Shown in pieces: positions 1-47,899 of a DNA stretch of 47,899 nucleotides. The translations under genes and the position numbers were made by a program. Source of the DNA: an uncultured archaeon (GTDB taxonomy: Archaea > Thermoproteota > EX4484-205 > JAAOZP01); the NCBI GenBank assembly GCA_938045545.1, contig CALIBN010000042.1, positions 1 through 47,899 of the forward strand, given 5' to 3'. The notes beneath the pieces were generated by a model. It did not search any database, was not told the origin of the DNA, and saw nothing but the letters and a program-made list of their open reading frames with translations. How positions within the stretch are numbered: position 1 is the first letter of the stretch; each line of letters begins with the position of its first letter.

Positions 1-22
1 TATGATTCGCACACATTGATAT

Positions 23-802
23 TCAGAGTCCCTGTTCTTCTAACAGTCTGTTCACATGCCTATAGTAGTCTTTTCTTCTCAGTTTCATTGCTGCAGCTTC
101 GTCGACAATAATTATCGCATTAGGATGCATTTGCAGTATTGAAGCTGTTATTTGGGATGTTATTGGCCCCTCTACCGTAGCTGCGATAGCGTCAGCTTTT
201 CCCTCGCCGTTTGCTAAAAGTATTATTTTTCTAGCCTCCATAATGGTTCCGCAACCCATCGTGATGGCTAGCCTTGGAACCTCAGCCTCGCTCTTGAAGA
301 AACGAGCATTATCCTTTATTGTTTCCTCTGCAAGAGCTATTATCGTAGTTCTTCCCATCAGAGGGGAGCCGGGCTCATTAAAGGCTATATGGCCATCTCT
401 GCCTATTCCCAAGAGCTGTAGGTCTATTCCCCCTGCTCTCCTGATCTCCTCCTCGTAGTTTTCGCAAAAGGCTTTGATATCTTTTGCAAGACCATCAGGT
501 ATGTGAACGTTTCTGGGGTTAATATTAATATGGTTAAACAGGTTTTCAAACATGAAGTAATGGTAGCTTTGAGGATGAGTGGGGGCCAAACCATAGTACT
601 CGTCGAGGTTAAAGGTCACTACCTTCGAGAAGTCTAATCCCTCCTCCCTATGCATTCTGATAAGCTCCTTATAGGTGCCGAGCGGCGTGCTTCCAGTAGC
701 TAGGCCGAGGACAGAATTCGGTTTCCTCTTTATCTGCTCAGCTATTATTTTCGCTGCTCTCTTGCTCATTTCCTCGTAATTTTCTGTAATTATTACTCTC
801 AT
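23..802 (-). CDS. nagB: Glucosamine-6-phosphate deaminase
   Basis: Motifs LGLATGSTP, TFNLDEY, LGIGRDGHIAFNEPG and ASILQMHP are characteristic of NagB. Confidence 0.95.
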   Translation of the reverse strand: MRVIITENYEEMSKRAAKIIAEQIKRKPNSVLGLATGSTPLGTYKELIRMHREEGLDFSKVVTFNLDEYYGLAPTHPQSYHYFMFENLFNHININPRNVHIPDGLAKDIKAFCENYEEEIRRAGGIDLQLLGIGRDGHIAFNEPGSPLMGRTTIIALAEETIKDNARFFKSEAEVPRLAITMGCGTIMEARKIILLANGEGKADAIAATVEGPITSQITASILQMHPNAIIIVDEAAAMKLRRKDYYRHVNRLLEEQGL

Positions 803-915
803 TCCATCCTTGAGTTTTTGAAAGGACTTTATAAGGCTAACTCTCCATAGGCTTCTCTATTTTGCAGCGTATAAACTCTTTTAAGCTAATTATCCGTATA
901 GAACTCAGAGGGTGT

Positions 916-1992
916 TTGAGGATAGTTGCAACAGGAATCAGTGGCAGCGGCCGAGAGACTCATCTCAGAAGGTTCGTCGAGTTCGCGAAGGCAAGGAATA
1001 CCGAGGTTAAGCTTTTCTCTGTTGGCAGCATGATGTTTGAAGCAGCTAGGAAACTCGGCGTCGAGATAAAGGAGGATAAGATACTTGACCTGTCTCCCTC
1101 CTCCTTGAACTTTCTGAGGGCCACGGTTTTCGAGCAAATCATTAGGGAGGCGGAAAACTACGAGAACATCGTAATAAGTACGCATGCCTGCTTCAGATGG
1201 AAAAAACATGTTTTCCAAGCATTCGACTTTCACTATCTTAACGAGCTCTCCCCCGACGCTTTCATAATAATCTCGGACTCCGCGTTACCCATAAAAATAA
1301 GACTTGAATCCTCGACGCAATGGAGGGGGCGTCTTACTCTTAAAGAAATACTCGTTTGGAGAGATGAGGAAACCCTCCTAACTAAGAGCATTGCAGACTA
1401 TCGTAGAAAGCCCTTCTACATTGTTCCATTCTCCTCCCCGCCAGAAACCCTTTTCAACCTCATGTTTAAACAGCATTCAAAGAAAGCATACCTTAGCTAT
1501 CCTATAACACACATAGAGGACCGGGAGGCTAAGCTTGCTGATAAAGACCGGTTTAAAAACAGGCTTAGAACACTTGGTTTAACTGTGTTCGACCCGGGTG
1601 AAATAGAAGACTCCCTCCTGCTCTCCAAGCTTAAGGAGCTAAAGGATACTGGAGGGGAAAAGCTGGTAGTTGAGGAGAATGGCGTTAAAATAGAGATTCG
1701 CATAAGCGAAATCGAAGATGTTGTCGAAGACCTGCTCGACCAGATCGTTGCAAGAGACTACCAGCTCATAGACCAGAGTGATTTCCTCGTAGTCTACTAT
1801 TTCTCGCAAGTAATGTCGCCCGGCGTACTCTCCGAAATGACGTATGGTTTCAGCAATAATAAGAAGGTGTTCGTAGTTTACAAGGGGCCTGAAAGCCCGT
1901 TTTTCAACTACTATTCGACAAGAATATTCGAATCCGAAGAAGCCCTGATAGACTTTATGGGTAGGGAAGGCATGATAACGGAAAAACCTTAA
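916..1992 (+). CDS. Adenylate-kinase-like P-loop domain fused to a C-terminal nucleoside 2-deoxyribosyltransferase-like domain
   Basis: N-terminal TGISGSGR P-loop variant and ISTHA motif of archaeal AK-like proteins. C-terminal YLSYP...FDPG...RDYQLIDQSD...SPGVLSEM resembles the NDT fold. Start placed at TTG 916 rather than the track's 862. Confidence 0.65.
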   Translation: MRIVATGISGSGRETHLRRFVEFAKARNTEVKLFSVGSMMFEAARKLGVEIKEDKILDLSPSSLNFLRATVFEQIIREAENYENIVISTHACFRWKKHVFQAFDFHYLNELSPDAFIIISDSALPIKIRLESSTQWRGRLTLKEILVWRDEETLLTKSIADYRRKPFYIVPFSSPPETLFNLMFKQHSKKAYLSYPITHIEDREAKLADKDRFKNRLRTLGLTVFDPGEIEDSLLLSKLKELKDTGGEKLVVEENGVKIEIRISEIEDVVEDLLDQIVARDYQLIDQSDFLVVYYFSQVMSPGVLSEMTYGFSNNKKVFVVYKGPESPFFNYYSTRIFESEEALIDFMGREGMITEKP

Positions 1993-2057
1993 ACGACAAA
2001 ATTTATTAGGAGACCGAGACAAAATACGCTTGAAAGCCCTGCCAAAAACAGGTGGCT

Positions 2058-2158
2058 GCGGAGGTCGCCAAGCCTGGTCAAACAGGCACGAGGCTAGAGG
2101 CGCGAGGCTCAGGACCTCGTCCCGAAGGGGTTCGTGGGTTCAAATCCCACCCTCCGCA
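2058..2158 (+). tRNA. tRNA-Leu(CAG) with 16-nt D-loop intron (2082-2097)
   Basis: Acceptor stem GCGGAGG/CCTCCGC, anticodon arm CGAGG-CTCAGGA-CCTCG, long variable arm, T-loop TTCAAAT. BHB GGTC-AAA...GGCT-AGA. Mature length 85 nt. Confidence 0.93.
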
Positions 2159-2197
2159 CTTCTCTAGACTAACCATACAGTAACCTCGTAGCGCGCG

Positions 2198-2373
2198 CTG
2201 CATTTTGAGGCGGGCCACGCTGCCTAAAACATATGCCTGCAAGCAGTAGCCTTGAACCTGGGACTTGTAACTGTCGGCGCCTTTTACGATGAACAGGTTA
2301 AGACCATCCTGAGTCTTCCGGTTGAAGAGCAACCGCTCTACATCATACCTTACCTGTAGGACGGAAACCGTAG
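2198..2373 (+). pseudogene. C-terminal remnant of a SagB/ThcOx-type nitroreductase-family gene
   Basis: Manual translation LHFEAGHAA*NICLQAVALNLGLVTVGAFYDEQVKTILSLPVEEQPLYIIP..GRK matches the family C-terminus. It has an in-frame TAA and a frameshift near 2350. Confidence 0.75.
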
Positions 2374-2517
2374 CCGCCCCTTGATTCACGGTCCGTCATT
2401 TTTCCCATCCTTTACCAGTTGATAGCTCAGTAAGTCGAGGACAGCTTTAAATTCTAAATCAGAATCCGTATTAAATAGTTTAAATATGAGTTTTAAGAAA
2501 GGACATTCAGACGTCCA

Positions 2518-4905
2518 ATGAGAGGGTTGGAAAATAGGTTCTCGGTCTTCAAAATGCTTTTGGCATTATGCATTTTTTCTTTAAGTCTTCAGACAGGCCT
2601 GCCAAAAACCAGTTTAAACCCGGCGAAAGTAGAATCAGCGCTCTTGCTTCCTCTTCTTCCAGTGTCCATGCTTGCCTTGTTGACGCAAACTTCAGAAGAA
2701 ACAGAAAAGTCAAGAAAGATCATAGCAGGAGTCATTATTATAGTTGTAACCGTAATATGCGTTTACTTCACGGTTACTTTTATAACTCTGCCTCCTCCAT
2801 CTCAACCTCCTCCTCCAACAGCACCGTATCGTAACCCGGATCTCTCGCCCGAGGAGAGGGCTCTCGACCTCCTTTCACGAATGACGCTTGACGAGAAAAT
2901 CGGTCAAATGACTCTGCCAGACCGGCAATCAATAAGCCACATTTCAGACATATCTACTTACAATCTAGGTGGGCTTTTGAGCGGCGGAGGATCATGTCCT
3001 GTTCCTAATGTTCCTTACAACTGGGCTAAGATGTACAACGAGTATCAAAGGCAGGCTGTTGAAGGGACACGATTAGGGATCCCGATTCTCTACGGTATTG
3101 ACGCTGTTCACGGGCATAACAATGTTTACGGGGCTGTGATTTTCCCCCATAATGTTGGAATGGGAGCAACATGGAACCCTGAACTGGTAGAGGAGTGCGC
3201 CCGCATCACGGCTATCGAGGTGAGGGCCACGGGCATCCGCTGGACTTTCTCACCGTGCATCGACGTTGCGAGGGACGACCGGTGGGGCAGAACATACGAG
3301 TCGTTCAGCGAAGACCCATATCTGGTTAAGATAATGGCGATGAGCGCAGTTAAAGGATACCAGGGCGACGGGCTTGACCGTGATGATACTGTTTTGGCTA
3401 CGGCTAAGCATTACATGGGCTCAGGTGGGACCATGAATGGCAGAGATCAGGGGGATTTCCAAGGGCCGCTGAGAATACTCCGGGAAAAGCATCTCGAGCC
3501 ATTCATAGGTGCGGTTAACGCTGGAGTAGGGTCAGTAATGGCTTCTTACTGCAGTATTAACGGTGAGAAGATACATGGTAGTAAATTCTTCCTGACTGAT
3601 GTTTTAAAGAAGGAGCTGGGGTTTAAAGGCTTGCTGGTCTCCGACTGGGAGGCAATAGGCCAGGTCGACCAGTCCTATAGGAATGCGGTTAAGAAAAGCA
3701 TTGAAGCGGGGATAGATATGGCAATGGTTCCAAGCACCTGGAAACTGTTTCAAGCCACTCTCAAAGACCTTGTTAACAGTGGCGAGATCCCGGTGAGCAG
3801 AATAGACGAGGCGGTTTACAGGATTCTAGTGGTTAAATTTCGTCTAGGCCTATTCGAGAATCCTTATGTGGATGAAAGCCTTTCCTCAATCGTCGGTAAT
3901 GCTGCGCATAGAGGGGTTGCACGGCGTGCAGTCCAGGAAAGCATAGTGCTGCTGAAGAACAACGGTATCCTTCCAATACCTAAAAACGTGAGCACGATCT
4001 TTGTTGCAGGCCCTAATGCAAACGATATTGGGAACCAATGCGGCGGTTGGACGATCACTTGGCAGGGTGGCAGCGGCGATACTACGATTGGAACAACCAT
4101 TCTGGAGGCCATCAGGAAAACAGTTTCCCCAGCCACCGTTGTCATTTTTGACGAGAATGCTAGTAATGTAGCCGGTCCCTATGATGTCGGGGTCGTTGTA
4201 GTTGGCGAAACCCCCTACGCTGAATATTTAGGCGATAGGGAGAGCCTAGACCTGTCCGAGGAGCAGCTTAAGATAATAGACAGGGTGGTTGCCTCCGGGA
4301 CTCCGACAGTCGTTATAATGGTTGCCGGCCGACCCTTAACAGGCATAGAAAACAGGTTGCCAGAGTGGAGCGCTTTCCTAATGGCTTGGCTCCCAGGTAC
4401 AGAAGGCCAGGGTGTTGCGGACGTTTTATTCGGCGACTATAACCCTAGTGGAAAGCTGCCGCGCTCATGGCCCAGGTCCACTGCCCAAGAACCATTAAAC
4501 TATGATCATCCGCCCGATGAGGAGTATGACCCGCTTTTCGAGTTTGGGTATGGGCTCAGCTACACGAAGTTCGAATACAGTTGTCTAAATATTACTCCAG
4601 CAGAACCGTTCTTGACAAGCACAATCACGATTAGCGTGAACGTTAGTAACACGGGGGCTCGTGAGGGTAGTGAAGTAGTTCAGGTTTATGTAAGCGATGT
4701 TGAAACCAGTCTACCAACGCCTGTTAAAAAGCTATACCGCTTCCAAAAGATAATGCTTCAACCAGGCGAGACGCAAACAGTAAGCTTCACCATCCCTGTC
4801 TACGAACTAGGCTTCTACACGGACGGCCCGGAGAAAACTGTTGAAGAGGGAGTATTCATAGTGACTGTAGGAGGATTGACCACAAGCTTCAAAGTAAGGA
4901 AATAG
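2518..4905 (+). CDS. Membrane-anchored glycoside hydrolase family 3 (beta-glucosidase-like) with Fn3-like C-terminus
   Basis: Motifs MTLDEKIGQM, DAVHG, WGRTYE, AKHY and the nucleophile motif VSDW. N-terminal TM segment followed by a Pro-rich linker. Start uncertain. Confidence 0.93.
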   Translation: MRGLENRFSVFKMLLALCIFSLSLQTGLPKTSLNPAKVESALLLPLLPVSMLALLTQTSEETEKSRKIIAGVIIIVVTVICVYFTVTFITLPPPSQPPPPTAPYRNPDLSPEERALDLLSRMTLDEKIGQMTLPDRQSISHISDISTYNLGGLLSGGGSCPVPNVPYNWAKMYNEYQRQAVEGTRLGIPILYGIDAVHGHNNVYGAVIFPHNVGMGATWNPELVEECARITAIEVRATGIRWTFSPCIDVARDDRWGRTYESFSEDPYLVKIMAMSAVKGYQGDGLDRDDTVLATAKHYMGSGGTMNGRDQGDFQGPLRILREKHLEPFIGAVNAGVGSVMASYCSINGEKIHGSKFFLTDVLKKELGFKGLLVSDWEAIGQVDQSYRNAVKKSIEAGIDMAMVPSTWKLFQATLKDLVNSGEIPVSRIDEAVYRILVVKFRLGLFENPYVDESLSSIVGNAAHRGVARRAVQESIVLLKNNGILPIPKNVSTIFVAGPNANDIGNQCGGWTITWQGGSGDTTIGTTILEAIRKTVSPATVVIFDENASNVAGPYDVGVVVVGETPYAEYLGDRESLDLSEEQLKIIDRVVASGTPTVVIMVAGRPLTGIENRLPEWSAFLMAWLPGTEGQGVADVLFGDYNPSGKLPRSWPRSTAQEPLNYDHPPDEEYDPLFEFGYGLSYTKFEYSCLNITPAEPFLTSTITISVNVSNTGAREGSEVVQVYVSDVETSLPTPVKKLYRFQKIMLQPGETQTVSFTIPVYELGFYTDGPEKTVEEGVFIVTVGGLTTSFKVRK

Positions 4906-4969
4906 GCTTTTCAAGCGTAGTCCTTAAATACATGGTTTCAGCCCCTTTTTAGTCACCAAGTGGAGCTGG

Positions 4970-5791
4970 TTGACTCGTAAACCCGACGTCGTGGTTAAAA
5001 TCGGCACAAGCGTGCTCACAAACTCTAAAGGCTGGATCAGCGAAGCGAGAGTCAAGGAAATAGTTAGGCAGATTGCGGAAAACAGGAGCAAGATGAAGTC
5101 GGTGGTTATAGTTACTTCCGGGGCTATTGCAACGGGCTTGTCAAAGCTTAAGATAGAATCGTCCCCTGGCAGTTTGAAGCTTACGATGAAACAGGTTTGC
5201 GCAGCCATAGGGCAGCCAACCCTGATGGCACTATACACGAAATATTTCAACAAGTATGGAATAAACACTGCTCAAATACTTCTTACCGAGGAAGATTTGG
5301 CGAACAAGTATCGCTACAAGAATTTTTGGCGAACACTATCTGCTCTAATGGAACAGGGCGTGGTTCCAATTATAAACGAGAACGACGCCATCTCTGTTAA
5401 AGAGCTTGTTCCAATAAACCCCTACGTGCCTGACTCCGTCAGGTTCGGAGATAATGATAGGCTTTCAGCCATCATAGCTTCGAAAATAGGTGCCGACCTG
5501 CTGATAATGCTGACTGATGTCGACGGGTTCATGATGCCTACTAAAAACGGCGTCAAAATTGTTAAGGAGCTTAGAAAAGTTAACAGGAGGATTCTTTCTT
5601 TCGCAGGGTCCCCGGGTGCTCTGGGTAGAGGCGGCATGCTTTCCAAACTTCAGGCGGCAGCAATAGCCTCTAGATCAGGGGTCACGACGGTGATAGCTAA
5701 CGGTTTTAAGAGAAACATTATAACGAAAATACTGAACGGTGAAAACGCTGGCACCGTAGTTCGCCCGCTGCGGAAAAGGTTTAAATCTTAA
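4970..5791 (+). CDS. proB: Glutamate 5-kinase (no PUA domain)
   Basis: VVKIGTS, VTSGA, AAIGQ, INEND, FGDND, GGMLSKL; adjacent to proA. Confidence 0.95.
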   Translation: MTRKPDVVVKIGTSVLTNSKGWISEARVKEIVRQIAENRSKMKSVVIVTSGAIATGLSKLKIESSPGSLKLTMKQVCAAIGQPTLMALYTKYFNKYGINTAQILLTEEDLANKYRYKNFWRTLSALMEQGVVPIINENDAISVKELVPINPYVPDSVRFGDNDRLSAIIASKIGADLLIMLTDVDGFMMPTKNGVKIVKELRKVNRRILSFAGSPGALGRGGMLSKLQAAAIASRSGVTTVIANGFKRNIITKILNGENAGTVVRPLRKRFKS

Positions 5792-5813
5792 GAAAAGTTT
5801 CTTCAACACTGCG

Positions 5814-7067
5814 TTGAGCATGGAGGAGGTTGTGGAAAAATCCAGAAAGGCTAAAGAGGCTTCTCTGAAGCTCGGAGTGGCTCCGACACCTGTTAAAAAC
5901 GCCGCGCTGGAAAAGATGGCTGAACAAATCGAAAAACATGAGGGAGAAATAATACGGGAGAACAGGAAGGATGTTGAAGCAGCGGAGGCCAGAGGCGCCT
6001 CCTCCTCTCTGATAGACAGGCTGCTGCTAAACGAAAAACGAGTCAGGGAAATGGCTGAGGGCCTCCGCCAAGTTGCTTCCCTACCAGACCCGGTTGGGGA
6101 AATAGTTGAGGGGTGGAGGACTAGACACGGCTTAGAAATAAGGAAGGTCCGTGTGCCGCTTGGGGTTATTGGAGTTATATATGAGGCCAGGCCCAACGTT
6201 ACAGTAGACATAACTGGCTTAGCGTTAAAGGCTGGTAACGCTGTTGTCCTCAGAGGAGGCTCGGAAGCATTAAACTCGAACAAAATACTGGTGGAAATAA
6301 TGAGGGATGCTGTGAAAAAACTTGTCGACCCTGAGGCAATACAACTAATAGAGAACCCCAGCAGAGAGCTCGTCGGCTTACTCCTGAAACAGGACAAGTA
6401 TATAGACGTTATAATCCCGAGGGGAAGCGCCCAGTTCATAAGGTTCGTCAAGGAAAACTCGTTAATACCCGTGATTGAAACCGGAGCCGGCAACTGCCAT
6501 ATCTTCGTGAACTGGGATGCTGACCTAGAAATGGCCACCCGGATAATAGTGAACGCTAAGGTTCAAAGGCCCGCGGTATGCAACGCTGTTAGGAAAGTCT
6601 TGGTTCACAGTAAGATAGCGGAGAAGTATCTTCCAAAGCTGGTTGACACTCTGAGAGGCTACAACGTCGCGATCAAAGGATGTGAAAGGAGCAGGACGAT
6701 AATTCCAACTTTGGTTGAAGCTACTGAGGAAGACTGGTACGAGGAATACATGGATCTGACGCTTGCCGTCAAAATAGTGGACAGCGTGGAGGAAGCTATA
6801 CAGCATATTAACAAGTATGGTTCAAAGCATTCCGACGCAATAATAACTAGCAACCTGCAAGATGCTGAATTATTCACGAGACTAGTAGACTCGTCAACAG
6901 TATACGTCAACGCCTCAACAAGGTTCACCGACGGAGGCCAATTCGGCTTCGGCGCAGAAGTCGGGATAAGCACCCAAAAGCTTCACGCGAGGGGACCAAT
7001 GGGCCTTAGAGAAATCACCACGACGAAATACGTGGTTTACGGCTCCGGGCAGATAAGAGAGATGTAA
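5814..7067 (+). CDS. proA: Gamma-glutamyl phosphate reductase
   Basis: VPLGVIGVIYEARPNVT, CNA, VNASTRFTDG, STQKLHARGP. Confidence 0.96.
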   Translation: MSMEEVVEKSRKAKEASLKLGVAPTPVKNAALEKMAEQIEKHEGEIIRENRKDVEAAEARGASSSLIDRLLLNEKRVREMAEGLRQVASLPDPVGEIVEGWRTRHGLEIRKVRVPLGVIGVIYEARPNVTVDITGLALKAGNAVVLRGGSEALNSNKILVEIMRDAVKKLVDPEAIQLIENPSRELVGLLLKQDKYIDVIIPRGSAQFIRFVKENSLIPVIETGAGNCHIFVNWDADLEMATRIIVNAKVQRPAVCNAVRKVLVHSKIAEKYLPKLVDTLRGYNVAIKGCERSRTIIPTLVEATEEDWYEEYMDLTLAVKIVDSVEEAIQHINKYGSKHSDAIITSNLQDAELFTRLVDSSTVYVNASTRFTDGGQFGFGAEVGISTQKLHARGPMGLREITTTKYVVYGSGQIREM

Positions 7068-7203
7068 ACAGCACGGGCTACGTCTTTTTACAAAATTTTT
7101 AGATGCTCGTCCTCAAGTCAAGCATAAAGCATAAAGACGCGCTTTAGGCATAGCTATCATCTTCTAATTCTAAATTCTTTTCACAACTTATTATTGGGAA
7201 ATG

Positions 7204-7294
7204 TGGGCCAGCCTGGATTTTCGGTGCTCATAACCCTTTCGAACCAGGGCCCCCGCCTCGTAAGAGCGGGATCCTACCTCTAGACTACTGGCCC
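7204..7294 (-). tRNA. tRNA-Val(TAC) with 20-nt T-loop intron (7218-7237, position 59/60)
   Basis: On the reverse complement: GGGCCAG/CTGGCCC acceptor and CCGCT-CTTACGA-GGCGG anticodon arm. BHB TTCG-AAA...CGAA-AAT restores T-loop TTCGAAT. Confidence 0.92.
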
Positions 7295-7356
7295 ATCCCA
7301 AGATAGTATTCTAATGCCTTATATTCTTTTCTCATGAGAATTCCAGAAGATGAGCT

Positions 7357-7633
7357 TTGGGTCTAGGGTTACATGAAGAAGGACCGGATTTCTATGTGTA
7401 TCACAAAGATAGAGCAGTGGTGATAGTTGAGGTCGAAACAACGAGAGTATCTAAAAAATATCCGGATGGTTATCTAAGAAGGGGCAGAGATCAGCTGGAA
7501 GATTATTTTACGGAGGACAAATGGAAGGGTTATGGCTTGAGACACTGAATTCGGAATTCCGATAGCTATATACCTTAAGGGCTTGAATGAGATGATTAGG
7601 ACGATTGTAAGGGCGGAATCGAGTACACCTTAG
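7357..7633 (+). pseudogene. Fragment of a PD-(D/E)xK-fold nuclease-like gene
   Basis: GPDFYV...IVEVETT motif. The reading appears to continue in another frame (FGIPIAIYLK). No convincing N-terminus. Confidence 0.45.
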
Positions 7634-7824
7634 GGGGTATAGTCTAGAACCCAAACCCGGACACCGAATCTTAAGGTAGGGAAAGTTCCCGCTTAAGCAC
7701 GTTTCCCTAAAATGATCAAATTTGTGTCATATGTGACGCAAAAATTTGTAAATCTGGGTCATATGTATACATCTTGATTAAGAAAGAAGGGATTATTTCC
7801 ATACTGTCAGAATGGAACTTTTGG

Positions 7825-8437
7825 CTAAAGCAGTTCGTTATGGATTGAATCGTGCTTTATTGCTGAACAGGATTATTCGACAATTCGATAAATCAGGAAT
7901 AGTGTTTTCCGGCTCTGGTAGCTTCGGTACTGGATAATTACTTGGATTATTAACCAGCGTCTTCCTATGAATGTTTACTGCTTTCGAAACTCTTTCTCCG
8001 CCGCAATTCCTTCCACTACGAATATGCTGACTTTTATCACGTGTTCACAATCCCTTAATTCAGAAACAGGTAATTTAATCCTATCGACGCTGGTTTGAAT
8101 TCCAGAGGCTTTCTTACCCTGCTTGCAGCTTTGACAGCCTGCGGCGGGCCAGACCGGCATACAAGCAATAGTTGGGCCTAGCACCAATTTTCCTCCCTCT
8201 TCTTCAACCGTGTAAGTGTATCCAATCAACTTTACATCACTACCTAAGTCCTTTATCCTAAACTCGACATTGATAGTTATGTAAATTGTAGCATAGTCTC
8301 TCTCTACAGTAATTTTGAGGCAGCCTCCGGCAAAATCTTCTTGAATTGCTTCCATTACTTCATGCGGCTGTGCACCTATGCCCACTAATGAGACTATAAA
8401 AAACGATAAGCATTATTCCCAAAATTATTCTTCTCAT
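7825..8437 (-). pseudogene. Frameshifted secreted protein gene remnant
   Basis: ATG 8437 gives a signal peptide MRRIILGIMLIVF that joins the track's 136-aa ORF if one base of the A6 run at 8398-8403 is removed. A plausible further continuation exists in another frame past 7975. Confidence 0.55.
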
Positions 8438-8866
8438 TTTTTCTCTGCTTTTTATATAGAAACATCCGATATATATTTCGTCTAGACTTTTGTACTATTT
8501 AAAATAAACTTTAAACGGGCATTCCCTTATCTTTATATGCTAGGGAATGGTCTAAGGAGTCTGCAGTAGCCATTTCCATAATGGTTTGCACTTAATATTT
8601 TTCATCTACCTTCATTTGACCATAAAGTTCTCATTGGCAATTTTTCAACCTAACTGTCCACCAGCCTTTATCAGGGCTTCAACTTCTCTTGACTTTCCTT
8701 GTTTTTACTTTAGTGGCTGAGGGTTTAACTATCAAGACTAAAAACGGCGAATTGTCACCCTTATAGAATAGAGGTAGATTTTCGTCGAAAAACATTGCGT
8801 TAGAGAAAACATGGTAAGCTGAGAAACTATGTCTAATAGGGCTTTGGAAAGGGGGAAAGTTTAAAA

Positions 8867-8908
8867 TCCTACTATTTTCAAAAAGTAGGAAAAAATTTAT
8901 ATGTAGGA
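8867..8908 (+). promoter_or_regulatory. vapBC promoter with inverted-repeat operator
   Basis: Perfect inverted repeat TCCTACT(8867-8873)/AGTAGGA(8884-8890), then AAAAA-TTTATA (BRE/TATA, 8891-8901) and a third GTAGGA half-site (8903-8908). ATG lies about 25 nt after the TATA box, suggesting a leaderless transcript. Confidence 0.65.
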
Positions 8909-8926
8909 TTTAGATATTATCATCAA

Positions 8927-9154
8927 ATGAGTTCTATAGTAAAAGTGACGAGAAGGGGACAAACAACAATTCCGGTGAAGCTTAGGAGAAAATATGGAAT
9001 AAAGGAGGGGGATAAACTTTTAATTGAAGAAGCTAAAGAAGGGCTTATAATTAAGATAATACCCAGACTTGAAGAGTTAGCTGGAGTAGACGCAGAGATC
9101 GCAAAACCAGAAGAAGTAAAGAAGGAAATAGAAAAACTTAGAGAGGAGTGGTAG
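8927..9154 (+). CDS. vapB: AbrB/MazE-family antitoxin
   Basis: VKVTRRGQTTIPVKLRRKYGIKEGD is the AbrB signature; immediately upstream of a PIN toxin. Confidence 0.9.
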   Translation: MSSIVKVTRRGQTTIPVKLRRKYGIKEGDKLLIEEAKEGLIIKIIPRLEELAGVDAEIAKPEEVKKEIEKLREEW

Positions 9155-9155
9155 A

Positions 9156-9554
9156 TTGAGGGAAGTGATAGACACAAGATTTCTAATTGAACACTTCTAC
9201 TCCGATGATCCTTATGTGAAGGCCAAGACTTCTAAGAGGCTGAAGGTGCTTACACAACACTCTGAAGGGATAATCCCCACATTAGTATTGGGAGAAATCA
9301 CCAAAATCACATGCGAGAGAAAGGGGAAGGAAGAAGCAAATTTACGTTATTTATCAATTTTAAGAAGCGGCCTTCATATTGAAGAGTTAACGCCTGATGT
9401 AGCTAGAGACGCAGGATTACTTAAATGCCGATACAGAGATATTCCCATGGGTGACTGCGTAGTCGCCTCAATTGCGATTAAGAAAAGAGCAAAAGTTCTC
9501 TCCGACGATCCCCATTTCGACATGATGAAAGAGATAAAACGCATATGGATATGA
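9156..9554 (+). CDS. vapC: PIN-domain VapC toxin
   Basis: VIDT, VLGEI, MGDCVVA and LSDDPHF carry the PIN acidic tetrad. Confidence 0.9.
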   Translation: MREVIDTRFLIEHFYSDDPYVKAKTSKRLKVLTQHSEGIIPTLVLGEITKITCERKGKEEANLRYLSILRSGLHIEELTPDVARDAGLLKCRYRDIPMGDCVVASIAIKKRAKVLSDDPHFDMMKEIKRIWI

Positions 9555-9742
9555 CTTGTACCTAAAGTTACAATATTTCTCTCACAACCCTTATTAACGT
9601 AATACATAGAGAGAAAAGAGCATTTGCTCAAATGAGTTTACAAAGAGTCTATGTACCATCACTGCTGGACAAGATTATGCCGAATTAAGCATAATTGTTA
9701 AATCCGAAAAAATAACAACGCTAAATGACGCGTTGGAGATTA

Positions 9743-9847
9743 TGGCGAGGGCCGGATTTGAACCGACGACACCCCGGTCTTCAGCCGGGCGCTCTCCCAG
9801 GCTGCTCCGAGATATATTTAAATTTTTCTCGACTGAGCTACCTCGCC
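9743..9847 (-). tRNA. tRNA-Phe(GAA) with 31-nt intron at position 15/16 (9802-9832)
   Basis: GGCGAGG/CCTCGCC acceptor and CCCGG-CTGAAGA-CCGGG anticodon arm. BHB GCTC-AGT...GAGC-AGC with intron helix CGAGA/TCTCG. Confidence 0.93.
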
Positions 9848-10384
9848 TAGTTTGTTTTATTGTTTAGGCTTCTATTTTAATTTTGCTCTTTCATGGCGTT
9901 AGTAATGCTTTTTATTGTTTTCTCTTTTTTTAGGCTTGTTTTAACGCGTTTTTCGCCATTTTTAGAGTCATAGTATTTCCTGCCTTCTAAAAAGGGGGGC
10001 AAATTAATATTGGTTGTATTGTTGTGGTGAATGGCCTGAACTCGAACGGTTTGTAAATTCCATTGACTAAATTTAAGTCAAATTTTCTAAGCACATGCGG
10101 GAGATAGTTGGTGTCGCCCGAGGATTTTCTAACATGCTTTTTAACGTTAGCTAATTATTCATTACCATCTTTAACTCGCCCCATCTCAACGCAAGTTGAT
10201 GCAGACGCTTCTTGGCTACACGGCTTGCTGGTTTAAGTTCTACTCGCCCTGAGAGAAGCGGGCTTGATGCTTCCATAAACATGCTTTCTTTTTAAATGAA
10301 AATCAAATCTTCCATATGCAACTATTTTATATGTATTAAAAAATAAATACTGTTCATGCACAGATTTTCTAGGAGATAAGGGGC

Positions 10385-11170
10385 GTGAAACCTTCAGTGG
10401 GTGCTCGTTTAAAGATTATTGGGATAGTAATGGTTCTTCTGCTGCTTGCCTCCATACTTATTATCGCCTCCCCACGGGGCAAGGGGAACCATCAAGTTAA
10501 GTACGAATGTAAAAGCTGCGGAACAAGCGGCAACAATCCCCAGACACCCCAGTCTGAGCCGGTGATTGAGAAGCTCGAAGGCCAAAAGAAGGATAATGCG
10601 GTATCTAGAGCACTTGACTCAGAGACTTCAAATTGATAGCCTCTTTTTTAGCTGGGGAAGGGCTTCAATACACATTAGAAGATGCTGTAGCCTTGAAGTT
10701 CGCAAAGATGATAGATAAGAGGCCATGGGAGTATATGGTAGTGGGCATTAATTTTACTGGCGACGTAGAGGCTAGACGGGTAACAGCAGTAATAGTTCTA
10801 GAACCCTACAGAGAAGCCCGTGTATACAGATTTGATATAAAGAGAAATTTAGTAGAATTGCTAGTTAAAGCAGTACGTGGACAAATAGTAGGCGGTAAGC
10901 TTGCACCGCTAAACTGTAGACCTCAAGTAATAAGTGATGGGTTGCTCACTCAATCCGGATGCCCTACTTGCACCTTTGAATGCGTTGAGTGTATTGAGAT
11001 GGATTTCATATGCCTAATTGATCATTGTGGGCAATTGTTTTGGGTGGCCACCTTGTTGCACCCTCTGGTTCTGGGCTTGCTGTAAGCGACAACAGTTTGC
11101 ATGCTGTTCATGTGACCCGGCAAGTTGCTTTGTGGCGGCGTGTATGGAGTGCCCGGTGTGCTTTGGTTAA
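10385..11170 (+). pseudogene. Secreted precursor (~261 aa reconstructed) with 18-Cys C-terminal peptide, broken by two frameshifts
   Basis: The signal-peptide ORF 10385-10636, ORF 10633-11085 and an untracked Cys-rich frame 11030-11170 join with one indel near 10620 and one near 11029. Confidence 0.75.
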
Positions 11171-11213
11171 GAAGGGGGCTGGGTTAAAAGAGGTATAGCG
11201 AGGCGAATTACAA

Positions 11214-11639
11214 ATGTTAAGGGAAATAGAGGGTATAAGAGAATGGATGCGGAAGCCGTTTTCTTTTCAGCCCCTCTGGCCTCTGGCGCTCGCTGTAATC
11301 ATACTGGTCGTTCTGATTGAAGCATCCAGCTATCTCTATGGATTAAGACTTGGAGACTGGAAGTTCAGCGCATCCATCTTGCTGTTCACGATAGCCCTTT
11401 GCATCGGCGCCTTCATTGAACGATTCGGCGTCAAGAACAGGGGTCTAACACTCCTCTCATTCTCTCTCCTGTTCGCTTCAAACGTATTCTTCCTACTCGG
11501 ATTAATATCCCTTCTTCTAATGAAATCGCAAGTGGAGCTCATGATATTCTTGCCCTTCGAAACCGCATCGATAGCTCTGTTGCTGGTGTATTCTCTCAAG
11601 ACGGCTTACAACATCTTGAGAATGGGGAGGAAAGCTTAG
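11214..11639 (+). CDS. Small integral membrane protein (~4 TM), candidate immunity protein
   Basis: Four hydrophobic segments; starts 43 bp after the Cys-rich tail on the same strand. Function is inferred from position only. Confidence 0.7.
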   Translation: MLREIEGIREWMRKPFSFQPLWPLALAVIILVVLIEASSYLYGLRLGDWKFSASILLFTIALCIGAFIERFGVKNRGLTLLSFSLLFASNVFFLLGLISLLLMKSQVELMIFLPFETASIALLLVYSLKTAYNILRMGRKA

Positions 11640-11877
11640 GCTTAGGGTGAACCATAAAGGTTTAGAACTAGACTATGAAAACAGTTGAAATTTTAGTGTG
11701 CTTAAGCTGGAAACTAAAAGGTTCTTTTTTTAACTGGGGTTCGCCCAGCGTGCCCCTATTTCTTAACGGTTTCTATTCAGGTTGATGAACAATGAAGCGT
11801 ACATACTGTTTTTAGTTAGGCGGTCCTAGTAGGAAGACATAAATCATGCCTGTATTCCCTTTTTCGGAGATTTAAAG

Positions 11878-14619
11878 ATGAAACACGATTTCGGCGAGGA
11901 CGAGTATCGCCTAGAGTTCCTGAGTGAAGGCAGGTTCACTAGGAGGAGATGTGCTAAGTGCGGCAGGTTCTTCTGGACTCTTGACTCGTCTAAGGAGGAC
12001 TGTGGAGAGTCTCCCTGTTCATCCTATACTTTCATAGGCAGAAGGGTGGGCAGAAACATAGATGATTTAAGCCAGGTTAGGAGCGCTTTTCTGGGCTTCT
12101 TCCAGAATAGGGGTCACGAGGTTATTTCACCGTATCCTGTTGTGTGCAGGTGGAGGGATGATCTTTACCTTACTGACGCGAGCATAGTTGATTTCCAGCC
12201 TTATGTTACAGATGGTATTATTCCTCCACCAGCTAATCCCTTGGTGATTTCCCAGCCCTGTATTCGTCTGGTTGACATCGACCTGGTCGGCAAGACTCTT
12301 GGGAGACACCTCACCATTTTCGAGATGGGCGGCCATCATGCTTTCAACAGCGAGGAAAAAGAGGTCTACTGGAAGGAGGATACTGTGAGATACGGCTTCG
12401 AATTCTTCACCAGGGAAATGGGGGTTAAGGGTGAGGATCTTACTTTCGTCGAAAGTGCTTGGAGCGGGGGTGGAAACGCGGGGCCCTGCTTCGAGGTCAT
12501 TTCACACGGCCTTGAGATTGCTACTTTAGTCTTCATGAAGTATAAGGTTAACCCGGACGGTTCTCTGAGGGAGCTGCCTATTAGAACGGTTGACACAGGA
12601 TACGGGATGGAGAGGATAAACTGGCTTTTAAGCGGGGCTCCAACCGGCTTTCATGCTTTCTACGGTAGTCTTCTCCACGAGATTTCTAAACTGGTTGACA
12701 TCGATGTTCCCCAGGAGCTTCTTAAAGAGTATGGGGTAAGAGTTTCCCTTTCTGAAGGCAGGTTTCTAAGCCCGGCTGAGAGGATTGGGCTCGTCAGGGG
12801 CCTCGGCTTTCCGGATTCCTTCTCAGCTAAGCTTGAAGCAATGGAGAATGTTTTCAAGGCTCTGGATCATGTTAAGAGCTTAGTGTTCATTCTCTCAGAG
12901 GGTGTTGTACCCTCTAACACCGGCGTGGGCTATTTGGCTAGGTTGCTCTTAAGGAAGACAGCCAGGGTTCTGGATAGGCTTGGCGTTAATTCTCTCCTGC
13001 TCGACATGGTTTCATGGGAGGTTGACTACTGGGGTAGGGATTTCCCGAGCCTCTGTGAGCTTAAAGACAGTATTCTGAGACTTGTCGAAATAGAGCTTAA
13101 GAAATACAGGAGGAGTATTGAAGAGGGGGTTAGACGCGTGGAGTCTCTTGTTAAAGAATCCAAGTCATTAGGTGTTGAGAAGCTTGTCGAACTTTACGAT
13201 TCCCACGGTGTTACGCCTGAACAGGTTGCAGAAGTTTTTTCAAAGAAGGGTGTTGAAGTAAGGATTCCGGAGGACTTCTATAGCATGATAGCCTCCAGAC
13301 ATAAACAGCCTAAGGGTCTTGGGGAAGAGGAAGTGGTCACACTAGATTTCGACGAGAAGGCTTTCCCCGAGACTGTTAAATCCTTCTATGAGAATCCTGA
13401 TTTGCTGGAGCTAGAAGCTAAGGTGCTAGGAGTCTTCAGCGATAAGGTTGTTCTCGACCGGACAATCTTCTACCCGGAGGGCGGCGGCCAGCCTGCTGAC
13501 AAAGGTAGGCTCATCTTCAACGGGAAAGAGGCCATGGTGAAGGACGTTAAAAACTTGAATAACCGGATGATCCATTTCATCGAAGGCCCTGTCCCTAGTG
13601 TGGGCAGCACTGTTAAAATGGTTGTTGACTCTGAAAGGCGTCTCCAGCTTAGAAGAGCCCACACTGCGACGCACATTATAAACGCTGCTGCCAGAATGGT
13701 CTTGGGAAACCATGTTTGGCAAGCGGGTGCCCAGAAAGACACGGTTGAATCCAGGCTTGACATTACTCATCCCCTTCCGCTCGCCAATGATGAGATTGAG
13801 AAGATAGAGCGTAAAGCTAATGAAATAGTCATGTTGAACATCGATGTTAAAATACAGGTTCTACCCAGAACTGTAGCCGAGAGGGAGTACGGTTTCAGAA
13901 TATACCAAGGTGGTGCTGTCCCTGGTAAAGAGCTTAGGATCGTCAAGATAGATGGTTTTGACGCTGAAGCCTGTGGAGGGCTTCACGTTAACAAGACTGG
14001 GGACGTTGGGCTCGTGAAGATAGTTAGGGTTGAGAGGATCCAAGACGGTGTTGAAAGAATAGTTTTTCGAGTAGGCTTCTCCTTCTTGGATTACGTGAGG
14101 TCGCTTGAAAACAAGATGTCTAGCTTGGAGAACATTCTAGGTGTTCCAAGGGACAAGATAGTTCAGGAGGCTGAAAGAGTCAGGAGTGAGTTGAAAAACC
14201 TGAGTAAGAAAGTTGAGAAAATATTAGAGAACCAGTTTGACATGCTGGCAGACCGGCTGCTTTCCAAGGCCGTTGAAGAGTCTGGTGTTAGGATCGTGCT
14301 CTATAGTTCCGAAGAACTAGAAATAAGCCATCTCATAAGCCTCGGCGAGAAAATCTCCAGGAAGGAGCCGAGCTCCGTAACAGTGGTAATGTCCCCCGTC
14401 CCAACTGTGCAGTTCGCCGTGTTCGCCGGCGAGAAGGCTCTTGAAAAGGGTGTCGACTGCTCTCTGCTAGCGCGCCGTATTCTTGGCGAAATCGGAGTTG
14501 GCGGAGGAGCCGGAGGCAGGAGAAACTTCGCGAAAGGAGGTTTAGCGGCCAAGATTGACATTAAAACTTTTGAGTCAAAGGCTTTAAAAGCCGTAAGCAG
14601 CATCCTTGCAAAGAGTTAG
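11878..14619 (+). CDS. alaS: Alanine--tRNA ligase (archaeal type)
   Basis: N-terminal CxxC-FWT, QPCIR, HLTIFEM, DTGYGMER, editing HTATH...CGGLH, DHHA1 GGG. Confidence 0.97.
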   Translation: MKHDFGEDEYRLEFLSEGRFTRRRCAKCGRFFWTLDSSKEDCGESPCSSYTFIGRRVGRNIDDLSQVRSAFLGFFQNRGHEVISPYPVVCRWRDDLYLTDASIVDFQPYVTDGIIPPPANPLVISQPCIRLVDIDLVGKTLGRHLTIFEMGGHHAFNSEEKEVYWKEDTVRYGFEFFTREMGVKGEDLTFVESAWSGGGNAGPCFEVISHGLEIATLVFMKYKVNPDGSLRELPIRTVDTGYGMERINWLLSGAPTGFHAFYGSLLHEISKLVDIDVPQELLKEYGVRVSLSEGRFLSPAERIGLVRGLGFPDSFSAKLEAMENVFKALDHVKSLVFILSEGVVPSNTGVGYLARLLLRKTARVLDRLGVNSLLLDMVSWEVDYWGRDFPSLCELKDSILRLVEIELKKYRRSIEEGVRRVESLVKESKSLGVEKLVELYDSHGVTPEQVAEVFSKKGVEVRIPEDFYSMIASRHKQPKGLGEEEVVTLDFDEKAFPETVKSFYENPDLLELEAKVLGVFSDKVVLDRTIFYPEGGGQPADKGRLIFNGKEAMVKDVKNLNNRMIHFIEGPVPSVGSTVKMVVDSERRLQLRRAHTATHIINAAARMVLGNHVWQAGAQKDTVESRLDITHPLPLANDEIEKIERKANEIVMLNIDVKIQVLPRTVAEREYGFRIYQGGAVPGKELRIVKIDGFDAEACGGLHVNKTGDVGLVKIVRVERIQDGVERIVFRVGFSFLDYVRSLENKMSSLENILGVPRDKIVQEAERVRSELKNLSKKVEKILENQFDMLADRLLSKAVEESGVRIVLYSSEELEISHLISLGEKISRKEPSSVTVVMSPVPTVQFAVFAGEKALEKGVDCSLLARRILGEIGVGGGAGGRRNFAKGGLAAKIDIKTFESKALKAVSSILAKS

Positions 14620-14670
14620 AAGCGTTGAGCGCACCTCTTCTAACAATGGTTTGAAGAGACGACAAGTTTA

Positions 14671-15134
14671 GTGAGAATGCAAATCACACGTGGTCCCCTG
14701 AGGTGCGGAAGTCATGCCGCAAATGCGATTACCTTAGGCTCAGGTTATGCGCCGGGTGTCGCATTCCAAAGAGGGGCCTCTGCTTGATTTACCAATGCAT
14801 CGTGAGAAAGATGAGGATCATGGGGGTGACACTTAAATGCAGCGCTTGCCCGCTCGCCCAGGCCTAAGTCCGGCAGGTTCACTCCTCCAGAGGTTGATGC
14901 ATACTTCAAGCTGAGCCTGATGCTGAGCTCATGGAACCGAAGGATTTCTGATATTACGCTTCCTCGCTTAATCCCCGAGATACTGCTAGAGGACCCCGTG
15001 AAGCCGGGAGGGATTTAGGGATGGATGAAGTCATAGTATCGATCTCTAAGCTCGACAGCGAGAACGTGAAGAGGGTTGAAGAGAATGGCGTACACAACTT
15101 CCTCGAATGCCGTGCGCGCGATTATGAAGCCTAG
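14671..15134 (+). pseudogene. Decayed 5' part of a paralog of the Cys-rich/TGT-like gene at 46803-47899
   Basis: Across frameshifts and stops it reads CG-SCRKCDYLRLRLCAGCRIPKRGLCLIYQC...LPRLIPEI...EVIVSISKL...VKRVEENGVHNFL. This is colinear with CGFDGCKDCYYFFLRLCRGCSFKMCLVAQC...FKSFVPEI...EIFVPLWQL...NKASSKGLHDYL. Confidence 0.72.
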
Positions 15135-15305
15135 GTTTTTAAGCGTAACTACCATTATTCACAAGTAATGTTGAGACGTTGATGAAGAAGTGCACGTGCA
15201 CTCGAAAAAGCATATTTATTAGTAACCAGTGGCAAGTTAAGATTCTTGTCCGAGGGCCCTCCATAAATCTTTAAGTATCTTCCAGAGACTCATGAAGTAA
15301 AAACC

Positions 15306-18197
15306 TTGGAGGAAACTGAGTATTCTTGCTCAGAGATCGAGAAGAAGTGGCAGAGAAAGTATGAAGAGGAGAAGATTTTCGAGGCTGAGCCAGACCCCTC
15401 TAAGCCAAAGTTCTTCGTAACCTTCCCTTTCCCCTATATGAGTGGACCCGTCCATCTCGGAACCGCGTACACTTTAACCCGCTTGGATGTTGTGGCAAGG
15501 TATAAGCGTAAAAGAGGCTTCAACGTTCTGTTTCCGTTTGCGTTCCACTGGACTGGGACGACGATCGCTGGTATATCTGACAGAATAAGGAGAGGAGACT
15601 CGGAGACGATTAGGATACTTGAGAAGATGGACGGTGTTCCAAGGGAAGAGATAGAGCATTTTAAAGATCCTGTCTACCTCGCCAAATACTATACTGAGAA
15701 GAATCGCGCCGTCCTCAAGGATTACGGTCTGGCGGTAGACTGGCGTAGAGAGTTCCATACTTCCAGTTTGAACCCTGGTTTCAGCACTTTTGTCCAATGG
15801 CAATACTTGAAACTGAAGGAGAAGGGTTATATTACGAAGGGAGTGCACCCGGTCGTATGGTGCCCGAGATGCAAGAGTTCCACCGGGGATCATGACAGGC
15901 TTAGTGGAGAAGGAGTTTTTCCAGAGAAATTCTATCTCGTCAAATTCAGACTTGGAGACTCTCATCTTGTTGCCGCTACCTTCCGGCCGGAGACGATCTT
16001 TGGGGTCACGAATGTCTGGGTCAACCCGGATGCTATTTACACGGAGGCGATGGTCGACGGTGAAAAATGGATTGTAAGCGTTGAGACGCTTGATAAGCTT
16101 GTCGATCAGATGAGAACGGTTCACAAGATGCGTGAATTCAAGGGTAGGGAGCTCGTAGGCAAGATGGTTGAGGCTGTTTTCACGAGCCGCCAAGTTCTAG
16201 TCTTACCGGCTTCATTCGTAGATCCTTCTCTCGGAACAGGCGTCGTCTACAGTGTTCCGGCGCATGCGCCATATGACTACATGGCGCTTGAAGACTTGAA
16301 GAGAAACGAGGCTGTTCTAAAGGAGTATCGTCTCGACCCAGCTGAAATCCGTTCTATAAAACCAATATCCATGATAACAACTGAGAAGTATGGTTCAAAT
16401 CCCTCTGAGAAACTTGTTGCAGAACTTGAGATAAAAAACCAGGCTGACCCAAAGCTGGAGGAGGCTACAAGCCTAGTCTACAAGGAGGAGTTTCACAAAG
16501 GTGTGACGCTTAGCAACTGCGGCAGGTTTTCAGGCCTACCTGTCCAGAAGGCTAAAGAGCTTGTAATAGAGGAGATGAAGAAAACCAGTGCGGGAGACGA
16601 GTTTCTAGAGCTACCGTCACCGGTGGTCTGCAGATGTGGCACGAGGTGTCACGTTAAAATCTTGGGGGACCAGTATCTCTTAAGATACTCTTGGCCAGAA
16701 TGGAAGGCTAAAGCCCTGAAAGCGTTGGAAAGAATGAGCATATACCCCAAGGAGGTTAGGGAGAACTTTATTTATTTCATAAACTGGTATGATGATTGGG
16801 CTTTCACAAGGACCTCCGGACTCGGGACACCTGTTCCATGGCTTCCAAACCATATCGTTGAGACATTGAGCGACTCCACCGTGTACATGGCATACTACAT
16901 TATTTCAAAATACGTTAACAACGGGATGTTGAAAACTGAAAACCTTACTGAAGAGTTCTACGACTACGTGTTGCTCGGCATAGGCGTGCCGGAAGAGGTT
17001 GAGAGTAAGACAGGCGTACCAGCGGTTTTTCTAAAGAGGCTTAGATATGAGTTTGACTACTGGTATCCAGTTGACCTTAGGAACTCAGGCAAGGATCTTG
17101 TCGCAAACCATTTAACGTTCTACATCTTCCATCATGTTGCCATCTTTCCGGAGGAGAAATGGCCTAGACAAATATCGGTGAACGGCTTCCTAAGGATAGA
17201 GGGACAGCCTATGCATAAGTCTAAAGGAATCTTCATCTCTCTAAGGGAAGCTGTTGAAAAATATGGTTCGGATGCGACAAGAATAACTCTGCTTCTCTCT
17301 GCAGAGGGCTTGGAGGATCCCAATTGGGAGGGCGAGAAGGCTAGGAAAAACATTGAGCTGTTGAGAAGCATCTACGGGTTCATTCTCTCACTCTTGGAAG
17401 AGAAAGGATCGGCATGTAACGGGCACATGGAGGACTGGTTGAGAAACTCAGTCAGGAAACGTGTTGAAAACGTTACAGACGCCCTTGAAAACATGCAGAT
17501 AAGGGCTGCCACGAGCGAAGCCCTATACGGTTTAAGAAACGACTTGAGATGGTACTTGAGGAGGGTTAAGACGCCTGATTCCCAGGCTGTGAAGGAAGCG
17601 GTTGAAACATGGCTTAACCTGCTCTACCCGTTTACACCGCATCTCGCCGAAGAATTGTGGAGCAAGCTGGGTAAGAAGAACCTGCTCGCCAACCACCCGT
17701 GGCCTACAGTCGTCAAGACGGATGAGAAACCCCTGCTCTTAGAGAAATACTTGGAGCAGCTTGTTGAAGACACGTATCAAATACTGAAGGCTATGAAAAG
17801 GGCTTCGCTGACTAGGCTGAGGCTCATAACCGCGGCCCGATGGAAGAATAACGCGTTCAGAGAAATAGTTGAGACGGCTGAGACTAATCCTGAGAAAATA
17901 AGGGGAATCTTGGCTCGACACGCTGCCGGCGTCGGCAAGGAGGAGCTCGGAAGATTCATGGGGCAGGTGATGAAGAATCTGCCGGCGATGACGGAGGAAC
18001 ACAGGGAGACTCTGAAACACGTTTTGGATAAAGGCGAGCAGAACATACTGAAAGAGGCGCAGCCCTTCTTCGAGAAGGAGTTCAAATGCATTGTCGAAAC
18101 ACTCGACGAGGACGCCGCTCCAATGGAAGAGATAAAAGTGCTTCTTGCAAAGAAATTCTCAATACAGCCTGGAAGACCAGCAATAATAATAGAGTAA
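15306..18197 (+). CDS. leuS: Leucine--tRNA ligase (archaeal/eukaryal type)
   Basis: FPFPYMSGPVHLG (HIGH), ATFRPET, GTGVVYSVPAHAP (CP1), GKDL and PMHKS (KMSKS-like). Confidence 0.97.
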   Translation: MEETEYSCSEIEKKWQRKYEEEKIFEAEPDPSKPKFFVTFPFPYMSGPVHLGTAYTLTRLDVVARYKRKRGFNVLFPFAFHWTGTTIAGISDRIRRGDSETIRILEKMDGVPREEIEHFKDPVYLAKYYTEKNRAVLKDYGLAVDWRREFHTSSLNPGFSTFVQWQYLKLKEKGYITKGVHPVVWCPRCKSSTGDHDRLSGEGVFPEKFYLVKFRLGDSHLVAATFRPETIFGVTNVWVNPDAIYTEAMVDGEKWIVSVETLDKLVDQMRTVHKMREFKGRELVGKMVEAVFTSRQVLVLPASFVDPSLGTGVVYSVPAHAPYDYMALEDLKRNEAVLKEYRLDPAEIRSIKPISMITTEKYGSNPSEKLVAELEIKNQADPKLEEATSLVYKEEFHKGVTLSNCGRFSGLPVQKAKELVIEEMKKTSAGDEFLELPSPVVCRCGTRCHVKILGDQYLLRYSWPEWKAKALKALERMSIYPKEVRENFIYFINWYDDWAFTRTSGLGTPVPWLPNHIVETLSDSTVYMAYYIISKYVNNGMLKTENLTEEFYDYVLLGIGVPEEVESKTGVPAVFLKRLRYEFDYWYPVDLRNSGKDLVANHLTFYIFHHVAIFPEEKWPRQISVNGFLRIEGQPMHKSKGIFISLREAVEKYGSDATRITLLLSAEGLEDPNWEGEKARKNIELLRSIYGFILSLLEEKGSACNGHMEDWLRNSVRKRVENVTDALENMQIRAATSEALYGLRNDLRWYLRRVKTPDSQAVKEAVETWLNLLYPFTPHLAEELWSKLGKKNLLANHPWPTVVKTDEKPLLLEKYLEQLVEDTYQILKAMKRASLTRLRLITAARWKNNAFREIVETAETNPEKIRGILARHAAGVGKEELGRFMGQVMKNLPAMTEEHRETLKHVLDKGEQNILKEAQPFFEKEFKCIVETLDEDAAPMEEIKVLLAKKFSIQPGRPAIIIE

Positions 18198-18249
18198 CCA
18201 CCTAACATAATTAATAACATTTTTAACCCTCCTCCACGCAAAGACAACC

Positions 18250-18391
18250 GGGCCCGTCGCCTAACCTGGACAGCATCGCCTAGAAATGGCGGCAGACTAA
18301 AAAGCCGAGCCCTCTATCATGGCGGGAAAGACTGTTGACGCGCGCGTGGGGGCAAGCTGTAATGATCTGGGTTCAAATCCCAGCGGGCCCG
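18250..18391 (+). tRNA. tRNA-Arg(TCT) with three introns (18272-18285 D-loop; 18296-18309 at 30/31; 18317-18354 at 37/38)
   Basis: GGGCCCG/CGGGCCC acceptor and G73. Three BHBs: CTGG-ACA/CTAG-AAA, CGGC-AGA/GCCG-AGC and CCTC-TAT/GGGG-CAA. The 76-nt mature body matches the Arg(CCT) gene outside the anticodon loop. Confidence 0.85.
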
Positions 18392-18666
18392 GCTTCCCCT
18401 TGTTTCATGGGTTTTCTCGTTCTTTTTCAAGCAAAAAATTTCGACGATGTAAAAAAATATTTTACACATGATTCTAGCAGAGATAGAGCTTTCTAAGCAA
18501 TTATAGAACCGTTTTAAACCCTTGGGATAATATTAGGCTGGGCTTTATTACCATGTTTCAAGGTTTTTCCACTCGTTCTCTTAGCTTTGACAGGTTTTTT
18601 CTAACGTTGATAGTTAGTTTTTTAACATAAAAATGTTAAATACGAGGTTGTTAGCATACCTCGGCC

Positions 18667-19422
18667 ATGAGCAGGTCGCGGATGGAGCAGGTTAAGAAGA
18701 AGATAAACGTTATTTGCCTGCTTAAAGTGGTTAAAAGCAGGTATACTTATAACGAGCTTTCAAAGCTAACCCGCCTGCCTATCACGGTTTTAGCAAGGTA
18801 TGTTAACGGGAATGTGCTGCCCTCGGATGAGAGGGCTGATGAGCTTTACCGGATCCTCACGGAGAAAATTCCGCTTGAGGAAATTATTTCAAGTAAGCTT
18901 GTTCTAGACGAGTCTGGCTATTTCGACTCTTCACGCGTAATATGGGATGTGAACCTTCTGAGGCTCATCAGCCATAAGGCTGTGATTCCTTTTATGGGGA
19001 GAAAGATAGACAAGGTTATGACTGCTGCCGTAGACGGTATTCCATTAGCATCGTTCGTTGCTGAGGAGCTTGACGCTGACCTCGTGATAGCTAAAAGGTA
19101 TAAGGAAGTTGGGGTGAAGGATTTTCTTGAAGCAACCTACGTCATAGGCAGCTCTGCTGTCGTAAGCTCTCTGTATATTCCGAAGAACGCTTTGAAGAAG
19201 GATGACAACGTTCTAATAGTTGATGATGCGATAAGAACGGGGGAGACAGACGTTGCTTTGATAAGGCTTGTCGAGAAGGCTAAGGCTAATATAGTGGGCA
19301 TCTTCATCCTTATCGCGACCGGTAAAGATTGGAGGGAAAGGCTTCAGAAGAGGACGAACGCGCCCATATACGTTTTCACAGAGATAAATCCAAAGCCTTT
19401 AGAAGTGGAGCAGAGGAAGTAG
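18667..19422 (+). CDS. HTH-containing purine phosphoribosyltransferase-family protein (PurR/Apt-like)
   Basis: N-terminal HTH (YTYNELSKLTRLPITVLARYVNG) plus PRPP-binding loop VLIVDDAIRTGET. Confidence 0.85.
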   Translation: MSRSRMEQVKKKINVICLLKVVKSRYTYNELSKLTRLPITVLARYVNGNVLPSDERADELYRILTEKIPLEEIISSKLVLDESGYFDSSRVIWDVNLLRLISHKAVIPFMGRKIDKVMTAAVDGIPLASFVAEELDADLVIAKRYKEVGVKDFLEATYVIGSSAVVSSLYIPKNALKKDDNVLIVDDAIRTGETDVALIRLVEKAKANIVGIFILIATGKDWRERLQKRTNAPIYVFTEINPKPLEVEQRK

Positions 19423-19426
19423 GAGG

Positions 19427-20509
19427 TTGATCCAGTCGAACCCGCAGACAACTCTCGAGGCTAAGCTTCTAACTCTTAAGAATAGGAGGATCGAGGAAGC
19501 GTTATCCGTTTTCGAAGCGCTTTCCAGCAGACCCAAGCCACCAGAATACCCGCTCGTCATCCTGCATAGCAATAAGGGTAAAGCTGTTAGCCTGGGATGT
19601 TTTCAGGTTGCTGACGAAGATTTTCTAACAGGCTTTATGCGTAAAAGGGGCTTAAAATACTTCTTCAGGCTTCACGGTGGCGACGTAATGCTTCACGATG
19701 AAAACCAAGTTGGGATTGCGTTGATGACACCCACGGAGGAGAAATATAGAGATATCTACATTTCTCTGATAAGCTTTCTGTTAAAGAGAAACGGTGTGTT
19801 GAACATCCATGTCACAAACGACTATATACTATGTTTCAACAAGGTTCTAGGAGAAGTAATACACGTGGATAAGAACGGGTTTTCAAGCTGGTTCGTATTC
19901 ATCTATTTAAAAAGGAATTATGAGGAAATGGCTGGCTTAAAATTCCCTAAGGAACAGCTGATCAAAGAAAGGGTTAGCAAGCTTAAGGAGAACTATATCG
20001 GGTTAGATCAGGTTTTAGAGAAACAGGTTTCTGCAGACGCGTTTTTAAAATCGGTTAGCACGGTTTTGACGGATGATCTGGGCTTCAAGATAAGGGACTT
20101 TAGACTGAGTCTCGGGGAAAAGAAGCTTTTCTGGAGGACTAGAGACAGGCTTAAGAACAATCGTATTTCTGAGGCGGTTCAACTGAAGCATTCCGCATTG
20201 CTGAGGGAGGAGGGTGCCCTTCTTATTTCTAAAAGATTGATGAACGGCTTCCTGCGGATGCGGCTTAAAATTAAAGATAAGACTCTTGAGAAGATCAGCA
20301 TATCCGGGAGCTTTATGTTTGAGCCTTCTGAGAGACTTAGAGATTTCGAGAAAATGCTGGAGGGTAAAGAGCTTGACGAAACCGTTTTAACCGAGAAGGT
20401 TACGGAATTCTTTATTAACGAGAAGGTTAAGGCTTCCTTCACAGCGTTTGAAATAGTTGAACTACTTTGTGGAGCAGCAGGTGGCACTAATGAGCATGGA
20501 GACAAGTAG
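19427..20509 (+). CDS. Divergent lipoate-protein ligase A-like protein with C-terminal domain
   Basis: VSLGCFQ, RLHGGDVMLHD (degenerate RxxGGG), and C-terminal ISISGSFMFEP...FEKMLEG similar to the LplA C-domain. Confidence 0.65.
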   Translation: MIQSNPQTTLEAKLLTLKNRRIEEALSVFEALSSRPKPPEYPLVILHSNKGKAVSLGCFQVADEDFLTGFMRKRGLKYFFRLHGGDVMLHDENQVGIALMTPTEEKYRDIYISLISFLLKRNGVLNIHVTNDYILCFNKVLGEVIHVDKNGFSSWFVFIYLKRNYEEMAGLKFPKEQLIKERVSKLKENYIGLDQVLEKQVSADAFLKSVSTVLTDDLGFKIRDFRLSLGEKKLFWRTRDRLKNNRISEAVQLKHSALLREEGALLISKRLMNGFLRMRLKIKDKTLEKISISGSFMFEPSERLRDFEKMLEGKELDETVLTEKVTEFFINEKVKASFTAFEIVELLCGAAGGTNEHGDK

Positions 20510-21059
20510 AGAACCAATGTTTCCAATCGTGGCTGAGAAAAGCCGCGAGGAGGTGCATGTTACTGACAGGGATGCTGTGGAGTGGCTTGATTCTAAAGGC
20601 TATGGTTTCAGATTTAGGGAAGACCTGTTGATACTCCGCCCTTTTGAAGCCCTCTACCTTATGAATCAGAATAAGCTCGTATTATACTATAGGTCTAAGC
20701 AATTGATGTTCAACCAGTATCTTAAGATTCTTGAAAAAACCGATAGCAAGATATGGTTGCGATACTTGATATACAAGGACCTTAGGGACAAGGGATATGT
20801 TGTTAAAGACGGCTATGGCTTCGACATAGATTTCAAGGTTTATGAGGCCGGCGATTATGGCTCAAAGCCTGCAAAATACCTTGTATACGGGGTTGCCGAA
20901 GGAACACCCCTCCCCATTACGAAGCTCTACAATATTCTAAGGCACTCCTACTCTCTTAGGAAGACGCTGATAATCGCGACTGTCGACAGGAGGAGTGAAA
21001 TAGTTTATTACATGCTTTCCTCCCTACTCCTTGGGAAGGAGACTAGAGGAGAACAATGA
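20490..21059 (+). CDS. endA: tRNA splicing endonuclease subunit, probably the structural (beta) subunit
   Basis: FEALYL, YKDLRDKGYVVKDGYGFDIDFKVY, RK. The catalytic His position appears to be Pro (SKPAKYLV). Start at ATG 20490 after a GGTGG Shine-Dalgarno-like sequence. Confidence 0.85.
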   Translation: MSMETSREPMFPIVAEKSREEVHVTDRDAVEWLDSKGYGFRFREDLLILRPFEALYLMNQNKLVLYYRSKQLMFNQYLKILEKTDSKIWLRYLIYKDLRDKGYVVKDGYGFDIDFKVYEAGDYGSKPAKYLVYGVAEGTPLPITKLYNILRHSYSLRKTLIIATVDRRSEIVYYMLSSLLLGKETRGEQ

Positions 21060-22351
21060 GGGAGGAAAATCTTACGCTCAGAGGAATGCGAAACCTGCTG
21101 CCAGATGAGAAGGCGAAGCTGAACAGGGTTGAAAGCGAGATAAGAAGGCTTTTCAAAATATATGGGTTTCAAGAGGTTGAAACACCAACAATAGAACCCC
21201 TTGAACTCTTCGAGCTGAAATCCGGGGAGGAGATTAGACACAGGATGTACAGGTTCACGGATCTCGGCGGCAGGGGGGTCGTGTTAAGACCGGAGGCAAC
21301 CGCATCCGTTACAAAGCTCGTCGTGCAGGAGATGCGCAGTATGCCGCTTCCCATAAAAGTGGGTTACATCCTGAATGCATTTAGATACGATGAACCTCAA
21401 TACGGAAGATATAGGGAGTTTAAGCAAGGAGGCTTCGAAATATTTGGAACGAAAAGTCCTCTAGCGGATGCTGAAATACTTGAGGTATCGTCGAGACTTA
21501 TGGATGGTCTTGGAATAAAAGATTACTACATAAAGATCGGACACGAAGGTGTTCTCCGGGCAGTGTTAACTTATTTCGGAGTGGAAGAAATCGTCCAAGA
21601 CAGGGTTCTCGGCCTCATAGATAAGGAGAGGCTTACTGAAGCCTTCGAGATACTCGCCTCCCTTCCCAAGGGCTTAGAAGCTATAGAATTAATCAAGAGC
21701 CTCTGGGAGATTAAAAGCCGGAATGCAACAGAGGCACTGAAACGTGCAGAGGCGGTTCTGAAAGACATTCCGGAGGCGATTGAACAGTTGAACAACCTGA
21801 GGGAGATAATAGAGCTCGCTCAAGCAAGTGGAGTCGGCGAATTAGTTGTCGACATGGGTTTTGCAAGAGGATTAGACTACTATACGGGGATGATTTTCGA
21901 AGTATACGCTAAGGATTTGAGAATAGCTGTCAACGGTGGAGGAAGGTATGATAAGCTCGCGAGCTTATTAGGTTGGGACGTCCCCGCAGTTGGGTGCGCA
22001 CCTGGAATAGATCGAATTAGCCTCGTAATGGATGAGAAGACTGTTCCTCGGGACAATGTGGTGTGCATGATTGTGAGCATGGTTAAGGATGGTGATATTT
22101 TTGCAGCGAGGCTTGCAGGCATGTTGAGGATGAAGGGGGTTCCGACGCTGGTTGACTACACTAGGAGGGATGTTAGCAAGGCCCTCTCATATGCTTCGAA
22201 GAGAAACGTGAAGTACGCTGTATTAATTGGCAGCAGGGAAGTTTTGACCAACACCATTGCTCTGAAAAACATGGAGACAGGGAGCCAGGAGGAGCTTAAA
22301 GTTGAGCAGGTTGTTGAAAAATTATCGTCTTATATTCTTCAGAAGACTTAA
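21056..22351 (+). CDS. hisS: Histidine--tRNA ligase
   Basis: LRPEAT, FRYDEPQYGRYREFKQ, RGLDYYTG, GGGRYD and a C-terminal anticodon-binding domain. Confidence 0.96.
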   Translation: MREENLTLRGMRNLLPDEKAKLNRVESEIRRLFKIYGFQEVETPTIEPLELFELKSGEEIRHRMYRFTDLGGRGVVLRPEATASVTKLVVQEMRSMPLPIKVGYILNAFRYDEPQYGRYREFKQGGFEIFGTKSPLADAEILEVSSRLMDGLGIKDYYIKIGHEGVLRAVLTYFGVEEIVQDRVLGLIDKERLTEAFEILASLPKGLEAIELIKSLWEIKSRNATEALKRAEAVLKDIPEAIEQLNNLREIIELAQASGVGELVVDMGFARGLDYYTGMIFEVYAKDLRIAVNGGGRYDKLASLLGWDVPAVGCAPGIDRISLVMDEKTVPRDNVVCMIVSMVKDGDIFAARLAGMLRMKGVPTLVDYTRRDVSKALSYASKRNVKYAVLIGSREVLTNTIALKNMETGSQEELKVEQVVEKLSSYILQKT

Positions 22352-23544
22352 TACTCCCCTGAGAGAAGATGAAGATTTCCTATTCTCACTTTCTCTAAAT
22401 GTTTTCGTGCTGCCTCATAGCATTCGCGTGCATGTTTTCGACTGGTAGTAGGAAGATCGTTCATGATGTACTGAGGGTAAAAAGCTAAAAGCGTGTAAGG
22501 TATTCCAGGGTTAACCTCAGCTATGAACCTGGCAATATTCTCAACCTCAGCAGCGTCGATATATCCTGGCACAAGCAGCGTGCTGGCGGTCAACACAGGC
22601 ACCTCAGGCCGCTTCTCGAAAAACCTCTCGCCTATTTCCATGAAATTATTCAACGCAGCCCTATTTGAAACTCCACACAATACTCTGCTAAGATTTTCAT
22701 CCCATACTTTAAGATCGAACTTCACAACACCACCGCTCTTAAGAGAAAGCTCAGCCGCCTTTAAGGCGAAACCCTTAGACATGTTTCCGTTGGTCTCCCA
22801 ACATATTCTGAGTATACGTTTCTCTTCCTCAGCCCTTTGAAGGGCAATCCGGCTGGTTTCAAGAGCATGCATCATCTGCGTGGAGGGATCCCCTCCGAAA
22901 AAGCATACGCATGAAACTCTCCGGTCAGCCTTAGAAGCGAGCTCCTCGGAGCTTACAAGGGGCCTAAGGCTCTGAGACATTTGTCTGAAATGCCAGTTCT
23001 GGCAGAAAAGACAGTCAAAACTACAGCTACCATAGAACACGGCGAGATTCACATACCCTTCTTCAACACCCGGCTTGTAGGCGTACTTAGGGTAGCCCGC
23101 GCCCGTGCAGCCTGGGCAGAACCACGACGCGACGCAGTTAGTTGGAAGAGGATCATAATACCATTCTAGCAGTCCCCTTTCACGTGTTCCGCCAAGCCTG
23201 GTTAAACGGCCGTTGGTATTCAAAACCAAGCCGCAGAACCCTTTCTCCCCCGGCTTGACTCTACAATTGTTAGCGCAGACTCCGCAGGGTAAACCGTTAG
23301 GATCACCAGGAGGAGCGGGGGGAAGCCCGAAGGCCCTCCTAGTGTCATCGTGAACACGTTTAGCTATTTCAACAGCCTCCTCCGGTTTTCTCCTGATGCA
23401 TTTTAAACAAACTCCTAGCTGACCAGCTATTAGAGGAGACTCGACTCCACAAATCAAACACCTTCCCAACGTCCTTCTCCTAATTATTCTCCGCAGAGTA
23501 TTTATTTTAAACTTAGGGAACCTGGATGCACGAAGAGAACTCAC
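22348..23544 (-). CDS. Radical SAM protein (PFL-activase/AmmeMemoRadiSAM-like) with N-terminal Cys clusters
   Basis: CSFDCLFCQNW motif, FFGGDP, WETNG. The true start may be downstream of 23544. Confidence 0.88.
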   Translation of the reverse strand: MSSLRASRFPKFKINTLRRIIRRRTLGRCLICGVESPLIAGQLGVCLKCIRRKPEEAVEIAKRVHDDTRRAFGLPPAPPGDPNGLPCGVCANNCRVKPGEKGFCGLVLNTNGRLTRLGGTRERGLLEWYYDPLPTNCVASWFCPGCTGAGYPKYAYKPGVEEGYVNLAVFYGSCSFDCLFCQNWHFRQMSQSLRPLVSSEELASKADRRVSCVCFFGGDPSTQMMHALETSRIALQRAEEEKRILRICWETNGNMSKGFALKAAELSLKSGGVVKFDLKVWDENLSRVLCGVSNRAALNNFMEIGERFFEKRPEVPVLTASTLLVPGYIDAAEVENIARFIAEVNPGIPYTLLAFYPQYIMNDLPTTSRKHARECYEAARKHLEKVRIGNLHLLSGEY

Positions 23545-23605
23545 GCCTCGGCTTCACTAACCATTCTTGTTATTACTGCAAACCCCTTACTGCTCTCCAA
23601 TCATA

Positions 23606-23942
23606 ATGGGATTTAAATTTTTCCTCCGCGCGGTGCTTACCGCAAAGCTTGTAAGAGCCATGGAAAAGAGTGCGCCGACTGCGTAGAGACAACGGGAAAC
23701 CCTTCTTCCTGAGGGGGATTGGCTGGAGGTCTGCCCAGTTTGGCAGTGTGCGGAGAAGCGTGGAGTGGAGCACCGGGTAACTGTGGAGTTTTCCCTGTGG
23801 TGAATTTCTAAACTGGTATGACCCGGCTTGGGGTGTAGTCACATCCCTAGGGAGGGCGGGGCTTCTAGCCTTAAGGAAAAGAATAGGGGACGAAGCATGG
23901 GCCAAATGGGTTAAGGAGAAGAAGATAGGGTTTGAGGGCTGA
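23606..23942 (+). pseudogene. Multiply frameshifted DUF3795-like Cys-rich protein
   Basis: Stitched frames read ...ACKSHGKECADC...EVCPVWQCAEKRGVEH.GNCGVFPCGEFLNWYDP...LALRKRIGDEAWAKWVKEK, matching the DUF3795 Cys pattern. Confidence 0.65.
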
Positions 23943-24255
23943 TCTCAAAGTAATGTTTTTCGAAATCAACTATCCTGTCTTTCTTAACTTTAACCCCTTC
24001 CTTAGCCAGCATCCTGGCTTTCTTCCCCATTCCTTTCATGCCTCCGTAGCCGCCAAGTCTTCCATCGCTGTACACGACCCTGTGACATGGTACAGTCGGC
24101 GCATAGGGGTTGCTTCTCATTAAAGCTCCAATAGCCCTTGTGGAATCAGGATGTTCAACAGCCCTAGCCAACGCCCCGTATGTGGTAACCCTTCCCTTTG
24201 GAACCTTCTTAAGCAGCTCGTAAACAAGTCCTCGGTCAATAACCTTCCTTTTCAC
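23911..24255 (-). CDS. MGMT-family (O6-alkylguanine DNA alkyltransferase) DNA-binding domain protein
   Basis: VPKGRVTTYG, RAIG and the active-site motif PCHRVV. Confidence 0.9.
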   Translation of the reverse strand: MKRKVIDRGLVYELLKKVPKGRVTTYGALARAVEHPDSTRAIGALMRSNPYAPTVPCHRVVYSDGRLGGYGGMKGMGKKARMLAKEGVKVKKDRIVDFEKHYFEISPQTLSSSP

Positions 24256-24371
24256 AAGCCTGTTATGGCGTGCGGGAATTTAACCCTTTAGGCAAGCCAC
24301 TAGATAAATGTTGGAATAAGCTTGAAGTAGTGCTCATCCTAGTGCCGGAATAAACTTCTTATAAACCCGTT

Positions 24372-24665
24372 ATGTTTGTATATGGCTTGATGAAGAAGCT
24401 TGAAGAAGCGGTTTTGAGAGCCGTAGACGAGTATAACAAGTATAGGAGCCCGGAGGCCAAGGCTAGGCTCGTCGAGATCCGGGAGGACAGGCTTACTATC
24501 GATTTCGAAGGAACTTTCTGCCAGACCTGCGGTGTCTACGATTATCTTGAAGACTTCATATATGAGCTTCAGATGTTGATTGATGTGAGCATTGAGATTT
24601 TAAACTTTAAGGAGTATGAGCCGGGGAAGATTAGAGTCGAGTACGGGTTGAAAAGAATGGATTAG
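24372..24665 (+). CDS. Hypothetical protein with CxxC (archaeal conserved-looking)
   Basis: 97-aa ORF with YNKYRSPE and FCQTCGVYDY, between two clear genes. Confidence 0.7.
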   Translation: MFVYGLMKKLEEAVLRAVDEYNKYRSPEAKARLVEIREDRLTIDFEGTFCQTCGVYDYLEDFIYELQMLIDVSIEILNFKEYEPGKIRVEYGLKRMD

Positions 24666-24738
24666 TATAGAAAAATTTTTGAGGAAAGGGCTCCAGGACA
24701 TTCGAAAACTTTAACTGTTTTCAACAGGATTCCGATAC

Positions 24739-26061
24739 ATGTTAACGGTTAGCAGGAAGATAGGTCTACTGAGGTTTGAGCTTATTCAGGCTGCAGAAGA
24801 AGGAAAGGACGTGGAAAAATACAGGGAGAAGCTAGCCTCGCTCGACGAGTTGAAGGCTGGGCACAGGGAGCTGGATGAACTTTACGAGGAGATATTTTCC
24901 TCACCCACTCTGGCCAGTTGGCCGTATGCTGAACCAGACTGCCTAGAGGAAATAAGGAGGAGTGCGAACCCGCCTAAGGATGAGGAAACTTGGATAAGCA
25001 GGCATGAGCTCCGAGACAGGATGCTGGGAGCCTGGTTTGGAAGAATAGCGGGAAACATGCTTGGAAAGCCTGTGGAAGGCTGGCCTAAGAATAGGATAGA
25101 AGAGTACCTTAAGAAGGCTGGGTGTTACCCGCTTGACTACTATATTCCTGAGCTTATACCTCGTACTGAGAGGAGCCTCCAAACATATTACGAGGCGGGT
25201 GGGCTTCGTGGCAACTTGAGCAAGGCTCTGAGGGACGACGACTTGGACTACACCATTCTGGGCCTGCTCCTTCTGGAAAGGAAAGGCTTCAGCTTCACAA
25301 CAGAAGATATTGCTGAAGAATGGTTGAACAGATTGCCTTTTAACCTTACCTACACTGCTGAGAGGGAGGCTTACAGGAACCTTACTCTCGGCCTTAAGCC
25401 TCCTGAGACAGCAACCTTCTGGAATCCTTTCAGAGAGTGGATAGGGGCTCAAATAAGAGCTGACCCATGGGGCTATGCAAACCCGAAAAGGCCATGGTCT
25501 GCAGCGGAAATGGCTTACAAGGATGCTAGGCTCTCTCACGTTAAGAACGGGATCTACGGAGAGATGCTAATGGCGGCTATGGTTGCATCAGCCTTCGCCG
25601 AATCAGACCCGCTGGAAGTCGTGAAGAAGGGACTCTCATGCATACCTCAGGGAAGCAGGCTGGCTGAGGCAATTGGACGCTGCGTCGACCTTTGGAGGAA
25701 GCACGGAGACTTTGACGCAGCCTACGAGGAGGCTATGTTGAAATACGGGCATTACCACCCGGTTCACACGATAAACAATGCAGTTATAGTTGTCCTGTCC
25801 CTTCTCTATGGCGAGAGAGACTTCGGGAAATCCATCTGTTTAAGCGTGTCTAGCGGCCTCGACACAGACTGCAATGGTGCGTCAGTAGGATCCATAGTTG
25901 GAGCCATGGTTGGCTTTAAAGGAATACCTGAGAAATGGTACTCTCCATTGAACAATACTTTGGAAACAGCATTATCAGGTCTAAAAGAGCTTAAAATATC
26001 TGAATTAGCTGATAGGATGGTGGAAGCCGTAGCTAAGAACTTAACCGGCCACCGTAGGTAA
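24739..26061 (+). CDS. ADP-ribosylglycohydrolase family protein
   Basis: GNMLGKPVEG, DDDLDYT, WIGAQIRAD, DARLSH, GLDTDCNGA. Confidence 0.9.
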   Translation: MLTVSRKIGLLRFELIQAAEEGKDVEKYREKLASLDELKAGHRELDELYEEIFSSPTLASWPYAEPDCLEEIRRSANPPKDEETWISRHELRDRMLGAWFGRIAGNMLGKPVEGWPKNRIEEYLKKAGCYPLDYYIPELIPRTERSLQTYYEAGGLRGNLSKALRDDDLDYTILGLLLLERKGFSFTTEDIAEEWLNRLPFNLTYTAEREAYRNLTLGLKPPETATFWNPFREWIGAQIRADPWGYANPKRPWSAAEMAYKDARLSHVKNGIYGEMLMAAMVASAFAESDPLEVVKKGLSCIPQGSRLAEAIGRCVDLWRKHGDFDAAYEEAMLKYGHYHPVHTINNAVIVVLSLLYGERDFGKSICLSVSSGLDTDCNGASVGSIVGAMVGFKGIPEKWYSPLNNTLETALSGLKELKISELADRMVEAVAKNLTGHRR

Positions 26062-26066
26062 AGGGT

Positions 26067-29039
26067 TTAAGCGGCCGCCTCACCCTTTTCTTTTTCAACC
26101 TGTTTCTTCCAGTCTACGTATTGCAACAGGTCTTCTCTAAGCCTCGTCAGCATTTCTCTGGCGCAGAACTTGTGGTCGATTCCCCACTGGCCTGTGGCGG
26201 AATAAGCCAACGCTCTCACCGTTTTTCCAGGGTTCTCAGGTATGGCTAGGCGGACCCTATAAGCTGCCACCCTCTGCCCCCTGTAGTTTAAAAGAATTTC
26301 AACAGCGTTGATCCTGCCCTTCTCCCTTAACGGTTTTACCTCTGTATATATTGGTCCCAAAAGCATTGGCGGCGGCCTCTTGGTTAGCGAGGAGACATAG
26401 TCGACGAAATAGTTCACATCATCAACTATTCTCAAAGGTATTACTGATTCAGCATGATCCTTGAGCAGCTTAGCCTCCTCGATCTTCTTGAACATGAACC
26501 GGCTGGGCACAACTTTCAGAATGACTTTCCTAGCCGGTATAAGACTCCCCACCAAGGAGGATAATATTGCCACAAGGAAGCTTGCCAGCATTGAGCTGAA
26601 CAAATAAGGCTTCACAAGTGTCACGGGAGTTGAAATGTATATTTGAAGAAACTGGCTTAAAACATATCCTAGGGCTCCTCCTAAAAGACCGTAGCTTAGG
26701 CCTTCGACGATTAGCAGGAGGGAAACGTGGCCAGGGCTGGCGCCGAGTGCACTAAGGGTTGAGTATTCTCCATGACGCTCGTAAAGCGAGCCCAGTAGTG
26801 TTGTTACGATCATTAGGGAGGCAAGCCCCATTAGAATAAGTAGCTCTGGAGCGCTGGTGAACTGCTGGAGCTCGCCCACTATAAGTAGGCAAGCAGTCTC
26901 TCCGCCTGAGCCTAAACCTATTCTGAAAGACCTGAAGGTTTGCGTCGTTATCTGCGCGCCCATCATTACTGTGAAATTCGAGTCCCTCTCATAGCTGGTT
27001 TCTAGAAGCCTCTTAGAAACATCGCTTGAGAAATCGCCTTCAAGCAGAAGTCTGTAGACTGTTAAGGGCCCCGGGGAAAGCTCTAGACTGGTCACTACTA
27101 AGGGTCCTTCAACCTCGTCTAGCGGAACCCCATCCTTCAGCTTTAAAGGCCCTTCCAGCACCATGCTTACCCTGGTTTCTACAACGTTACTTCCCATGAT
27201 GACTATGGAGTCGCCTTCCGCAATATTCAGCGTCTCCGCCAAATCGGCTGAAACAGCAGTCCCTCCTAGTGTCGAGGCGTTAGTGGCCACTAAGAAGGCT
27301 TTGGTTCTCCTCCCATCCTTAGAAACGAGGACTTGAGAGACTGCAACAATATACTTTTTCTCAACGCCTTCCATGCTGGAGAGCCACTTCACCTGCCAGT
27401 GCGGTATGGGTTGAAAAACCTCGTTGATTAAAACCTCATTCTTCTGGTCCATTCCTCTGAAAATAGTGGTGACTGTAGTAACGTGAGCGCTGATGCTTAG
27501 TCCACGGAATTCTGAAGGGTAAGTTGCCTCCCTTATTGTTGTCAATGTGCCGATTGCCAAGAGACTACTGGAGGCTGCGGAGACAACCGCTATAGTAACT
27601 ATAGTTAGAATTGTCCGGAATATTCTTTTACGCATGCTTTTAACGGAATACCAGAAGAGATCGCTGAGAAGAGTTCCCTTGGCTTCCAGCACCATTATGC
27701 CCAATACCAGCAGCGTTGTGATGGCTGTGAACAATGACACGATTATTGATGCTGACGATAGGCGAGAAATAGCTTCAGGGTTAAGAACCGCAACCGCCAT
27801 CCTGGCCTGTGGAATGAACAGTATCTCAATAAAAATAAGTGCTGAAAATAATCCTGTAATTACAATCCTCCTTCTTTTCTCTATCAATGCGCCTGCGATC
27901 GATGAGACGAAGAAGGTAAATGCGATTAGGAAGAGAAACATTGCAATACTGTCGCTCTTGGCCTGGCTTAAAGCGTCAAGCGCGTTCTCAGTCTTAACGA
28001 TGCTTTTCTCGAAGAATCCTGAGCCAATTTCCCAATCGCCTTTTGCGAAAGCGGTCTCGCTCTCCATTAGCAGCATCATGGCATAGTCGACTTCTTTCAA
28101 ATATTTTTCAGCGTCGAAACCTATTTTAGACAGGAAGACTCTTTCCTCGGAAGCGAAGGATTCGATAAACTTCTTTAAACGTTCAACTTCCAAAAGTGCT
28201 ATGCTAATGTTGCTTGTTCTGCAGGAAATGTCCATCGGTATCCCCACTCCCCCCGATGAAGAGGACACGGTGCCATACTTGCTCAGCAGTCTAGCCAGCC
28301 TGCTTTCAGGGCTTAAGAATGCAAAAAGCGTCACGGGGCCTTCTTGAGGTACTGGCACATAGTAATTTTCATCATCCTCCCAACCCCCCATTCTCCAAAT
28401 ACCCCAAAACTCGAATCCGACTGCTTCAACATTCGGCACCTCCTTTCTTATGACTATTAGACAACCTTTTCGCAGGTCTTCCCTCTCCTCAGGTATAAGT
28501 GCTTCTCCCTCGGCAAATATGGTTACTCTGTCCCCTGATAATGCTAGAATACCGGTGGCGTTAATGAGGAGGCTGCGTCTGCCATAGCTGCGTGGTATTA
28601 ATATGGAGGTTGAACCAGAGTAAGCATCTCCATATCCAAAGCTCACGCTAAACGTATTAGCGTCCACAGCAGTATAAACTGCAGCCAGTCTTATCACGTA
28701 GTTTTTCCCGATGCTTATGGATTCCGAGTAAAGCTCCCCTTGGCTCATTGCAACATGTTTTAAAGCATAACTGGGGTCTCCTGAAGTTTCTGAAACGTGA
28801 AACAATGCATTGCCCAGAACCACGGTGCCTGATGTTATGAGAATAGAGCCGTTCACAATACTTCCGGCTTCAAACCGTCCTTCTAAGTTAATCTTTACCG
28901 GGACAATTATCGAACCGGAAACAGTAATCAACCCTTTGAAGAGCGTTTCAGAGCCCAGTACAAGCATTACTGCAACTATGCTTAACATGGTTTTGCAGCT
29001 TTTCGAAAGTTTCTTTACCACCTTAAGTCTCCACTTCAT
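26067..29039 (-). CDS. Large FtsX/MacB-like ABC permease
   Basis: Multiple TM blocks and the FtsX motif SLYERHGEYSTLSALGASPGHV. Confidence 0.8.
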   Translation of the reverse strand: MKWRLKVVKKLSKSCKTMLSIVAVMLVLGSETLFKGLITVSGSIIVPVKINLEGRFEAGSIVNGSILITSGTVVLGNALFHVSETSGDPSYALKHVAMSQGELYSESISIGKNYVIRLAAVYTAVDANTFSVSFGYGDAYSGSTSILIPRSYGRRSLLINATGILALSGDRVTIFAEGEALIPEEREDLRKGCLIVIRKEVPNVEAVGFEFWGIWRMGGWEDDENYYVPVPQEGPVTLFAFLSPESRLARLLSKYGTVSSSSGGVGIPMDISCRTSNISIALLEVERLKKFIESFASEERVFLSKIGFDAEKYLKEVDYAMMLLMESETAFAKGDWEIGSGFFEKSIVKTENALDALSQAKSDSIAMFLFLIAFTFFVSSIAGALIEKRRRIVITGLFSALIFIEILFIPQARMAVAVLNPEAISRLSSASIIVSLFTAITTLLVLGIMVLEAKGTLLSDLFWYSVKSMRKRIFRTILTIVTIAVVSAASSSLLAIGTLTTIREATYPSEFRGLSISAHVTTVTTIFRGMDQKNEVLINEVFQPIPHWQVKWLSSMEGVEKKYIVAVSQVLVSKDGRRTKAFLVATNASTLGGTAVSADLAETLNIAEGDSIVIMGSNVVETRVSMVLEGPLKLKDGVPLDEVEGPLVVTSLELSPGPLTVYRLLLEGDFSSDVSKRLLETSYERDSNFTVMMGAQITTQTFRSFRIGLGSGGETACLLIVGELQQFTSAPELLILMGLASLMIVTTLLGSLYERHGEYSTLSALGASPGHVSLLLIVEGLSYGLLGGALGYVLSQFLQIYISTPVTLVKPYLFSSMLASFLVAILSSLVGSLIPARKVILKVVPSRFMFKKIEEAKLLKDHAESVIPLRIVDDVNYFVDYVSSLTKRPPPMLLGPIYTEVKPLREKGRINAVEILLNYRGQRVAAYRVRLAIPENPGKTVRALAYSATGQWGIDHKFCAREMLTRLREDLLQYVDWKKQVEKEKGEAAA

Positions 29040-29223
29040 GGGGAGGAAATATAAGTTTTCACATACAAGTGGGTGCTTTAGCTTCTGGCCTTATGGCCTC
29101 TTGCTCTCGTATAATTCCTCGGGGGAAGCCAAATTTAACATTAATGTGTTTAAAATGGCGATAGGTCTCCCTTTCTTTTGTAAAAATTTAAATGCTCCTC
29201 CTCCTGCGGCTTTTCGAACCATA

Positions 29224-30486
29224 ATGAGCCTGTCCAAGTTAGGCGGGATGACGATTCTTCTGATAGCAATCTCCCTGATAATAGGACTGGCTGCAGGATA
29301 CTTCGCGGGTGGTGCAGGCAAGGTTCCCGAGTCCCAATACAATCAGCTTCAAACATCGTACAACCAGCTTCAGCAAAACGTCAGCTCGCTCACTAGGAAG
29401 CTTAAAGCAGGGTTCATATACGTTGGTCCTGTTGAAGACTTCGGCTGGACTGCTGCGCACGATCAAGGCAGGAGGTATGTTGAAAAAGTCTTCCCGTGGC
29501 TTGAAACCGTTTACGTAGAGTCTGTTCCTGAGGCTGAGGCTGCGAGGTATATTGAGAGGCTTGTTACTGAGGAGAATGTTGACGTGGTTTTCACAACCAG
29601 CTTCGGCTTCATGGATCCAACGATAGAGGTTGCTCAGAAATACCCTAATAAAATGTTCTTCCACTGCAGCGGTTTCAAAAGAGCTCCTAACTCCGGAACA
29701 TACTTTGCGGACTTCTACCAGGTTTACTATCTGAACGGGTTGATGGCTGGTGCCTTAACCAAGAGCAACAAGGTGGGCTATGTGGCAGCCTACCCGATAC
29801 CGGAAGTCCTCAGACACATCAATGCCTTCGCGCTGGGTGTCAAGGAGGCTAATCCTGAGGCGAAGGTCTATGTGAGATGGCTTTTCGCATGGTACAATCC
29901 GACTGGCGCTAGGGAGGCTGCCCAAGCACTAGTAAGCATCGGTGTCGATACGATTGCCTTCACAGAGGACTCTACAGCCATAGTTGAGTTCGCTCAAGAA
30001 CAGTATCGGCAAGGAAAGCAACTCTACGTTTTCTCTCATTACAGCCCGATGCAGGATGTTGGTCCAGACGTCGTGGTGAGCGGCCAGATAGTCCACTGGG
30101 AGGTTATCTACGCCGACATACTTATGAAGATCAGAATGGGCATCTACAACAATACTAACTTGGCTAATGTTGACTACCTTTGGCTGCTCAAGGAGGGTGC
30201 AGTGGAGCTCGGTGGAAAGCCTGGAGTGCCGATAAACCCGAAGTTCGTTAACGATTTAAAGAATAAGTATCTGCCGGGTCAACCCGTGAGCGTGTACGAC
30301 GCTGTTATGAAAAGGCTTACGCTGATGAAGGATGTTAACGTGCCTTTCGACCCGTTCACCGGCCCAATAAGAGATCAAGCGGGGAATGTTAAGATTCCAG
30401 CAGGCCAGAGAGCGACCATAGCTCAGCTTTTCACGGAGGAGATGAACTGGTTCCTAGACAACATAATAGGATCGCCGTCAGGATGA
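29224..30486 (+). CDS. BMP-family ABC transporter substrate-binding protein (nucleoside/purine-like)
   Basis: GFIYVGPVEDFGWTAAHDQGR, TTSFGF, HINAFALG. An N-terminal TM anchor starts at ATG 29224; the track's 28810 start overlaps the opposite-strand gene. Confidence 0.9.
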   Translation: MSLSKLGGMTILLIAISLIIGLAAGYFAGGAGKVPESQYNQLQTSYNQLQQNVSSLTRKLKAGFIYVGPVEDFGWTAAHDQGRRYVEKVFPWLETVYVESVPEAEAARYIERLVTEENVDVVFTTSFGFMDPTIEVAQKYPNKMFFHCSGFKRAPNSGTYFADFYQVYYLNGLMAGALTKSNKVGYVAAYPIPEVLRHINAFALGVKEANPEAKVYVRWLFAWYNPTGAREAAQALVSIGVDTIAFTEDSTAIVEFAQEQYRQGKQLYVFSHYSPMQDVGPDVVVSGQIVHWEVIYADILMKIRMGIYNNTNLANVDYLWLLKEGAVELGGKPGVPINPKFVNDLKNKYLPGQPVSVYDAVMKRLTLMKDVNVPFDPFTGPIRDQAGNVKIPAGQRATIAQLFTEEMNWFLDNIIGSPSG

Positions 30487-30538
30487 TTCTAGAAACGTCT
30501 CTACCTCCTCTTTTTTCTCGAAAGGATGTTGACGAAGC

Positions 30539-32053
30539 TTGACGGATAATTCTAAGTATCTTGTTGAAATGCGGGGAATTGTGAAAAGGTTTCCCACGGT
30601 TGTCGCGCTAGATAATGTTGACTTCAAGGTTAGAAAGGGAGAGATACATGCTCTTCTAGGTGAGAACGGTGCGGGTAAAACAACTCTTATGAGAATCCTA
30701 TATGGTATGTACAAGCCTGACGCTGGGGAGATAATCGTGGAGGGCCGTAGGGCCAGCATAGGTTCGCCTGGGGACGCGTTGAAAATGGGAATAGGGATGG
30801 TTCACCAGCATTTCATGCTTGTGGATAAGCTTACTGTTCTGGAGAACGTAGCCCTGTTTGTTGAGGAAGGCTTCAGGATAAGTTTTAACGGGATTAGGAG
30901 TAGGATGGAGGAGCTTTCTAAGACGTATGGTTTAAAGATCGATCTCGACGCGAAAATCTGGCAGCTTTCGGCAGGAGAACAGCAGAAGGTTGAAATATTA
31001 AAAACGCTTTACAGGAATGTTAAACTCCTAATCCTAGACGAGCCCACCTCCGTCTTAACACCTATTGAGTCGGAGGAGCTTTTCAAATCGTTAAGGAGAA
31101 TGGTTGAAACAGGCAAATCAATCATCCTGATAACGCATAGGCTTAACGAGGCGCTTACGGCTAGCGACTCCATAACGATCCTGAGGAAAGGAAAGGTCGT
31201 GGCGGCTGAAGTTAAGCCGCGTGAAGCAAGCAGGCTTGACCTGGTTAATATGATAGTCGGCAGGCCTCTGGAATTCAAGCCTAGGATTAACAATGCTAGG
31301 AAAGGCGGCAAGCCTGTTTTAGAAGTTGAGAGACTAAGGGTTTTAGATGACAGGGGTCTCGTAGCGGTCAAGGATGTTTCCTTCGTTATGAAGGAGGGGG
31401 AAATCCTAGGCGTAGCGGGGGTAGCAGGGAATGGTCAGAGGGAGCTTGTTGAAGCCCTCACGGGACTAAGGAGGGTCGAAAAAGGAACTGTGAAAATAAT
31501 GGGGATGGATGTTACTAATAGTCCTCCGAAGAAGATTATCAGGCTTGGTGTTGCACACATTCCTGAGGACAGGTTCAGATACGGTGTTGCACCCGACTTG
31601 AGTGTTGCAGAGAACATGATTATGAAGCTTTACGGGGAAAAGTTTTCAAGGGGAATATTTATGGATGCAGAAGCGATTCAGAGAGAAACAGAAAAACTTG
31701 TTCAGGAGTTTGAGATAGTTGCACCGAGCGTGAATGCACCGGTAAGCCTCCTTTCAGGTGGGAATATTCAGAAGCTGATAGTTGCTAGAGAGCTCTCGAT
31801 AAATCCTAAGATTCTTGTCGCAAGCAATCCTACTTCAGGCTTGGATGTTGCTTCAACAAACTATGTGCACTGGATCTTCCACAGGCTTAGGGAAGCCGGG
31901 GGCAGTGTACTCCTAGTTTCCGAAGACCTCGAGGAGGTTTTAGCTTTAAGCAATAGGATACTTGTTATGAAGGAGGGTAAAATAGTCAGAGAGTTTGGGG
32001 GAGGCGTGTCGATCAGCGAAGTTGGGCTTGCGATGACCGCGGGAGCAGCGTAG
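30539..32053 (+). CDS. ABC transporter ATP-binding protein (CUT2, two ATPase domains)
   Basis: GENGAGKTT, LSAGEQQ, LDEPT, LSGGNIQK. Confidence 0.95.
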   Translation: MTDNSKYLVEMRGIVKRFPTVVALDNVDFKVRKGEIHALLGENGAGKTTLMRILYGMYKPDAGEIIVEGRRASIGSPGDALKMGIGMVHQHFMLVDKLTVLENVALFVEEGFRISFNGIRSRMEELSKTYGLKIDLDAKIWQLSAGEQQKVEILKTLYRNVKLLILDEPTSVLTPIESEELFKSLRRMVETGKSIILITHRLNEALTASDSITILRKGKVVAAEVKPREASRLDLVNMIVGRPLEFKPRINNARKGGKPVLEVERLRVLDDRGLVAVKDVSFVMKEGEILGVAGVAGNGQRELVEALTGLRRVEKGTVKIMGMDVTNSPPKKIIRLGVAHIPEDRFRYGVAPDLSVAENMIMKLYGEKFSRGIFMDAEAIQRETEKLVQEFEIVAPSVNAPVSLLSGGNIQKLIVARELSINPKILVASNPTSGLDVASTNYVHWIFHRLREAGGSVLLVSEDLEEVLALSNRILVMKEGKIVREFGGGVSISEVGLAMTAGAA

Positions 32054-32105
32054 CCATGGTCAAGAGAAGTGTTAAAGCATGCTTATCGAAGCAGTGGTGT
32101 GAAGA

Positions 32106-33182
32106 TTGGAAATAAGACTGGAGAGAAGACAAACCGTATCCAGGAGGATCAACGTGTCTTCTAGAATACTCGCTGTACTCCTGTCACTCCCGCTTATAGG
32201 ATTGTTATTCGCCGCTTACGGCGTGAACCCGGTCGACGCCTATCTGAGGATTTTTACAGGGGCCTTTGGAAGCCCGTATGGTTTCTGTGAGACGATTGTG
32301 AAAACGCTTCCAATAGGGTTATGCGCCGTCGGGCTTACCCTCGCCTACAGGGCGAGAGTTTTAAACATAGGTGCTGAGGGACAGCTGATAATAGGCTCCA
32401 TGGCTGCAACATGGGTCGCGCTATACTCCGGTCTTCCGCAAAGCATAATCATTATTGTAATGCTGCTTGCGGGCTTCATTCTCGGGGCTGCATGGGCACT
32501 GTTACCAGCGCTGCTGAAATCAAGGCTCAACATCAGCGAGGTCATAGTGACTCTTATGATGAACTACATCTCCTTAAAGCTGCTGGACTATGTGGTGACG
32601 GGTCCATGGAGAGGTTTAACCCAGTGGGGGTTCCCGCAGACAGACCCTTTCCCGAGCTACGCCAGGCTCCCCATGATAGTGGGAACCAGAATACACTACT
32701 ATACTCTCATACTGCTCCTAGCCTCAACACTCATCCTCTACGTGTTAATGAAGAGGACGAAGATTGGCTACGAGGTAAAAGTCGTAGGGGGTAATCCGGA
32801 CGCAGCTAAGTATGCTGGGATAAGTGTAACCAAGAATATCCTGCTAGTCATGCTGGTCAGCGGAGGACTTGCGGGAGTTGCTGGAGTAGGGGAGGTCGCC
32901 GGCATACATGGGCGGCTAATAAGAGGGATATCCCCCGGCTACGGTTATACTGCGATAATCCCGGCTTGGCTCGGCGGGCTTGATCCTCTGGCGACGCTAA
33001 TAGCATCGTTCTTCATAAGCGGCTTGATGGTGGGTGGTGACGCGATACAGATTTCCCTCAGACTGCCATCTAGCCTCGTATACGTGTTTAACGGAATGAT
33101 TCTCCTCTTAATTATAAGTAGCGAGGTCCTAGCCAAATACAGAATCGTGATTAAAATAGGTGGTAGCAGAATATGGATATAG
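32106..33182 (+). CDS. ABC transporter permease
   Basis: Hydrophobic protein with NIGAEGQ and GGNPDAAKYAGI motifs of nucleoside-type permeases. Confidence 0.92.
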   Translation: MEIRLERRQTVSRRINVSSRILAVLLSLPLIGLLFAAYGVNPVDAYLRIFTGAFGSPYGFCETIVKTLPIGLCAVGLTLAYRARVLNIGAEGQLIIGSMAATWVALYSGLPQSIIIIVMLLAGFILGAAWALLPALLKSRLNISEVIVTLMMNYISLKLLDYVVTGPWRGLTQWGFPQTDPFPSYARLPMIVGTRIHYYTLILLLASTLILYVLMKRTKIGYEVKVVGGNPDAAKYAGISVTKNILLVMLVSGGLAGVAGVGEVAGIHGRLIRGISPGYGYTAIIPAWLGGLDPLATLIASFFISGLMVGGDAIQISLRLPSSLVYVFNGMILLLIISSEVLAKYRIVIKIGGSRIWI

Positions 33183-34087
33183 CTGCCTCAATACTTGCGG
33201 AAGCAGTCAGAGCCGGTACGCCGCTGATGCTTGCTACTCTCGGGGAAATATACTGTGAAAGATCAGGAGTTTTAAACCTTGGGCTCGACGGTGTGATGAC
33301 GATCGGAGCCCTGGCGGGCTTTGCTGCAACATGGCTCACAGGATCAGTCTGGATAGGCTTAGCCGTAGCAATGCTTGCCGGAGGCCTCTTCTCGCTCATA
33401 CACGGGTTTACGAGCATAAGCCTCGGGGTAAACCAAACTGTTTCAGGCTTGGCTCTCGCAATGCTCGGGACGGGAGTTAGTAGCCTCTTAGGAACAAAAT
33501 ATGTGGGGCTGCCTCTTAGAGAAAGCCTCCCTCTTCTTCAAATACCTGTTTTGACGGAAATACCTTTAGCAGGCGGGCTATTCTGCCATGATCCGGTAGT
33601 TTATCTTGGAATGGTGCTTTCAATAGCAATGTGGCTTATCCTGTTTAAAACAAGGTTTGGAATAGCAGTGAGAGCAGTGGGAGAGAAGCCTGAGGCTGCG
33701 GACGCTGCTGGAGTCAACGTACAGTTGGTGAGATACTTGTGTGTTTTCCTAGGAGGAGTACTAGGGGGCCTCGGCGGTGCCTACGTAACCCTCTCTTATA
33801 CTCCAGGCTGGAGGGAGGGCGTGATGATGGGCAGAGGATGGATCGCCTTGGCTCTAACAATATTTTCCCTGTGGAACCCTCTTGGAAGCCTAATTGGAGC
33901 ATATCTTTTCGGAGGGGTTGAGGTCCTCCAGTTTCACCTTCAAGAGTACGGGGTTCCGGCAAGCCTGCTCGGCGCGCTTCCATATGTCTCCACCATCGTG
34001 GTGCTGATTGCCAGCTCACTGGGCCTCCTGAGAAAAAGGCTCGGTGCACCTGCAGCACTGGGAACACCGTATAGAAGAGAAGGTTAG
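33173..34087 (+). CDS. ABC transporter permease
   Basis: ERSGVLNLGLDG, RAVGEKPEAADAAGV, GRGWIALA, PAALGTPY. Confidence 0.92.
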   Translation: MDIAASILAEAVRAGTPLMLATLGEIYCERSGVLNLGLDGVMTIGALAGFAATWLTGSVWIGLAVAMLAGGLFSLIHGFTSISLGVNQTVSGLALAMLGTGVSSLLGTKYVGLPLRESLPLLQIPVLTEIPLAGGLFCHDPVVYLGMVLSIAMWLILFKTRFGIAVRAVGEKPEAADAAGVNVQLVRYLCVFLGGVLGGLGGAYVTLSYTPGWREGVMMGRGWIALALTIFSLWNPLGSLIGAYLFGGVEVLQFHLQEYGVPASLLGALPYVSTIVVLIASSLGLLRKRLGAPAALGTPYRREG

Positions 34088-34175
34088 CAAGCCCCATGTT
34101 CTGAATTTAAGCAGTGCGTTAAAACGGCTTGCTAACTAAAAAGCTTTATTATGGTTCTCGGCTCGGGTTTACTCC

Positions 34176-35192
34176 ATGAGGAAGGCTAAGATAGGGATTG
34201 TCGGTGTTGGAATCCAGGGCGAGCAGCAGTTGAAAGCGTTCAAAACGATAGGGCACGCCGAGGTTCTGGCAATCGCCGACCTGAATGAGAAAAGGGCTAG
34301 AGAGATTGGAGAAAAATACGGTGTCCCAAGAATATACACCGATTTCCAAGACCTTGCTAAGGATCCGGATGTAGAGGCGGTTTCCATCTGCACGCCGGAC
34401 CACCTGCATACGGAGCCTGCGCTCACAGCTCTTGAGAACAATAAGCATCTGCTCATAGAAAAGCCTCTCGCGACGAACGTTGCAGATGCCCAGAAGATAG
34501 TTGACGAGGCTAATAAACGCGGCCTCAAGCTGATGGTTAATTTCAGCAATAGGTGGAGTCCTCCCTTCAGGCTAGCTAGGAACACGATAGAAGCAGGTGG
34601 AATTGGCAGAATCGTCAATGCATATGCGCGTCTAAGCGACACAATATATGTTCCAACCGAAATGATAAAATGGTCTGATAAGACTAATGTTCTCTGGTTT
34701 CTCGGAAGCCATGTTTTCGACCTACTGAGATGGCTTTTTAACGATGAGGCTAAAAGGGTCTTCGGGGTTTCAAGGTCGATTGTGCTGGCCGCAAGGGGGA
34801 TCGAGACCCAAGACTTCTACCAGGCTGTAATCGAGTTTCAAAATGGAATCACCGCTGTAATGGAGAACAGCTGGATTCTCCCCAAGGGGGAACCATTCAT
34901 AGTGGATTTTAAAATGGAGATTTTCGGGGAAAAGGGTGCAGTGAGAATAGATAGGACGCATCACGGCAGCGTGAGGGTTGTGAACGAGCATAGAATGATG
35001 TTTCCAGACGTGTATGTCTTGCCACCTGAAAACATCAGCATGTTTCTAAGGGCGGGACTAGAATGCTTCGTAGACTGCTTGATGCATGACTCAACACCTC
35101 CCGTAACCGGTGAAGACGGCCTTATCGTAACGAAAGTTATAAGCGCCATCATCAAGTCAAGCGAAATAGGTATGCCCGTTGAAATCAGCTAA
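34176..35192 (+). CDS. Gfo/Idh/MocA-family oxidoreductase
   Basis: GIVGVG, ICTPDHLH, IEKPLA, GSHVFD. Confidence 0.92.
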   Translation: MRKAKIGIVGVGIQGEQQLKAFKTIGHAEVLAIADLNEKRAREIGEKYGVPRIYTDFQDLAKDPDVEAVSICTPDHLHTEPALTALENNKHLLIEKPLATNVADAQKIVDEANKRGLKLMVNFSNRWSPPFRLARNTIEAGGIGRIVNAYARLSDTIYVPTEMIKWSDKTNVLWFLGSHVFDLLRWLFNDEAKRVFGVSRSIVLAARGIETQDFYQAVIEFQNGITAVMENSWILPKGEPFIVDFKMEIFGEKGAVRIDRTHHGSVRVVNEHRMMFPDVYVLPPENISMFLRAGLECFVDCLMHDSTPPVTGEDGLIVTKVISAIIKSSEIGMPVEIS

Positions 35193-35299
35193 CAAGCCTA
35201 AATGTCCTTTACTCACTGGATCGACGCTATGCGGAATTAGGAATGTCTAGTTTTAACACTCTGAAAAGATTAAATCCAGCATAATCAGAAAAACTCGGG

Positions 35300-36367
35300 A
35301 TGGATCCGAGAGAAAGATGCATCAAATCTATCGAGTTTGAGGAAATAGACAGGGTGCCAACTGTCCTTAGAGCAAGACCGGAGGTCATTTCCCTTCTGGA
35401 GAAACACTTCAACGTAAACGGGTTCGACAATGTTTGTTCCAAACTCGACGTGGATGTAAGGTTTGCGCCAGCCATCGGCTTAACCGGTGGATACGTTCCT
35501 GAAGGAGTTGAAGTTAAGGAAGGGCCGTATGAGGCTGCTTACACTGTTGGACGCAGCGGAGAGTACGAGTTTAGGAAAGACAGGTGGGGAATAGTAAGCA
35601 AGTGGTCAAGCAAAACCTATACTTATCAGTATGTCGATCACCCCCTTAGAACCATAGATGTTGAAGACTATGTTTGGCCTGAAGTCAACGAGGAAAGCTT
35701 CGAGCTTGTAAAACAATACAGGATGGAAAATGAAAGCCTCTGCGTCTACGGTGGCGTGATCCACCTTTTTGAAATCGCTTGGCAGCTGACAGGTTTCAAC
35801 GAACTCATGGTGATGATGAGTAGAAACGACCCTAGGGTGGAAAGGATTCTCGACAAGCTTAACGAGATCCGTTTAAAACAGGCCCAATTATTGCTGGAAG
35901 CCGACGTCGACGTTGTCATCGACGGTGACGATGTGGGTGCTCAGAACACCATGATACTGTCTCCTACCGTATGGAGAAGGTTTCTCAAACCTAGGTACCG
36001 CCTTCTGTCTGATTTAATTCATTCCAAGGGTAAGTATTTCTTCTTCCATAGCGACGGATGGATTGAGCCTATAATTCAAGACTTGGTTGAAATAGGCGTT
36101 GACATACTTAACCCGGTTCAACCAGAAACCATGGACCCCGTGAGAATAAGAGGACTATGTGGAAACAGGATGGCGTTTGAAGGCACGCTTTCAATACAAA
36201 GAACACTTCCATTCGGGAACGTTGAGGATGTTAGGAAAGAGGTTAGAAAAAGAATCAGAGAACTCGGATCAACCGGGCTCATCTTGGGGCCGTCGCACTC
36301 TCTACAGCCAGACACCCCGTTAGAAAACATATTGGCGATTTATGATGCTGTGAAGAAAGAATCATAA
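35300..36367 (+). CDS. Uroporphyrinogen decarboxylase-family protein (MtaA/CmuA-like)
   Basis: ERC...EIDRVP, GDDVG, FHSDG, LNPVQP, GPSHSL. Confidence 0.85.
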   Translation: MDPRERCIKSIEFEEIDRVPTVLRARPEVISLLEKHFNVNGFDNVCSKLDVDVRFAPAIGLTGGYVPEGVEVKEGPYEAAYTVGRSGEYEFRKDRWGIVSKWSSKTYTYQYVDHPLRTIDVEDYVWPEVNEESFELVKQYRMENESLCVYGGVIHLFEIAWQLTGFNELMVMMSRNDPRVERILDKLNEIRLKQAQLLLEADVDVVIDGDDVGAQNTMILSPTVWRRFLKPRYRLLSDLIHSKGKYFFFHSDGWIEPIIQDLVEIGVDILNPVQPETMDPVRIRGLCGNRMAFEGTLSIQRTLPFGNVEDVRKEVRKRIRELGSTGLILGPSHSLQPDTPLENILAIYDAVKKES

Positions 36368-36455
36368 CCGGTTCGCCGCACATGCTCCACAACGCACAGG
36401 GTTTTAATCTACTTGTCCTAGTAAGCTTTAAATGAACCGCTGAAAAAATACCTGC

Positions 36456-37661
36456 ATGCTAGCAGTAAAAGGGGGGAAACCTACTAGAACCAAGCCTTGG
36501 CCAGCATGGCCAGTCTACGACGAAAGGGAGCTGAAGGCTCTTGAGGAAACATTGAAAAACAGGTTTTGGGGGGGAGGAGTTGAGGAGAGCGGTCCTAAGG
36601 AAAAAGAGTTTGAAGAAAAATTCTCCAAGTTCCATGGCTGCGAATACGGGGTTTGCGTCTCAAGCGGTACCGAAGCCCTACACCTGGCTCTCCTCTCAAT
36701 CGGAGTGGGTCCCGGAGATGAAGTGATAGTGCCTGCGCTCACGTTCTGGGCGACGGGGAGTGCGGTCTTAATGACTGGAGGAAACCTAATCATAGTAGAT
36801 GTTGATCCTGAGACATACTGCATGAGCATTGAAGAGGTTGAAAACAGCATTACGAGTCGAACCAAGGCCATAATCTCGGTCTACAATTATGGGAACGCTC
36901 CGGATATGGATAAACTGTTAGAAATTGCGGAGAAGCATGGTCTCGCGTTAATAGAGGATTGCGCGAGGGCTCACGGCTTCGTGTGGAGAAATAAGCCGGC
37001 GGGGTCAATCGGAGACATTGGCTGCTTCAGCTTCCAGCAGGGGAAGCTCATGACTGCTGGAGAGGGGGGAATAATAATAACTAACAATAGGCTTTACGCT
37101 GAGAGATGCAGGGCATTAAGAACATGTGGAAGAATAAGGGGGGACGACGTGTACAACGTGGGGATTGACTACTGGTGGAACTGGTGGAATTTCAGGATGA
37201 CGCAGTTTCAAGCAGCAATACTGCTGGTCCAGCTGGAAAGGCTTGAGGAGCAGACGAAAACTAGGCAGGCTAACAGCGAATACTTAAGCAGGAGGCTGAA
37301 AGAAATCGAAGGAATCGCCCTGCTTAAGATAGATGAAAGGCTAACCAGGCATCAGCCTTGGCCATACCTGTTTAAATACGACTCGAAATGCTTCGGAAAC
37401 GTTTCTGTTAAAAGATTCGTGGAGGCTCTTAAAGCTGAAGGGGTTCCCTGTGGCGGAATAGACCATCCGCCTCTCAACATGACGTTAACAGCTCACGGAT
37501 CTGGGTCGCGAATAATAAGAAAGGCGAAGTATCCTGTTGCAGAGACTGCTATTCAGGAAGCCGTTACGTTGCCGCAATCAATATTCTTAGGAATTAGAGA
37601 AGACATGGATGATATAGTGGAGGCCATAGTCAAAATCAAAACCCATTCCGGCGAGCTATAG
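36456..37661 (+). CDS. DegT/DnrJ/EryC1/StrS PLP-dependent aminotransferase
   Basis: SSGTEAL, IEDCA, FSFQQGK (PLP lysine), GEGG, NFRMT. Confidence 0.92.
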   Translation: MLAVKGGKPTRTKPWPAWPVYDERELKALEETLKNRFWGGGVEESGPKEKEFEEKFSKFHGCEYGVCVSSGTEALHLALLSIGVGPGDEVIVPALTFWATGSAVLMTGGNLIIVDVDPETYCMSIEEVENSITSRTKAIISVYNYGNAPDMDKLLEIAEKHGLALIEDCARAHGFVWRNKPAGSIGDIGCFSFQQGKLMTAGEGGIIITNNRLYAERCRALRTCGRIRGDDVYNVGIDYWWNWWNFRMTQFQAAILLVQLERLEEQTKTRQANSEYLSRRLKEIEGIALLKIDERLTRHQPWPYLFKYDSKCFGNVSVKRFVEALKAEGVPCGGIDHPPLNMTLTAHGSGSRIIRKAKYPVAETAIQEAVTLPQSIFLGIREDMDDIVEAIVKIKTHSGEL

Positions 37662-37921
37662 TTCTCCCTAGGTCAAACCCTGTTAAAGGTTGCCGCGATA
37701 AAACTCGGTCGCTGGGCGTTCCATGCAATCCTCATACTTGTACCCGTTGCAGGAATTGCGATTCACGCCAAGCGCTCGTTTAACCAGTTATCCTCCCGTT
37801 TCTCCAGGGTTGTACGGCCGTCGACCTGCATTTGAGATTTTAGTTTCTATCGGCCTCGTCAATCATTGTTTAGGTTTTAAATGCAAGACATAAATATTGT
37901 TTAAGATTTAGACTGCTAATC

Positions 37922-38836
37922 ATGAGTGGAGTGTTGCAAGAACAGGAGAAAAGGCTTCGGGAGAGAATGGGTAGGGTTAAGCACAAGATTGCAGTGATCA
38001 GCGGCAAGGGTGGTGTGGGTAAAACAATGGTGACGGTGAACCTGGCAGTAGCCTTCGCCAAGAAGAGTGCTCCCGGTAAAGTGGGCATTCTAGACGCAGA
38101 TATTCATGGCCCATGCGTACCTAGGATGCTTGGCATGAAGGGAGATATTCTCAGGATAAGCCCAATCGGAGCCTTCCCTGCAACAGGCCCCTTAGGAATT
38201 AAAGTTGTCTCAATAGATTTCCTTCTGCCTAGTCAGGAGACACCTGTTATATGGCGCGGCCCCCTTAAGATGTCGGCGATCAGGCAATTCCTGTCAGACA
38301 TCACTTGGGGCGAGCTCGACCTACTCCTCATCGACCTGCCTCCCGGTACCGGTGACGAGGCGCTAAGCGTAATGCAGCTACTGCCGGAGATGGATGGCGT
38401 GGTCATCGTCACAATACCTTCAGAGGTTTCTCAGGACGTGGTTAAGAAGGCAGTGATGTTCGCGAAGGAGCTTAACATACCGGTCATAGGCGTGGTTGAG
38501 AACATGAGCGGCCTAATATGTCCAAACTGCGGGACGAGAATAGACGTTTTCAAAAAGGGGGGAGGGGAGGCGATGTCTAGAGAGCTGGGAGTTGATTTCC
38601 TGGGGAGAATCCCTTTGGACCCCCGTATATGCGAAGCGTCCGACGAAGGTATGCCATTCATAATGGTTCAGGAGGATTCGCCCGCAGCCAAATCCTTTGC
38701 TGAAATAGCTGAGAAAATATGGGGGTTTCTATATGAAAAAGGCGGTTTTGGAATGGAGGCGCATCCCGAACATGTTCGGAATATGGATAAAAATGGGTTA
38801 AGAAGGGAGGCGGATAACAAGGAGGTGAATGCTTAA
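37922..38836 (+). CDS. Mrp/NBP35 Fe-S cluster carrier ATPase
   Basis: SGKGGVGKT, DADIHGP, WRGP, DLPPGTGD, ENMS and CPNC. Confidence 0.94.
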   Translation: MSGVLQEQEKRLRERMGRVKHKIAVISGKGGVGKTMVTVNLAVAFAKKSAPGKVGILDADIHGPCVPRMLGMKGDILRISPIGAFPATGPLGIKVVSIDFLLPSQETPVIWRGPLKMSAIRQFLSDITWGELDLLLIDLPPGTGDEALSVMQLLPEMDGVVIVTIPSEVSQDVVKKAVMFAKELNIPVIGVVENMSGLICPNCGTRIDVFKKGGGEAMSRELGVDFLGRIPLDPRICEASDEGMPFIMVQEDSPAAKSFAEIAEKIWGFLYEKGGFGMEAHPEHVRNMDKNGLRREADNKEVNA

Positions 38837-39243
38837 TGCCTAGTGAGAAGGAAGTTGTCCAACCCAGGATTCTACACCCCTGCCACCAGGTTGCTGAACA
38901 GGAGAACATGGTCTGGGTCTGCGACGGGGCTGCGAACGTTGGGCAAATAGGGCATGAGATAGGAGTTTTACTCACAAACTTGGGCAAAGGCAGAATGTGC
39001 TGCACGACAGCACTCGCAGCAGGCTCGAAGCCACACCTAGACATAGCTGGAAGAGCTAAGAGAAACATAGTTATAAACGGATGTGGCAACAGATGTGCCT
39101 CTAAAGTCTTGGAAAAGGCTGGGGGAAAGATCGACTACGAGATCGACATATCTAAGTACCTGCGGAAAATACCGACTCTCGATATATATGAGGGAGATGT
39201 TCAGAAAATAGCCCAGATAATCATTGATGAAGCAAAGCTTTAA
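38836..39243 (+). CDS. DGC-domain putative zinc-binding protein
   Basis: CDGAANVGQ, MCC and INGCGNRCA match the DGC pattern; preceded by a GGAGGTG Shine-Dalgarno. Confidence 0.8.
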   Translation: MPSEKEVVQPRILHPCHQVAEQENMVWVCDGAANVGQIGHEIGVLLTNLGKGRMCCTTALAAGSKPHLDIAGRAKRNIVINGCGNRCASKVLEKAGGKIDYEIDISKYLRKIPTLDIYEGDVQKIAQIIIDEAKL

Positions 39244-39403
39244 GCCCAAGTGGACCGCCTGGATTTAAATCTTAAGAAAAGTTCGAAACCCATTGTTAAC
39301 AATCATGTTTAACACACTTCTGGATTAGTGGTTAATACGGTTATTTAGAAACGGAGTCTCGGGGAAAAATTTAAAAACGCTACTGGAAACGGGCAGTCTC
39401 AAG

Positions 39404-39787
39404 ATGAAGAACACTAAGAGTCGTCCCAGGTTCATAATGTGCTTCTGCACTGGAGAATGCCCAGGGTTTGCCAAACTAGAGCTCTGGAAACTGGTGAACT
39501 TCGTTAGAAACGAGCTTGACGTTGAGTACGCTGTTATCCACCCGCAGCTCTGCGTCACGGATGGAGACAACTTCCTGAGAGACCTCTTGAAAGATGGGGA
39601 TAAAGATGGGATTTACGTGATTGGCGGATGCGACCCGAGAATGCAGAGGAAAATGTTCAAGGACGTTTTCGCCGAGAAAGGCCTCGACTTCGACAAGCAA
39701 GTGGTTTCATTAGACCTTAGAAACATGGAGACTCCGGAAGCCATGAAGAAAGTCGTTGAAGCCATTGAAAAACTAACGGCTAGTTGA
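39404..39787 (+). CDS. Stand-alone heterodisulfide reductase subunit A N-terminal-like domain
   Basis: CFCTGECPG, HPQLC, GGCDPRMQ and LDLR resemble the HdrA N-terminal domain. Confidence 0.65.
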   Translation: MKNTKSRPRFIMCFCTGECPGFAKLELWKLVNFVRNELDVEYAVIHPQLCVTDGDNFLRDLLKDGDKDGIYVIGGCDPRMQRKMFKDVFAEKGLDFDKQVVSLDLRNMETPEAMKKVVEAIEKLTAS

Positions 39788-39807
39788 AATAATGGAGGTT
39801 TACGAGA

Positions 39808-40086
39808 ATGAGTAGGGCAAACCTATGGCCGATGAGGGAAGAAATAGAATGGTACCCTAGGATAAACCAGGATCTGTGCATTAAATGCGGGTCCTGCGTC
39901 GAGTTCTGCATGCGTGGGGTGTATTCGAGGCAGGGAGACAAGGTAGTGGTTTCCAAACCATACGAGTGCGTCGTGGGCTGTGAAACATGTAAACACAGGT
40001 GTCCAGCCGGGGCCATAAGCTTCCCCTCCAGGGAAGAATTAAGACAAATGCTGAAGGCCTTGAGAGAGAAGTATAAGTTGCAGTAG
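39808..40086 (+). CDS. 2[4Fe-4S] ferredoxin
   Basis: CIKCGSCVEFC and CVVGCETCKHRCP. Confidence 0.92.
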   Translation: MSRANLWPMREEIEWYPRINQDLCIKCGSCVEFCMRGVYSRQGDKVVVSKPYECVVGCETCKHRCPAGAISFPSREELRQMLKALREKYKLQ

Positions 40087-40107
40087 AAACTGTAATTAGA
40101 AGAGGAG

Positions 40108-41376
40108 TTAACTAGGCTTCCCTACAAGTTTTAGAAATCCTTTCAACCCTTCCGTCTTGTCTGCGGTGCTCATGTGTTGAAAAGCCCTTACTGCATAAAT
40201 CACGGCTGTGACCGATGAATGCATCAGCATTGCGTACATAGCGTATAATGATCTGTCTAACGATGAGAACAATATCATATACAGGACGTACACGTTTCTC
40301 CTTCCATCCATCCTGGCAAACAGCCTGTCGAAATCCGTGTATGCTGTTAAAGCCCTCCCCATTGTTTCCTTAAACTGCATGTAGCAATGTCTTACGAAGC
40401 TGTCTGCAAGAAGCATGCATAAGCCCAGTACGAGTGGTAAATGACTGTTCTCCGAAAAGCACAGGCTTAGGGAGAAGCATATGTACCATGCTTGCTCGTA
40501 AAGCATGTCGAAAGTATGCTCAATATACCCGAGCCTCGTCAGAATGCCTCTCGCCCTAGCTAACTTACCGTCAAGTCCATCCAATATTCCCACCAGATAG
40601 GCTGAAATCGCCGCGATCTTCACATACCCTGATAGAAACAGTATTGCCACAAGGAATGCGGTTACGTTTGCTAGAATCGTTATCCTGTTGGGCGTGATCC
40701 AAGGCAAATCAGCTACGTGGTATACGATGTAGTCCTCTACTGGCTTGTTTACGTAGGATGTGAAGTGAAGCCCCTTCTGGGTTCGGAAGACAAGTCTTCT
40801 TTTAGCAAGCTCGATTGACTGTCTACTCTCTATCTTAACGCAGACTGGAGAAACTCTGCGCTTCAACTCCACGTGTTCAACCTGCATGCTGGAGACGTCA
40901 AGCCTAATACTGCATAGGTCCTCAAGTCTTTCTTTAACACGGTTTGAAGAGAGTTCTTTTTCTAAAAGCCTTGAACACTCTTTAACTATCTTGTAAATCC
41001 CAACGGGCCTACCGTTAAGATAACAGGCAACATTACCTTCAACATTAACGATTACATCTACAAATTCTCGATCTATGACAACTCCTACACTTATAATCAG
41101 CAGGTCGTTATCAATGAACTCTTTGGGGAGACTGGATGCATGCTTCCCCATCTCGATATAAAACAGTTTCAAACCAATTTCCTCGCCGTTTTTAAGCATG
41201 CTCTTTATTTCTTCTCCATTAGAACCTAGTGTGATGAGAACCTCTCTGATCCCTGCAGCCCTAATAGAGCTGAGGATTCTTACAATAAGAGAAATCCCGC
41301 ACACCTTAACTAGGGCTAAAGGCCTCTCCTTATTATATATGAAATCCTTCTCCTCCGCCAGTATTACGGCTTTCAC
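40108..41376 (-). CDS. Degenerate NTP-transferase domain fused to CDP-alcohol phosphotransferase (IPCT/DIPPS-like)
   Basis: ITPNRIT and LDGLDGKLAR are present. The N-terminal MKAVILAEEKD lacks the AAGxGxR motif. Confidence 0.85.
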   Translation of the reverse strand: MKAVILAEEKDFIYNKERPLALVKVCGISLIVRILSSIRAAGIREVLITLGSNGEEIKSMLKNGEEIGLKLFYIEMGKHASSLPKEFIDNDLLIISVGVVIDREFVDVIVNVEGNVACYLNGRPVGIYKIVKECSRLLEKELSSNRVKERLEDLCSIRLDVSSMQVEHVELKRRVSPVCVKIESRQSIELAKRRLVFRTQKGLHFTSYVNKPVEDYIVYHVADLPWITPNRITILANVTAFLVAILFLSGYVKIAAISAYLVGILDGLDGKLARARGILTRLGYIEHTFDMLYEQAWYICFSLSLCFSENSHLPLVLGLCMLLADSFVRHCYMQFKETMGRALTAYTDFDRLFARMDGRRNVYVLYMILFSSLDRSLYAMYAMLMHSSVTAVIYAVRAFQHMSTADKTEGLKGFLKLVGKPS

Positions 41377-41427
41377 TATGCACCACCGAAGCTTTTCATC
41401 GACATGAAGGATTCAAAGAATAAAAGT

Positions 41428-43317
41428 TTAAGCATTCGAAGTGCCTTCCTGAATCTTCTCCGTAAGCCTCTCTATAATCTTCCGGTACAGATTTCCGAAA
41501 GTCTTGTATAGGAGCTTCGCTACGTCGTAGAAAATCAGTATGAAAAAGACGAATATGGCTAACGCTCCCAGCCTCGCAAGGTTTTCGCCGATGTATGGAA
41601 CCAGTCTAAGTTGAGGAGGAAGATAAATCCAGAGGATTACAGCTAGCAGGATGTAGAGTAGATCGACCAACATGTGTCTGAGAGTGAACTCTGAAACCCG
41701 GAGGAGCATGACTAAGCGTTTAGTAACTATGTCTATTAGAAATTTCAGGGACATCAATATACGATAACCGAAGTATATAGATATGATTAGAAGCAAGGCT
41801 GACATCAAATGGTCCGATTTCAAAACGAGATCATCAAGAGTCACTAGAGTAATATCCGTAACCGCAGGTGTGATCATATGCAGAAAGAGAAACGACAGAG
41901 CAAGCTTAAGCGAGCTGGAGACGAGGGTTTCAATCCTTTTTGTTATCTCTCCCTTTTCAACCGTAACCTCTGGTTTGGGAGCTCTCTTAGCTCTTCCCAG
42001 CCTGCTCTCTCCCCTCCTAGTCCTAATAACCAGAGCAATTGAACATACCAGGTAGAAAAACGGAGCTGCGGCTAAGTAGTACAGGCCGTATAATTGAAAA
42101 GAAATGACCGACGTAAAGAGAACGGTGAAAAGCAGCACATCTCTCGTCGCAGGTATTTTCCTCAAAACCCTCACATTAATATCGGTATTGTTTAAAACTT
42201 GAGCCGCATAGCTTACCAGCATTATGTTGGCTACAGCAAGAATAGTGAGCAGGAAAACATTATCCCCCAATGACAATAGGGGTAATGAAAAACCGATTAC
42301 TATGGCTAAGTCTGAAACGCGGTCCAGCAGAGCGCTGACTTGAAGCCTCCATTTTTCCCTGCCATACAGGTTTACCAGTTCACTGCCCACTTCGCTAAGC
42401 AGGATTGCAAGCCCGACTAGAAGCCCTCCCAGCAGGGATTCTTTAGACGCCAAGAGAAAGCCTGCTGCTAGAGCGACGATCAGAGAAACTAGCGTCACTA
42501 CGAGAGGCTCCCCGTCGAGGCTCCGGTAAAACTTGGTTGAAACACGTGTTGAGACAGGCTTGACGAGGTACGTTGAGACAAGCCCGCTTTCCGTCTTATT
42601 CTCCTTCCTCAGTATTTGCCAGTAGACTTCTCTCCCTCTAACCAAGTCCTCAGGCGTATCTATATCTTTCCAGAGAATTCCAGTTACATCAACGTAATCA
42701 ACCTCATTATCTGTTGAAGCGAGATTCAGCGCATCAGATATTGTCGCATTAGGGCCAAGGCTTTCTATAGTCTTCTCAACATATGTCCTCGCCTTCTCGC
42801 CGCATAGTATAACCCCCGTGTCTATCCCGTGCCTAGGCAAAGCCTTCTTATCCGTGTAGGCCACACCCTGTTCTTTCAACACTATTTTCAACCCTTCCTC
42901 AGCATCAGCCTGAGAAGGCTTCATGTCAAGGCAAACGGTGAACGCAGCTTTCCCACCCGAAGATAAAACCGCCTTAACCATTGTTTTCTCATAAATATGG
43001 TCAGACATTAGGAGCAGAAAACTTTCTGAACCCAATCGTTTCAAAGCCAGGCTGACACTGTAGAGATTCCCGAAATCTTCCATGTCTGTTTCCACAAACT
43101 CGGCTCTGCCACTCGCCTTTTTATCCAGCATGCTTCTAAACTTCGGTCTCGTAACGATCAGGACACGGCTTGGATTAATATCTCTAATCCTGCTTAATAT
43201 GAAGTCGAGTATTGTCACGCCGGGCTCAAGCTCCATGAGGCATTTAGGCGCCTCCTCAGAATAAGGTTTCAGCCTGGAGGCTACTCCTGCAGCAATGATT
43301 ACAACGGGAAGCTGCAA
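41428..43317 (-). CDS. NTP-transferase (cytidylyltransferase) fused to a degenerate CDP-alcohol phosphotransferase and extra TM domain
   Basis: IAAGVASRL..PK, MSDH and WKDIDT are intact. In the membrane domain DxxDGxxAR is replaced by SEVGSELVN. Confidence 0.8.
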   Translation of the reverse strand: MQLPVVIIAAGVASRLKPYSEEAPKCLMELEPGVTILDFILSRIRDINPSRVLIVTRPKFRSMLDKKASGRAEFVETDMEDFGNLYSVSLALKRLGSESFLLLMSDHIYEKTMVKAVLSSGGKAAFTVCLDMKPSQADAEEGLKIVLKEQGVAYTDKKALPRHGIDTGVILCGEKARTYVEKTIESLGPNATISDALNLASTDNEVDYVDVTGILWKDIDTPEDLVRGREVYWQILRKENKTESGLVSTYLVKPVSTRVSTKFYRSLDGEPLVVTLVSLIVALAAGFLLASKESLLGGLLVGLAILLSEVGSELVNLYGREKWRLQVSALLDRVSDLAIVIGFSLPLLSLGDNVFLLTILAVANIMLVSYAAQVLNNTDINVRVLRKIPATRDVLLFTVLFTSVISFQLYGLYYLAAAPFFYLVCSIALVIRTRRGESRLGRAKRAPKPEVTVEKGEITKRIETLVSSSLKLALSFLFLHMITPAVTDITLVTLDDLVLKSDHLMSALLLIISIYFGYRILMSLKFLIDIVTKRLVMLLRVSEFTLRHMLVDLLYILLAVILWIYLPPQLRLVPYIGENLARLGALAIFVFFILIFYDVAKLLYKTFGNLYRKIIERLTEKIQEGTSNA

Positions 43318-43443
43318 AGACTGATACTATATTATATCAACTTATTAAAACCTTTCGAAGCCATACTATAATGACTGTAAAAACTTGCCGCCTGTAAATA
43401 GTTAGGTTCAAGGGACGCTGCTTATTGAGTAAAAATGAGGCTT

Positions 43444-44286
43444 CTACGTGGTACGCAGTGTTCTCATTGCTTTAATAAAGCTTTCGAAGCATGAACTGTC
43501 AAACGGACCGTCGACCGCACCATCGGGCTCCATGGTCAACAATCCTCCATATCCCCAGTCGTCCCTTATCCTTTTCAAAGCCTCATAGAAACCAGTGTTT
43601 GGATGATCCAAGAACCATTCTCCCTGAAAAAGCTTTCCACGTAAATGGACATTCACTACTTTATCAATAAGCGTCTCAAAACGATACAGCTCATTGTAGA
43701 GGGCTGCCCACCGAAGGTCAAGCGTCACGTAGTCGAAAAGCTTGACTAAAGCAAAGGGCGTGTAACCCTCTGAATGCGTCGGAATATTCTCTACCGAAGC
43801 CTTCACGCTAGGGAATTCACGTGTAACTTCACAGAAAGTTTTTACTATACGGCTTAGGTCGAAACCAGTGGCCCAAGTATCCCATGGATGGAATACGCAG
43901 ACGTTCGCTCCCAGCTCGCTGGCAATAAGTAAAGCATCGTATGCGGCCTGTTTCCCTTTCTCCCAATCGCGCTCCCGGCTTGTGCAAAGATAACTACCAA
44001 TGTCTCTGCTCGCATGTACAGATAATATGGGCAACGCCTCCCTTTTCAAAACATCTAGTATTTCTCCAGCCGTATACTTAGGTGTCTTGGTCCAATCTGC
44101 AAGATCCCCGTCAGTCAAAGGAGGATTATCACTATCCCATTCCGGCTCAAGCTGCGGCTCAAAACCATCCACAACCGACTCGGATAGAATCTTCTTCATC
44201 ACGCCTATAGTGCCGATTAAATCGTAATACTTCTTATCTCCAAGCCTAGCGATCGGAGCGCTGGAAACAGAAATCAAACACTTCAC
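43444..44286 (-). CDS. Sugar phosphate isomerase/AP-endonuclease-2 TIM-barrel family protein
   Basis: Metal-ligand pattern SVHA, VFHP, VEN, TLD, NVHL, TME. Confidence 0.75.
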   Translation of the reverse strand: MKCLISVSSAPIARLGDKKYYDLIGTIGVMKKILSESVVDGFEPQLEPEWDSDNPPLTDGDLADWTKTPKYTAGEILDVLKREALPILSVHASRDIGSYLCTSRERDWEKGKQAAYDALLIASELGANVCVFHPWDTWATGFDLSRIVKTFCEVTREFPSVKASVENIPTHSEGYTPFALVKLFDYVTLDLRWAALYNELYRFETLIDKVVNVHLRGKLFQGEWFLDHPNTGFYEALKRIRDDWGYGGLLTMEPDGAVDGPFDSSCFESFIKAMRTLRTT

Positions 44287-44610
44287 GCATCACGTCTATG
44301 CAAGGAAAATACGGTAAGACGTTAAAAAGCTTACTAAACTCCTTTGATGAACTCCTATAATTCTTAAAGGCAGGGTCCCTTTCACCAGCTCCGGTGCAAT
44401 CCTGTCGAAACCATGGGCGCCTATGTTTTTTCTGAGGTTCTCAACATCAAGTTTTATCGGCCCTTGGTATATTCTAAGGCTCCATAATAAAGGCAACAAT
44501 AACCTAAAGTTCCCTAGGGCTTTACGCAATGTTTAAGATACTTTACGTGTAACTTGATAATTCGCGTTCTGAATCATAATAAGAACGTATTACATAACAT
44601 GGAGTGGAAA

Positions 44611-44721
44611 CGGGCCCGCTGGGATTTGAACCCAGATCATTACAGCTCGCTCCACAGTTTTACGTTGATAGGAGGCTGCCGCCATTTCTAGGCGATGCTG
44701 TCCAGGTTAGGCGACGGGCCC
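44611..44721 (-). tRNA. tRNA-Arg(CCT) with two introns (44686-44699 D-loop; 44648-44668 at 37/38)
   Basis: On the reverse complement: GCAGC-CTCCTA^A-GCTGT after splicing. BHBs CTGG-ACA/CTAG-AAA and CTCC-TAT/GGAG-CGA. Mature length 76 nt. Confidence 0.92.
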
Positions 44722-45088
44722 AATTACCTTTACTTTTCCAGGCCTTTTATATTTTCTGTCATTTTTATACGTGGTTTTTAAAGCTTGTTTCTAGAATTTG
44801 TCTAGTTTTAGAGTTTTTAAACTTGAACAAGTACTCCTCTCAGTTACTAGTTCTATGCTCTTTTTCCTAAATAGACTTATGAAGCATCGTAAAACGATAG
44901 CCTCTTCCAATTGCGATCACCCGCTACTTTTTAAGACGCTTCACTAGGCTATTTTACAGGATGAAGTAACAACGGTATTAGCCCAGCTTTAATAGGGCCT
45001 CCACAATTATACCTTACCATTGCTGTTGTAACTAACATTGTGTAAAAAATCTTAATAAACATGCATCAGGATAGTCTCTGAACCAAGG

Positions 45089-45188
45089 GCGGGGGTTGCC
45101 GAGCCTGGTCAAACGGGACTAGACTAGAGGCGCTGGACTTAAGATCCAGTCCCGAAGGGGTTCGTGGGTTCAAATCCCACCCCCCGCA
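45089..45188 (+). tRNA. tRNA-Leu(TAA) with 15-nt D-loop intron (45113-45127)
   Basis: GCGGGGG/CCCCCGC acceptor, CTGGA-CTTAAGA-TCCAG anticodon arm, BHB GGTC-AAA...GACT-AGA. Mature length 85 nt. Confidence 0.93.
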
Positions 45189-45194
45189 CTTCTC
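45149..45194 (+). repeat. 46-bp direct repeat shared with 2119-2164 (tRNA-Leu 3' half plus 6 nt beyond)
   Basis: GTCCCGAAGGGGTTCGTGGGTTCAAATCCCACCC[T/C]CCGCACTTCTC with one mismatch (2153 vs 45183). Confidence 0.85.
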
Positions 45195-45852
45195 AGATGA
45201 GCCATACCAGAACCTCGTCTCCCCACATATCTATATCTCCGATCTTAAGGTCGTTGACGTCCTTCCGCCAGTCATAACCCAAAACTCGTTCCGCAAACCC
45301 TCTTTCGATCACGTCGCTACTTAAATAATGCATGAAATCCTTCATGGGTGAGAAATCCTCATGAATCATCTCTATCACTATCTTATTCGCGATCTTAGAG
45401 CTCAGCTCGCAGAGGAGGTCCGTCTGAGGGATGAACTTGATCTTTCGCCCTCGTGCTACAGATTTCACCCTTGGCTCTCTGCTGAATTTTTCGACGATAG
45501 CCCTTTCTCGTTCCTTGAGCTCTTTTTCCACTTCCTCCATGGATTTTCGATATACCTCTCCGCTAGAAAGGATCTCGTCGAATAACTCGATGGAAACAGA
45601 AGTGACTTTAACATCATCCTCATCAAGCGCCACATAGAATAGGCCCTCAGCCAGTTCTCCAACGCTTTTGGGGTCACTCGTATAAGCGACGATGTAATAA
45701 CAAATGCCCTCGTCCCTTCTTCTGGCGGAGATCTCTATGCAGCATTCCTTTATATTCTCCTTCCATCTCTTACTGATATACTTCTCACAATTCTTCCTAA
45801 CATCGTCAAAATCCTCGCCCCACACCCAAAGAGTAGCGACCATAGGTGTCAT
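45193..45852 (-). CDS. Hypothetical acidic protein
   Basis: 219-aa ORF with a GGAGG Shine-Dalgarno, 5 bp downstream of the LAGLIDADG gene; its stop lies 4 bp from the tRNA 3' end. Confidence 0.75.
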   Translation of the reverse strand: MTPMVATLWVWGEDFDDVRKNCEKYISKRWKENIKECCIEISARRRDEGICYYIVAYTSDPKSVGELAEGLFYVALDEDDVKVTSVSIELFDEILSSGEVYRKSMEEVEKELKERERAIVEKFSREPRVKSVARGRKIKFIPQTDLLCELSSKIANKIVIEMIHEDFSPMKDFMHYLSSDVIERGFAERVLGYDWRKDVNDLKIGDIDMWGDEVLVWLI

Positions 45853-45857
45853 TCTAA

Positions 45858-46802
45858 CTAATCCTCCTCCTTTTTCTTTCTTCCATTTATTAGCTTTATT
45901 AATTCAAATTTCCTTTTATGCTCCTCCTTTTCAGACCCTATCTCCTCTATGAACCTTAGGTGATCTTCTTCTGGAATACTGAAATAATAGTTATATTCTT
46001 TCCTATGTCGTCCAGGAGCGGGCTTCTCATATTTTTCATGGATTTCGCTCGGATGAAATCCTAAATCTTCAAACATTTCTTTTAATTCGTTTAGCCCTTC
46101 CTTATAAGACGAATAGATTCGAATGGCATGCTCTCCTTCTTTAGTCATAGAGACGTTACCGTCCCCGGAAAAGAAACCCCTTAGATAAGCCCTCTTACCT
46201 TCGTCGTCAAGGTACTGTATAGGTGGGTGGAACTCGTAGGGCCCAGGTCCCTTAATCCCGAGATCCCATAGGTCATAGGCTACTTTCTTACTATAAATTG
46301 CTACATGGTAATGCTCCTCTTCTCCCTCCTTCGTTTTATGATGTTTAATATGCTCATGGGGAGTCATATTATAATTATCTCCGGCCAGTTCCTTAAAAAC
46401 TCCGATAAGCTCAGGACTTACACTTGTCAGAGAGACCTCGTATCCAACACTACTTCCTCCCTTTCCTTTATATTTACAAATAGTGCCGTCTGCGGCTGTT
46501 AAGCCACATAACTCTGCCTTTTCCGGACTAAGTATTTCTCTAATTCCCTTTTCTGAAACCTCTAAGTTCATCCCATGGCTTAGCCTGAAGACGGTTCTGT
46601 CCCCTTCGACTCTGGCTTCGGAAAAGATCCCTACGACCTCGCCGCTTTTAAGCAGCTCATAACCACCGCCCTCGGCTTCGCGGACCTCGTAGTTCCTAAA
46701 GGTTTTTGCAATGTGAAATATCTCATCTTCTTTTTCTCCTCGAATCTGTTCTCCCTCGAAAAATCTCCTTTCGTACTGCTTTATCCTCGAGCCGCCGCCC
46801 AT
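45858..46802 (-). CDS. Free-standing double-motif LAGLIDADG (intein DOD-type) endonuclease-like protein
   Basis: Motifs ELCGLTAADG and AYLRGFFSGDG, with a C-terminal RFIEEIG block. No HINT splicing termini. Confidence 0.85.
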   Translation of the reverse strand: MGGGSRIKQYERRFFEGEQIRGEKEDEIFHIAKTFRNYEVREAEGGGYELLKSGEVVGIFSEARVEGDRTVFRLSHGMNLEVSEKGIREILSPEKAELCGLTAADGTICKYKGKGGSSVGYEVSLTSVSPELIGVFKELAGDNYNMTPHEHIKHHKTKEGEEEHYHVAIYSKKVAYDLWDLGIKGPGPYEFHPPIQYLDDEGKRAYLRGFFSGDGNVSMTKEGEHAIRIYSSYKEGLNELKEMFEDLGFHPSEIHEKYEKPAPGRHRKEYNYYFSIPEEDHLRFIEEIGSEKEEHKRKFELIKLINGRKKKEED

Positions 46803-47899
46803 CTATTTCGTCCTCGACAAAGCTTTTTTCATATCGAGCAGGTTGTGAAGGACTAACTTACGGAAGCCCGCTTCCCTGTCGCTGAGCATCAGGTCGATTA
46901 TCTCCTGAGGCATTAATCCTTCACATACCTCGCAATCGCACTCTTCAAACCGGATTTCAGGATCTCTAAGGTCATAAGACCAGCCGTTCTTAAAATAGCA
47001 TCCATGCTTCGCCTCTAGAAACCAAGAAAGATTGCTGTAGCCACTTATCTCCTTATGCTTAAGTCTGTGGCCAACACCGTAAATCAGCAGCTCAAGATCC
47101 TTTTTTATTCTCTTAGAAATCCACTTCAGGCTCATCAGGGCGCTGGGCAAAAGGTCCTCCAAAAAATTGTCCTCTAATAATTCTCTACTGGGCATTGCGA
47201 AGGAAACGTAGCCTATTTCAACCTGCTTCCTAATAGCCCAGTCAACTTGGAGGGCGTTAGCACCCTTAACTAGGCCGATCAGAGGAATATCCAGCTTGAG
47301 AAAGTCATTCGCTAGGGAAACAAGCTTTACCGTCTGAGACCAGGATAGAAACAAAGGGTCATCTACATAGGTATAGTTATCAGGTATCGTTGTAGCGTCA
47401 GGCCTAAGGTTATTAATCAGCTCGAAATAGTCTTCCATCCTAAGCTTATCAAGCAGCTCGTCGGGCATAACTAGCGATAGGAAAATCCTGCCGTTGAATC
47501 CCAGATAGTCGTGCAAGCCTTTTGAAGAAGCCTTATTCAATACTTCCTCATTTACCAAGAGTTGCCAGAGAGGGACGAAAATCTCAGGCAATTCGATACC
47601 GTGCTTCCAAAACCATGACCTGCTGTCAACAGCATCTATCTCAGGCACAAAACTCTTAAAACCAACCTTAACCATTAACTTCCTGTTTAAAGATGAGTTC
47701 TGAGGGGGAACCCGTTTTCCGCTTTTAACTGGGCAGTAGGGTCTGAGTATGCAGAAAGACCTTGGGAAGGTTATCCCGGTGTATTGAAAACCCCTCTGGC
47801 ACTGGGCCACGAGACACATCTTAAAAGAGCAACCGCGGCAAAGCCTTAAAAAGAAATAGTAACAATCCTTGCAGCCGTCAAAGCCACACCACCCTTTCC
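46803..47899 (-). CDS. Cys-rich N-terminal domain plus divergent TGT/DpdA-like barrel protein (5'-truncated by window edge)
   Basis: The frame stays open to the edge (KGWCGFDGCKDC...CRGC before the track's Met). It contains IPDNYTYVDDP, IGLVKG, IYGVG, SW..A..G and the C-terminal Zn site CDCEVC...HNL. Confidence 0.65.
   Translation of the reverse strand, partial: KGWCGFDGCKDCYYFFLRLCRGCSFKMCLVAQCQRGFQYTGITFPRSFCILRPYCPVKSGKRVPPQNSSLNRKLMVKVGFKSFVPEIDAVDSRSWFWKHGIELPEIFVPLWQLLVNEEVLNKASSKGLHDYLGFNGRIFLSLVMPDELLDKLRMEDYFELINNLRPDATTIPDNYTYVDDPLFLSWSQTVKLVSLANDFLKLDIPLIGLVKGANALQVDWAIRKQVEIGYVSFAMPSRELLEDNFLEDLLPSALMSLKWISKRIKKDLELLIYGVGHRLKHKEISGYSNLSWFLEAKHGCYFKNGWSYDLRDPEIRFEECDCEVCEGLMPQEIIDLMLSDREAGFRKLVLHNLLDMKKALSRTK

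Follow-up and report, generated by a model that had tools for sequence, protein, structure and literature searches.

At the end of the window (the whole stretch of DNA analyzed here, 47,899 nucleotides), three minus-strand genes, termed g1, g2, and g3, are packed against a tRNA-Leu(UAA) gene. The question raised by this locus is what the three genes do together and how they came to lie beside the tRNA gene. An earlier note, made from the sequence alone, had suggested a DNA modification and nuclease pair built on a DpdA-like protein, or a catalytically altered TGT fold directing a nuclease, carried on an integrated element. All three junctions were read directly and bore out the described arrangement: the TAG stop codon of g1 abuts the ATG of g2 (gap of 0 bp), the stop codon of g2 is followed after 5 bp by the ATG of g3, and 4 bp separate the TGA stop codon of g3 from the discriminator base of the tRNA. 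The open reading frame of g1, found at 46803 to at least 47897, runs off the contig. The coordinates of the features are listed in Table 1.

Table 1. Features of the element and its target in the window
Feature	Position	Strand	Basis or remark
tRNA-Leu(UAA), intact target gene	45088..45188	+	ARAGORN, Infernal, alignment with orthologues from 7 congeneric genomes
44-nt direct repeat, proximal copy; extends from the anticodon stem (3' strand) through the discriminator	45145..45188	+	
Spacer of 4 bp from the tRNA end to the g3 stop codon; first bases of the insert	45189..45192	no strand	
g3, acidic orphan, 219 aa, pI 4.9	45193..45852	-	
g2, single-chain LAGLIDADG nuclease of the I-DmoI type, 314 aa	45858..46802	-	
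g1, TGT-fold protein (predicted), full length 366 aa	46803..47899	-	First two codons beyond the contig end
Window-borne part of the inserted element (about 2.8 kb)	45189..47899	-	Remainder on contig C47

The tRNA-Leu(UAA) gene is real, as the earlier note had it. ARAGORN called tRNA-Leu(taa) at 45113-45189, and Infernal RF00005 scored just 28.2 bits. The tRNA-Sec model (45087-45189) and the alignment of orthologues placed the full gene at about 45088-45188, its 5' end being about 25 nt to the left of the ARAGORN call and its D-arm region enlarged by an extra, noncanonical insertion of about 15 nt.

Next, the element was followed beyond the contig end. On contig C47, the first two codons of g1 are preceded by a 71-nt promoter-like leader and then by a 44-nt repeat of the tRNA 3' end (G000:C47:28886-28929), which is identical to the proximal copy at 43 of 44 positions. 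The window contig (C42) and C47 were joined through an identical overlap of 128 nt, which is also present in contig C10; C47 was chosen by its tRNA-Leu fragment and by its synteny with the empty sites of two congeneric genomes (G007 and G012). The que or dpd, ParB, or integrase genes that had been imagined past position 47899 were absent, with only the two codons, the leader, and the repeat in their place. Because the 44-nt repeat of the 3' part of the tRNA brackets the element, the tRNA gene remains whole. In G007 and G012, tRNA-Leu(UAA) has the same left-hand genes and is joined directly to a C47-type flank, and the divergence from these empty sites begins at the 4-bp spacer. At the same tRNA-Leu(UAA) gene, two further genomes (G014 and G016) have g3 remnants only, and another (G011) has a complete copy with a 50-nt repeat. 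These comparisons show that the element at tRNA-Leu(UAA) is an insertion polymorphism. The element is bordered by the tRNA at one end and by host genes at the other. At about 2.8 kb, it consists of the three genes in their entirety, which are not the cargo of a larger one; the genes do lie on integrated mobile DNA, as proposed earlier, but the notion of a larger carrier did not hold.

The element has been copied many times beside tRNA genes in hot-spring Brockarchaeota. In the source genome, for which 42 tRNA genes were found, there are 11 copies or remnants, and 9 of these lie 4 to 151 nt from tRNA genes; of the other two, one is at ham1 and one has no recognized target. At least 7 of the 11 are broken or decayed. 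Among 48 related loci, 30 have matches to each of the three genes, arranged g1-g2-g3 and encoded on a single strand, and four share a conserved variant with g3 inverted upstream of g1, so that the gene linkage seen in the window is found elsewhere as well. A tRNA call directly adjoins the cassette at 23 of the 48 loci. The targets include at least eight tRNA species and one protein gene. g3 was found only in this taxonomic order, in 22 of 301 genomes of the phylum. For divergent pairs, dN/dS was 0.04 to 0.17 for all three genes, showing that they are maintained by purifying selection.

The consistent position beside tRNA genes, together with the fold of g1, which is that of a tRNA-binding enzyme, could also reflect a host module that serves tRNA genes in processing, repair, or modification and was duplicated along with them without being selfish. 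This explanation is extremely improbable, considering that empty orthologous sites have a normal tRNA, that so many source-genome copies have decayed, that one lineage resides at a protein gene (ham1), and that the GC content of the element is 44.6% against 48.0% for the genome.

In addition, we examined the flanks of the copies. Repeats of 32 to 135 nt were found in 14 of the 31 copies with both flanks comparable, and no repeat above chance was found in the remaining 17. Two source-genome copies, C12 and the ham1 copy C10, gave no repeat above chance in this search. Repeat-bearing insertions occur in both orientations relative to the tRNA, and the length and position of the repeat differ between close relatives. 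In one lineage, the duplicated segment is the 3' end of a protein gene, ham1, and not part of a tRNA (135 nt in L037). In three copies (C11a, L011, and L013), the repeat extends beyond the tRNA end into the final codons of g3. The window copy is 93 to 100% identical to L009 over the 3' end of g1, g2, g3, and the tRNA and 69 to 85% identical over most of g1, and it shares 141 identical bases with C11b at the 5' end of g1; judging from such patchwork identity, the copies are mosaic. In the tree (FastTree, 33 rows, excluding copies with internal stops or fewer than 300 aligned residues), close relatives occupy different targets: Leu for the window copy and Met for C11b, Leu for L013 and Glu for L016, and Ala for C11a and Thr for L022 and L025. 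These switches suggest that the target could be reset by the capture of a new 3' end.

The properties of the three proteins were then investigated. A profile of g1 matched only 1iq8 (ArcTGT) among PDB sequences (E = 1.9e-6), with the whole barrel covered. The AF2 model of g1 had a pLDDT above 90 over residues 70 to 360, and its best Foldseek match was likewise 1iq8 (E = 3e-13), followed by bacterial TGTs. Together, the profile and the model support the prediction that g1 adopts a TIM-barrel TGT fold. The zinc ligands C320, C322, C325, and H351 are invariant in 25 sequences and align with the zinc region of ArcTGT, and the first 55 residues hold nine cysteines that are invariant or nearly so in 25 homologues. 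The fold, the CxCxxC...H site, and the N-terminal cysteine cluster had all been recognized in the earlier note. Thus, like ArcTGT/TgtA (1iq8; PF01702) and DpdA, g1 would combine a TIM barrel and a C-terminal zinc subdomain with the base-binding Asp (D130 of ArcTGT, invariant Asp173 in g1). In contrast to these enzymes, g1 has Ser in place of both the general acid/base Asp (D95; invariant Ser141) and the nucleophile Asp (D249; Ser288, with Ile or Ala in deep branches). These correspondences come from a single HMMER alignment, and the nearby invariant residues D146 and E147 lack a three-dimensional placement. They agree with the replaced DSG motif and nucleophile Asp and with the catalytically altered TGT fold that had been read from the letters, since two of the three catalytic Asp residues are gone.

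According to the available text of PMC10164549, the three active-site Asp residues are invariant in TGT and DpdA and are needed for exchange, and Ala at either of the Asp residues equivalent to D95 and D249 abolishes exchange in DpdA. Base exchange of the TGT/DpdA type by the canonical mechanism would therefore be unlikely for g1. The matches of g1 to family models were also low: 18.8 bits for Pfam TGT PF01702, under the cut-off of 26.3; 14.2 for NCBIfam TgtA, whose cut-off is 350; and only an E value of 0.029 for the PADLOC TGT (Dpd) model. For g1 and g3, neither PHROGs nor PADLOC returned a significant match. Furthermore, g1 differs from ArcTGT and DpdA in having no C-terminal C1/C2/PUA domains, in its added N-terminal region with nine cysteines, and in its setting, a mobile cassette in place of a que/dpd context. 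We also considered g1 as an ordinary subunit of the archaeosine pathway (ArcS/TgtA2-like), and this was rejected: it is without PUA, multicopy, decaying, and inside an insertion. In radical SAM enzymes, a CxxxCxxC cluster motif lies within a partial TIM barrel. In the N-terminal region of g1, Cx3Cx2C is present in 20 of the 23 homologues that cover this stretch (of 25 aligned); the other three, which are the window copy and two of its close relatives, have Cx4Cx2C. This stretch is separate from the barrel, which it precedes by about 60 aa, and was modelled at a pLDDT below 50. No Radical_SAM Pfam match was found for g1, and ESM Atlas gave no usable match for its N terminus. Among 38 distant homologues of g1 scanned, 11 are fused to a metallophosphoesterase domain, which is consistent with a TGT-like domain working alongside a phosphoesterase. 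No direct repeats were found around the fusion genes in six units examined, and ARAGORN placed a tRNA near a fusion-type gene at 1 of 11 loci (1.5-kb flanks), namely, the copy of the source genome; these counts give no support for mobility of this sister family.

The g2 protein matched Pfam LAGLIDADG_3 PF14528 (E = 6.6e-19; 68.4 bits; cut-off, 22.5). Its profile matched I-DmoI over g2 residues 98 to 281, approximately (E = 3e-11); the single sequence gave no match among PDB sequences. Both motif Asp residues had been said to be kept, and the alignment agrees: D105 is Glu in 2 of 20 sequences, and D214 is invariant. The nuclease thus is apparently intact and looks active. Enzymes of the LAGLIDADG type recognize long, rare sites suited to homing rather than to restriction. 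In its single chain with two motifs and retained acidic residues, g2 resembles I-DmoI and the free-standing or intron-borne archaeal LAGLIDADG enzymes, but it lies outside an rRNA intron, is extended at its N terminus by about 95 aa (a conserved feature), and travels with g1 and g3, and the insertion of its element duplicates the target rather than splitting it. The predicted g1-g2 complex had a median score of 0.31, where the mark was 0.32 and the controls scored 0.00; this outcome is neutral as to binding.

The third protein, g3, was expected from the earlier note to be acidic and without an assigned family, and this was the case: no family match was found in Pfam, NCBIfam, PHROGs, or PADLOC, and ESM Atlas gave no usable match. 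Its predicted fold is confident, with two alpha/beta domains linked by a long helix. Foldseek against PDB returned nothing at an E value of 0.001 or less. The wide VIA-align search gave a best Z of 6.3, below the level that exceeds a common alpha/beta arrangement, to designed proteins and little-finger/ATP-grasp subdomains over residues 1 to 94 only. The earlier note had g3 as a candidate inhibitor or immunity protein; in the best explanation given below, it would be an accessory protein.

A selfish unit similar to restriction-modification (RM) systems could be assembled from these proteins. In such a unit, g1 would alter or shield DNA by noncanonical exchange or by binding a flipped base, g2 would cut unprotected DNA, and g3 would regulate or inhibit, with the unit spreading "with long target duplication." The base-binding D173 and the zinc subdomain retained in g1 fit this possibility, which would also supply a protection step that is absent from the nuclease-initiated model below. 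The available text of PMC2853133 (Furuta, Abe and Kobayashi 2010) describes RM units of this kind, which are likewise small and free of integrase and transposase genes. Their long, variable direct repeats exceed 30 bp and are single in the empty genome, and one of the units is inserted at a whole tRNA gene. The 44-nt repeat of the tRNA-Leu(UAA) copy is of such a length, and a nuclease is present, although of the homing type. However, the units described there are bacterial R and M pairs, and in the text available the survey retained no archaeal case. Other evidence weighs against an RM-like unit. Two Asp residues invariant in TGT and DpdA are absent from g1, either of which kills DpdA exchange when replaced by Ala (PMC10164549, available text); preQ0/que genes and a DpdB-like ATPase are not in the element; the PADLOC E values were only 0.029 (TGT) and 0.003 (homing endonuclease); and the rare sites expected for g2 fit homing, not restriction. 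We consider the RM-like unit distinctly unlikely. The DpdA-like modification and restriction island of the earlier note was not borne out either, as two of the three invariant Asp residues are missing, the PADLOC TGT match is poor, and the neighborhood has no dpdB-like ATPase, preQ0 synthesis, or restriction genes.

To our knowledge, almost all known integrating elements bring their own recombinase or transposase. In family scans of g1 to g3, no tyrosine or serine recombinase, DDE transposase, or Cas1 was found, and the only matches were the weak TGT match and LAGLIDADG, showing that the element has no recognizable integrase or transposase. In this it differs from integrase-bearing elements and proviruses at tRNA genes, which similarly integrate in the 3' part of the tRNA with a gene-restoring repeat. 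The element could instead be a nonautonomous passenger that depends, for both integration and excision, on a tyrosine recombinase supplied in trans by the host or another element, with the repeats as ordinary att sites and the three genes serving another selfish purpose, for example, maintenance or the killing of cells from which the element has been lost. Integration by an integrase classically leaves repeats that start inside a tRNA and reach its 3' end (PMC2853133, available text), and the source genome has four tyrosine recombinase genes (Phage_integrase PF00589) above the Pfam cut-off. However, these genes lie either on a different contig or 10 kb or more distant, and none is within or adjoins any of the 11 copies. 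The variable length and position of the repeats between close relatives and the two orientations also speak against att sites, and at least eight tRNA species and a protein gene would hardly be served by one recombinase. Furthermore, g1 to g3 are carried along together under purifying selection. Integration in trans is therefore unlikely in our assessment. Excision was searched for in public sequencing data. Part of the C11a copy is present in seven runs from three studies, all of them stored as contigs; neither a repeat-to-repeat deletion nor a circle junction was found in four of the public runs. Because contigs lose rare variants, the missing joints are silent on excision.

The best reading of the locus is a complete, self-contained selfish mobile element that was integrated at the 3' end of tRNA-Leu(UAA) by nuclease-initiated, homology-dependent insertion, and we consider this reading probable with moderate confidence. 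In the proposed mechanism, the element would carry its own copy of the 3' end of the target, and g2 would cut either the target or this copy. The break would be repaired through recombination between the two short homologous segments, in a Campbell-type event or by cutting and rejoining of matching overhangs. Such repair would insert the element and leave the homology as a direct repeat whose length depends on the copy, and the element would be directed to a new target once it captured a different 3' end. Most likely, g1 would not be a transglycosylase like TGT or DpdA and would bind or process nucleic acid at the site (putatively the tRNA gene, a tRNA-like structure, or a DNA end), possibly through a putative Fe-S domain. 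This version of the mechanism is tentative, and we doubt it slightly more than we trust it. A more specific claim, that a homing-type nuclease and a TGT-fold Fe-S nucleic-acid-binding protein insert a circular or linear copy at homology-matched sites by an undescribed integration free of recombinase and transposase, with a target that is resettable by 3'-end capture, is somewhat unlikely.

Several observations count against the nuclease-initiated reading. No repeat was found in 17 of the 31 comparable copies. Repeats that reach into the g3 codons can be explained by the simple model only if sites bearing remnants were reinvaded. The site of a homing-type nuclease is usually about 20 bp. Because of the 44-nt duplication, any sequence of 44 nt or less in the empty site is also present in the occupied locus, where a nuclease with such a site would still find it. 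Unlike in classical homing, the site is thus retained, and the proposed model requires an added protection step. This retention of a complete target sequence equally opposes a reading by allelic homing only, in which g2 would cut empty alleles, the element would spread by gene conversion between chromosome copies or after DNA transfer, and the repeat at each site would date from the illegitimate insertion that first occupied it. Orthologous sites that are occupied, empty, or decayed within one genus do resemble a homing cycle. In fungal mitochondria, LAGLIDADG and GIY-YIG open reading frames have a gene on one side and, on the other, a duplicate of the C-terminal segment of that gene, giving the same layout of an intact gene, an endonuclease gene, and a displaced copy of the 3' end (PMC6279837, available text). 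In contrast to these mobile open reading frames, the element described here is found in an archaeal chromosome, mostly at tRNA targets, and has three conserved genes, both orientations, and many targets per genome. New repeats at many targets in both orientations, as well as the need for g1 and g3, would be left unexplained by allelic homing, which we regard as very unlikely.

A published description of this element family was not found in the literature. With nothing more than a homing-type nuclease, a TGT-fold protein that has been disarmed, and an orphan, the family reaches many tRNA genes and one protein gene. If these three proteins suffice, they would represent a new way in which archaeal DNA is inserted site-specifically, and since the target is apparently set by a short carried homology, such a system would be useful for genome engineering in thermophiles. 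If the recombinase-free reading is true, g1 would be the first member of the TGT superfamily recruited to DNA mobility, and the superfamily would gain a branch with a predicted non-transglycosylase function. The family would also serve as a naturally occurring model of how tRNA genes are exploited by selfish DNA as safe landing sites where genomes are compact. In the annotation of Brockarchaeota MAGs, it accounts for a recurrent group of "hypothetical proteins" and for many of the places where contigs break.

The three genes at the end of the window, which is all of contig C42 in a genome of 2.03 Mb and 51 contigs, are on the minus strand and lie where the earlier note had placed its three open reading frames. 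When the junctions were read base by base, the gaps were 0 bp between g1 (the TGT-fold protein gene) and g2 (the LAGLIDADG nuclease gene), 5 bp between g2 and g3 (the acidic orphan gene), and 4 bp from the g3 stop to the last base of tRNA-Leu(UAA). ARAGORN and Infernal recovered only the 3' three quarters of this tRNA gene, and a model tolerant of long arms covered a longer stretch. Alignment with the orthologues of seven congeneric genomes showed that the full tRNA gene is about 101 nt long and has additional bases inserted in its D-arm region.

The window shares its final 128 bases, without a mismatch, with the ends of C47 and C10 in the same genome, thereby indicating that the assembly broke inside a repeat, and we infer that C42 joins C47. 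Moving upstream from the shared part, C47 has a GTG start located two codons before the window end, then 71 nt that include a promoter-like A/T-rich stretch and, beyond these, 44 nt that repeat the 3' part of tRNA-Leu (43/44 identical). The que/dpd, ParB or integrase genes that the earlier note proposed to look for past the window end did not appear in this retrieved sequence, and the element contains g1 to g3 and nothing else. In the congeneric genome G007, homologues of two window genes that lie left of the tRNA are followed by tRNA-Leu(UAA) and then by the C47 flank, including its esterase-like gene (85-90% protein identity), with no cassette. The tRNA also runs straight into the C47 flank, without a cassette, in genome G012, where the C47 gene lies another 1.5 kb away. 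From these junctions and the C47 continuation, the element measures about 2.78 kb plus one repeat; its GC content is 44.6%, and that of the genome is 48.0%. At the same tRNA gene, G011 carries the complete cassette, with a repeat of 50 nt, and G014 and G016 have broken g3 pieces only. The cassette is a selfish, self-contained unit that has been inserted.

A tblastn search with the three proteins found 11 cassette copies or remnants in the genome. Seven were full-length (C42, two on C11, C18, C40, C12, and C10), with at least one gene frameshifted or broken in four of them (C11b, the second C11 copy; C40; C12; and C10), and four were decayed pieces (second sites on C12 and C10, C16, and C47). 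Given the 42 tRNA genes found in the genome, nine of the 11 copies lay 4 to 151 nt from a tRNA gene, and by arithmetic about 0.6% of the genome is that close to a tRNA end. One copy adjoined the 3' end of a ham1-type gene, and one had no recognized target. Four contig ends fell within one 128- to 141-nt stretch at the g1 5' end (see the table), and some contig breaks in these MAGs are caused by copies of the element.

Among 48 related loci from species genomes, a called tRNA stood immediately next to the cassette in 23 (convergent after g3 in 13, upstream of g1 in 5, both in 1, and in a conserved variant arrangement at tRNA-Gly(UCC) in 4), 3 had a tRNA near a truncated cassette, 1 had a tRNA about 900 nt off, and 2 had a tRNA-like repeat only. 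Four loci belonged to the ham1 lineage, placed at the 3' end of a protein gene; thus, g1 is not tied to tRNA genes alone. No target was found at six loci, and at nine a contig end cut the locus or g3 was absent. All genomes compared were MAGs, and introns in many of the tRNA genes leave the tRNA calls incomplete. With g3 as the marker, 301 genomes sampled from the phylum were searched: the cassette was detected in 22, each belonging to the window's order, which contributed 26 genomes, and the other 275 gave no g3 match. A complete cassette with a tRNA and a 32-nt repeat was also seen on a 2,950-base contig (L031) in a MAG labelled as the bacterium Fervidobacterium; mis-binning of an archaeal contig is a likelier explanation than transfer.

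Flanking repeats were sought between the 500 nt before g1 and the 480 nt around the g3 end in the 31 copies with both flanks, of which 14 showed clear repeats; within these same stretches, none of the remaining 17 had a repeat above chance. Twelve repeats were 3' parts of tRNAs (about 23 to 64 nt), some extending 9 to 28 nt past the tRNA end into the last g3 codons, and two were ham1 3' ends (135 nt and perfect at locus L037; 46 nt and diverged at L033). The full tRNA stood after g3 (convergent) or before g1 (same strand), and the fragment was always at the opposite end. Just outside the distal repeat of the other C11 copy (C11a), an in-frame stop divides a radical-SAM-like frame (CxxxCxxC, 'ETNG') into 87 and 108 aa; at this edge of the insertion, either the gene may be disrupted or the stop may be recoded. 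The C40 copy has a palindrome about 35 nt outside its distal repeat.

Coordinates of features in the window, its genome and related loci
Sequence	Position	Strand	Feature
C42 (window)	45113-45189		tRNA-Leu(UAA), ARAGORN and Infernal
C42	45087-45189		tRNA-Leu(UAA), long-arm-tolerant model
C42	45088-45188		tRNA-Leu(UAA), compared with L075 and L076
L075 (G007)	4483-4621		tRNA-Leu(UAA) orthologue
L076 (G010)	4849-4989		tRNA-Leu(UAA) orthologue
C42	41428..43317		homologous in G007
C42	43444..44286		homologous in G007
C42	44611-44722	-	tRNA-like gene
C42	18250-18391		tRNA-like gene, second copy
C42	47772-47899		contig end at g1 5' end
C11	60329-60456		contig end at g1 5' end
C47	29001-29128		contig end at g1 5' end
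C10	110112-110239		contig end at g1 5' end
C11	30183-30770	-	radical-SAM-like frame
C40	~12525-12545		palindrome GCGCGCGC
C10	56595-57668		fusion family
C16	33438-34504		fusion family
C10	88483-88857		fusion family

The dN/dS values between the window copy and divergent intact copies were 0.04 to 0.17 for all three genes, with dS saturated in several pairs. The copies were mosaic. Against locus L009, the window was 93-100% identical from the g1 3' end through g2, g3, and the tRNA and 69-85% identical over the remaining g1; against C11b, 141 identical nt were followed by identities of 75-85%, 58-65%, and about 40% across g1, g2, and g3. The g1 trees supported the ham1 (100/100) and tRNA-Gly (95/99) lineages as clades, and close relatives occupied different targets.

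A search of 5.8 billion proteins returned 107 relatives of g1; all those named by a source were "hypothetical protein," in records labelled Candidatus Brockarchaeota or Thermoproteota MAGs. The sole solved protein matched by a 25-member g1 profile was the archaeosine tRNA-guanine transglycosylase 1iq8 (E = 1.9e-6, whole barrel). The AlphaFold2 model (mean pLDDT, 81.8; residues 70 to 360 confident, first 62 residues below 50) likewise had 1iq8 as its best Foldseek match (E = 3e-13), followed by bacterial TGTs, and the zinc ligands were invariant in aligned homologues. The TGT/DpdA-like reading of gene 1 in the earlier note therefore stood for the fold and the zinc site. Its reported loss of the catalytic Asp motifs was confirmed by HMMER alignment: ArcTGT D95 corresponds to an invariant Ser and D249 to Ser, Ile, or Ala, and D130 is the only catalytic Asp with an Asp partner. 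According to excerpts of PMC10164549, the three aspartates are invariant in DpdA and TGT, and alanine at either of the two positions lost in g1 abolishes exchange. Hence g1 has the TGT fold but, with D95 and D249 replaced in this alignment, does not qualify as a TGT/DpdA enzyme. Ahead of the barrel are nine conserved Cys. Among the 23 aligned homologues spanning this region, 20 have Cx3Cx2C, and the window copy and two close relatives have Cx4Cx2C; the region likely holds one or two metal clusters.

The g2 product scored above the Pfam LAGLIDADG_3 cutoff, a 20-homologue profile matched I-DmoI (E = 3e-11), and both motif acidic residues were kept; the approximately 95 conserved N-terminal residues had no match. 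No family for g3 was found in Pfam, NCBIfam, PHROGs, or PADLOC. Its 25 relatives besides the window's own protein are unnamed or "hypothetical," and its fold was predicted very confidently (pLDDT, 93.5), with no convincing solved relative in structure searches.

Among 38 distant g1 relatives scanned, 11 had a C-terminal metallophosphoesterase domain, and the only cluster member named by a source was from Candidatus Culexmicrobium. Besides the three stretches of this genome listed in the table, this sister family of g1 was observed at loci L080-L090 and L100-L108. The fused genes encode proteins of about 530 to 620 aa, with a TGT-like domain 24-28% identical to g1, and occur in several copies per genome in the window's genus (four in G007) and in other Thermoproteota. 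The shared unit spans 2.0 to 2.6 kb; no flanking repeats were found at six units, and a tRNA was nearby in only 1 of the 11 loci with a fusion-type gene. These fused relatives fit a partnership of the TGT-like domain with a phosphoesterase.

The tRNA genes of this genus also vary. In G007 and G010, the tRNA-Leu(UAA) orthologues have two features that the window gene does not share, about 15 additional nt inserted after the anticodon and a longer insertion in the D-arm, indicating that the intron content of one tRNA varies within the genus. Elsewhere in the window, a tRNA-like gene whose acceptor ends match, and which has a T-arm and long internal insertions, received no call from ARAGORN or Infernal RF00005. 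A second copy shares two blocks (37 and 46 nt) at 100% identity, the terminal 25 nt on the 3' side also occur at three called tRNA genes (C18, C17, and C12), and eight congeneric genomes have a 40-nt piece of it at 95-98% identity. This is probably a multi-intron tRNA missed by standard tools.

The layout of the cassette equals those described in extracts of two reports. Mitochondrial mobile ORFs, of the LAGLIDADG or GIY-YIG type, are flanked by a gene on one side and by a duplicate of that gene's C-terminal piece on the other (PMC6279837), and bacterial RM units lacking a mobility gene are inserted "with long target duplication," in a survey that, by its extracts, kept no archaeal case (PMC2853133). 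In contrast to both, as those extracts present them, the cassette has a TGT-fold partner and a three-gene module. A full-text search, whose coverage lies outside subscription journals, gave no literature pairing Brockarchaeota with LAGLIDADG, and among the matches listed for a second search such an element was not described by title or abstract.

Family scans of the three proteins found no recombinase or transposase. This absence, together with the variable repeat length and position, both orientations, and many targets, fits recombination through a short segment of homology carried by the element better than a fixed att core with one integrase. Because the LAGLIDADG nuclease is the sole recognizable DNA enzyme, the most likely route of insertion is a nuclease-made break: g2 would make the cut, and repair would proceed by crossover with the target 3' end that the element itself carries or by religation of matching overhangs. 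The 44-nt duplication keeps every empty-site stretch of up to 44 nt; thus, the g2 site should survive in the occupied locus, and some protection would be needed. Either g1 or g3 could be its source.
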